Shown here: in pieces, positions 1-64,000 of the stretch | How the letters are laid out: every line of letters begins with the position of its first letter | Numbering within the stretch: the stretch's first letter is position 1 | Assembly: GCA_963727895.1 (NCBI GenBank) | Contig: CAVSHT010000009.1 | Location: 288,001-352,000, forward strand | Length of the DNA stretch: 64,000 nucleotides | Direction of reading: 5' to 3' | From: an uncultured Methanosarcinaceae archaeon | Lineage (GTDB): Archaea; Halobacteriota; Methanosarcinia; Methanosarcinales; Methanosarcinaceae | Made by a program: the position numbers and the translations under genes | The notes under the pieces: model-generated | What the model saw: only the letters and a program-made list of their open reading frames with translations | Databases searched by the model: none | What the model was told of the DNA's origin: nothing

Positions 1-238
1 TTGCGGGGCTCACAGACCTGTCAAAAAGAGAAAGGTAAGCAATGTAGTTGTCAGGGATGCCATCGAAGAAGGTGGAACCTACGAACTCCGGATCGATGCA
101 GTTGGATCCAAAGGTGACGGGATAGCTAAAATAGATAAGTACACGGTTTTCGTGCCCGGAGCCTCAAAAGGCGACGTGGTCAAAGTAAAAATAAAGAAAA
201 TCAGTGGAAACCTCGCTTTCTCAGAGAGAGCAGCCTGA
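1..238 (+). CDS. eif2b: Translation initiation factor 2 subunit beta, C-terminal part (end of Zn ribbon + TRAM domain), 5' truncated by window edge
   Basis: Frame 2 reads [11 protein letters not shown]...[58 protein letters not shown], the TRAM-fused aIF2-beta C-terminus; TGA at 236-238. Confidence 0.85.
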
Positions 239-377
239 GGTTTAAGCTTATTTATATATATTAAAGCAGCTCAGGCCGATTACTTCCGTTTTCGTGCCCG
301 AGCAGCTTAAATTCAACCGTTAATCCACAACCATTTAGCTGCAAGCGTTGTGCCGGATTATAATGCTGAAAATATCG

Positions 378-407
378 TTTTCGATCAAATCTTTTAAAAA
401 AGGTTTG
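378..407. repeat. Short dispersed hairpin-like intergenic repeat (TTTTCGATCAAA..CTTTT..AAAAGGTTTG)
   Basis: Similar copy at 5234-5264 and a degenerate copy at about 425-455; each lies downstream of a gene. Confidence 0.5.
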
Positions 408-492
408 CTTTGCGCCACATTCTGTTTTTGATTAAGCTTTTTTTAAATATTTTTGATTAGGCCGATATAATAAAGGGCTCTGTGAGGAATAA

Positions 493-1734
493 ATGACTTC
501 TGAAAAAAAGGATATACCGGAAGTTCCATTAAGAAAAATTTCATTAAAAGATTCTCAAACAACGGGAAAAAATATAGAAATTATCTCAATCCCAGGACTG
601 GCAGTAAATCTTCGGCAAGCAGGAGATGTCCTGGAGCTTACAGCAAACGGAACACTGAGAGTAGCTTTTAACCCCATCTTGAGAATGATAAATTCTCGTC
701 TGATGGAGGAAAAGCCAGCTCTTGTACTGGAAGATAAAGTCATTGCTTCGGCCTGGCTCCCCCCAATACCAAGTCCGGTTTTTAAGCGCCTGATTTTTGC
801 AGAAATACAGATTGCTCTTGGAAAATCTATTCCTGAAACTGTATCTATTGAACTTACCCGACAGAACAGTTCTAGATATCAACCCGGGACAATTGCAGAA
901 GAGCTGGATACGGCCATTATAAAAAAAATTATTGATGAAGCTCTTGACTCTGGCACTTTAATCATCTCATTTACTGAAAACGATCCTCTACTGAGAGAAG
1001 AGGTTTTTGATTTAATCAAGTACGTGGACAAGAAACGTACTATAGTAAACTGTTCCACATGGGGAACGGACTTTTCAAAAGAAACTGCCCTTCGCTTGAA
1101 AGAAACTGGGCTTCACTCTCTGATGGTTGGAATTTATTCAACCGATCCTGAAAAACATGACGCTGCCCGAAAGTCCGAAGGAGCTTATGAAAGAGCCATT
1201 TCTGCAATGAAAATTGCACTTGAAGCCGGAATTACGGTTGTAATGACAACACACACTTCTCCTTCAAACATACAGGAACTTCCTGCTCTCTATTCTCTTG
1301 CATCTGAACTTGGAGTACACGAATTTTCAGTATGGGAAGCAATGCCTAAAAACAGAAACGAGCCTGCAATCACTAACGAAGATAGAAAAAGCATCCTTGA
1401 GATGTACCATAGAATAAATAAAAATCCAGAAGGCCCTCGAATGTTTGCAAACACTTATTTTGAAGGTCAGATGCTGGGTGCAATGGAAGGTAGACGCTGG
1501 ATGCATATAACGGCAGACGGAGACATAAAAGCTGGTCCTTATCCGCCTTTCAGTTTTGGGAATATAAAAGAAGAATCTTTAAAAGAAGCCTGGCAGAAAA
1601 TCAGAAGTTATCCTTATTTCCAGAAGCAGAAAAAATTGAGTCCAATGCATGACCCGGAATTTTTGGATTTCGTTGACAGAATTCCGGCAGGAGCAAAATT
1701 GCCTTATCCTTTTGAAAAAGTTTGCGAAAAATAA
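493..1734 (+). CDS. Radical SAM/SPASM(twitch)-fold protein lacking Fe-S cysteines
   Basis: PETVSIELTR, ELDT..IKKIIDEA, DPLLR, PEKHDAARKSEGAYERA and HITADGDIK.GPY.PFSFGNIKEESLKEAW are radical SAM/SPASM scaffold motifs, but CxxxCxxC is absent. Confidence 0.75.
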   Translation: MTSEKKDIPEVPLRKISLKDSQTTGKNIEIISIPGLAVNLRQAGDVLELTANGTLRVAFNPILRMINSRLMEEKPALVLEDKVIASAWLPPIPSPVFKRLIFAEIQIALGKSIPETVSIELTRQNSSRYQPGTIAEELDTAIIKKIIDEALDSGTLIISFTENDPLLREEVFDLIKYVDKKRTIVNCSTWGTDFSKETALRLKETGLHSLMVGIYSTDPEKHDAARKSEGAYERAISAMKIALEAGITVVMTTHTSPSNIQELPALYSLASELGVHEFSVWEAMPKNRNEPAITNEDRKSILEMYHRINKNPEGPRMFANTYFEGQMLGAMEGRRWMHITADGDIKAGPYPPFSFGNIKEESLKEAWQKIRSYPYFQKQKKLSPMHDPEFLDFVDRIPAGAKLPYPFEKVCEK

Positions 1735-2001
1735 AGAGAACAAGTTATAAGATATCCTTTTAGCTACAGGATATTCTGTTAACGCATTTTCTAGCATATT
1801 TTCCTAGGCATAGTTCCTATACATTTATAGTTTTTTTAGCCTACTTTTTTCCGAATGAACACATAAACATTTACATATAAGCAAGTATTTCTAAAGAGCA
1901 ATTTAGCTGGAACTGCGTTATTATCTTTAATTATTTTCAATAAAGAAAAAGCCGTCTTTTGGAGGATTCCTTTTGAAAAGTGGCGGCTTACGAGGGATTT
2001 C

Positions 2002-3399
2002 ATGACTAATAAACTTGACCCGTGGAGCTCAAGCGAAATTAATGACTATTCGAAGTTATTTGAAGAATTCGGGATTTCTCCTTTTGATAAAGTCCTTCCG
2101 GAAATCCCTTCTCCACACATGTATATGCGGAGAAAAGTTATTTTCGGACATCGTGACTATGAACAGATTGTAGAGGCTATGCGCACAGGTGCTCCTTTTT
2201 CAGTTATGGACGGTTTTATGCCTTCGGGGAAGGTTCATTTCGGGCACAAGATGGTTATGGACCAGATAATCTGGCACCAGCAAATGGGAGCATCGGCTTT
2301 TGTAGGGATTGCTGACAGGGAAGCTTTTTCTGTACGCGGTTTTTCCTGGCAGAAATGCAAGGAAATTGGAGTAGAAGAATATATATTAAGCCTTATTGCT
2401 TTTGGTTTCAAGCCCGATGGCCTTATTTACTTCCAGTCAGGATGCGAAAGCGTCAAAGACCTGGCATTTGAACTCGGGGTCAAAGTAAATTTCTCAGAAC
2501 TGAGTGCAATCTATGGATTTTCGGGAGAGACAAACCTTTCCCATATGATCAGTGTAGCAACCCAGGCTGCAGACATTCTCCAGCCTCAGCTCGAAGAATT
2601 TGGAGGTCCAAAACCAGTCGTAGTTCCTGTTGGCCCGGATCAGGACCCTCATCTCCGTCTTACGAGAGGGCTTGCAGGCAAGATGAATATGTTCAGGATA
2701 GAAGAACGGGAAGACACAAAAACAGGCAGAAAATACTTGAGTGTCCGGGGAAAAGCCGCTGAAAAAGGTGCTCTCCAGGAACTTAAAAAACGTATTCCTG
2801 GAAAGGTAAAGCTCCATGAAGAACACCTGGATATTTTTGGACTTTCAATCAACGAGTACTTCCAGAATTTAAGTGTGGAAGAAAGAAACTACTTCCAAAA
2901 AATATGTTCGTCTAGCGATCCACAGGAAATTACAAAGAAAATAGTAGAAGAAACTGTAAAGGAAGTGGCAGCTGAATTCGATGGTTACGCCTTTATTCCT
3001 CCTGCATCTACATATCATCGCTTTATGAGCGGACTACAGGGAGGAAAAATGTCGAGCAGCGTTCCTGACAGCCATATTGCTCTTACTGACGATCCAAAAG
3101 ATGGGGCAAAAAAGGTAAAAAAAGCAAAGACTGGCGGATGTATAACCCTTGAAGAGCAGAAGAAACTGGGTGGAAAACCCGACGAATGCTCGGTTTTCGA
3201 ACTTATGCTTTTCCATCTGGTAGAAAATGATGACGAACTGCTGGAAATAAGAGAGGAATGTGTCTGTGGAACCAGAACATGTGGCTCGTGCAAACAGCTT
3301 GCAGCCGAAAAGATGTACGAGTTCCTCAAAGACCATCAGGAGAAGAGGGAGCTTGCAAGGGAAAAGCTCGATGAGTATAATATAATTTACAAAAAGTAA
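2002..3399 (+). CDS. trpS: Tryptophan--tRNA ligase
   Basis: [12 protein letters not shown] (HIGH-like), [23 protein letters not shown] motifs. Confidence 0.97.
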
Positions 3400-3436
3400 C
3401 TTTACAAAAAGTAACTTTACAAAAAATAACTTTACA
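3386..3436 (+). repeat. Tandem repeat, 15-bp unit TTTACAAAAAGTAAC x~3.4, overlapping the trpS stop
   Basis: Directly visible. Confidence 0.9.
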
Positions 3437-3496
3437 GGATTAAATTTTCATAATATATCAATAAGATCTTCATAAATATCAGGATGGGATTATTAT

Positions 3497-4978
3497 ATGA
3501 GTGTTCAGGAAAACCTCACAATCAATGAAAAAAAAGTTTTGCTTGCTCTTGAAACACTTGGGTCTGCAGCTCCAGAAAGCCTGGAAGAAAAATCAGGACT
3601 GCAGATAGATGCGGCAATGCAGGCAGCTTTTCTGCTCGAGGAAAAAGGATTGGTTTCAGTCTCTGAAAAGGTACTGGAACGCTATTCCCTTACAAAGGAA
3701 GGAGAAGAATACATAAAAAAAGGGCTTCCAGAACGTCAGATTATTGACTCCCTGAAAGTTCCTACCTCAGTTGAAGAACTGAGAAATCATTTTTCTCCGC
3801 AAATGGTAGGAATTGCAACCGGTTGGCTCGTAAAAAAAGGATGGGCAAAAGTTGAAAACGGTGTAATGGTACCTTCCGGAAATATGAGTACAGGAAAAGA
3901 CGAAGACACTCTTAAAGCTTTCACAGGCAGCAAAGCAAAAACTCTTGAAGAACTCAGATCTGACGAAAAAACAATAAAAGATCTGCTCAAGCGCAAAATT
4001 ATCACAAAACATGCAGAAAAGTTCAGAACTGTTTCCATAACCGATTCAGGAAATGCACTTGCATCTCAAGGGCTTGTTCTTGAAGAGGAAATTGCTCAGC
4101 TTACTCCCGATTTATTGAAAAGCGGAGAGTGGAAAGGGAAAAAGTTCAGGCCTTACCGCCTCGATATTACTCCAAAACCTCTTTATGGAGTTAAAATACA
4201 TCCTTACAGACGCCTTATAGAACAGATGCGTCAGATCTTTCTTGAGATGGGCTTTACTGAGATTAAAGGAGGAATTATCCAGAGTTCGTTCTGGAATTTC
4301 GATGCTCTTTTCCAGCCTCAGGATCATCCGGCAAGGGATATGCAGGATACTTTTCACCTGGATAGCACCTGTCAGCTTCCTGAAGAATACTACGAAAAGG
4401 TAGCTTCAATGCATGAGTGCGGAGGAGATATTGATTCCTGTGGCTGGGGAGGAGTTTGGGACAAAGAACTTTCAAGACGTAATGTGCTTAGAACCCATAC
4501 AACCTCAATTACTGTCAAATACCTTGCCGATAACCCTGAACCTCCTGTAAAAGCTTTCTGCATTGATAGGGCTTACCGCAGAGAAACAATTGATCCTACT
4601 CATACCCCAGAATTCGAGCAGCTAGAAGGTGTTGTAATGGATAAGAACATGTCCTTTGCCGACCTGATTGGATTACTGGCAGAGTTCTACCACAGGATGG
4701 GGTTCGAAGAAGTCCGTTTCCGTCCTGGCTATTTCCCATACACTGAACCAAGCGTGGAACCCGAAGTTTATGTGGAAGGTCTTGGATGGGTTGAGCTTGG
4801 AGGTGCCGGTGTTTTTAGAAGAGAAGTTAGTGAACCTCTTGGGATTAAAGAACCTGTCCTTGCATGGGGGCTTGGAGTCAGCAGACTTGCCATGCTGAAA
4901 CTTGGGCTCAAAGACCTCAGACTCCTGTATCAGTCTGACATTGACTGGCTCAGGAAAAGCGAAGTTTGCAGAACCTAA
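3497..4978 (+). CDS. pheS: Phenylalanine--tRNA ligase alpha subunit
   Basis: [46 protein letters not shown] motifs. Confidence 0.97.
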
Positions 4979-5336
4979 AACCTGAATTTGAACTCGTAAC
5001 CTGAAACTCTCAGGTTAAAACTTTTATTTTTAATCTTAAACTAAAAAACATCTCCATACAGGATGCTTTTAGTAAATAATCTGAACACCTAGAAATTGTT
5101 GTATGGGGAAGTTGCGGTCTGGCACTCAGAAAATACAATTGAAAGACTAATAGTAAAGACAAAATAACTGAGACAAGTGAATTGGCTCTGTTAGGAATTG
5201 ACTCTACCAGGACTTTTTTATTCTTTAAGAAATTTTTCGGTCAAGCCTTTTTATAAAAGGGTTGTCGTTAAATAACTGCAAATCCTATTTTCCAGTACAA
5301 AATATCCAATAATGGAGTAGAACAGAGGGGTGAGCT

Positions 5337-5653
5337 ATGAATAGAAACAGGTACTGGAAAGTCACTCAAAGCGATTGGTGCGAAATCGCTCAGGTATTTT
5401 TTGTGTTCATAGCAGTAATTATGATATTATCGTTTTTCCTGCTTCCGGAGACCTTACCTTGCTTGTAGCATGGCACGCAAAAAACTTTGCTTATCTCTGT
5501 CCTGGGTGCGGCAAAGTTTTCGAGGTTTCAACGCTGGAAGATTTCATCAGTCCAAACAGTGTGAATAAAAAGTACTTAAGGTGTCCAAGGTGTAGAAGAC
5601 GATCCTGGGTGGATATTCTAAGAATTAAAGATCTAACCATCCTTAAGAAATAA
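5337..5653 (+). pseudogene. Membrane-anchored Zn-ribbon protein, frameshifted
   Basis: ATG at 5337 after GGGGTGA RBS gives MNRNRYWKVTQSDW...FFVFIAVIMILSFFLLPE; another frame continues LLVAWHAKNFAYLCPGCG...LRCPRCRRRSW. Confidence 0.55.
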
Positions 5654-5733
5654 TTGTTATGAGGACTACACCTGTTTATAGAAAAAAGAAGGGAAGCCGA
5701 ATACCTGGGAAAAAAGGTTTCAGAAAATGAACC

Positions 5734-6287
5734 TTGAGGAATATGGAAAAGGAAAGAAAAAGCTCGGAAAACAACTCAGGTCTTTATAACGGAGAAAAAG
5801 TTTCCCTTCTTCCAATTCTTGCTGTTAATTTCATAGGCTCTCTGGGATTCAGCATCGTGCTCCCTTTCCTAGTGTTTCAGGTTAATCGGTTGGGAGGGAA
5901 CGCTTTCATATACGGACTGGCAAGTTCAATGTATCTGGCTTTCCAGCTTATCAGAGCCTCTATTCTTGGTAGATGGTCTGACACTTATAGCCGTAAAAAG
6001 ATTCTGTTTTTAAGTGAGCTAAGGACACTGTTTACATGGATAATCTTTCTTGTAGCTCTTTTTCTTCCGGTTGTGAGCCTTGTAAAAATAAATTCCAAGA
6101 TTATGGGGACTTTTACTGTTACTCTCCCGCTTGTAGTGCTTTTTTTGCCAGAGCTCTTGATGGACTTACCAGAGGAAATATCTCGATAGCTAATGCCTAT
6201 ATGGACGATATTACTACAGAACAGGATAAAAGCCAGAATTTCTTTCCTTATTGCAGGCATGATAATCTACACAGTTTTTTTGCTTAA
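5734..6287 (+). pseudogene. MFS transporter (TetA/DHA1-like) fragment, frameshifted and truncated
   Basis: GSLGFSIVLPFL, LGRWSDTYSRKKILFLS (motif A); FARALDGLTRGNISIANAYMDDIT lies in another frame after the T7 run at 6140-6146; only the N-terminal part is present. Confidence 0.8.
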
Positions 6288-6382
6288 TTTCCGGCTCAGG
6301 CATTTTGAAAAAAAAATGGAAGATGATTAGGATAGAAAAATATCGGAAAATAAAAATGGAGAGATTTAATATATAAATAAAT

Positions 6383-6955
6383 ATGAACAACGCATTCAAA
6401 TTACTAATGCTTGCTCTTATGATTGTGAGTGCTGTACTAATTGTAGAACTTGCTGATAATCCGGCGGGAAAAGATTGAGCAGTAGATCGAGAAAAGATTA
6501 TAGAAAATAATTCTCTTGACATATTCGTAAGTAAGTCCCACAACTATGAAGATCGACTCGTGTTTACTTATAGCCCTAAAAACTCAGATTCCAAAGTGGA
6601 CTGTTACGTAAGCTATGAGTTTAGGGAAGATGGAAATATCCTCAAAAGCATTGATAAAGAATTTTATAAGAATATTTCAACGGAACATCCAATTGTGCTT
6701 GAATTTCCAAGAAAAAAAGCCTCTCTATATGAACTGAAAGTAAATATAAAAGATAAAAGTGGAATCAATCTGTATAAAACTAATATAGAAATTAACCCTG
6801 CAACTATAGATAATAAAACCAGCAATTTAATAAAAAAGCTGAAATTAATTTATTTTTTCTTTTTCTTTTTCTTTTTCTTTACTATGAGCATTGAGATGAA
6901 ATCTATTGCTAAAGAAGCCAGTACAGCTAAAGCAATCATCTGTTGTATGCTATGA
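6383..6955 (+). pseudogene. Putative secreted/membrane-anchored hypothetical protein with internal TGA
   Basis: ATG 6383 gives MNNAFKLLMLALMIVSAVLIVELADNPAGKD, TGA at 6476-6478, then open in the same frame into the 6560 ORF. Confidence 0.5.
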
Positions 6956-6969
6956 AATATTCCCAGCAT
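6850..6969 (-). CDS. Small single-TM protein with poly-Lys tail (39 aa)
   Basis: GGAGTGA RBS then MLGIFHSIQQMIALAVLASLAIDFISMLIVKKKKKKKKK*; too short for the ORF track. Confidence 0.45.
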   Translation of the reverse strand: MLGIFHSIQQMIALAVLASLAIDFISMLIVKKKKKKKKK

Positions 6970-7365
6970 AAAATCACTCCCTCTTTAAATTTTTAGTGTT
7001 TATTGCTACTATTACAGTACTCAAGCTCATAAAAACTTCACCCAACAGGACTTTGCAAGATTCTATATCCATAAAGCATCTCTGATGCAAGAGACTCGCA
7101 AAAAAAGGCGAAGCTAAGCTATTTTGAGCCATATTAAAAGGGAATAAACAAAAAACTGCAATAACTAGCGCTATTTACCTACTCTGTGCCACTCGAATAC
7201 TACGACGCACAGCAAGGACCAAAACAAAGAACATCATAACACTAATGATCCCGATAAAAATAGTATCCCTAAAGGCTATTTCCAGAGGAATATGACTGAT
7301 AGATCCAAAATCTTCAATTGGCAATGAAGACATAATTTAATCTATGCATCTAGATATAATAAATT

Positions 7366-8105
7366 GGCTTTGATACTTAAACATAGTTATATACTATTAG
7401 AAAGTATATTTCTTCATGAACTGCCCCAGATGCAATAGTTCCAGTCACAAAAAGAACGGTATAGTTGGCGGGCGTCAACGGTACAAATGCTCTGATTGTG
7501 GCTATAACTATACAGTAGAGCTAAAATCAACTGCTTTTTCCGCTTTTGTAAAAAGACAGGCTTTACAACTCTATCTTGAAGGATTGGGCTTTCGTTCAAT
7601 AGGACGATTTTTAGGGGTGAGTCATGTTTCTGTCCAAAGATGGATAAAGAAATTTGGTCAGGAGTTAGAGGACCTAAAAAGTGAAAATGAGATATCTATT
7701 GTTGAAATGGATGAAATGCACACTTACATCGGTAACAAAAAAAATATTGCTGGATCTGGATTGCTGTTGATAGAGTTGGGAAAAAGTTCATCAACTGCTC
7801 TTTTGGTAGCAGAGGAACAGAAACTGGAAAACTACTCTGGGAAAAAGTGAAGAAAAAAGAGATTGGAGAAGTAATGACAGATCACTGGAGAGCATATGCA
7901 GAGTTTCTTCCAGAAAAGAGTCATACTCAATCAAAAGCAGAAACATTTACAGTTGAGGGATATAACAGCATATTGAGGCATTTTCTAGCAAGATTGAGAA
8001 GAAAGACAAAGTGTTATACAAAAAGTCTTGAAATGCTAAAGTACTCGGTTATTCTATTGATGAAATACAGAAATAAAGAGTTAACTATGTTTAATTAACA
8101 ATGCC
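7366..8105 (+). mobile_element. IS1-family element copy 1 (intact; InsA/InsB-type ORFs 7416-8098 joined by -1 shift at A8)
   Basis: IRs GGCTTTGATACTTAAACATAGTTA / GGCATTGTTAATTAAACATAGTTA; 8-bp TSD AATAAATT; CPRC..CSDC Zn finger, HTH, MDE / TDHW / VEG DDE residues. Confidence 0.95.
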
Positions 8106-8212
8106 AATAAATTTATCTAATTTCTGTTAAGAAAAGAATGAATTAAAGTAATCAGGCGTCAAATAAGAACTCAAAAAAGAATTGTGGAAGCTAATAATAA
8201 GAATAAAAATAA

Positions 8213-8953
8213 GGCTTTGGTAATTAACCATAGTTAGTTATTATGAGAACCTCTATTTCTTCATGAACTGCCCAAAATGTAATAGTTCCAGTCACAAAAA
8301 TAATGGTATAGTTGGCGGGCGTCAACGCTACAAATGCTCTGATTGTGGCTATAACTATACAGTAGAGCTAAAATCAACTGCTTTTACCGCTTCTGTAAAA
8401 AGACAGGCTTTACAACTCTATCTTGAAGGATTGGGCTTTCGTTCAATAGGAAGAGTTTTAGGGGTAAGTCATGTTTCTGTCCAAAAATGGATAAAGAAAT
8501 TTGGTCAGGAGTTAGAGGACCTAAAAAGTGAAAATGAGATATCTATTGTTGAAATAGATGAAATGCACACTTACATAGGTAACAAAAAAATATTGCTGGA
8601 TCTGGATTGCTGTTGATAGAGTTGGGAAAAAGTTCATCAACTGCTCTTTTGGTAGCAGAGGAACGGAAACTGGAAAACTATTCTGGGAAAAAGTGAAGAA
8701 AAAAGAGATCGGAGAAGTGATGACCGATTACTGGAGGGCATATGCAGAGTTTCTTCCTGAAACGATTCATACTCAATCAAAAGCAGAAACGTATACTGTT
8801 GAAGGAGATATAACAGCATATTGAGGCATTTTTTAGCAAGGTTGAGAAGAAAGACAAAGTGTTATACAAAAAGTCTTGAAATGCTAAAGTACTCGGTTAT
8901 TCTATTGATGAAATACAGAAATAAAGAACTAGATATAGTTAGGTAACAGTACC
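8213..8953 (+). mobile_element. IS1-family element copy 2 (defective: A7 at the slippery site and an extra frameshift near 8805)
   Basis: Same transposase sequence, divergent IRs, 8-bp TSD AAAAATAA. Confidence 0.93.
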
Positions 8954-8977
8954 AAAAATAAATTGATGAGAGTACCT

Positions 8978-9355
8978 TTATTTCTCTTCATCGCTGTCGT
9001 AAAATAAGATTTTAACTTTTTCTTCCGTAATCAATCCTTTACTAATTATCTCATCCAGTTTCGGTTTAATCCTGTTAATGTTTTCTTCAAGATCAACAAC
9101 TTCAATAACAATTGGCATATCAGTTGATAAGCGCAGTATAGAAGTTGTATGAATAAGGCTTTGTTTTCCAAAACCCGTAATACCCCTGAAAACGGTTGCT
9201 CCGGCTATACCTTCTGTCTTTAGCATTTCAACAATATGCATATATAATGGCTTACCTTTGTACCGATCAGATTCTCCTATAAATATTCTCAACAATACGG
9301 CTGTAGACTCTCTTTTCATTTTGTTTTCCTCAACAATTATCTGATCCGTTTTCAT
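8978..9355 (-). CDS. DUF190 family protein (PII-like, crcB-associated)
   Basis: LLRIFIGESD..GKPLY..IV, GIAGATVFRGITGFG, LS.DMPIVIEVVD; directly downstream of crcB. Confidence 0.9.
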   Translation of the reverse strand: MKTDQIIVEENKMKRESTAVLLRIFIGESDRYKGKPLYMHIVEMLKTEGIAGATVFRGITGFGKQSLIHTTSILRLSTDMPIVIEVVDLEENINRIKPKLDEIISKGLITEEKVKILFYDSDEEK

Positions 9356-9356
9356 A

Positions 9357-9749
9357 TTATCTCCCCAATAAATAAGTTCCAATGCTCAACGCTACAATCT
9401 TGCCTAGATATACGGCCAGCAAGGAAAAAAATACTGTCGATACTAAGTTTATTGCCAACAGTGTTAATTTTGAGTCGTCAAGTAATCTGAAGGATTCATA
9501 GCCAAATGTTGATAATGTTGTAAAGGCTCCAATTATGCCAATTGTAAGAAATATTCTGGTATCTTCACTAAAAAAGCCCTGATATTCAGAAAGGTACATT
9601 ATTAAGCCTAAAAAGAAACTACCAAGAGTGTTTACAGTTAGCGTACCTACCGGAAAATCGACAAAGCCGTTTTGTATCCATCCACCTAATGTATATCTTA
9701 GAATAGCACCTATAAAGCCGCCTATACCTACCAATAAAATAGTATACAC
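9357..9749 (-). CDS. crcB: Fluoride efflux channel CrcB/Fluc
   Basis: GGFIGAILRY, FPVGTLTVNTLGSF, GIIGAFTTLSTF motifs. Confidence 0.95.
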   Translation of the reverse strand: MYTILLVGIGGFIGAILRYTLGGWIQNGFVDFPVGTLTVNTLGSFFLGLIMYLSEYQGFFSEDTRIFLTIGIIGAFTTLSTFGYESFRLLDDSKLTLLAINLVSTVFFSLLAVYLGKIVALSIGTYLLGR

Positions 9750-9770
9750 AACAAAGCCTCAATAATTGAT

Positions 9771-9830
9771 GTAGAAGTCATCAGCTTAAGCGGTTTAGAC
9801 TGAAGAGTCCAGGCGGACTTCATCACCTAT
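9771..9830 (-). promoter_or_regulatory. Fluoride riboswitch (crcB motif)
   Basis: Minus strand ATAGGTGATGAAGTCCGCCT-(GGACTCTTCAGTCT)-AAACCGCTTAAGCTGATGACTTCTAC fits the GGYGATGRNGTYCRCC...AAC...GCTRATGACNYCTRC consensus; ends 21 nt upstream of the crcB GTG. Confidence 0.92.
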
Positions 9831-9891
9831 AGGATATCTATTTCCTGCCATTAAATAAATAAATTACGCAAATATATAAGAAGAAATACAA

Positions 9892-9935
9892 AAAAGTCAA
9901 GATATCAGTAATCAAAAGTCAAGGTATCAGTAATC
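9892..9935 (+). repeat. Direct tandem duplication of 22 bp (AAAAGTCAAGRTATCAGTAATC x2)
   Basis: Directly visible. Confidence 0.8.
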
Positions 9936-10039
9936 AAATATTATTAGTTTCAGAGTTTTATGAAAAATAGGAAAGACTAATAAGAATTTGTAGAAAGAAA
10001 ATTGTTAGTGAAAGTGTATGCAATGTTAATATTAAATTT

Positions 10040-10254
10040 GGTATTGGTAAACAAAAATAGATATATATGCTTATAACATATATTTCTTCATGAATTGTCC
10101 AAGATGTAAGAGTGCCAGTCACAAAAAGAATGGTATAGTTGGTGGGCGTCAACGGTACAAATGCTCTGATTGTGACTGGAACTATTGCATTTTGGGCAGT
10201 TCATGAAGAAATATATGTTATAAGCATATATATCTATTTTTGTTTACCAATACC
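10040..10254. mobile_element. Fold-back IS1 derivative: two left ends joined in inverted orientation (MITE-like)
   Basis: About 55-bp perfect inverted repeat (IRL plus leader) with transposase 5' sequence on both arms, joined at TTGTG; no TSD. Confidence 0.85.
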
Positions 10255-10556
10255 AAATTATAAAATCCAATTCTTCTAGCAAGTTCATTCACATCCGTGT
10301 CATCAAAAGCTACAATTACTATATTTAGATGATCATCATAAAAAATTATGCATCCTGAATGCATTTCGTATCTATCGATTTTTATTCTTTGCAATTGTTT
10401 ATAATCTGGATTGTTGTTTATTTTGAGAAAATATTGATATAAGTCTATTGATTGAGTGCTCCAGTCACGAAATCTATTTTTTTCAAGGTGATCTCGTAGT
10501 TTTTCAAGCCATCTCGTATTGTGAAATTCCACGATTCTCATAATATCACTGTTCAA
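10218..10556 (-). CDS. Hypothetical protein, 3' end truncated by the IS1 end
   Basis: ORF reads into the IS terminus at 10254. Confidence 0.45.
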   Translation of the reverse strand: MNSDIMRIVEFHNTRWLEKLRDHLEKNRFRDWSTQSIDLYQYFLKINNNPDYKQLQRIKIDRYEMHSGCIIFYDDHLNIVIVAFDDTDVNELARRIGFYNLVLVNKNRYICL

Positions 10557-10646
10557 CTATTAAATTAGTGTATTAAACATATCGGGCTTTAAAAATCTGT
10601 TTTTTGCTAATAACCTTCTTAAACAAAATAAATCAGGTAATTTAAA

Positions 10647-10664
10647 TAGACCAGTCTATATATT
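10647..10664 (-). promoter_or_regulatory. LmrA/YxaF-type operator box
   Basis: AATATATAGACTGGTCTA on the minus strand, with a near-palindromic TAGACCAGTCTA core. Confidence 0.7.
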
Positions 10665-10691
10665 ACTATTCAAAAAATATAAAGATTTAAG

Positions 10692-11264
10692 TTATTTATT
10701 ATTCAATAATATCGGAATTTTTTCAGCAGCAGCTATCAGCATGGTATTATCATTCCGAATCAAAGATATCGTAATTGCACCTTCTATCATTAATTGAAGA
10801 ATTAGGCTAATTTCTGTTGCTTTTTCTGATGAAAACCCACTATTAATTAATTTCTGAGAATAGACATCTGTCCACAGATCATATGCTTCAACACAAGTTT
10901 TTCGTAAAGACTCACTAATAGTGACCGTTTCTAAGGCCAGCAAACTTATAGAAAAACAATTCTCTTGATCTTTATCATAGAATTTCCGTGCTAAATCCAG
11001 AATAAACTCCTTGATGGCTTGAACTGGGTCGTTATTTTTTGCTAATTCTTCTTCTATGTTGTGTTGAATTCGATCTCCCATCAATTTTATAGTAGCTGCT
11101 ACTAATTCTTCCTTCCCATTTGGAAAATGATAATACAAAGATCCTTTTGGTGTTGCACTTCCTTTAATAATTTCATTTAACCCCGTAGCATGATAACCAT
11201 TTTTTTGGAATAAAAAAGCAGCCGTATTAAGGATTTTTTCACGTGTATTCATTTTGGATCCCAT
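10692..11264 (-). CDS. TetR/AcrR family regulator, LmrA/YxaF-like
   Basis: TREKIL.TAA.LFQKNGYHATGLNEII..SATPKGSLYYHFPNGKEEL; C-terminal LALET..ISESLR, MIEGAI. Confidence 0.9.
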   Translation of the reverse strand: MGSKMNTREKILNTAAFLFQKNGYHATGLNEIIKGSATPKGSLYYHFPNGKEELVAATIKLMGDRIQHNIEEELAKNNDPVQAIKEFILDLARKFYDKDQENCFSISLLALETVTISESLRKTCVEAYDLWTDVYSQKLINSGFSSEKATEISLILQLMIEGAITISLIRNDNTMLIAAAEKIPILLNNK

Positions 11265-11401
11265 AAATTATTAGTAATGGGCACAAGTCATTGGAAAATG
11301 TAATATTAGGAATATACTGTATATTTCAAACAATAAGAGAATGTACTCTTTTTTCGAAATTAATCAATAACTCACGGACATAACCGAATTATGTTCTACT
11401 A

Positions 11402-11419
11402 ATTATAATGACTGGTCTA
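11402..11419 (+). promoter_or_regulatory. Second LmrA/YxaF-type operator box upstream of the regulator
   Basis: ATTATAATGACTGGTCTA, 138 bp upstream of the TetR start. Confidence 0.6.
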
Positions 11420-12066
11420 CCTATTATTTATATTTTACTAATATAACGACTTTGCACTCAAAATGATATTATTATATTTAGGTTCATAATGTTATTTATG
11501 ACTTACTCAATGTTCTTATATTTGTGAAATAAATAAGCTCAACACAACCTGGTATTTCAAAAACAAATTTAATTTTTATATCTCTTTCAAGTCTTTTCTT
11601 CACCAGCCTAATATAACATATACTCAACTGAAGAATTTAGTTATTATATAATTTATTGAAATTCTTAATTTGTAAAAATAATTAACAATAATACTAAATT
11701 TATTAAATTATTCTTTTCCTAATTTAATGATCACTGTATATTTATCAAATAATCCATTAAATCAGCAACCTTCTCTCCAATTTGAATGCCTTTCACAAAA
11801 GAGTTATTTGTAATATTACACTATGTAAATATCGTAATGAATAATATGAATTCTCATAACGAATTTATACGAAGTTTTGAAATTTCATATAAATAGAAAA
11901 TCATTACTTATAAAGTATAGCCAAAAAATGATTATCTGCTATGATTTTTTTCAACATGACAAATTTAAAACTATAATGGATACTTGAAGAGTATAAATTT
12001 AATTTGGTTTTTCAACATACATATCATGAACTCATATGTAATTTTTAAAAAACAGACGGAAGTACC

Positions 12067-12708
12067 TTGATGGCCACAAGAAAGGGAAGAAAACAAAATT
12101 ATGCTACTGAAATAGTTAAGGCTGTACTATATCTTTTTGTGAACTCAATGCGCTTGCTGTTTAGTTTTTCAATATATTTACTGAAATTAATGTGGCGACT
12201 CCTTAGTTTCTCACTACACTTACTGTATAGGTTTACAAAACAACTTGTTAAATCAATGTTGTTGCTGTTCATTTTTTCAATTACTTTGCTTTATAAAACA
12301 ACAAAAAGATTACTTAAAAAAAATTCCCCCACTCAACCACTATACACATTGGCTGAAATCGATGAAATGGACGGGTACAAATTTGAAGAATTTATGAAGC
12401 ATGTTTATGAACAACTAGGATACTCAGTTTATCATACCCCATATTCATGTGATCAAGGTGCAGATCTTATTTTAACATCAAAACGAAGAACAAAAATAGC
12501 TGTACAGGTTAAAAGATACTCAGGTAAAATCTCAAACAGTGCAGTACAGGAAGTTGTAGCTGCAAAAGGTTTTTACAAATGCACCAAGGGTATAGTAGTT
12601 ACAAATAGTTATTTTACCGACTCTGCTAAACAATTAGCTGAAGCGAACTTCATTGATTTAGTTGATCGAAATGAACTTGAAAAAATGATCAAAGTTATTT
12701 TACATTAA
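12067..12708 (+). CDS. Mrr-like restriction endonuclease with hydrophobic N-terminus
   Basis: MDGYKFEEF, DQGADLI, IAVQVKRY, SAVQEVVAA, VVTNSYFT..AKQLA (Mrr_cat motifs). Confidence 0.88.
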   Translation: MMATRKGRKQNYATEIVKAVLYLFVNSMRLLFSFSIYLLKLMWRLLSFSLHLLYRFTKQLVKSMLLLFIFSITLLYKTTKRLLKKNSPTQPLYTLAEIDEMDGYKFEEFMKHVYEQLGYSVYHTPYSCDQGADLILTSKRRTKIAVQVKRYSGKISNSAVQEVVAAKGFYKCTKGIVVTNSYFTDSAKQLAEANFIDLVDRNELEKMIKVILH

Positions 12709-13982
12709 GCTTTAAATGTGAATCCTTTGCTTTTGTGTAACTCGTTAATCTTGCTTATCTGACCATCTTCAAAGCTTAACCAGCCTCTAATTTAAATGAT
12801 CAATCTAAAAAAGTTTATTAGTTATATATTAAGTCTATCTGTTTTCTCAGATTTTCAAGTATTACTTGTTACAAAATTTTGAGTTTAGAAAAGCATAGAA
12901 GAAAAATAGACCAAAAACACTCAATAATAAAAGATTTCTACCATGAGCTTATTTTTATAATTTCCATAATAACTGGTATTATGACTTGCGTTTTTTAGGT
13001 GTAAGATTGATAATGATCATTTCAAATGATATGATATTTAGATTAAGTTATCCATTTAAGTTATAAGTTGTTTTTATATTTAGATTACCTTTCTTTAGCA
13101 GGTACTTATATAATTATTCCATGCAAAAAGGTAAACTTACCCAAAACGAATAAAGTCCGAATATTTCACAAAAAGAAAAATTGAGCCTTGTAATTTATAA
13201 TCTATCAAGAGAGTTTTGTAGTATGCTATATATTTCACAATCTCGAATATGCAAAACTTGAACATATTCCGAGATGTTTACATCAATTATAACTATTACA
13301 ACATTTCATTATTGATTTTTAGAATATATCTACTTACTAAATAATATTTTCAGATAATACTAACATCAAATACTGATTAAGATATACGATTATATCTCCA
13401 AAGATTTTGTGGAGCTGGAAAAATGAACCCGCTACGGTTAAGAAAGAGAATAGATGCACTCAAAAAAGCAATAAATCCATTCACGATTTTATTTTGGATA
13501 TTTACATCTGTGATTCTAGCCTTCATGTTATTGGCATTGAAACGAAAGAAATCACCCTGATGAATATAATTTTCGGTTTTTATATTTTCCTTTTGTCCTG
13601 AAAATTATGTAGCAGATGCCAGAATTATCCTGTTATAAATAATTGATTTTGGTCTTTAGTGTTTTTTAACTGCTATAGTTCCTTAAAGTAAAATTATTAT
13701 AAAATATTTTTTATATAATTTTCTCCTCTTTTATTAATTATCTACATCTTACTTTTAATTTTCTCAAAATCTTATAATTATCTATATTTGACTCTTACTT
13801 TTGTGATCAATCTTCCTACTAAAAAGACAATAGTTAACGTGATTTTTTAATTCTATTAAAATTCTATAGATAAATGTAAATAATTAAACCAATTTTAATA
13901 GTAATATTCAGTCTCGTATAGTGACAAAAGTTACCGAATAACTAGCCTTATGTAACAGAACAATTATTTTTTGGTGTATTTC

Positions 13983-15108
13983 ATGTATGACTTAATCATT
14001 ATAGGTGGTGGTCCTTCCGGAGCTTCGGCAGGAAGAAAGGCAGGAAAACTTGGATTGAATACACTGTTACTTGAAAAAGAAAAATTTCCCCGATATAAGC
14101 CTTGTGGGGGAGGACTCTCAGAACATGCACTGTCTTATCTAGATTTTGAACTTCCTTCGGATATTATAGAGTGGGAAGTTACGGGAGTGAGGGGTGTTTT
14201 CAACGATCAAATCATTGAGGTGCACAAGGATCACAATATATCTTCGCTGGTTTCTCGATCCGTTTTTGATACTTTTTTGCTCAAAAAGACAAAAGAAACC
14301 GGAATTAAAGTACATACAGGAGAAAAGGTTCTGAGCTGTACAGAAAAATCTGAATTTGTGGAAGTAATTACAAAACAACAAACTTATCAGGCAAAATTTG
14401 TCATTGTTGCCGAAGGGGCACATGGGCTCATTAAAACCTGCGTTAGGCCTGCAGATACCAGAAAGGAATATTGGGTATCCGTAGTTGCTGAAATCCCTGC
14501 TGAAGAAAGAGAAATCGAAGAACGCCTAGGAAAAACTGTAGAACTACAGTTAGGAGTTGCAAGTGGTGGGATACGGTTGGATTTTTCCCCATAAAACCTA
14601 CTATTCTATTGGAATCGGCGGTGTTGCCAAAGATTTTTCTCATCCGAAAGCTACAATGGTTAAATTCCTGAAGAATAATAATTTTAATGGAGATTACGAA
14701 CTTTATGGGCATAAAATTCCCATAGGGGGTGTTAAAAGAAGAATTACTGGCTCCAGAGTTCTTCTCATTGGGGATGCCGCTGGGTTTGTAGATGCTTTTT
14801 CAGGTGAAGGATTAGCATATGCCATTAGATCGGGACAGCTTGCTGCCAACGTGATTGCCGAGGTTTCTCAACAGAAGGGAAAACTAAAAGATCTCCATAA
14901 ATATGAATCTATTTGTAGGAAAGAGTTCGGAACTCACCTTAAATATTCCCTCATTTTTTCCAGATTAATTCATAGTTTCCCAGAAAGATCTTTAAAAACA
15001 TTTATAAATAATAGAGAAATTTTGGACAAATATCTTGAGGTTGTAGATTACACGATTGATTACAAAGAGTATCTTCGCTGGGCCGTTCTTAATTTCAAAC
15101 TCAAGTAA
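13983..15108 (+). pseudogene. Geranylgeranyl reductase-family FAD oxidoreductase, frameshifted
   Basis: GGGPSG, RYKPCGGG in the first ORF; YGWIFP, GDAAGFVDAFSGEGL in the second; one extra G at 14568-14570. Confidence 0.85.
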
Positions 15109-15242
15109 CACAACTGTTACTATTTTTACAGTTGCATGGGTTATTTCCACTATATTTTTATCTTTCTAGCTTTTATCTATCTTAAGGCAGAATATTTCTA
15201 TCTGTATATAGTTGCATTTACTCTACAAGCAGGTGTCTTAAT

Positions 15243-16427
15243 ATGTACGATCTAATTATAGTGGGGGGAGGACCTTCAGGAGCATCGGCAGGGAGAACAG
15301 CCGGAAATAGAGGACTTTTAACCCTTTTAATCGAAAAAGAAAATTTTCCAAGGTACACGCCCTGCGGTGGAGCTCTTTCTTCACATGGTTTATCTTGCCT
15401 GGATTTCAAGCTTCCTGAGTTCGTAATCGAGAGAAATATTTCAAAGGTAAGGGTTCATTTTCAAGATCATTTTGTAGATGGAATTAACGAAAATAATCTG
15501 GCTCTACTGGTTTCTAGAAAAGTTTTTGATAACCTCCTGCTTGAAAAAGCCAGAGAAACAGGAATTGAGGTTCACACAGGAGAAAAGGTTCTGGATTGCA
15601 TTGAAAAAGAAGATTGTGTTGAGGTCATAACCACAGATAATACGTATCTTGGAAGGTTTGTTCTTATTTCAGAAGGTTCAGGTGGAACCCTTAAATATAG
15701 AGTAAGGCCAAGAAACAAAATAAAAAAATATTCACTGGGTCTTGTATCGGAAATTCCTGCTGAAAATGAAGTAATAAAGAACTGCTTTCCAGATACCGTA
15801 AATATTCATTTTGGAATCGCAGATGGGGGGTTTGGTTGGATTTTTCCTCATGAAGGGTACTATTCTGTAGGAATTATGGGAAATGCTCAGGCTTTGGAAC
15901 ATCCAAAAAAAGTATTTTTGGATTTTCTTAAAGAAAATGGTTTCTCAAAAGATTTTCCGTTTCATTCCCATGTCATTCCAACAGGCGGTATAAAGAGAAA
16001 AATCCTTAATTCCAGGATGCTTCTGAGTGGGGATGCTGCCGGATTTGTAGACGCTTTTACAGGAGAAGGCATTTCATATGCTATCCGGTCAGGGCAGCTT
16101 GCTGCAGAAGCAGTTGCTGATCTTGTTATGTACAGCCAGAAGTTAAGTAGCCTTAAAGCCTACGAGTCCAGCTGCAGGCAGGAATTTGGAAATTGCCTTG
16201 CCGGTTCTCTTAAAATGGAAAAGATAATGCATCGTTTTCCTGAAATTTCTTTCAAACTAGCTGTTAACAATAATGAAATTTTAGATAAGTATCTGGATCA
16301 AGTGGTGATCAACAGAAATTATAAAGACTATATCCGTTGGTTACTGTTGAACTTCTGTCTCACTGAACCCGTTTCAAAAATAAAATCTCTTACACTCGAA
16401 ACTGATAAAAATCGATCTAAAAAATGA
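15243..16427 (+). CDS. Geranylgeranyl reductase-family FAD oxidoreductase (tandem paralog)
   Basis: GGGPSG, PCGGA, FGWIFP, GDAAGFVDAFTGEGI. Confidence 0.9.
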   Translation: MYDLIIVGGGPSGASAGRTAGNRGLLTLLIEKENFPRYTPCGGALSSHGLSCLDFKLPEFVIERNISKVRVHFQDHFVDGINENNLALLVSRKVFDNLLLEKARETGIEVHTGEKVLDCIEKEDCVEVITTDNTYLGRFVLISEGSGGTLKYRVRPRNKIKKYSLGLVSEIPAENEVIKNCFPDTVNIHFGIADGGFGWIFPHEGYYSVGIMGNAQALEHPKKVFLDFLKENGFSKDFPFHSHVIPTGGIKRKILNSRMLLSGDAAGFVDAFTGEGISYAIRSGQLAAEAVADLVMYSQKLSSLKAYESSCRQEFGNCLAGSLKMEKIMHRFPEISFKLAVNNNEILDKYLDQVVINRNYKDYIRWLLLNFCLTEPVSKIKSLTLETDKNRSKK

Positions 16428-16507
16428 ACGAAAGCAAAGAATAGGATCAAGAGAGTAAAGAAACATACAAAAGTTAAAAAACTAGGTAGAATAACATAAA
16501 ACAAGTT

Positions 16508-16875
16508 TGCGAGTGAGGCAAGTAAGCTCCCTTCTGTTCCTGCAAAAATTTTCTGGCACTCATCAGTGGAGAAAATGATCCCTGAGGATTCTTGCAGTGA
16601 CGGCATTCAGCTATGCGTTTCCAAAAACAACCGGGAGATTCCGGAATGCTCTTTTTTCCCGATTTCCAACTTGCACCCACGAGGATTCGCCGTTTCATCC
16701 ATTTTCCCTGAGACCTCAGCATTCTGCATCATCGCATTTTCAGGGGATGGTTCTCGTTTCTGTGCCAGGGCCCGGGCTCTCGCCCGACATCCTTTACAGA
16801 TGTTCGTGTATCCGGAGTGGTGGGGAGACTTTCCTCAGACCGAAAGGCCCGTCAGCCGTCCAGCCTCTCTCGCAT
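16508..16875 (-). ncRNA. rnpB: RNase P RNA (archaeal type A)
   Basis: Minus strand has GAGGAAAGTCTCCCCACC near the 5' end and AACAGAAGGGAGCTTA near the 3' end; termini pair (TGCGAGAGAGGC / GCCTCACTCGCA); GC-rich island. Confidence 0.95.
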
Positions 16876-17260
16876 ATTACTTGTTGATGTTCCTATTACA
16901 TTTTTCTAATTATATATATTTTTTGAAAAGCCATATCTGTAAAAGATGAAAACAGATTTTCACAGGAAAGTTTTATAATAAAGTTTTCTACAGAAAAGAT
17001 ATATTACTTTTTATATACTGTTTTTTCCTATTTTACTCTTTTTATGGAAAGTTGTAGATATACTCGTCTTTATAGGTCATTGAATTTTATGTGTTTAAAA
17101 TGCGTCCAAATATTAATATATATGTAATATAATTCGTAAGTTATAGGTGGATTTTTCCCATCTCTAAGGCTTGTCCGAAAAAAGCTTATCGGTACTTTAA
17201 TATCTGGCAGTAGCTATAATTCATGTCAGTGTGCAGGCTTATTTTTTCAAGAGGTAAAAC

Positions 17261-18399
17261 ATGAGTGATTGTCTGTTCAATTTGCATATTGGATATGTAA
17301 GTTTTAAAAATCCTATTGCATTGGCGCCTATGGCAGGAATTGTCGATAGTGCTTTTGCCAACCAGTATGCAAGCAATGCCGGGCTGGTAGTTCTTGGAGC
17401 CTTCAATTTAGATAAGGCCTCAATAGCTGTTGCTTCAAGTCTCGTATCCCGGGGTAGAAAAGAGTTCATTTCCGATGAGCCTATAGAGCTTATAAAAACG
17501 GAAATTCGAGCAGTAACGTCCGGAAGTGCAGTTGCGGTAAATGTCAGGAGTACTACACTTGAGCCCCTTATTGAAGCTGCAAAGGTTGTCAAAGAAGAGG
17601 GAGCGATTCTTGAATTAAACGCTCACTGCAGGCAGCCTGAAATGCTTGAAGCCGGAATGGGAGAAGCTCTTCTTCATGATCTTCCAAGGCTTTCGTCATG
17701 GATTCGGGCGATAAAAGAGACTGGAGTTGTTCTTTCAGTAAAAGTAAGGGCAAACGTTGTCGATGATATCGAGCTTGCAAGACTTATTGATAAGTCGGAT
17801 GCAGATATCATACACATTGATGCCGAAATGGAGGGCTTTGGAGCCGATCTTGATGCGATACTTAATTATAGAGATGCCACCAGGCTATTCTTGATAGGAA
17901 ACAACTTCGTAAAAGACTTTGAAGCTGCAAAGGAAATGTTTTCACGAGGGGCTGATATGGTTTCAGTTGCCAGGGAGTCCTTGATAATTCTAGCCTTATA
18001 CAGGAACTGGTAGAAAATGTTACATCTTATCAGCAGTCAATAGGCTGGTATAATGCTCCAAAGCATGTTTGCAGTCAAGGAGATTTCAGAGGTCTGGCTT
18101 TCTGTTGTCTGCCTGTAAAACCTTGTCCAGTGCATGGAAAGTTCCGAAAACTGGGATATACAGCAGAGGAATTTGCCAAGACAAAGTTTGACTTTGCTAA
18201 AGGCACAATGCTGGAGTACGGAGGAGACACATGCTTTGGAAGCCTTGTGTGGTGTTGTAAAATCACCAAGCCCTGCTGGATCAGGGATGGAGTATTAAAC
18301 ACAATCGGTCTCTCTAACTCAAATTATATGAAACTTAAAAAACAACTGGCTGAATACGTACTGGATCATGCCAAAATTCCGGTAAATGAATCCCATTAA
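17261..18399 (+). pseudogene. MJ0144-family dihydrouridine-synthase-like TIM barrel + methanogenesis marker 9 domain; single frameshift (possibly a sequencing error)
   Basis: ALAPMAGI, ELNAHCRQPEM, SVKVRAN; C-terminal GLAFCC..KPC and CFGSLVWCCKITKPC; one G missing at 17973-17975 (VARGVLDN). Confidence 0.8.
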
Positions 18400-19432
18400 T
18401 CCTGGTTCTACCTGCCCGATAATTGACCGGGCAGAAAACCCACAAATATCTAGTCTTATTGCCCGCTGTGCCCAGCTTGCTATGCTGCTTGAGGTTTCGG
18501 CTTCTCCCAAGCCGGGAAACGTTGATAGAGAGCATAATTATCCTGATACATACTTTGAGCATTTTATAGCGTCTTCGGTAAGCGTCTACCCCGTCCTCGA
18601 ACTGGCTGCAAGAAGCAGAAACGGCATAGGTACACTTATAAGAAATGCGGTTTGTGAGAGCTCTTCCTGGCAGAAAGGAGGAAATACCCACTTCGGTGCT
18701 TTTCTGCTCCTTATTCCTCTTTCAATGGCTGCAGGCGAGCTCTTCAATTCATGTAGAAAAAATCCATATAAACTCTTACCGGATGAATTAGAAGCTCTTG
18801 CTGCTCATGCACATGCTTTTGTTCAGGCAACGGACTGTGAAGATGCTGTCGAGTTCTACAGAGCTTTCGAAGTGGCAGGGGTGAGGGTCAATAGTGTGGA
18901 TGAATTCAATCTTGGAGACCCCGAGTCAACATCTGAGTTAAAGGCAAAAGAAGTCACCCTTTACGAACTTATGAATATTGCCAAAAGGTATGATATGATT
19001 GCAAATGAGTGGGTTACAGGCTTCAGACGCTGTCTTGAAGGAGCAAAAATCATAACTCAATTCATGCAGAATCAAAATCCTGGATCTGAAAATTCAGTTT
19101 CGAACTGTTCAGGCACAGGTATTAACGAAGCTATTGTATACACTTTCCTGAAATTGCTGTCCCAGCACAGGGATACGTTCATCGAGACAAAATTCGATAA
19201 AGATACTGCAGATTACGTTTCATCAAGGTCAGGCAAGATTCTCTCTTCCTGGGAAGAGACTTCAGATAATACTGAATCTTCAGGTAATAACACCAGAGAC
19301 TTTGAAGATCTGCTTCCTGCTGTACAGGAGTTTGACTCCGAACTTCTCAAGAAAAGAATAAACCCGGGTTCAACAGCCGACATCATCATAGCTGGGCTTT
19401 TCATTGCCCTTCTGGGAGGATTGCGCTTTTGA
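18386..19432 (+). CDS. citG: CitG-like triphosphoribosyl-dephospho-CoA synthase family protein
   Basis: LEVSASPKPGNVDR, GGNTHFG, INPGSTADII motifs. Confidence 0.88.
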   Translation: MNPINPGSTCPIIDRAENPQISSLIARCAQLAMLLEVSASPKPGNVDREHNYPDTYFEHFIASSVSVYPVLELAARSRNGIGTLIRNAVCESSSWQKGGNTHFGAFLLLIPLSMAAGELFNSCRKNPYKLLPDELEALAAHAHAFVQATDCEDAVEFYRAFEVAGVRVNSVDEFNLGDPESTSELKAKEVTLYELMNIAKRYDMIANEWVTGFRRCLEGAKIITQFMQNQNPGSENSVSNCSGTGINEAIVYTFLKLLSQHRDTFIETKFDKDTADYVSSRSGKILSSWEETSDNTESSGNNTRDFEDLLPAVQEFDSELLKKRINPGSTADIIIAGLFIALLGGLRF

Positions 19433-20067
19433 TCGAATCTCTTCCCAAATCCAAAAAAAGCGCAAGTGAATTCTCAGCTATTGATCTTTCTTCCTTTGGG
19501 CTACTGGAAGGAATCTACGAGACAATTGTAAGCACAGGTCTGGAGACTCCTAATGCTGCTCCCATCGGAATAATCGTAAAAGGTGGACGGGTTTTTGTCC
19601 GGCTCTTTAAAGGTACCCACACCTGGGCAAATGTCTTTAAAGAAAAATATCTGGTTGCAAATATAGTGTATGATCCCCTACTTTTAGTGCGTTCAACTTT
19701 TTTTGATCTTGAGTCTTCTGAATTTGAATATGTATCTGTTTGTGGGTTAAATTTTCCAATCTTAAAAGAAGCTTCAGCATGGATCGTTTTTGAATGTACT
19801 GATATTAAGGATACAGATCATGCTCTTGTGGCTGATCTTATTCCTATAAAAGCGGGTTTTAATGACGCGAATAGGAAAAGCTTGTCTGTACCTAACAGAG
19901 GATTCAATGCAGTACTTGAGGCGACTGTTCATGCAACTCGCTACCAGCTTTCAGGAGATGAAAAATATCTCAAGCTGATCCGCCATTACGAGTCACTGGC
20001 TTTCAAATGCGGGGGAGAACGTGAGAAACAGGCTATGGAATTGCTTTATGAAGTATTGGGGTTGTGA
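19429..20067 (+). CDS. DUF447 family protein
   Basis: ETIVST..PNAAPIGI, RLFKGTHT, NRGFNAVLEATVHATR. Confidence 0.85.
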   Translation: MIESLPKSKKSASEFSAIDLSSFGLLEGIYETIVSTGLETPNAAPIGIIVKGGRVFVRLFKGTHTWANVFKEKYLVANIVYDPLLLVRSTFFDLESSEFEYVSVCGLNFPILKEASAWIVFECTDIKDTDHALVADLIPIKAGFNDANRKSLSVPNRGFNAVLEATVHATRYQLSGDEKYLKLIRHYESLAFKCGGEREKQAMELLYEVLGL

Positions 20068-20206
20068 ATCCTTTTTAGATGGGATCAGGTAACCAAGTAA
20101 AATTAATGACTTCTTGTCCTCATTTTAAGTTTGTAACTTTTCATTTTCATTATCCTGAACCTTTTTTAGAAAATTATATCATCCTCCTAAGGCATGACTT
20201 CTTTCC

Positions 20207-20926
20207 ATGAGTTTTCAGAGAATTGCATGGGGCATTACAGGTGCCGGGCATTTCCTTGACCGAAGTTACCAGGTCTTTAAAGAAATAAAGCTTAGAAACC
20301 CTGAAGTTTCTGTAAACACGTTTATTTCAAGAGCCGCCGAGGAGGTACTGCGCATGTACGGACTTGAGCAAAAGCTTGTTAAAATCTCAGGCGGAGACTA
20401 TCTTGAAGAAATCTTTAGAGAAAGCGAGCAGGGTTCAAGTTCTCCAAAGGTTGGGCGCTTTGGTCTTGATAGATATGATGCTTTGTTTGTCACGCCAGCA
20501 ACCTCAAACACCGTTTCAAAGATTGCATATGGTATTGCGGATTCCCTTGTTACAAATGCCGTTGCTCAGGCTGTAAAAGGAAGAGTTCCTGTTTATGTTG
20601 TGCCCGTGGATATTGAAGGTTCAGTCATCTCAGAAATGCCTTATAATATCGACAGAAAACAATGCAAGCATTGCGAGGACTGCCCTCCAAGAGAAAACTG
20701 TCCCCAAGGAGCAATAACTGAAAAAAACGGTTTAACAGACCAAATTGACCTTTTGAAGTGTAAAGGCTGTGGAATCTGTAAGGAGCTCTGTCCTTATAAA
20801 GCAATCAAAGGCGGACCCGTAGAAGTTTTAGTCCGAGATGTAGATATGCGCAATGTTGAAATTGTTAAAGGCTTGCAGGGAATTACTGTGCTTGAGAGCC
20901 CTGAAAAGATTCTGGATTTCTTTTAA
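20207..20926 (+). CDS. dmrX: Dihydromethanopterin reductase (acceptor), AfpA-like flavoprotein with 2x[4Fe-4S]
   Basis: IAWGITGAGH, PATSNTVSKIAYGIADSLVTNA, CKHCEDC..CP and CKGCGIC..CP. Confidence 0.82.
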   Translation: MSFQRIAWGITGAGHFLDRSYQVFKEIKLRNPEVSVNTFISRAAEEVLRMYGLEQKLVKISGGDYLEEIFRESEQGSSSPKVGRFGLDRYDALFVTPATSNTVSKIAYGIADSLVTNAVAQAVKGRVPVYVVPVDIEGSVISEMPYNIDRKQCKHCEDCPPRENCPQGAITEKNGLTDQIDLLKCKGCGICKELCPYKAIKGGPVEVLVRDVDMRNVEIVKGLQGITVLESPEKILDFF

Positions 20927-31272: not shown

Positions 31273-32016
31273 ATGAAACCTGAAAAGCACAGTGAAATGT
31301 TAGACAACATAGAACTTGACATAGTGAAAAAATGTTTTGAATGGCTTTCTTCCCAACAAATTCAATCCGTAAAAGAACTTTCAAGTACCTTATCTGCACA
31401 CGCTCGATGGTCGCTTTCGAATCCTTATATAACTCGCCTGATCCTGAAACAGGAAAATGATGGTTCCTGGAACTCTTCAATTAGGGATACGGCTAGGGCA
31501 TGCTCAGCCCTTTCAACAGAAGGAGTCGTATTCATGGCTTCAGCAAAATGGCTGCTTGCCAGAAAAAAAGAGAATTTCTGGAATAAAGACGTTTATGATA
31601 CAGCTTATGCTGTTGCAGCTCTGGTAGATATGGGAACTCAGGATAAGGACGGATGCAACTGGCTGTATGAAAACTATTGCCCTGCCTGGGAACAGGTCGG
31701 CACTACGTCCCTTATCATTATAGCTCTCAAAAAACAGGAAAATCTGGCAAAAACCAAAACCTTTGAGACTTTTATCCGGGAAAAAGCCAAATGGATACTT
31801 TCAAAAAGAAGGCCAGAAGGAGGTTGGGAACATATTTCCACAAGCAACCTGGCAATTCAGGCCCTGCTTCTTGCAGGTTTTAAAGAAGAACTTGAAGCTT
31901 CAGTCCACTGGCTCCTTAAAAACGTTCACGAAACCGGAGCCTGGGGAAATAAGAAAGATGATATAAACGCTACTGCACTGACTCTGAGTACATTCGGGCT
32001 TTATAACAAGACTTGA
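31273..32016 (+). CDS. Prenyltransferase/squalene-cyclase-repeat (alpha/alpha toroid) protein
   Basis: QENDGSW, RRPEGGW, HETGAWG QW-like repeats. Confidence 0.65.
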   Translation: MKPEKHSEMLDNIELDIVKKCFEWLSSQQIQSVKELSSTLSAHARWSLSNPYITRLILKQENDGSWNSSIRDTARACSALSTEGVVFMASAKWLLARKKENFWNKDVYDTAYAVAALVDMGTQDKDGCNWLYENYCPAWEQVGTTSLIIIALKKQENLAKTKTFETFIREKAKWILSKRRPEGGWEHISTSNLAIQALLLAGFKEELEASVHWLLKNVHETGAWGNKKDDINATALTLSTFGLYNKT

Positions 32017-32158
32017 AAAAAAAAGTCCATCTTTGTTGTCTAAATTCTGTTTTTCAATTCTTATTTTACAACAACGAGTTATAGAAATTAATGATATATT
32101 ACAAACGCAAACGAAGATAAACAAAAATAAACGCAAGTAAATGAAATTTTGCGATTAC

Positions 32159-32219
<61 letters not shown>

Positions 32220-32347
32220 AGATTGTAAAAAATTATGTAAAAAATTAATTTCTTTTAAAAGAAGATCAAAATCTTATTTTTCTTTACACAAAGTCCGGTC
32301 TTTGAATTTCAGTGAATTCATTCAACTATTTTTCAATCTGATACTGT

Positions 32348-33229
32348 TTATTTGCAGACATCGTTTTTGGCATTTAGATAGGACTTACTTGCTATTTCCA
32401 TACTGCCTTCCATTTCAACAATACTCATATCAAAAGTCCGGGCATAATTTAAGACATTTTTGTCAAATTCCTCTCCTCTTGAGATCTTGTTACTGATTTT
32501 GACAACTTTTTTATAATGCTTTTTCAAAAAACGTTCATTAAAGTCAGAAGTGCCGTTAGATTCCATTCTCATTTCTTTCCAACTGGAAGCCCACATAGGG
32601 GTCAGGTATATCATACCTGTACCATTCCCACTCTGCATAACTTCAGCATAATTATCGTTGCCCCCAAGAGCTACGCTGATACAGTCATCCACAATTTCTC
32701 CTTTTTCATCTTTGAGAAAATAAAGAGAACAATGAAGATCTTTAAAATCCGCTTCCGTGTTCCTCAGCGAGTGCCCACAATTTCCATAGAAAATAAGAAT
32801 GCCATCTGAAAAAGCTGCCATTTTCTTAATATTTTGGTAGATTTCAGACCTTAAGAGTTCACAATCTGCATGCAGGCCAAGCTTCAGAGTGTTTACAACT
32901 ACAGTAGGCTTTTCTTTGCTCATTTCTTTACTTTTTCCTCTTATATTATTATGTATTTTCTTAAAAAATGGAAATTTCAATAAAATCTTCAGAAGATTCA
33001 TGGATACAGAATTATTTGTCTCTTTCAAAAAGGTAGATACCCTGTCCAAAGGAAAAAGTCTGGGCTGACAATTTCTGGATTTAAGCTTTCGAACAAACCT
33101 GAAACTTTGCCTGTTTTCAACTACGATTAATTGATTTAAGTCATGGTCTTTTGAAAGGACATATACAAGTTCATCTTCAAGCATTTCACAGGCAATTATG
33201 CTAAGTACAGGCATCGGCTCACCACTCAT
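32348..33229 (-). CDS. DUF1638 domain protein
   Basis: LSIIACEMLEDE, LGLH, ILIFYGNCG, VDDCISVALGG, YLTPMW. Confidence 0.85.
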   Translation of the reverse strand: MSGEPMPVLSIIACEMLEDELVYVLSKDHDLNQLIVVENRQSFRFVRKLKSRNCQPRLFPLDRVSTFLKETNNSVSMNLLKILLKFPFFKKIHNNIRGKSKEMSKEKPTVVVNTLKLGLHADCELLRSEIYQNIKKMAAFSDGILIFYGNCGHSLRNTEADFKDLHCSLYFLKDEKGEIVDDCISVALGGNDNYAEVMQSGNGTGMIYLTPMWASSWKEMRMESNGTSDFNERFLKKHYKKVVKISNKISRGEEFDKNVLNYARTFDMSIVEMEGSMEIASKSYLNAKNDVCK

Positions 33230-33268
33230 TTATAAATACAAAAAGTTTTTTCAACTATTTTGATTTGT

Positions 33269-34067
33269 CTAAATTTCCACTTTGAGTTCGTTATAACAAT
33301 CTTCAAAAATTTTCTGGTTACCATCATCGAATTCCAGGATTTCAAAATCAAACAATTCTGCAAATTCCCGAATAGAAGCATCGAAATTTTCAGTATATTC
33401 AAGCCCAGTATTAATCTTTGCAACTCTTTTGTAACCAATTATTTCGTGGGTCTTTTTCATTAATTTCAATGCTTTGGCAGGGTCTCTATTCAGCTTATCC
33501 AGTTCAAGTAATTCCCTCCAGCCCTTACTATACATGGGAGTAAAGAGGTATGTTCCAGCATCACTGACACTTTTGAGTATCCTCAGATAGTTCTTGACTC
33601 CTCCCACAGTAGCTCCTATGCAGTCATCTACAATCCTGTGATCTTTATCTTTAAGAATACGGACCGGGCATGAGATTGGACTATTTTCAAAATCTTTTTC
33701 AACGTCTCCCAAGTACATTTCCACATAAACCGTAAAAGAGCAAAATCCCCGAAGAAAAAGGAGCAAGAGTCTTTATGGTCTCATATACCTTAATTTTCAA
33801 CTCTTTAGGACTTCTATGAAGGCCCAGTTCCATCAGATGGATCAGAACCGTATATTTATTACATTCGCTTTTTATTTCGGGAAGTGAAGAAATATCTTCT
33901 AGGGAGAGTACTTTATACTGGAGGTTTACTTTATCCAGTTTTTCTATGAATTCCTGGATATTTTCATTATCAACTACAATGATCTCATCAATGGAAGAGT
34001 CATTTTCAAGAATCCAGACTATTTCGTCCTGCATTATCTTGCATGAAATAATACTCATAGTGGGCAT
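33269..34067 (-). pseudogene. DUF1638 domain protein, single frameshift
   Basis: MSIISCKIMQDE, LGLH, LFYGLCGN, then VDDCIGATVGG in another frame; extra base in the C-run at 33708-33710. Confidence 0.8.
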
Positions 34068-34141
34068 TGAAACATCTCCGTAAGTTATGCAAGAAAACCT
34101 AATTTTTTTCGAGCAATAGATTGATTATAGTAAGATAATAT

Positions 34142-34163
34142 ACTTACTTGCATATAAGTAAGT
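34142..34163. promoter_or_regulatory. Palindromic operator ACTTACTT-N6-AAGTAAGT upstream of the DUF1638 genes
   Basis: 21/22-identical second copy at 36734-36755. Confidence 0.75.
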
Positions 34164-34181
34164 TGTGGTTCGGAAAAAAAA

Positions 34182-34760
34182 TCAATCCTTCCATCCAAGG
34201 TCGGATTTAATTAGAGAAATAGATCTGACGAGTGTTTTCCTCCCTTTAATGCTAGATAGTTGCCTGGCACCCATTAAAGCTTCAACTACCAATTCTGCAC
34301 GTGCTTCTACAGAATCAGAGAAATTAAACTCCCCTTGTTCCAGACCTATTTCAAGAACTCTAGAAATCCATGTAAGGATATCATCCAGCAACAAAAGGTT
34401 TTGCTTTTTAACTTTCTCTGGAAGTTCGTCAAAATTGAGAATTACCGAGCCTGGAGGACAGATACTTTTGCCTTCATCAAACTCTTTCAACGCGTAATCA
34501 AAGTAGTACTGAAGCTGATCACGAGCTGAGCCCCCAGATTCCACAATCTGAGTAATATTCGCAGCTAAATTTTTCCTACTGTCTTCGAGCAAAGATGCAA
34601 CCAGATCTTCTTTTTTGGGATAATAGTTATGAATTGCTGCATTTTTTATTCCCAGTTTTTGAGAAATATCTTTGTAACTAAATCCATTATACCCTCTACA
34701 TTGCAAAAAATTCCTTGCATAATAGAGTATCTGTTGATTAGTCTGGTTTATCTCCTTCAT
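34182..34760 (-). CDS. TetR/AcrR family regulator
   Basis: RGYNGFSYKDISQKLGIKNAAIHNYYPKKEDL HTH. Confidence 0.92.
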   Translation of the reverse strand: MKEINQTNQQILYYARNFLQCRGYNGFSYKDISQKLGIKNAAIHNYYPKKEDLVASLLEDSRKNLAANITQIVESGGSARDQLQYYFDYALKEFDEGKSICPPGSVILNFDELPEKVKKQNLLLLDDILTWISRVLEIGLEQGEFNFSDSVEARAELVVEALMGARQLSSIKGRKTLVRSISLIKSDLGWKD

Positions 34761-34862
34761 AAAAACACTTGTACTCGCTAATAAGTTAATTGAATAGTGC
34801 TCATCAATATAAACTTAGTTCTTCGATTTATTAGATAAGAAATATTGTTGTTTTTTCATACA

Positions 34863-35875
34863 TCAACTGTCAAGTTCTTGGCAAGCCCAAAGTGCCATAT
34901 TCCGAATATTTTGGTCAGGATCTTTTACAGCTTCCTGGATATATTTATAATATTTATGATCTCCACTATTTACCATAGCCCTCAAAGCATTAAACTTCCA
35001 TATCCATAAGCCATCCTGTCCGATATACCAGAACCTAGGCTGAACTATTTCAAGGAAAGTTTTTTCGTCCATTTTCCATATATTTTCTAGTGAGAGATAT
35101 TGTGTTACATCAGGAAGGCCAGCAAAATCCTCTTTTTCTTCCCATTTGTTCTTATTCTTTGGACATACGTTCTGACAGACATCGCATCCATATATCCAGA
35201 TTCCCATTTTTTTTCTTGATTCCTCAGTCTGCAAGTCAATCCCATTAGTTAGTTGAGCAATGCACTTTCCTCTATTCATTGATAGAGGCTTGTTTAAAGC
35301 TCCAGTGGGACAGGAGTCGATACATTTGTTACAGCTTTCAGGACAATTTAATGAATTTGTTGGCTCATCGTATTCCATTTCAGAGTCGATTACCCAAGTG
35401 TCGATAAAGACCTATGATCCATACTTCTTTGTGTAAAAAAAAGTATTTTTCCCGAAACGCCCCAGGCCAGCACTAACTGCTGCCAAACGAGCAGGGACAA
35501 TAGAATAAGCAGTTTTAAGCCCTAAAGCATTCAGATAAGTTTCAAATTCAGTTTTTCGGGAGTATTCTTTTGAGTGCTTAAGTCTTCCATCAACCAGATA
35601 AGCTTTTCCTATATATTCATCAAGTCCTTCAGGAATATTGTATTTCCCATATCTCCTTACACAAACGACAATTGATTTAGCCCATTCTACATTTTTTGTG
35701 GAAAAGCCATTGGATAGAGACTGTCATATAATTCACGCGATTCAGGAAAACTCTTAATTCTTTCATCAAGCTGTGATGCATATTCTTCCATCAAATCTAC
35801 ACTTGTAATTCCACAAAAATCATAACCTATTTCCAAAGCTTTCTTCTTGACACTTGATAGATTGACATTACTCAA
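34863..35875 (-). pseudogene. Epoxyqueuosine reductase (QueG)-like cobalamin/[4Fe-4S] protein, disrupted
   Basis: GYDFCGIT, ARLAAVSAGLGRFGKN, YGS*V (TGG>TAG at 35412-35414), CPESCNKCIDSCPTG, YGCDVCQNVCP; frameshift at the T6 run 35692-35697. Confidence 0.8.
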
Positions 35876-35955
35876 CTTAATAGTCCTCCTGGTGATTCAG
35901 TACTTAAAGCAGGTTCTAAGACTTTAGCTTAATTATTTGAATAATTGAAATTTTA

Positions 35956-36694
35956 GGCATTGTTACTTAAATATATCTAGTTCTTTATTTCTGTATTTCA
36001 TCAATAGAATAACCGAGTACTTTAGCATTTCAAGACTCTTCGTATAACACTTTGTCTTTCTTCTCAACCTTGCCAAAAAGTGCTACAATATGCTGTTATA
36101 TCCCTCAACTGTAAATGTTTCTGCTTTGGATTGAGTATGACTCTTTTCTGGAAGAAACTCTGCATATGCCCTCCAGTGATCTGTCATCACTTCTCCAATC
36201 TCTTTTTCTTCAATTTTTCCCAGAGTAGTTTTCCAGTTTCCGTTCCTCTGCTGCCAAAAGAGCAGTTGATGAACTTTTTCCCAACTCTATCAATAGCAAT
36301 CCAGATACAGCAATATTTTTTTTGTTACCGATGTAAGTGTGCATCTCATCCATTTCAACAATAGATATCTCATTTTCACTTTTTAGGTTCTCTCACTCTT
36401 GACCAAATTTCTTTATCCATTTTTGGACAGAAACATGACTTACCCCTAAAAATCGTCCTATTGAGCGAAAGCCCAATCCTTCAAGGTAAAGTTGTAAAGC
36501 CTGTCTTTTTACAGAAGCGGAAAAAGCAGTTGATTTTAGCTCTACTGTATAGTTATAGCCACAATCATGACATTTGTAGCGTTGACGCCCACCAACTATA
36601 CCGTTCTTTTTGTGACTGGAACTATTGCATCTTGGGCAGTTCACGCAGAAATATACTTTCTAATAGTATATAACTATGTTTAAGTATCAATGAC
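35956..36694 (-). mobile_element. IS1-family element copy 5 (nonsense mutations)
   Basis: Inverted copy; TSD AAATTTTA/AAATTTCA (7/8); premature TGA and TAG. Confidence 0.92.
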
Positions 36695-36733
36695 AAATTT
36701 CATATTCAAAATTTATCCGTTATATAAGTAAAC

Positions 36734-36755
36734 ACTTACTTGCAGATAAGTAAGT
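36734..36755. promoter_or_regulatory. Second copy of operator ACTTACTT-N6-AAGTAAGT (original queG-like promoter region)
   Basis: Matches 34142-34163; separated from the gene by IS1 copy 5. Confidence 0.72.
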
Positions 36756-36939
36756 AGCGGTTTAAATAATTAATCGCTTAATTCTTACCCACATCTCATC
36801 CCTTCTTAGCGAAGCAAAGCATAACTAAATAACAGTAAGTTACCATAATGCAATTCAACTGTCGTTCTATGAAAAGGTCCCGTACTCCCCAGACGGGATT
36901 CGAGCTGGATTTAAACAGAAATCCGGCTAACTATAATAC

Positions 36940-37515
36940 TCACGAATTGAGCTTATTCAAAAGCCATGCCATATTCTGACCCAAAGTCTGCATGGTCTGA
37001 ATACCTTCTTCGTCTTTCTCAACATCCCCTTCAGCAAGTCCTATTCCCATATTCCAGTAGCTGGATCCTGGGATTATCATCTGGGAAATAGTGAAGAAAT
37101 GGTTTATTGAGTCAAAAACATGAATAGATCCTGCTCTTCTTACTGCAACGACTGCTGCTCCTACTTTATGCTTGAACATTTCGTTATTTGCTTTAGCAAC
37201 AAAACCTGCTCTATCGATCAGGGCTTTAAGTTCTGGAGTTAAGTCTGCAAAATAAGTAGGTGAAGCTAGAATTAGACCATCGGCTTCGATCATTTTTTCA
37301 ATACATTCATTGACGATGTCCTTGTCGTTTATACATCCCTTGTCCATTTTTTCGTAGCATTTTCCACAGGCTGTACAACCGTGGATTCTTTTTCCTCCAA
37401 CCTGAACAGCTTCTGTTTCAATTCCCTCTTTCTCAAGTTCTGCAAGGACATATTTTATAAGAGAGGCTGTATTTCCGTCCTTTCTCGGGCTTCCATTAAA
37501 CGCGACAACTTTCAT
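36940..37515 (-). CDS. Iron-sulfur flavoprotein (Isf)/flavodoxin family
   Basis: [35 protein letters not shown]. Confidence 0.92.
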
Positions 37516-37804
37516 CTATTCATTCCTCCAGTATATTGCCTTTACTCCTTTACCTTTACTTTATCCCATTCTATATATTTACTTCATCTTTCATTCTTTG
37601 AGATCATTTTTTCATTCGTTCCTTTTCAGATATTTTCCTATATTCCAGGCAGCTCCGGCATGATAATTAAAATAAACTAGATTTGCCACATTTAAACAAA
37701 TTACATCTGTGGGAAAATCATATTCAGGTAAATCAAATTTGAATAAATCACGTTCATTAATTACAGTCAAAGAATTCAAAATTGAATAAACTATATTTGA
37801 AAAA

Positions 37805-38095
37805 TTACAGTGCTTTTCTGTATACATTAACTTCAAAGTCTTTTTCAATGCACTCTGAAAGTAGAGAAGATATCTTATTAAAAGGATCAGAATTTAAATG
37901 TTCATCCAGGCTTTTTTCATCTTCCCATTCTTCAAAAAATGTCAAAACTTCTGGGTTTTCCAAATCCTGATACAGCCCATAATCTATGCAGCCTTTGTCT
38001 TTTAACGATGATTCCACAAGTTTTTTGCATAAACACATAAATTCTTGAACCTTTTCAGGCTTGACATATTTTTTAGCAACTACTCTTATTGTCAA
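37805..38095 (-). CDS. ABM-domain putative quinol monooxygenase
   Basis: VKPEK..EF, GCIDYGLYQD, FFEEWEDEKSLDEHLNS; GGTGA RBS before TTG 38095. Confidence 0.85.
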   Translation of the reverse strand: MTIRVVAKKYVKPEKVQEFMCLCKKLVESSLKDKGCIDYGLYQDLENPEVLTFFEEWEDEKSLDEHLNSDPFNKISSLLSECIEKDFEVNVYRKAL

Positions 38096-38236
38096 ATAAA
38101 TCACCAATTTTTAGTAATATTTTATTTTGAATTCCCACACTTATTGTGCTTTCCCGACACTTTTTCTGTAAGGAAATTAGCTTGGAAAAATGTTGTATTT
38201 TTTTGTATTTGCCTTCGTTATGACTTCACTCAATCT

Positions 38237-38761
38237 TCACTCAATCTTCTGACCATATACATTGTGGGATATTTTTTCCTTATCAAACCTGTCTTCAGGA
38301 CCTGGTTTCTGGTTAGGGTAACCTACAGGCACAAGAGCCAGAGGAATTACGTTTTCAGGCAAACCAAATGTTTTCCGGAAACCTTCAACCCGATCTTTCA
38401 TCGGATAAATTCCAGTCCAGACTGCTCCAAGCCCAACATCATGAGCAGCAAGCAAAAGGTTTTGAGTAGCTGCTGAACAGTCCTGAACCCAGTATCCTGG
38501 AACCTTTTCAAGTGTCAAATCTCCACACACAAGAATTGCAAGAGAAGCTTCCCTGCACATGTTTGCATATGGACTGAAGGTAGGAATTTCGTCAAGGAGC
38601 TTTCTGTCATCGACAACGATGAATATCCAAGGCTGGGCGTTGACAGCAGATGGAGCGCTCATTGCAGCCCTGAGTATTTCAGTAACAAGTTCTTCCGGAA
38701 CTGGTCGGTCTGTGTATTTTCTAATACTTCTCCTGGTATGAATTGCTTCAAGAGTTTCCAT
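38237..38761 (-). CDS. Nitroreductase family protein
   Basis: RRSIRKY, APSAVNAQPW, QDCSAATQNLLLAAHDVGLGAVW. Confidence 0.93.
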   Translation of the reverse strand: METLEAIHTRRSIRKYTDRPVPEELVTEILRAAMSAPSAVNAQPWIFIVVDDRKLLDEIPTFSPYANMCREASLAILVCGDLTLEKVPGYWVQDCSAATQNLLLAAHDVGLGAVWTGIYPMKDRVEGFRKTFGLPENVIPLALVPVGYPNQKPGPEDRFDKEKISHNVYGQKIE

Positions 38762-38777
38762 ATTCAGATTCCACCTA

Positions 38778-40601
38778 TAGTCACCACTTTAAATAATGCG
38801 ACATTTTATATTTAAATGTATGTTTCTCCCAAAATTCATTCACTTCTTCCTTTAATGCTTCAATATTTTTAAATGATTTTATTGACGTTAAGTTTTCTCT
38901 TGTCACTTTCCAACAGTATTCTGTTGGGTTCCTATCTGGAGTAGCTGGAGGGAAAAGTATTATTGGCTTTGATACTTAAACATAGTTATATACTATTAGA
39001 AAGTATATTTCTTCATGAACTGCCCCAGATGCAATAGTTCCAGTCACAAAAAGAACGGTATAGTTGGCGGGCGTCAACGGTACAAATGCTCTGATTGTGG
39101 CTATAACTATACAGTAGAGCTAAAATCAACTGCTTTTTCCGCTTTTGTAAAAAGACAGGCTTTACAACTCTATCTTGAAGGATTGGGCTTTCGTTCAATA
39201 GGACGATTTTTAGGGGTGAGTCATGTTTCTGTCCAAAGATGGATAAAGAAATTTGGTCAGGAGTTAGAGGACCTAAAAAGTGAAAATGAGATATCTATTG
39301 TTGAAATGGATGAAATGCACACTTACATCGGTAACAAAAAAAATATTGCTGGATCTGGATTGCTGTTGATAGAGTTGGGAAAAAGTTCATCAACTGCTCT
39401 TTTGGTAGCAGAGGAACAGAAACTGGAAAACTACTCTGGGAAAAAGTGAAGAAAAAAGAGATTGGAGAAGTAATGACAGATCACTGGAGAGCATATGCAG
39501 AGTTTCTTCCAGAAAAGAGTCATACTCAATCAAAAGCAGAAACATTTACAGTTGAGGGATATAACAGCATATTGAGGCATTTTCTAGCAAGATTGAGAAG
39601 AAAGACAAAGTGTTATACAAAAAGTCTTGAAATGCTAAAGTACTCGGTTATTCTATTGATGAAATACAGAAATAAAGAGTTAACTATGTTTAATTAACAA
39701 TGCCGTATTATTTTCAACCAATGCTTATTATTTTGATAAAATTCCTTTGCCTTTGCTGATCTATGCCATGTAGCTCTGTCCAGTAAAAGAAATATCCTTG
39801 CCCCTATATCTCTTTGAAACTTGATTAATGATTTTAAGTAAGAGTCTGTATTCTGTGTAATTCCTAAATCATACCAATAAAATTCTCCATTTTCAGTGTA
39901 AAATCCTCCAATATTGATTTTTGCTTTTGAACCACTTGTAAATTTAATAGGTTTTGAGCCCTTTATTGCCCAACATCTTGATCTATTTGAATCCACACAA
40001 AAATTACTTTCATCATGGGTAACGAATAAATGATTAGGGTTTAGTAATCTGTTTTTTGGACTTCTCTTATAAATTCATTTTTAAGCACCTCATTTCTTCT
40101 TTTAGATTGAGGTCGACATGTGATTTTTCTCAACCCTAAATTTTTTAAAATTTGTCTCATTCTTGATTTGGAATAAGATACTCCAAATTTTTCCTTGACA
40201 AATTGAACTGCATCTTTTGTTTGCCAACCACGAGAATAAACATCATCTGTTGGTATAGGTTCTAAAAATGCCTCTCTTAACTCAGATAATTGTTCTGCAG
40301 TTAAAAAAGACTTGATTCCTCGACCAGGTTTACATTTTAGGCTAAACAAACCGTCGGTTTCAGCTCGTTTTATCCAGCGATGAACAGTTGAACGGTGAAC
40401 TGAAAAATCGTCGGCAACTTTAGCGGGACTCAAACCATTTTTGACCAATAATAAGGCTTGAAGTTTAATCTGTTCGTTTTTGTTACAGGAATTTATGATA
40501 GCTGTGGAAATATCAAAAGTTGTAAACATTTCCAAACTCATATATAAAATTATATACTAGTTTCAGGTATAAGAATGTTGCAGTAAATACAGAGGTGACT
40601 A
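38778..40601 (-). mobile_element. IS630-family element (~1.08 kb) interrupted by IS1 copy 6
   Basis: Ends TAGTCACC.../...GGTGACTA flanked by TA; HTH ORF 40041-40541, -1 shift at CAAAAAAC, DDE motifs THDES, LLDRATWH and, beyond the IS1, PPATPDRNPTEYCW. Confidence 0.9.
38965..39704 (+). mobile_element. IS1-family element copy 6 (apparently identical to copy 1), nested in the IS630 transposase
   Basis: TSD GTATTATT; identical ORF translations and IRs to 7366-8105. Confidence 0.95.
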
Positions 40602-40710
40602 TATTTACTCCTGAAAAGTATGAGAGAGGAAATCTTCTCCAGATTCATCTCTCCGATTTTATTAGATTTCAGTTTTGTATTTTTCCAGACTTTACTTATT
40701 TTATCTATGT

Positions 40711-41277
40711 TCACTTTAACAGGTTAAGACCTGCATTCTTCGCTTTTTCCATGAGCTCAGCATCATTCTTAACCTCTCCAGGCGCATGATAACCAATTCC
40801 TACAAGGATATCCTTTACATCTGCCTGCATGAAACCGGAAATTTGACCTTTGAATTCCTCATAGACCCCTTTGAAAGCTTCAGGGTCAGGAGCTCCCTGA
40901 GTTCCTACAATTATTGCTTTTTTTCCGGCAGAAAGACGGGGAGAGAAGTCTGCATTTATAAGGGAATAACAGCGGTCAAGGAAGAGCCTCATCTGACCTG
41001 TAAACTGACCAAAATAAATAGGAGAACCAAAAACAACTCCATCTGCTGATGCAAGTTCATCAAATACTTCTGTAAGATCATCTTCAAGCTTGCATTTATC
41101 ATGACTCTTACAGTATCCGCAACCCTGACAACCTCTGTAGTTCATTTCGTTGAGAATAAATGTTTTGGTTTCAGCTCCTGATTCTGCTGCGCCTTCCAGA
41201 ACCTGCTGGACAAGAATATTCGTATTTCCATTCTTTCGGGGACTTCCAACAATACCTATAACTTTCATTTTATTCAT
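40711..41277 (-). CDS. Iron-sulfur flavoprotein (Isf)/flavodoxin family
   Basis: VGSPRKNGNT, CQGCGYC..C, GSPIYFG. Confidence 0.9.
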   Translation of the reverse strand: MNKMKVIGIVGSPRKNGNTNILVQQVLEGAAESGAETKTFILNEMNYRGCQGCGYCKSHDKCKLEDDLTEVFDELASADGVVFGSPIYFGQFTGQMRLFLDRCYSLINADFSPRLSAGKKAIIVGTQGAPDPEAFKGVYEEFKGQISGFMQADVKDILVGIGYHAPGEVKNDAELMEKAKNAGLNLLK

Positions 41278-41301
41278 GCCTCTTATTTTTGAAACTGGAT
41301 T

Positions 41302-41370
41302 TAACCTCAATTTAGGTTTAACTTTAATTTTAGGCTTATTTTAGGTTTAACTTTAATTTAGGTCTAACCT
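41302..41370 (+). repeat. Imperfect tandem repeats of TTTAGGTTTAACTTTAA in the isf leader
   Basis: Directly visible, 3-4 degenerate units. Confidence 0.6.
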
Positions 41371-41512
41371 GAGTTTACTTTTCTTTGAACATATACCAGA
41401 TCGATTTTTCAATTTAGTCTGGGTTTTTAAGAAAATGTATTTATTGACATCTTATTTACAGTAAATATATTTGGTAACTATACTTATATACTATACATGC
41501 AATTGGGATACT

Positions 41513-41532
41513 AACTAACAAAGAAGATAGTT
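41513..41532. promoter_or_regulatory. Possible HxlR-family operator AACTAAC-N6-GATAGTT
   Basis: Imperfect palindrome in the divergent isf/hxlR promoter region. Confidence 0.35.
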
Positions 41533-41555
41533 ATTGGAGCATATGGTGAAAGGAA

Positions 41556-41894
41556 ATGAGGAATAACAAACACTATCAATGTCCTGTAGAAGCAACCTTG
41601 GAAGTAATCGGAGGAAAATGGAAGCCTATTATTCTTTGGCATTTGAAAACAGAAAAACTGCGTTTTTCCGCACTCCAGCAAAGCATGCAGGGTATTTCAC
41701 CTAAAATGCTTACGAAACAGCTCAGAGAACTCGAAGAAAATGGGCTCGTCCTCAGAGAAATTTATCCTGAAATTCCTCCAAAAGTTGAATACTCACTAAC
41801 CGAATTCGGAAAGACAGTGCTTCCGGTCCTGGACGCTCTATGCAACTGGGGAATTGAGTACCTTGGAAGAGAATGTACACTGGATAAGCAGTAA
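41556..41894 (+). CDS. HxlR/DUF24-family winged-helix regulator (Cys redox-sensor type)
   Basis: CPVEATLEVIGGKWK, GISPKMLTKQLRELE, PPKVEYSLTEFG. Confidence 0.93.
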   Translation: MRNNKHYQCPVEATLEVIGGKWKPIILWHLKTEKLRFSALQQSMQGISPKMLTKQLRELEENGLVLREIYPEIPPKVEYSLTEFGKTVLPVLDALCNWGIEYLGRECTLDKQ

Positions 41895-42656
41895 TAGTCT
41901 GGCAGAAAATAGATTTGAGTGTAGGAGCAGGATATAATACAGAGAAATAGAGGCACTGTAAAAAGTTATTTGAAAAATTTATAAATTAAAAGAAATTTTT
42001 ATGCAGTAAATCCCATCTCAAAATATTACTATTCCCCAAAAAAATTGATTTTAAATATGTAAGATTTTCGAATTACCGTCTGATATTATAATATCAATAC
42101 AAGTTAATCATTTTTCTCCCTGTATAGATCTTTTTCTAAAAATCCTTACGGTAAAAAAACTATTATAATTTATTTTATTAACCTGGACCAATTGGTTATT
42201 GTAGAATCCAAAATTAATAATTTTCAAGAGCCACATGCTCATGTATTCATTCACTTAACTTTTTGATTTCCCCATATCAGGTTGGCTGTGAGCAAAATAC
42301 TTATTTTTCTGTAAAATTATGCTTTTCAAAAAATTGATAGTATGAAATTCTAATTAAGAACACAGAATTAATTTTTAGCACATAAAAATTAACTTTACAC
42401 TTACAGTAAATAACCTAAAATAAATAAAAGTAAATCCTATTTATATTCTATAGCATTGAATTTTGCTTTTTATCCAGAAGATTTAACAATTAAAAAACAC
42501 GCCACTAAGTAAAGTTAGAAAATTTAAGAATATTCCTTCATGAATACTTAAGAGTATTCTAAAACTTATAAAAGTTAGATTCCTGAATTATCAGTAAATA
42601 GAAAGGAATAGAAAGTCACCGAAACATCGAAAATCGGGAGATCCCAGGTTAAACGT

Positions 42657-44981
42657 ATGACGCAAAAGAACGGATATATGCAGTATTTTACAAAACAAAG
42701 TTGCTACCCTAATCAGGCAGAAGCAATGGAAAAAATCCATTCTGCACTCCTGAACGAAAAAATAGTGCTTTTTGAGGGAGCTTGCGGGACAGGCAAGACT
42801 TTGAGTGCACTTGCGCCCGCATTGAGTGTGGGAAAAAAACTCAATAAGGTTATTATTATAGTCACCAATGTTCATCAGCAGATGGTTCAGTTTATAAGCG
42901 AAGCAAGAGAGATCTCCCAGGATAATGACATAAAAACAATTGTTTTTAAGGGCAAGACTTCCATGTGCCCTGAAAATCTCGATTATGAAGAATGCAAACT
43001 TCAAGGGGAAAATACCTACGATCTCCTTGACCTTGAGCGGGAAATATCGTCAAAGGAAAAAGAACTCAAGGACGCGCATGAAAAATACAAGCGGACAAAA
43101 GACCCTGCCCTTTACACATTAAGAATCGAGCTTGAAAAAGAACTTGAAGAAGCCAGGAAAAAAGCTCAGTCCTTGAGGAACAATTCCTGTCCCAAGCTTC
43201 ACGAAGTCCTGAAATTTGAAGGTAATGAATTTTCGAATTGGCTTTTTTCCGAGGTAAGAAGCCCGGAAGAAGTAATGGAATATGCAGAAGATCAGGACAT
43301 GTGCGGGTATGAATTGTTGAAAAAAGAACTCAAAAATACGGAACTTCTAATCTGCAATTTTCATCACGTCCTTAGTGCTGACATCTTCATGATGATGCTT
43401 AAATGGCTTGAACGTGACCCTGAAGATATTATCCTGATTTTTGACGAGGCACATAATATTGAGGCATCTGCTCGCTCCCATTCTTCAATCATGCTCTCGG
43501 AATTAACTATTGAAAAAGCTCTTTCCGAAGTAGGAGAAACTCCTGAACCTGATAACTCCATTTTCTTCGGCAAGAAAACTGGATCTGGAGATGGCATTCC
43601 CCTTGAAGAAGATTATGCAGCTCGGCTATATGCAAAAAGGCTGTTTTCCTGTCTTTTGAAAGCTGTCAGAGATACATATGATTCAAAATTGAAATTTGGA
43701 GAAAGAAACAGACTTGGAAAGAACTGGCAGGATATTCAGATAAGTGATCCTTATGAGCGCCTTGACATCCTGAAAACTCGCTTCTTGCGGGAAGCTATAA
43801 AGGAAGGATTTGAGGATGAAGAAAAAGTGTTAACGAGATTGAGGGAGATTAGCGAGTTTGGTGGGAGACTGGAGGAAATTTATGCGGAGAATTATAAAAA
43901 AGGACTTCTTGCAATTCCAAAACGTTCTCAAATTCGGTACGTTGCCGATTTTTTGTCCTCTTATCTCGTGCTCTCGGACAGACAAAATTATTATCCGATT
44001 CTAAACGTGCGCAAGGATTTTAAAAGCGATAGAGCTGTCGGTAGAATTGAACTCTTCACATGCATCCCCAAAAATGTAACCCAACCGTTACTAGATTCTG
44101 TTTATGCAGCAGTACTCATGTCGGCTACGCTTCGGCCATTTGAAATGATTAAATCCACACTTGGAATCTCCAGAGAAGTCGAAGAAATCTCCTACGGCAC
44201 AACTTTTCCCATGGAGAGAAGGCTTACACTTGCGGTCTCAATTCCTCCCCTTTTTGCAAAAAACCGTGATAGTCCTGAAACGTTTGAAAGTTTAAAAGAA
44301 ACTCTGTTAGCAGCTACCGTTGCATCAGCAGGGAATGTAATTATTTACTTTCAGAGCTATGCTGAAGCACTTCGTTATACCAAACTTCTTGAACCTGAAC
44401 TTTCTATTCCTATTTTTCTGGACGAAACGGGAGTTTCAGCCCAAGAAATCCGAGAGAAGTTTTTTAAAATAGGAGAAACAGGAGGAAAAGCGTTACTTGT
44501 AACTTATCTCTGGGGAACATTGAGTGAAGGTGTTGATTTTAAAGATTCTCGAGGCAGGACAGTAATTATAGTTGGAGTAGGTTATCCAGCTCTAAATGAT
44601 CGAATTAAGGCTGTAGAATCTGCATATGATACGGTTTTCGGCTTTGGAGAAGGCTGGGAATTTGCAGTTCAAGTTCCGACAATAAGAAAAGTTAGACAGG
44701 CAATGGGAAGAGTAGTACGCTCTCCAGAAGACTATGGAGTAATAATTTTACTTGATTCCCGGTATCAGGGTTCTCAAATGCATAAACTTGGCAAATTCTC
44801 AGTTTTTAACTATTTTCCACCTGAAAAAAAGAAAGAGTTCATCGATGTTGCGCCAAAAGACGTAGGAAATTTTGTAGAAGAATTTTTTGCACATATTAAA
44901 TCAAATAATCATGAAAAAAAGGAGTCGGAATCCCCGACTTCAAGTCGACTGGATTTTGGAAGCCTTGCAGAAAAACTTTGA
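42657..44981 (+). CDS. XPD/Rad3-family ATP-dependent DNA helicase
   Basis: GACGTGKT, DEAH, MSATL, SEGVDF, QAMGRVVRS; Fe-S cysteines. Confidence 0.93.
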   Translation: MTQKNGYMQYFTKQSCYPNQAEAMEKIHSALLNEKIVLFEGACGTGKTLSALAPALSVGKKLNKVIIIVTNVHQQMVQFISEAREISQDNDIKTIVFKGKTSMCPENLDYEECKLQGENTYDLLDLEREISSKEKELKDAHEKYKRTKDPALYTLRIELEKELEEARKKAQSLRNNSCPKLHEVLKFEGNEFSNWLFSEVRSPEEVMEYAEDQDMCGYELLKKELKNTELLICNFHHVLSADIFMMMLKWLERDPEDIILIFDEAHNIEASARSHSSIMLSELTIEKALSEVGETPEPDNSIFFGKKTGSGDGIPLEEDYAARLYAKRLFSCLLKAVRDTYDSKLKFGERNRLGKNWQDIQISDPYERLDILKTRFLREAIKEGFEDEEKVLTRLREISEFGGRLEEIYAENYKKGLLAIPKRSQIRYVADFLSSYLVLSDRQNYYPILNVRKDFKSDRAVGRIELFTCIPKNVTQPLLDSVYAAVLMSATLRPFEMIKSTLGISREVEEISYGTTFPMERRLTLAVSIPPLFAKNRDSPETFESLKETLLAATVASAGNVIIYFQSYAEALRYTKLLEPELSIPIFLDETGVSAQEIREKFFKIGETGGKALLVTYLWGTLSEGVDFKDSRGRTVIIVGVGYPALNDRIKAVESAYDTVFGFGEGWEFAVQVPTIRKVRQAMGRVVRSPEDYGVIILLDSRYQGSQMHKLGKFSVFNYFPPEKKKEFIDVAPKDVGNFVEEFFAHIKSNNHEKKESESPTSSRLDFGSLAEKL

Positions 44982-45124
44982 ACTCCTTTGAGTTAAATAA
45001 TTTGAAATTTAGCCGGTTTCCTCAACAGAATAAAAAGAGTTGCCTGTCATTCATATTTGAATTTCAGGCATTAAGTTACTTATTATACAAGATTTTTCAA
45101 TCTAGCTATTATAAAGCTGTCTAC

Positions 45125-46812
45125 TTATGTTACTTTTATATAATTTGCTCTTGTCTTCGTACCCATTCCGGCTGCATTACTCACACTCAGTGTTACTGAA
45201 TAGTTGCCTGCTTTTGAATAAGTGTGTCTTGGATTCTGTAGTGTTGAATATGTTCCATCTCCAAAACTCCATTTCCATGCAGTGGGAGTCCTGTACTTGC
45301 ATCTGTAAAACCAAGGGTTATAGGAGCTGTCCCTGATGTTCGTGATCGCCCAGAAGCTTACAACAGGTTTTGTTGAACGTTAGGTGGTGTATTCGCTGTG
45401 ACTTTTATGTAGCTGGCTTTTGTTGTGGCATTACTACCAGCGAATTACTTACTGTAAGTGAACGGTATAGTTTCCTGCTGCAGAATATGTATGTGTTGGA
45501 GTCTTTATGGTTGAATTTGCAGTTCCGTCTCCAAAGTCCAGTTCCATGCGGTTGGTGTGTTCTGTACTCTTGTCGGTGAAAAAACATTAAGTGGTGCAGT
45601 TCCTGAGGTCACGTTGCTCCCGAAACTTGAAACTGGTTTTTGTGTAGTTATAGCCGTCCCTAAATTTACATAGTGGGTTTTATTGTCGTATTACTACCTG
45701 CTAATTACTTACTGTAAGTGTAACGGTATAGTTTCCTGGTGCAGAATATGTATGTGTTGGATTCTGTAACAGTTGCTTTGTTGTTCCATCCCCAAAGCTC
45801 CAGTTCCACGAAGTCGGTGATGCTTGTACTTGTATCTTTAAAGGAAACTGTTTAATGGTGCAGTTCCGGAAGTAGGTTTAGCAGAAAATGCAGCAATCAG
45901 TGGAGTCGGAACAGATTTATCAGCTAATGGGAGGTAGTCAGAATATATGCTACCTGTTATGTTTTTATATGGAGAATCGGAAATCCCATCTCCATTGTTA
46001 TCGATAGCAGTATTGGAAAATCCGGTTCCATCAGGTTTTCCCCAGAAGTTACCTCCTATATAAGATCCACCTATGATATTAGTGCCTGCAGTTTTTGTGG
46101 TGTTATAAAGATTTCCTATTCCGTTTTTAATACTTATGTTAGTATCATTAAAGTAATTGTTGTAAATTAAATTCCTGTCACTATGGGAGCAGATGAAAAA
46201 ACCGTAAATAATGTTGTTTCGAATAGTATTTCCTAATAGTGTATTGCCGTCAGAATTACCAATATGAATTCCCTGGATTTTGTTATCCAAAACTGTATTT
46301 TCTGAAAGAATATTGTATGTAGCTGTTCCAAGTAAAATTCCATACTGTCCATTGTTCATGGCTGTATTCTGTGAAAGTATATTTCCTTTTGAATTTAGGA
46401 CATAGATTCCATAAGAGTTGTTCAGAAGTTTATTGTTCTCGATCGTGCAGTTATTGCATGAAGACAAACAAATTCCTGAATAACCGGATATGATTGCTCC
46501 AACAATCTGAAGCCCACTAATTTTTATGTTGTTAGCCTGTATGAAGAAAACGTTGGCACCTGAACTTCTAGCTTTAACAATTGTATTAGCAGGATTTCCA
46601 GATTCGGATCTAACCGTAATATTACTTTTAGTTATGTTGATATTTTCAATATAGGTTCCAGGTTTTATAGTTATCACATCACCTGAACTTGAGTTATTCA
46701 CAGCTTTTTGTATCGAGCTTCCGGGGCTTACGAAAATCTCAGCTGCGGCACCTATGCCTGAAATTAATGTAAATATGAGAAAAATTACTAATAAGAAAGT
46801 TAATTTTTTTAT
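45125..46812 (-). pseudogene. NosD (beta-helix) + PKD-repeat cell-surface protein; PKD region frameshifted
   Basis: Signal peptide, SIQKAV, NIIGGSYIGGNFW..PDGTGFS, DYLPL, then broken PKD repeats ([19 protein letters not shown]). Confidence 0.85.
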
Positions 46813-47397
46813 TTAAATTCCTCCGTCCATTTTTAAAATTTGAGTGAAAAAAACCTGTTATAATTAATCAGATATTTATACTGTGTACCCATCATAATAA
46901 TGAACAAATGTAAGGGTACTAAGCTTATTCTAAGAATTTACACATACATAGCAAAATTCTATAGTCAAGTAGATTTAATAAAGTCAAAGTTGGATATAAA
47001 ACAATATAAATATGTTGATTTAAATTATAAATAAATACTTAATGTTTCGAAAAAAAAAGGAATAAGACGCTTATTTGAAAAGTGTACTTTTATTTGCAGC
47101 GATTTGCACTTATTTTGGCATATAAAATAAATACTGAAAAACATTTTGCTTTATAAAAGATCGTTATAAAATTAGGGTATTTTATAGTAGTTCATACCAT
47201 ACAATGAAAAGAGTATTTTGCCTATATTAGTAGAGATGCTTCCGTAAAAAATGTTCAACTTCAAAATTATTAGATAGGCAATTATTTAAATAGATTAGTT
47301 TTATTAATTCTCCATAACTAGATTAAATTAATTTAAAAATAGAAAACTAGAAAAAAACTTATAATCTCTATATAAAAAAATAGAGGATGGAAATAAA

Positions 47398-47865
47398 ATG
47401 GGTGTAGAAGCCACAATCAAAGAAATTGCAGGTGAACTTGAAAAAATCGCAACTACTAAAACTGTAGTTGGAGAACCCATTACTGCTTCCGGAAAAACAA
47501 TTATTCCGATTTCAAGAATTACCATGGGTTTTGGAGCAGGTGGAGAAGAGGGCAAAAAAGACACCGAGTCTGGATATGGAGGTGGCGGGGGTGCAGGTGC
47601 AAAAATAGAACCTGTAGCATTTATTATGCTTTCTGAAGAAGAAGCCAAAATTTTCCGGATTTCAGAAAGGAGTGACGCCGGATCAATACTTAGTTCAATT
47701 CCTGATCTTGTACCTGAGATTATGGACAAACTAAAAGGTATAAGAGGAAAAAACAAAAAAGAAGAGAAATCAGAAGACCAGGAAATTAAAAGAAAAGAAG
47801 CTCCAGAAATGGGAACTGCAGAAGGAAACGAGATTAAAATTGAAGAAGAGAAATGTTTCCACTAA
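47398..47865 (+). CDS. GerW/YtfJ family protein
   Basis: TVVGEPI, IIPISRITMGFGAGG, GGGGGAGAKIEPVAF. Confidence 0.88.
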   Translation: MGVEATIKEIAGELEKIATTKTVVGEPITASGKTIIPISRITMGFGAGGEEGKKDTESGYGGGGGAGAKIEPVAFIMLSEEEAKIFRISERSDAGSILSSIPDLVPEIMDKLKGIRGKNKKEEKSEDQEIKRKEAPEMGTAEGNEIKIEEEKCFH

Positions 47866-47962
47866 AGATTCTATAATTTAAACCTTTTTAAGGAACTTTT
47901 TCGGGTCTAAACTTAAAAGAATAAGTTTTCAGGATAGTTATGACTATCCTTTTTCCCTAAAA

Positions 47963-48922
47963 ATGCTTAATATGCTGGTAATTACTCTTCTTCTGCTGAT
48001 CTTTGTATTCATTTTATTACTACTTTTTACAGCGATAGGCTTCACTTTCAAGTTTAATATTTTAAGTTTAGAAGAAAAAGAAGAATTCGAAGGCAAATTA
48101 ACTGTAAAATGGCTGCTTTTTTCCCATACGTTCTCATTAGAAGAAGACGAAAACGAAAGCCTTTTTGAAGAATCAGAATACTCGAAAGAGGAAAAAAAAA
48201 TAAAAGAAAAGCAAAGTGAAATAGGGCTGGATGAGCCTAAAAATATACAAACCTCTATAGAGACACAAAATAAAGCTGAAGAGAAAGAACCAGATGAAGA
48301 AAAAATAGAAGTAGATGAAGTTAAAGCAGGAAAAATAGAAATAGACGCTAATAAAGGAAAAACTGAAAAAACTGAAAAAGACAGAGAAAAAAGAATAGAA
48401 ATAAAAGAGAATAAAAGAAAAAAAAATATAATTGCAAGGATACGAGGAAAAAAAGAGCCTGAAATTGAAGAACCTATGGAAGCTGGAATGTCTACCAGGG
48501 AAATGCTTCACTGGGCCCTGGAAGCGTTCAAATCTCTCAGAGGTCCTCTTTTTCGTTTATTTTCAGATCTGCTTAATGGAATTAAAGTTAAGCGCTTAAA
48601 ATCTAACATAACATTTGGTCTTTCGGATCCTGCAGACACAGGTATGCTCTGCGGATTAATACATGCGATTGCAGGCTTGACCTACAGCCGGTGCAAGAAT
48701 TGCAGTTTTGTCATTAACCCTTTATTTACAAATCCAATTGTGGATATTCGTGGGGACATAGATGTCCGTGTAAGAATATATTCTCTGATTTTTCCAATGA
48801 TTAAATTTATATGTAACAGGAAAACTTTATCATTTACTTATTCGATTATTAGGGAAAAACTCTGGGGGAAATGGAAGTTCAAGCTAATGGGAATTAAATT
48901 CCTAAGCTTTATGAATAGATAA
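47963..48922 (+). CDS. DUF2953 (YtfI-like) membrane-anchored protein
   Basis: N-terminal TM, E/K-rich linker, FGLSDPADTGMLCG. Confidence 0.78.
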   Translation: MLNMLVITLLLLIFVFILLLLFTAIGFTFKFNILSLEEKEEFEGKLTVKWLLFSHTFSLEEDENESLFEESEYSKEEKKIKEKQSEIGLDEPKNIQTSIETQNKAEEKEPDEEKIEVDEVKAGKIEIDANKGKTEKTEKDREKRIEIKENKRKKNIIARIRGKKEPEIEEPMEAGMSTREMLHWALEAFKSLRGPLFRLFSDLLNGIKVKRLKSNITFGLSDPADTGMLCGLIHAIAGLTYSRCKNCSFVINPLFTNPIVDIRGDIDVRVRIYSLIFPMIKFICNRKTLSFTYSIIREKLWGKWKFKLMGIKFLSFMNR

Positions 48923-48938
48923 TGAGGTACAGATATAC

Positions 48939-49910
48939 ATGATTAAAGTAGTGACTCCATCCAGACTTCATCTCACCCTGATAGATCTCAATGCAGAGAT
49001 AGGCAGGGTTGATGGAGGAGCGGGAATCGCTCTGGAATCTCCCAGCCTGGAAATTATTGCAACTGAAGCTGATAATATAGAAGTCATCGGAAATCCTATT
49101 CTTGCAGGAAAAATGAAAAAAGCTGCACAAGCTATCCTCCCGGAAGGAAAAGGAATAAGACTTAATATTGATCAAAGTCTTCCTGATCATGTTGGACTTG
49201 GTTCAGGGACTCAGGCTGCACTCTCAACAGCAGTAGCCGTAAATAAGATATATGGACTAGGGAAAAGTGTGAGGAAACTTGCAGTTGCAGTAGGTAGGGG
49301 CGGCACATCTGGAATTGGAGTTGCTGCTTTTGAAAATGGCGGCTTTATTCTGGACGGAGGGCATAAGTTCAAAGATAAAGGTGCATTTTCCCCGTCTTCA
49401 GCCAGCCACGTTCCTCCTGGTCCTGTTCTTTTTAGAAGAAACTTTCCTGATTGGCCTATTGTTCTTGTAATCCCTAATGGACAAGGAGCTCACGATACGG
49501 AAGAAGTGGACCTTTTCAAAAAGTTTTGTCCAATTCCCCTTCCCGAGGTTCAGGAAGTTTGTCATGTAATCCTCATGCAGATGCTTCCTGCAATTGTTGA
49601 AGAAGATCTGGAAAGTTTCGGCAAGGCAGTTAATCATATCCAGACTGCAGGTTTTAAGAGAAGAGAAGTCGAACTTCAATCACAGCCTGTTCTGGATATT
49701 ATGCATTACATGCGCGATAATGGAGCAAGCGGCTCAGGTGTCAGTTCTTTCGGGCCAGTAGTTTATGGAATTGTCGGAAGTGTTGCAGAAGGCAAAAAAC
49801 TACAGCATGAAGCTCAGCGCATGCTTGATGAGTCAGTTGGAGGTAAAGTCCTGCTAACAAAGGCAAGAAACCAGGGTGCAGCCATTTATGGGGGCCCAAA
49901 TTGGAAATAA
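48939..49910 (+). CDS. mptG: Beta-ribofuranosylaminobenzene 5'-phosphate synthase
   Basis: TPSRLHLTLIDL, HVGLGSGTQ, GRGGTSGIG, GGFILDGGH, SSFGP. Confidence 0.92.
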   Translation: MIKVVTPSRLHLTLIDLNAEIGRVDGGAGIALESPSLEIIATEADNIEVIGNPILAGKMKKAAQAILPEGKGIRLNIDQSLPDHVGLGSGTQAALSTAVAVNKIYGLGKSVRKLAVAVGRGGTSGIGVAAFENGGFILDGGHKFKDKGAFSPSSASHVPPGPVLFRRNFPDWPIVLVIPNGQGAHDTEEVDLFKKFCPIPLPEVQEVCHVILMQMLPAIVEEDLESFGKAVNHIQTAGFKRREVELQSQPVLDIMHYMRDNGASGSGVSSFGPVVYGIVGSVAEGKKLQHEAQRMLDESVGGKVLLTKARNQGAAIYGGPNWK

Positions 49911-50911
49911 ATACCTGGTTTGGAGTTTTGGAAACAAATAAAGCCGGAGAAATTCTTGAATCCAAACTGATTCCAAAAGATGTCCGTGAGCTTGCTATGT
50001 ATTCCCTCTCCCTAAGGGATAGAAGGGAGAATCTTCCTCCCGAAGGCTTTGACCTCAAAAATACAGCTCTCAAATGCGAATTTGTAGAATCTCCTGCCGA
50101 ATACTACTCTCTTTTACATGAAGTCACTATAGAAGCTGCAAAAATCCAGGTTTCAGGCGCTTTGACCCCAGACCAGCGAATTATTCAGGCCGTAGAAGCC
50201 CTAGACGACATCAATGAAACGGCAAATTCTCTCTCAGAAAGGCTTTTTGAATGGTATGGAGGTTATTTCCCGGAAAGCGGATTAGGTGGAGAAGAGCTTG
50301 CACATTTTATTGTAAAATATGGTTCTCGTGAAAATGTTAGTTATGAAGACCCTCTTTATTCAAAAGCCAGAAATTCAATGGGTGCAAAGCTTAAACCTTC
50401 AGATGAATTACTTCTGAAAGGTTTTGCAGAAAATGTGTGCAACCTCTATGAACAGAGGCGACAGATCGAGACTTATATTGATGACAGTATGGAACTGGTT
50501 GCACCTAACCTGAAACTTATTGCAGGCCCGATGCTAGGGGCAAGATTAATAAGTATGGCAGGAAGCCTCGGAAAACTTGCTGATTTTCCTTCCAGCACTA
50601 TTCAGGTTATAGGGGCTAACAAGGCTCTATTTAAGCATCTCAGAGCTCGAGCTCCATCTCCTAAGCACGGAATCATCTACAGCCACCATCTGATAAACAC
50701 TGCGCCCTGGTGGGTAAGGGGAAAGATAGCAAGAGCTGTTGCATCAAAATTGTCTCTTGCTGCACGTATTGACTTTTATTCAGAGAAAAAAAATCCATCT
50801 CTTGCCGAAAAACTTGAAACAAAGGTTACACAAATCAGGGCTTTGAACATGAAACCTCCTGAAAAAAAGCAAAAACGCGGGACTAATCCAAAGAAAAGGA
50901 GGCGAAAATAA
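49901..50911 (+). CDS. nop5: Box C/D RNP protein Nop5 (NOP56/58)
   Basis: APNL..IAGPMLGARLI, PSSTIQVIGA.KALF, PKHGII, RGKIAR. Confidence 0.92.
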   Translation: MEINTWFGVLETNKAGEILESKLIPKDVRELAMYSLSLRDRRENLPPEGFDLKNTALKCEFVESPAEYYSLLHEVTIEAAKIQVSGALTPDQRIIQAVEALDDINETANSLSERLFEWYGGYFPESGLGGEELAHFIVKYGSRENVSYEDPLYSKARNSMGAKLKPSDELLLKGFAENVCNLYEQRRQIETYIDDSMELVAPNLKLIAGPMLGARLISMAGSLGKLADFPSSTIQVIGANKALFKHLRARAPSPKHGIIYSHHLINTAPWWVRGKIARAVASKLSLAARIDFYSEKKNPSLAEKLETKVTQIRALNMKPPEKKQKRGTNPKKRRRK

Positions 50912-51595
50912 ATGATTGAAGTCAAAAAGCTGTCAGACGGAATCTTTGAAGTTATAAAAGATAAAAAACAGCTTGCTACAAAGAATCTTGACCCTGGAAA
51001 AACAGTTTATGGAGAAAAACTGATAACGGTTGAAGGAATTGAGTACAGGACATGGGACCCTCGAAGAAGCAAACTGGGGGCCATGATCCTGAAAAAATTT
51101 AATATTGCCTTTAAAGAAGATATGAAGGTACTCTATCTAGGAGCGTCTTCGGGTACAACGGTCAGTCATGTCTCTGATATTGTCTCCGAAGGTGCGGTGT
51201 ATGCTGTTGAGTTTGCTCCAAGAAGCATGAGAGATCTTATAGGACTAGCATCAAGAAGAAAAAATGTACACCCGATTTTAGCTGATGCCGGAAAACCTTA
51301 CAGTTACTCTCATATAGTAGAGCCCGTAGATCTTATTTTTCAGGACGTTGCACAGCCAAACCAAGCTGAAATCGCCGCAAGAAACGCCACCCGTTTTTTA
51401 AAAAAAGAAGGATATCTCCTGCTTTCCATCAAAGCGCGAAGTATCGATACTGCAGCAAACCCGAAAGAGATTTTTAAGGAAGAGATAAAAAAACTCGAAC
51501 AGGCTTTTGAGCCCGGATTCGAGATTCTTTATGCAAAGGATCTGATGCCTTATCATGAAGACCATATGGGAATTTTGGCGAAATTTAAAAAATAA
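50912..51595 (+). CDS. flpA: Fibrillarin-like rRNA/tRNA 2'-O-methyltransferase
   Basis: WDPRRSKL, VLYLGASSGTTVSHVSD, FQDVAQPNQ. Confidence 0.96.
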   Translation: MIEVKKLSDGIFEVIKDKKQLATKNLDPGKTVYGEKLITVEGIEYRTWDPRRSKLGAMILKKFNIAFKEDMKVLYLGASSGTTVSHVSDIVSEGAVYAVEFAPRSMRDLIGLASRRKNVHPILADAGKPYSYSHIVEPVDLIFQDVAQPNQAEIAARNATRFLKKEGYLLLSIKARSIDTAANPKEIFKEEIKKLEQAFEPGFEILYAKDLMPYHEDHMGILAKFKK

Positions 51596-51596
51596 T

Positions 51597-52019
51597 TCAT
51601 TCGATACTTTCTTCAATCTTTTTTATATAAGGTTTAATATCCAGGATAGGAGTCCCATTTATTGCATCAAGTTCTTTTACATGAAGCACGTTACCTTCCA
51701 CTTTTAAAAGCTCTACAATCGTTAGTCCTATCCCATTAGGGCGATAGGGGCTTCGGCTTGCATAGACTCCAGAAATCTCGCCATCGTAACGGCGGCGCTG
51801 AGTTAATTTATATCCTTCAGATTCGCTGAAGTAAAAAAGAATGTACAATTTTTCAAAGTCGTCTATCCTGTAAAGTCCATCTGTAAATTCTTTTTTGAGG
51901 ACTATCTGTGAGACTTTCTTGTATACTTCTTCGTTGTAGACCGGCTCAAGATAGTCATTTTCAACGTAGCCTACAGGAATTATTTCAATTGTTTTAAAAG
52001 TTTCTGAATTTTCATTCAT
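51597..52019 (-). CDS. tsaA: TrmO/TsaA-like tRNA methyltransferase domain protein
   Basis: GVYASRSPYRPNGIGLT, LDAINGTPILDIKPY. Confidence 0.85.
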   Translation of the reverse strand: MNENSETFKTIEIIPVGYVENDYLEPVYNEEVYKKVSQIVLKKEFTDGLYRIDDFEKLYILFYFSESEGYKLTQRRRYDGEISGVYASRSPYRPNGIGLTIVELLKVEGNVLHVKELDAINGTPILDIKPYIKKIEESIE

Positions 52020-52596
52020 ACTTTGCCTCAAAACATGGAATGCAAACGATTTCTCCATTTTTGACTCTACCCAGAGGTTCCATAAAACCTTCCCCGCATT
52101 TACTGCAGATAAGAGTAGGATAAATTATTGCTTTTTCAGGAGGCTCAACTTCTAATTCTTTAACCCAGAAAAGCTCTTCTTCTGGCATTGTTAAAATTTT
52201 CTGGTTTTTTGCGTCGTGCGAAGCTCGAAATTCTTTTGCTTCTTCAGGGCTTGCAATACCTGCTCTCAGTTTTGCAAAGAGAATTGTATGTTTTTCGTCT
52301 TGAGGAAGGGCATTGGGTTTCAAAGAAATTCTCAGAGCTTTATTCTCGCCTCTTTTGAAGAATGTGTAAACGTGTTTACCGTAATCTTTGAAAATAAGGT
52401 TACCTTTTCCATAAGTGCAGCCGTTTATTACCTGAATAGCATCCACGGCGCAGGATCGATTTTCTGCAATTGCGACCAGTTCTTCATCTTCACTACGGTC
52501 TTTGAAATGATTGGCAGCAAGTACTGCAACTCTGTAACCAATGGAAAGCCCTGGGCAAACATGTCCATGAAACTGTGCTACGTTATTGAAATCCAA
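52012..52596 (-). CDS. FmdE family protein with C-terminal Zn finger
   Basis: FHGHVCPGLSIGYR, CAVDAIQ, CTYGKGNL, CSKCGE..CIPC. Confidence 0.9.
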   Translation of the reverse strand: MDFNNVAQFHGHVCPGLSIGYRVAVLAANHFKDRSEDEELVAIAENRSCAVDAIQVINGCTYGKGNLIFKDYGKHVYTFFKRGENKALRISLKPNALPQDEKHTILFAKLRAGIASPEEAKEFRASHDAKNQKILTMPEEELFWVKELEVEPPEKAIIYPTLICSKCGEGFMEPLGRVKNGEIVCIPCFEAKYE

Positions 52597-53129
52597 GTTT
52601 TTAACTCCTATTTTTGCTTATACTTTTACTAAGTTTCACTTTAGGTAATGTTATAGGTGTTTATCTTTGAAGAAACGATTGAATATTATGTAATTACTAT
52701 TAATACGTTTTTTATTCAATTTATATTACTAAATATTTATTAAGTATTAAGCTCAAGCTTGTTTTCAGAGACTTTTTATTATTTTCTGGTCTTGTATTAA
52801 TTGCAGTCAATTGCTAGTGAAATTAATGGTAAATTTTGGCAATTCCAGAAGATATTAAAAAGTCTCTGTTTTCAAGGTTTAAGAAATTGGAACGTTCGGT
52901 CTTACCATTCAGCTTTTTAACTTTATTACGTGAACTACAATAAGAACAAAGTATGGCTTGAGAATTTAAATTCAATTTTATTTAAGACTTTTAACTGAGT
53001 ATGATAATTAATTCAGGTCATTCTTAATTCAAGAACATATAGTTGCTTAAGACGTGTTGAAAAAGAGCAGATCAAATTTGAAAATATTTACTTTATGAAC
53101 CTGATAAATTTAACTATGCAAGCCATAAC

Positions 53130-53325
53130 CTGAAAATAAGTATCCCTTTTTTGGATTAGATAATAAGGAAGCTTAAAATTAAAATCACACTGAACCAAAA
53201 AATTACCAAAAACAACCATTATAATTGGGAGCCTTGTGCCACCTCTGATTGGCTCCCAATCGCATGATTCAACCCCTGCGATCAAGAGAAAAACCCCTTG
53301 ACTCTTAATCGCTAACTTTCTTTTT
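53130..53325 (+). ncRNA. Candidate sRNA with C-rich stem-loops (5' end uncertain)
   Basis: 10-bp stem ATTGGGAGCC/GGCTCCCAAT, two further stems with AACCCC loops, A-rich linker before and U-tract after, in an otherwise very AT-rich 1-kb spacer. Confidence 0.5.
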
Positions 53326-53613
53326 ATGTTAAAGGTGTATATAACCTATGCGACTTTGAAATTTGCCTATCATTAAATAATTTATCCACTTCAAAATCAG
53401 ATATTTTGGACTAAATAAATAGCTTAGATATATTTACAATTTATTTTCCAATTTAATCCGATTAATTTATGTAAGGAAAAATAACACTTGACGAGATATA
53501 AATATTTATATTAAAATTTATTAAAATTATATAATGTAAGTAAAGAATTTAGAATAAATAAGGTTGCAAAATTAGGAAGACATTTATTAATTACCGCTAT
53601 ATATAATAGAAAT

Positions 53614-64000: not shown

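Follow-up and report, generated by a model that had tools for sequence, protein, structure and literature searches.

Near the start of the window, the whole stretch of 64,000 nucleotides that was analyzed, an unbroken open reading frame of 413 amino acids, here called X, lies between the aIF2-beta gene and the genes trpS and pheS. Both the intact frame and these neighbors had been described in a sequence-only reading of the locus and were confirmed. The features are the following, with residue numbers referring to X:

2..238, + strand: 3' end of aIF2-beta with the C-terminal TRAM domain, conserved neighbor outside the system
442..471, + strand: AT-rich promoter-like site TTTAAA...TATAAT, about 25 nt 5' of the ATG, a pattern match only
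493..1734, + strand: gene X, unbroken 413-aa ORF, ortholog of a radical-SAM/twitch enzyme, Cys-free at the ligand positions
568..828, + strand: N-terminal domain, about residues 26-112, three strands and two helices
829..1428, + strand: partial (beta/alpha)6 radical-SAM barrel, about residues 113-312
862..885, + strand: QNSSRYQP, remnant of the CxxxCxxC cluster loop, residue 124
976..987, + strand: ENDP, position of the SAM motif, residue 162
1429..1692, + strand: twitch/SPASM-like C-terminal part without its cysteines, about residues 313-400
1477..1497, + strand: GAMEGRR, first auxiliary-cluster Cys replaced by Ala330, residue 329
1528..1542, + strand: KAGPY, second auxiliary-cluster Cys replaced by Gly348, residue 346
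1636..1653, + strand: LSPMHD, third auxiliary-cluster Cys replaced by Ser383, residue 382
2002..3399, + strand: TrpS, conserved neighbor, closely spaced with X in Cys-bearing genera
3497..4978: PheS-alpha, neighbor gene

The translation of X contains only two cysteines, Cys187 and Cys411, and none of the six Fe-S ligand positions carries one. In an alignment with two Cys-bearing paralogs and AhbD from the same genome, the motifs of X fell exactly on CxxxCxxC, GGE and the three auxiliary cysteines, which bore out the earlier placement of QNSSRYQP, GAMEGRR, KAGPY and LSPMHD at ligand sites. The CxxxCxxC site reads N...Y..G within QNSSRYQPG, so the three-Cys motif is absent, and the cluster loop is 3 residues shorter than that of the intact orthologs, with pLDDT below 50 in the model. 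Residues A330, G348 and S383 are Cys in 11/11 outgroup orthologs, and the auxiliary-cluster cysteines are thus missing from X as well. At the SAM-motif position the paralogs have GGE, the intact orthologs EGDP and X ENDP, and a GGE-type motif is therefore absent in X. The sequence-only reading had correctly identified ENDP but compared it with GGEP; given EGDP in the intact orthologs, only the G-to-N change is new, and this G163N substitution is confined to the Methanosarcina-type clade. The N-terminal domain, with an invariant WLPPIP...F.RL segment, is common to both paralogs.

The promoter-like site at 442..471 could possibly serve as the own promoter of X. Metatranscriptome contigs 95-99% alike covered parts of positions 502-1026 (runs labeled X1, X2 and X3), one contig of run X2 spanned 17-644 and about 1170-1837 was in no contig; these are assembled contigs and not proof of transcription.

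X was recognized by the Pfam models Radical_SAM (PF04055, E 1.6e-14, 54.9 bits versus a cut-off of 29.5) and SPASM (PF13186, 23.2 bits versus a cut-off of 21.5, residues 333-377), and the Pfam/NCBIfam scan gave no family besides these. The structure model (pLDDT 77.9, pTM 0.81) predicts a radical-SAM barrel followed by a twitch/SPASM part at the C terminus. Its best structural matches were SkfB (Z 21.8), PqqE (20.7), BlsE (20.0) and SuiB (19.9), over 250-294 aligned residues with 14-17% identity; these closest folds nevertheless bind Fe-S clusters, and the N-terminal domain of X lies outside the matches. Folded alone (pLDDT 76.4) and compared with 48,161 PDB representatives, this domain reached a best Z of just 4.5, too low to assign it a fold, and four N-terminal pieces had no Pfam match even at E 10. 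Its identification as an RRE/PqqD-like peptide-binding domain found no support in these searches. A search of the ESM Atlas with X gave generic radical-SAM/SPASM clusters only.

The best-scoring curated families, AhbD, AhbC and NirJ, have the SPASM/twitch architecture of X, but X stayed far below their cut-offs of 500-650 bits (AhbD, TIGR04545, 103.9; AhbC, TIGR04546, 60.9; NirJ1, 59.8; NirJ2, 92), and the true AhbD of the window's genome is a separate gene (L004, 633 bits). The family TIGR04347, "pseudo-SAM/SPASM protein" with the suffix Halo, embodies the same idea as X, a likeness drawn from the family name only. Since X scored 64.1 bits on TIGR04347 (cut-off 525), under its intact paralog (106.7) and AhbD (193), it is not a member of that family and represents an independent case.

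Loss of the cysteines extends well beyond the window and is not a chance pattern. Among the closest 120 homologs, 119 lack all six cysteines and one (P0010) has a single one; in the more distant homologs of 300-480 aa, all six were present in 106 of 118, most of the remaining 12 being gapped or truncated at those columns. The loss was found in 30/30 loci of the window's genus, in 3 loci of the genera g2 and g13 and in 8 loci of g5, g11 and g12. All six cysteines are kept in syntenic orthologs of nine other Methanosarcinaceae genera with the order IF2-beta, X, TrpS, PheS-alpha, and in a tenth genus (g3) the three auxiliary cysteines are present, the N-terminal part being absent from the extracted sequence. 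Intact six-Cys genes of the X type also occur in ANME-2, Methanothrix-type and more distant archaea, and the pattern CCC/EGD/CCC was seen in 11/11 X-type genes from six other families. The intact state is therefore ancestral and the loss derived, a feature of Methanosarcina and related genus-level groups and not strain-level decay. The intact orthologs, among them a Methanococcoides sp. AM1 "radical SAM/SPASM domain-containing protein" (P0121, 53% identical to X) and the first gene of a seven-gene cluster (L128, 9837-11129), belong to the same orthogroup by tree and gene order. They resemble X in length, N-terminal domain, EGDP-type SAM-motif region and most invariant residues but carry CxxxCxxC and the three auxiliary cysteines, both lacking in X, besides the longer loop and G163.

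In the tree, X orthologs formed one clade against the two paralogs (support 100), and one change was enough to explain the Cys loss (support 74). The derived W190 is present in both Cys-free clades and P190 in 11/11 outgroups, and in the tree of the paralog PAR2 a g5 genome grouped with g1 and g13 (support 83), so that the loss in the two clades is consistent with a single event. The six sites in the window's clade read N/S, Y/F, G/E, A, G/S and S/T/A and vary between species; in the second Cys-free clade the auxiliary pattern is A/D/H, with Asp and His fixed at two sites. No genome of the window's genus gave more than three family matches, and none has a spare intact copy of X. One 97% complete genome (G134) had no X-level match, the sole case among the 34 other sampled genomes of the genus.

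The median dN/dS of X within the genus was 0.112 over 431 usable pairs (pairwise Nei-Gojobori, dS near 1, pairs non-independent), compared to 0.066 for the adjacent TrpS and 0.041 to 0.073 for intact X in four other genera. The "TrpS" value of genus g8 includes PheS-alpha codons; an apparent TrpS-PheS fusion there was discarded, since the translation shows a stop codon between both genes. The Cys-free clades have roughly double the dN/dS of the intact orthologs, hence some constraint was lost. X is 71-88% identical across the genus, similar to TrpS. Of 86 ancestrally fixed positions, 73 (85%) are kept in X, and the 13 changed ones include the six cysteines and G163; the loss was surgical, affecting mainly the cofactor ligands. 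There are 17 real fixed differences between the Cys-free and the intact clade. Newly fixed residues are W190, N163, S188, G213, P351 and the gained Cys187, and the replaced loop TRQNSSRYPPGT is fairly conserved inside the genus. Purifying selection thus still acts on the remainder of X, where almost every ancestrally fixed residue is retained. Because the cysteine loss is not confined to one strain, dN/dS lies far under 1 and the radical-SAM barrel is kept, selection for a role that does without Fe-S clusters, as the sequence-only reading had proposed, is well supported.

The two Cys-bearing paralogs in the window's genome, one (PAR2; L002, 1510-2688) following a geranylfarnesyl-diphosphate (GFPP) synthase (GFPS) and the other (PAR3; L003, 1414-2574) adjoining UbiA and a GGR-like reductase, are 36% identical to X over the full length, N-terminal domain and twitch-like part included. 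Unlike X, both carry the canonical CxxxCxxC and GGE motifs together with the auxiliary cysteines, and both reside in prenyl operons. The adjacencies GFPS to PAR2 and UbiA to GGR-like to PAR3 were each found in 8/8 family genomes, and the synthase beside PAR2 scored 597 bits on NF040627 (GFPS_Meth). In non-Methanosarcina genera an extra radical-SAM gene stands upstream of GFPS; its sequence starts almost as the AhbD of the window's genome does, and it looks AhbD-like and unrelated to X.

In distant lineages the X-type gene adjoins a paralog in 14/14 loci, and in 6 of these all seven genes form one block, in which intact X is accompanied by the two paralogs, a fourth radical-SAM gene, the GGR-like reductase and the UbiA prenyltransferase. 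Orthologs of all four radical-SAM genes are present in the window's genome. The NMT1/THI5-like binding-protein-fold gene of the cluster was not found in this genome (84% complete), and a search for its family gave in 140 of 151 genomes, from every genus, only weak matches (20-29% identity) to generic binding proteins. In Methanosarcinaceae, ANME-2 and Methanothrix-type loci, X is located apart from the other pathway genes. In family f2, a close GFPS homolog was found in 0/20 genomes at E 1e-60, with the three paralogs present in 20/20. Gene neighborhood, the sole line of evidence here, shows that the X orthogroup belongs with the two paralogous and the fourth radical-SAM genes, the GGR-like flavoprotein, the UbiA prenyltransferase and the C25 prenyl-diphosphate synthase. 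From this neighborhood and the taxon distribution alone, we infer that the product of the set is a prenylated membrane cofactor, with methanophenazine or a close analog as the most likely candidate. The futalosine (Mqn) pathway of menaquinone synthesis uses several radical-SAM enzymes, a UbiA-type prenyltransferase and a binding-protein-fold protein for a prenylated redox cofactor, and is analogous in having the same gene types as the cluster. The UbiA protein, however, scored 39-51 bits on MqnP models with cut-offs of 375-430 and reached no Mqn family cut-off, and none of the radical-SAM genes of the set was MqnC or MqnE by the analyses made.

Excerpts of two papers (PMC3017947 and PMC8546582; 2010 to 2022) link the GFPP synthase MM_0789/MA0606 to methanophenazine and describe the remaining pathway as undeciphered. 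The literature search returned nothing joining methanophenazine biosynthesis to this radical-SAM family, and nothing on X under pseudoenzymes or an inactive radical-SAM homolog in Methanosarcina; PMC13692751, as far as its excerpt goes, concerns another enzyme, from Methanococcus.

With no ligands for either [4Fe-4S] cluster, a shortened loop and an altered SAM motif, X is predicted to be unable to perform radical-SAM chemistry. With its cofactor residues gone and purifying selection kept, it would be classed as a pseudoenzyme, the loss of activity and cofactor being a prediction from sequence. X is probably a dead descendant of a radical-SAM/twitch enzyme kept as a non-catalytic binding or scaffold component of the prenylated-cofactor pathway. 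The radical-SAM, UbiA, GGR-like and C25 synthase genes would together make the membrane cofactor; in Methanosarcina the catalytic step of X itself would be gone, and X would persist as a scaffold or substrate-presenting subunit that still binds the intermediate of that step or its former partner proteins. The predicted complex of X with the GFPS-linked paralog scored 0.00, which counts neither for nor against binding. Several points weigh against this explanation. Methanophenazine has been characterized in Methanosarcina itself, so the radical step of X is dispensable for making it, and X might have moved to an unrelated role. Its separation from the other pathway genes, the missing close GFPS homolog in family f2, the raised dN/dS and the close spacing to trpS-pheS in Cys-bearing genera, which could indicate a link to translation, also speak against it.

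The last point leads to a reading that we regard as improbable, in which X is an RNA- or synthetase-binding factor working with aIF2-beta, TrpRS and PheRS-alpha and the prenyl link is ancestral only. X is adjoined by IF2-beta in 45 of 50 loci and by TrpS in 42 of 50 across genera, the order IF2-beta, X, TrpS, PheS-alpha is conserved across Methanosarcinaceae genera, and in several Cys-bearing genera X lies 17-130 nt upstream of trpS-pheS. However, the gaps are at least 255 nt on either side of X in the window's genus, the TrpS adjacency is lost in the second Cys-free clade, and ANME-2-type and Methanothrix-type loci are mostly without these neighbors. An RNA-binding domain was looked for in X and none was found, and its N-terminal domain is shared with paralogs that reside in prenyl operons. 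The translation-gene surroundings are thus probably incidental: the "translation gene cluster" of the sequence-only reading stands as a location with conserved order, but the functional linkage seen in other lineages is to the radical-SAM and prenyl cluster.

A new catalytic activity, with barrel and pocket used without cluster or SAM, e.g., for a hydrolase, isomerase or lyase reaction with the original substrate or one related to it, appears unlikely. The strong purifying selection, the retained ancestral positions, the clade-fixed new residues and the conserved replaced loop would agree with it, but 17 fixed differences are few for a new active site, no catalytic-looking new motif is recognizable, and no family match beyond radical SAM/SPASM was obtained. 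That X retains a metal centre or cluster through non-Cys or partner-donated ligands and is still a redox or radical enzyme is very improbable; the fixed Asp and His of the second Cys-free clade are potential metal ligands, but the species-variable residues of the window's clade are poor ones, and the cluster loop is shortened. Least credible is a functionless gene in decay that is merely unbroken so far. The doubled dN/dS and the genome without an X-level match fit decay, yet the ORF is intact in all 30 genus loci read, and decay is already contradicted by the selection data, namely the low dN/dS, the TrpS-like identity across the genus and the retained invariant positions.

A more specific form of the scaffold explanation is that a methanophenazine-type head group is made or tailored by a multi-subunit synthase of the three paralogs and the fourth radical-SAM protein, from which the Methanosarcina lineage dropped one radical step, with dead X obligatory as structural or substrate-presenting partner of the active paralogs. 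We put this forward as a speculative proposal that is more likely wrong than right; if true, the methanophenazine of Methanosarcina would be chemically unlike the carrier of Methanolobus, Methanococcoides, ANME-2 or Methanothrix. In general, a dead X predicts either such a genus-to-genus difference in carrier chemistry or a purely structural subunit. The gene set of X is a concrete candidate for the undeciphered methanophenazine pathway, and a dead X in Methanosarcina would tell pathway reconstitution which genes can be catalytic there. The polarity is unusually clear, with sister genera carrying intact orthologs at the corresponding chromosomal site, and as the loss concerns mainly the cofactor ligands, the locus provides a clean natural experiment on a radical-SAM scaffold without clusters. 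Public records call X "radical SAM protein" or "MoaA/NifB/PqqE family", and in Methanosarcina, to which the genetic model methanogens belong, X would be unable to be the radical SAM enzyme of its record name.

The gene examined, X, and the site in front of it are as follows.

493..1734, + strand: gene X, an uninterrupted 413-aa open reading frame, from the reading of the frame
about 25 nt upstream of the X start codon: AT-rich promoter-like site, from the pattern only

The unbroken frame and the count of only two cysteines in the sequence-only reading were both borne out, the cysteines being residues 187 and 411, and its five quoted motifs were all found where it had placed them. In alignment with AhbD and two Cys-bearing paralogues, all from the window's own genome, these motifs fall on CxxxCxxC, the GGE motif and the three auxiliary-cluster cysteines; X is 36% identical to each paralogue. 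As aligned, X would be unable to ligate either Fe-S cluster. Pfam matched Radical_SAM at residues 135-263 (E 1.6e-14), and SPASM barely above cut-off (23.2 versus 21.5 bits). None of the curated NCBIfam families was reached, the top one being AhbD (103.9 bits, cut-off 500); 'pseudo-SAM/SPASM' TIGR04347 gave 64.1 bits (cut-off 525). By score, X lies outside TIGR04347, AhbC, AhbD and NirJ; TIGR04347 is annotated as 'pseudo' by its curators, and radical-SAM-like pseudo proteins are thus already known as annotation families. The AlphaFold model (pLDDT 77.9, pTM 0.81) retains the barrel and a C-terminal twitch-like part, with residues 124-133, the former cluster loop, as the sole internal stretch with pLDDT below 50. 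The nearest solved fold was SkfB (Z 21.8, 281 residues aligned), and PqqE (Z 20.7), BlsE (Z 20.0) and SuiB (Z 19.9) also matched, all radical-SAM enzymes carrying twitch or SPASM domains; the predicted fold is thus the proposed radical SAM barrel.

Among the 120 closest homologues of X (71-100% identity; those with a named source almost all Methanosarcina), the six cysteine positions were Cys-free in 119, the remaining one having a single Cys, and the SAM motif read END in 119. All six cysteines were present in 106 of the 118 more distant homologues. The protein family occurred in 151/151 genomes of the window's family, usually with three matches per genome. The window's own genome and 33 of the 34 others of its genus had X-level matches; genome G134 (97% complete) gave paralogue-level matches only. 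In the 50 loci around best matches, IF2-beta adjoins X in 45 and TrpS in 42, so the compared genes were taken as positional orthologues. X is Cys-free, with ENDP and a cluster loop shorter by three residues, in the window's genus (g1, 30 loci) and the Methanosarcinaceae genera g2 and g13; it is also Cys-free in g5, g11 and g12, which retain EGDP. Six cysteines and EGDP are intact in g4, g6-g10 and g14-g16, and g3 retains the three auxiliary cysteines, its N-terminal part lying outside the extracted sequence. The orthologue of Methanococcoides sp. AM1 (P0121) is intact, and that of Methanolapillus ohkumae (P0122) is Cys-free with the g5-type pattern. Loss across the genus and in g2, g13, g5, g11 and g12 is not the strain-specific decay that would have spoken against the sequence-only reading. 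X is an orthologue of an intact enzyme.

X-type genes of ANME-2-like families, read as best hits, carry the intact pattern CCC/EGD/CCC, as do 11/11 genes from six further families of the phylum; the intact state is therefore ancestral. In the maximum-likelihood tree, X orthologues formed a single clade against the paralogues (support 100), with the Cys-free sequences split between two groups on long stems (0.38 and 0.84, versus 0.14 for the intact group). A single Cys loss seems the simpler reading of these sequences: the tree needs just one state change, a derived W190 is common to both Cys-free groups (P190 in 11/11 outgroups), and in the tree of PAR2, the paralogue linked to geranylfarnesyl-diphosphate synthase (GFPS), one g5 genome joins g1 and g13 with support 83. 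The branch uniting the Cys-free groups has support of only 74, and two separate losses would be the less simple alternative. The change G163N (EGDP to ENDP) is confined to the Methanosarcina-type group, which suggests that the SAM motif decayed later than the clusters.

The median pairwise Nei-Gojobori dN/dS of X within the window's genus was 0.112 (range 0.063-0.257; 431 usable of 435 non-independent pairs, dS near 1), far from the value near 1 that would have spoken against the sequence-only reading, and that of the adjacent TrpS was 0.066. In four other genera, intact X gave 0.050, 0.041, 0.073 and 0.052 and TrpS 0.041, 0.029, 0.074 and 0.048, the g8 TrpS value being affected by reading frames extended into PheS-alpha; X in other Cys-free groups gave 0.136, 0.142 and 0.077. 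Constraint on Cys-free X is estimated at roughly half that on intact X, yet strong. Of 86 ancestrally fixed positions (identical residue in at least 90% of intact members and at least 80% of outgroups), the Methanosarcina-type clade retains 73 and the second Cys-free clade 70; the 13 altered in the former include the six cysteines and G163. Cys-free and intact sequences were fixed for different residues at 19 positions (17 without the variable N-terminus) and fixed alike at 132. As aligned, the loss is surgical, with the ligands gone and the rest of X retained, and the substitution pattern demonstrates maintenance by selection, ancestral invariant residues included.

The reported neighbours were recovered with Pfam and NCBIfam as the aIF2-beta C-terminus with TRAM, then TrpS and PheS-alpha. 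A function shared with these translation genes would fit several Cys-bearing genera, in which 17-130 nt separate the end of X from trpS and the two genes may share a transcript. However, the gaps flanking X are at least 255 nt on both sides in the window's genus, TrpS adjacency is lost in the second Cys-free clade, and one of these neighbours (IF2-beta) was seen in just 1 of 65 ANME-2-type and Methanothrix-type loci; ANME-2-like best-hit loci, with short flanks, had none of IF2-beta, TrpS or PheS-alpha. The neighbourhood is therefore read as conserved position, with shared function as a less likely rival. The TRAM domain ending the aIF2-beta gene (window 2-238, Pfam E 7.2e-14) seems normal for the family, NCBIfam PRK12336 (IF-2-beta) spanning that region at model positions 126-202 of 203. 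TrpS residues 394-431 (window 3181-3294) form a C-terminal C-x23-C-x-C-x4-C-x2-C motif, which resembles a motif by which the TrpRS of Thermotoga maritima reportedly binds Fe-S. A 628-nt metatranscriptome contig of run X2 (7 differences) covers window 17-644, comprising the aIF2-beta end, the 255-nt spacer and the X start, and could be read-through transcription or DNA in the library.

The paralogues PAR2 and PAR3 (UbiA-linked) lie in likely operons of the window's own genome, judged from gene order.

L063 7008-9205, contig 12: GFPP synthase, then radical-SAM paralogue
L064 5490-8834, contig 1: UbiA, divergent GGR-family flavoprotein (GGR-like), radical-SAM paralogue

Each arrangement recurred in 8/8 family genomes examined for it, with its genes tens of bases apart. 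The polyprenyl synthase ahead of PAR2 scored 597 bits on NF040627 (Methanosarcina-type GFPS, cut-off 600), and a tRNA-guanine transglycosylase gene lies immediately upstream of the PAR3 operon. PMC3017947 and PMC8546582 connect this synthase (MM_0789/MA0606) with methanophenazine and describe the remaining pathway as undeciphered; PMC6315138 and a 2022 preprint go no further than proposing UbiA-type genes.

Within the order, a search with PAR2 showed the paralogues in families f1 (33/33 genomes), f2 (20/20) and f3 (27/27) and gave no match in f4 (0/33), f5 (0/1) and f6 (0/6). A phylum sample searched with an intact X orthologue added f7 and five further small families; in both searches a genome mostly gave three matches. 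Among the named X-type records are ANME-2/Methanocomedens, Methanothrix/Methanotrichaceae, Candidatus Methanohalarchaeum and several MAGs labelled Methanocellales or UBA148. The X-type gene directly adjoins a paralogue in 14/14 distant-group loci, the GFPS-linked type in 13. Six of these loci combine X with the two paralogues, a fourth radical-SAM gene that lacks SPASM, the GGR-like gene, a UbiA of very divergent sequence and a gene with an NMT1/THI5-like binding-protein fold, in five of them as a single contiguous block of about 7.6 kb.

L128 9837-17546 (G242 contig 1); also L130, L132, L133, L134, L138 and L141: seven-gene cluster

The window's genome, too, carries an orthologue of the fourth radical-SAM gene, at 54% identity. 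A prenylated, methanophenazine-like cofactor is the candidate product of the cluster. A close GFPS homologue was present in 33/33 genomes of f1 and 22/27 of f3 but in 0/20 of f2 at E 1e-60, which weakens a simple equation of the gene set with methanophenazine.

We infer that X keeps a non-catalytic role in a prenylated membrane cofactor pathway, probably that of methanophenazine. Of the ancestral function it would retain what needs no radical chemistry, still binding the intermediate or the partner proteins that its ancestor bound, and would act as a scaffold or substrate-presenting subunit. No spare intact X copy was found in the genus, where no genome had more than three family matches. Methanosarcina is the genus in which methanophenazine was defined; either the radical step of X would be dispensable for that molecule or the carrier would differ between genera. 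What is new is inactivation inside an orthogroup with intact positional orthologues in neighbouring genera, the surgical pattern of change, and the link of X to an uncharacterised cofactor gene set; no account of such a protein was found in the literature on radical SAM and methanophenazine, pseudoenzymes or inactive Methanosarcina homologues.

The window's genome (84% complete) has AhbD and AhbA/B-like genes and no AhbC (TIGR04546) match over cut-off, which may be an assembly gap. In six non-Methanosarcina genera (L100-L105), another radical-SAM gene precedes the GFPP synthase operon in divergent orientation; the copy at L101 1317-2411 looks like AhbD, and no such gene was found within 4 kb upstream in two Methanosarcina-type loci (L106, L107). 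A sequencing error, a pseudogene or recoding may explain the single in-frame TGA in the UbiA-linked paralogue of one related genome (L114, G028 contig 1, about 279610-280743).
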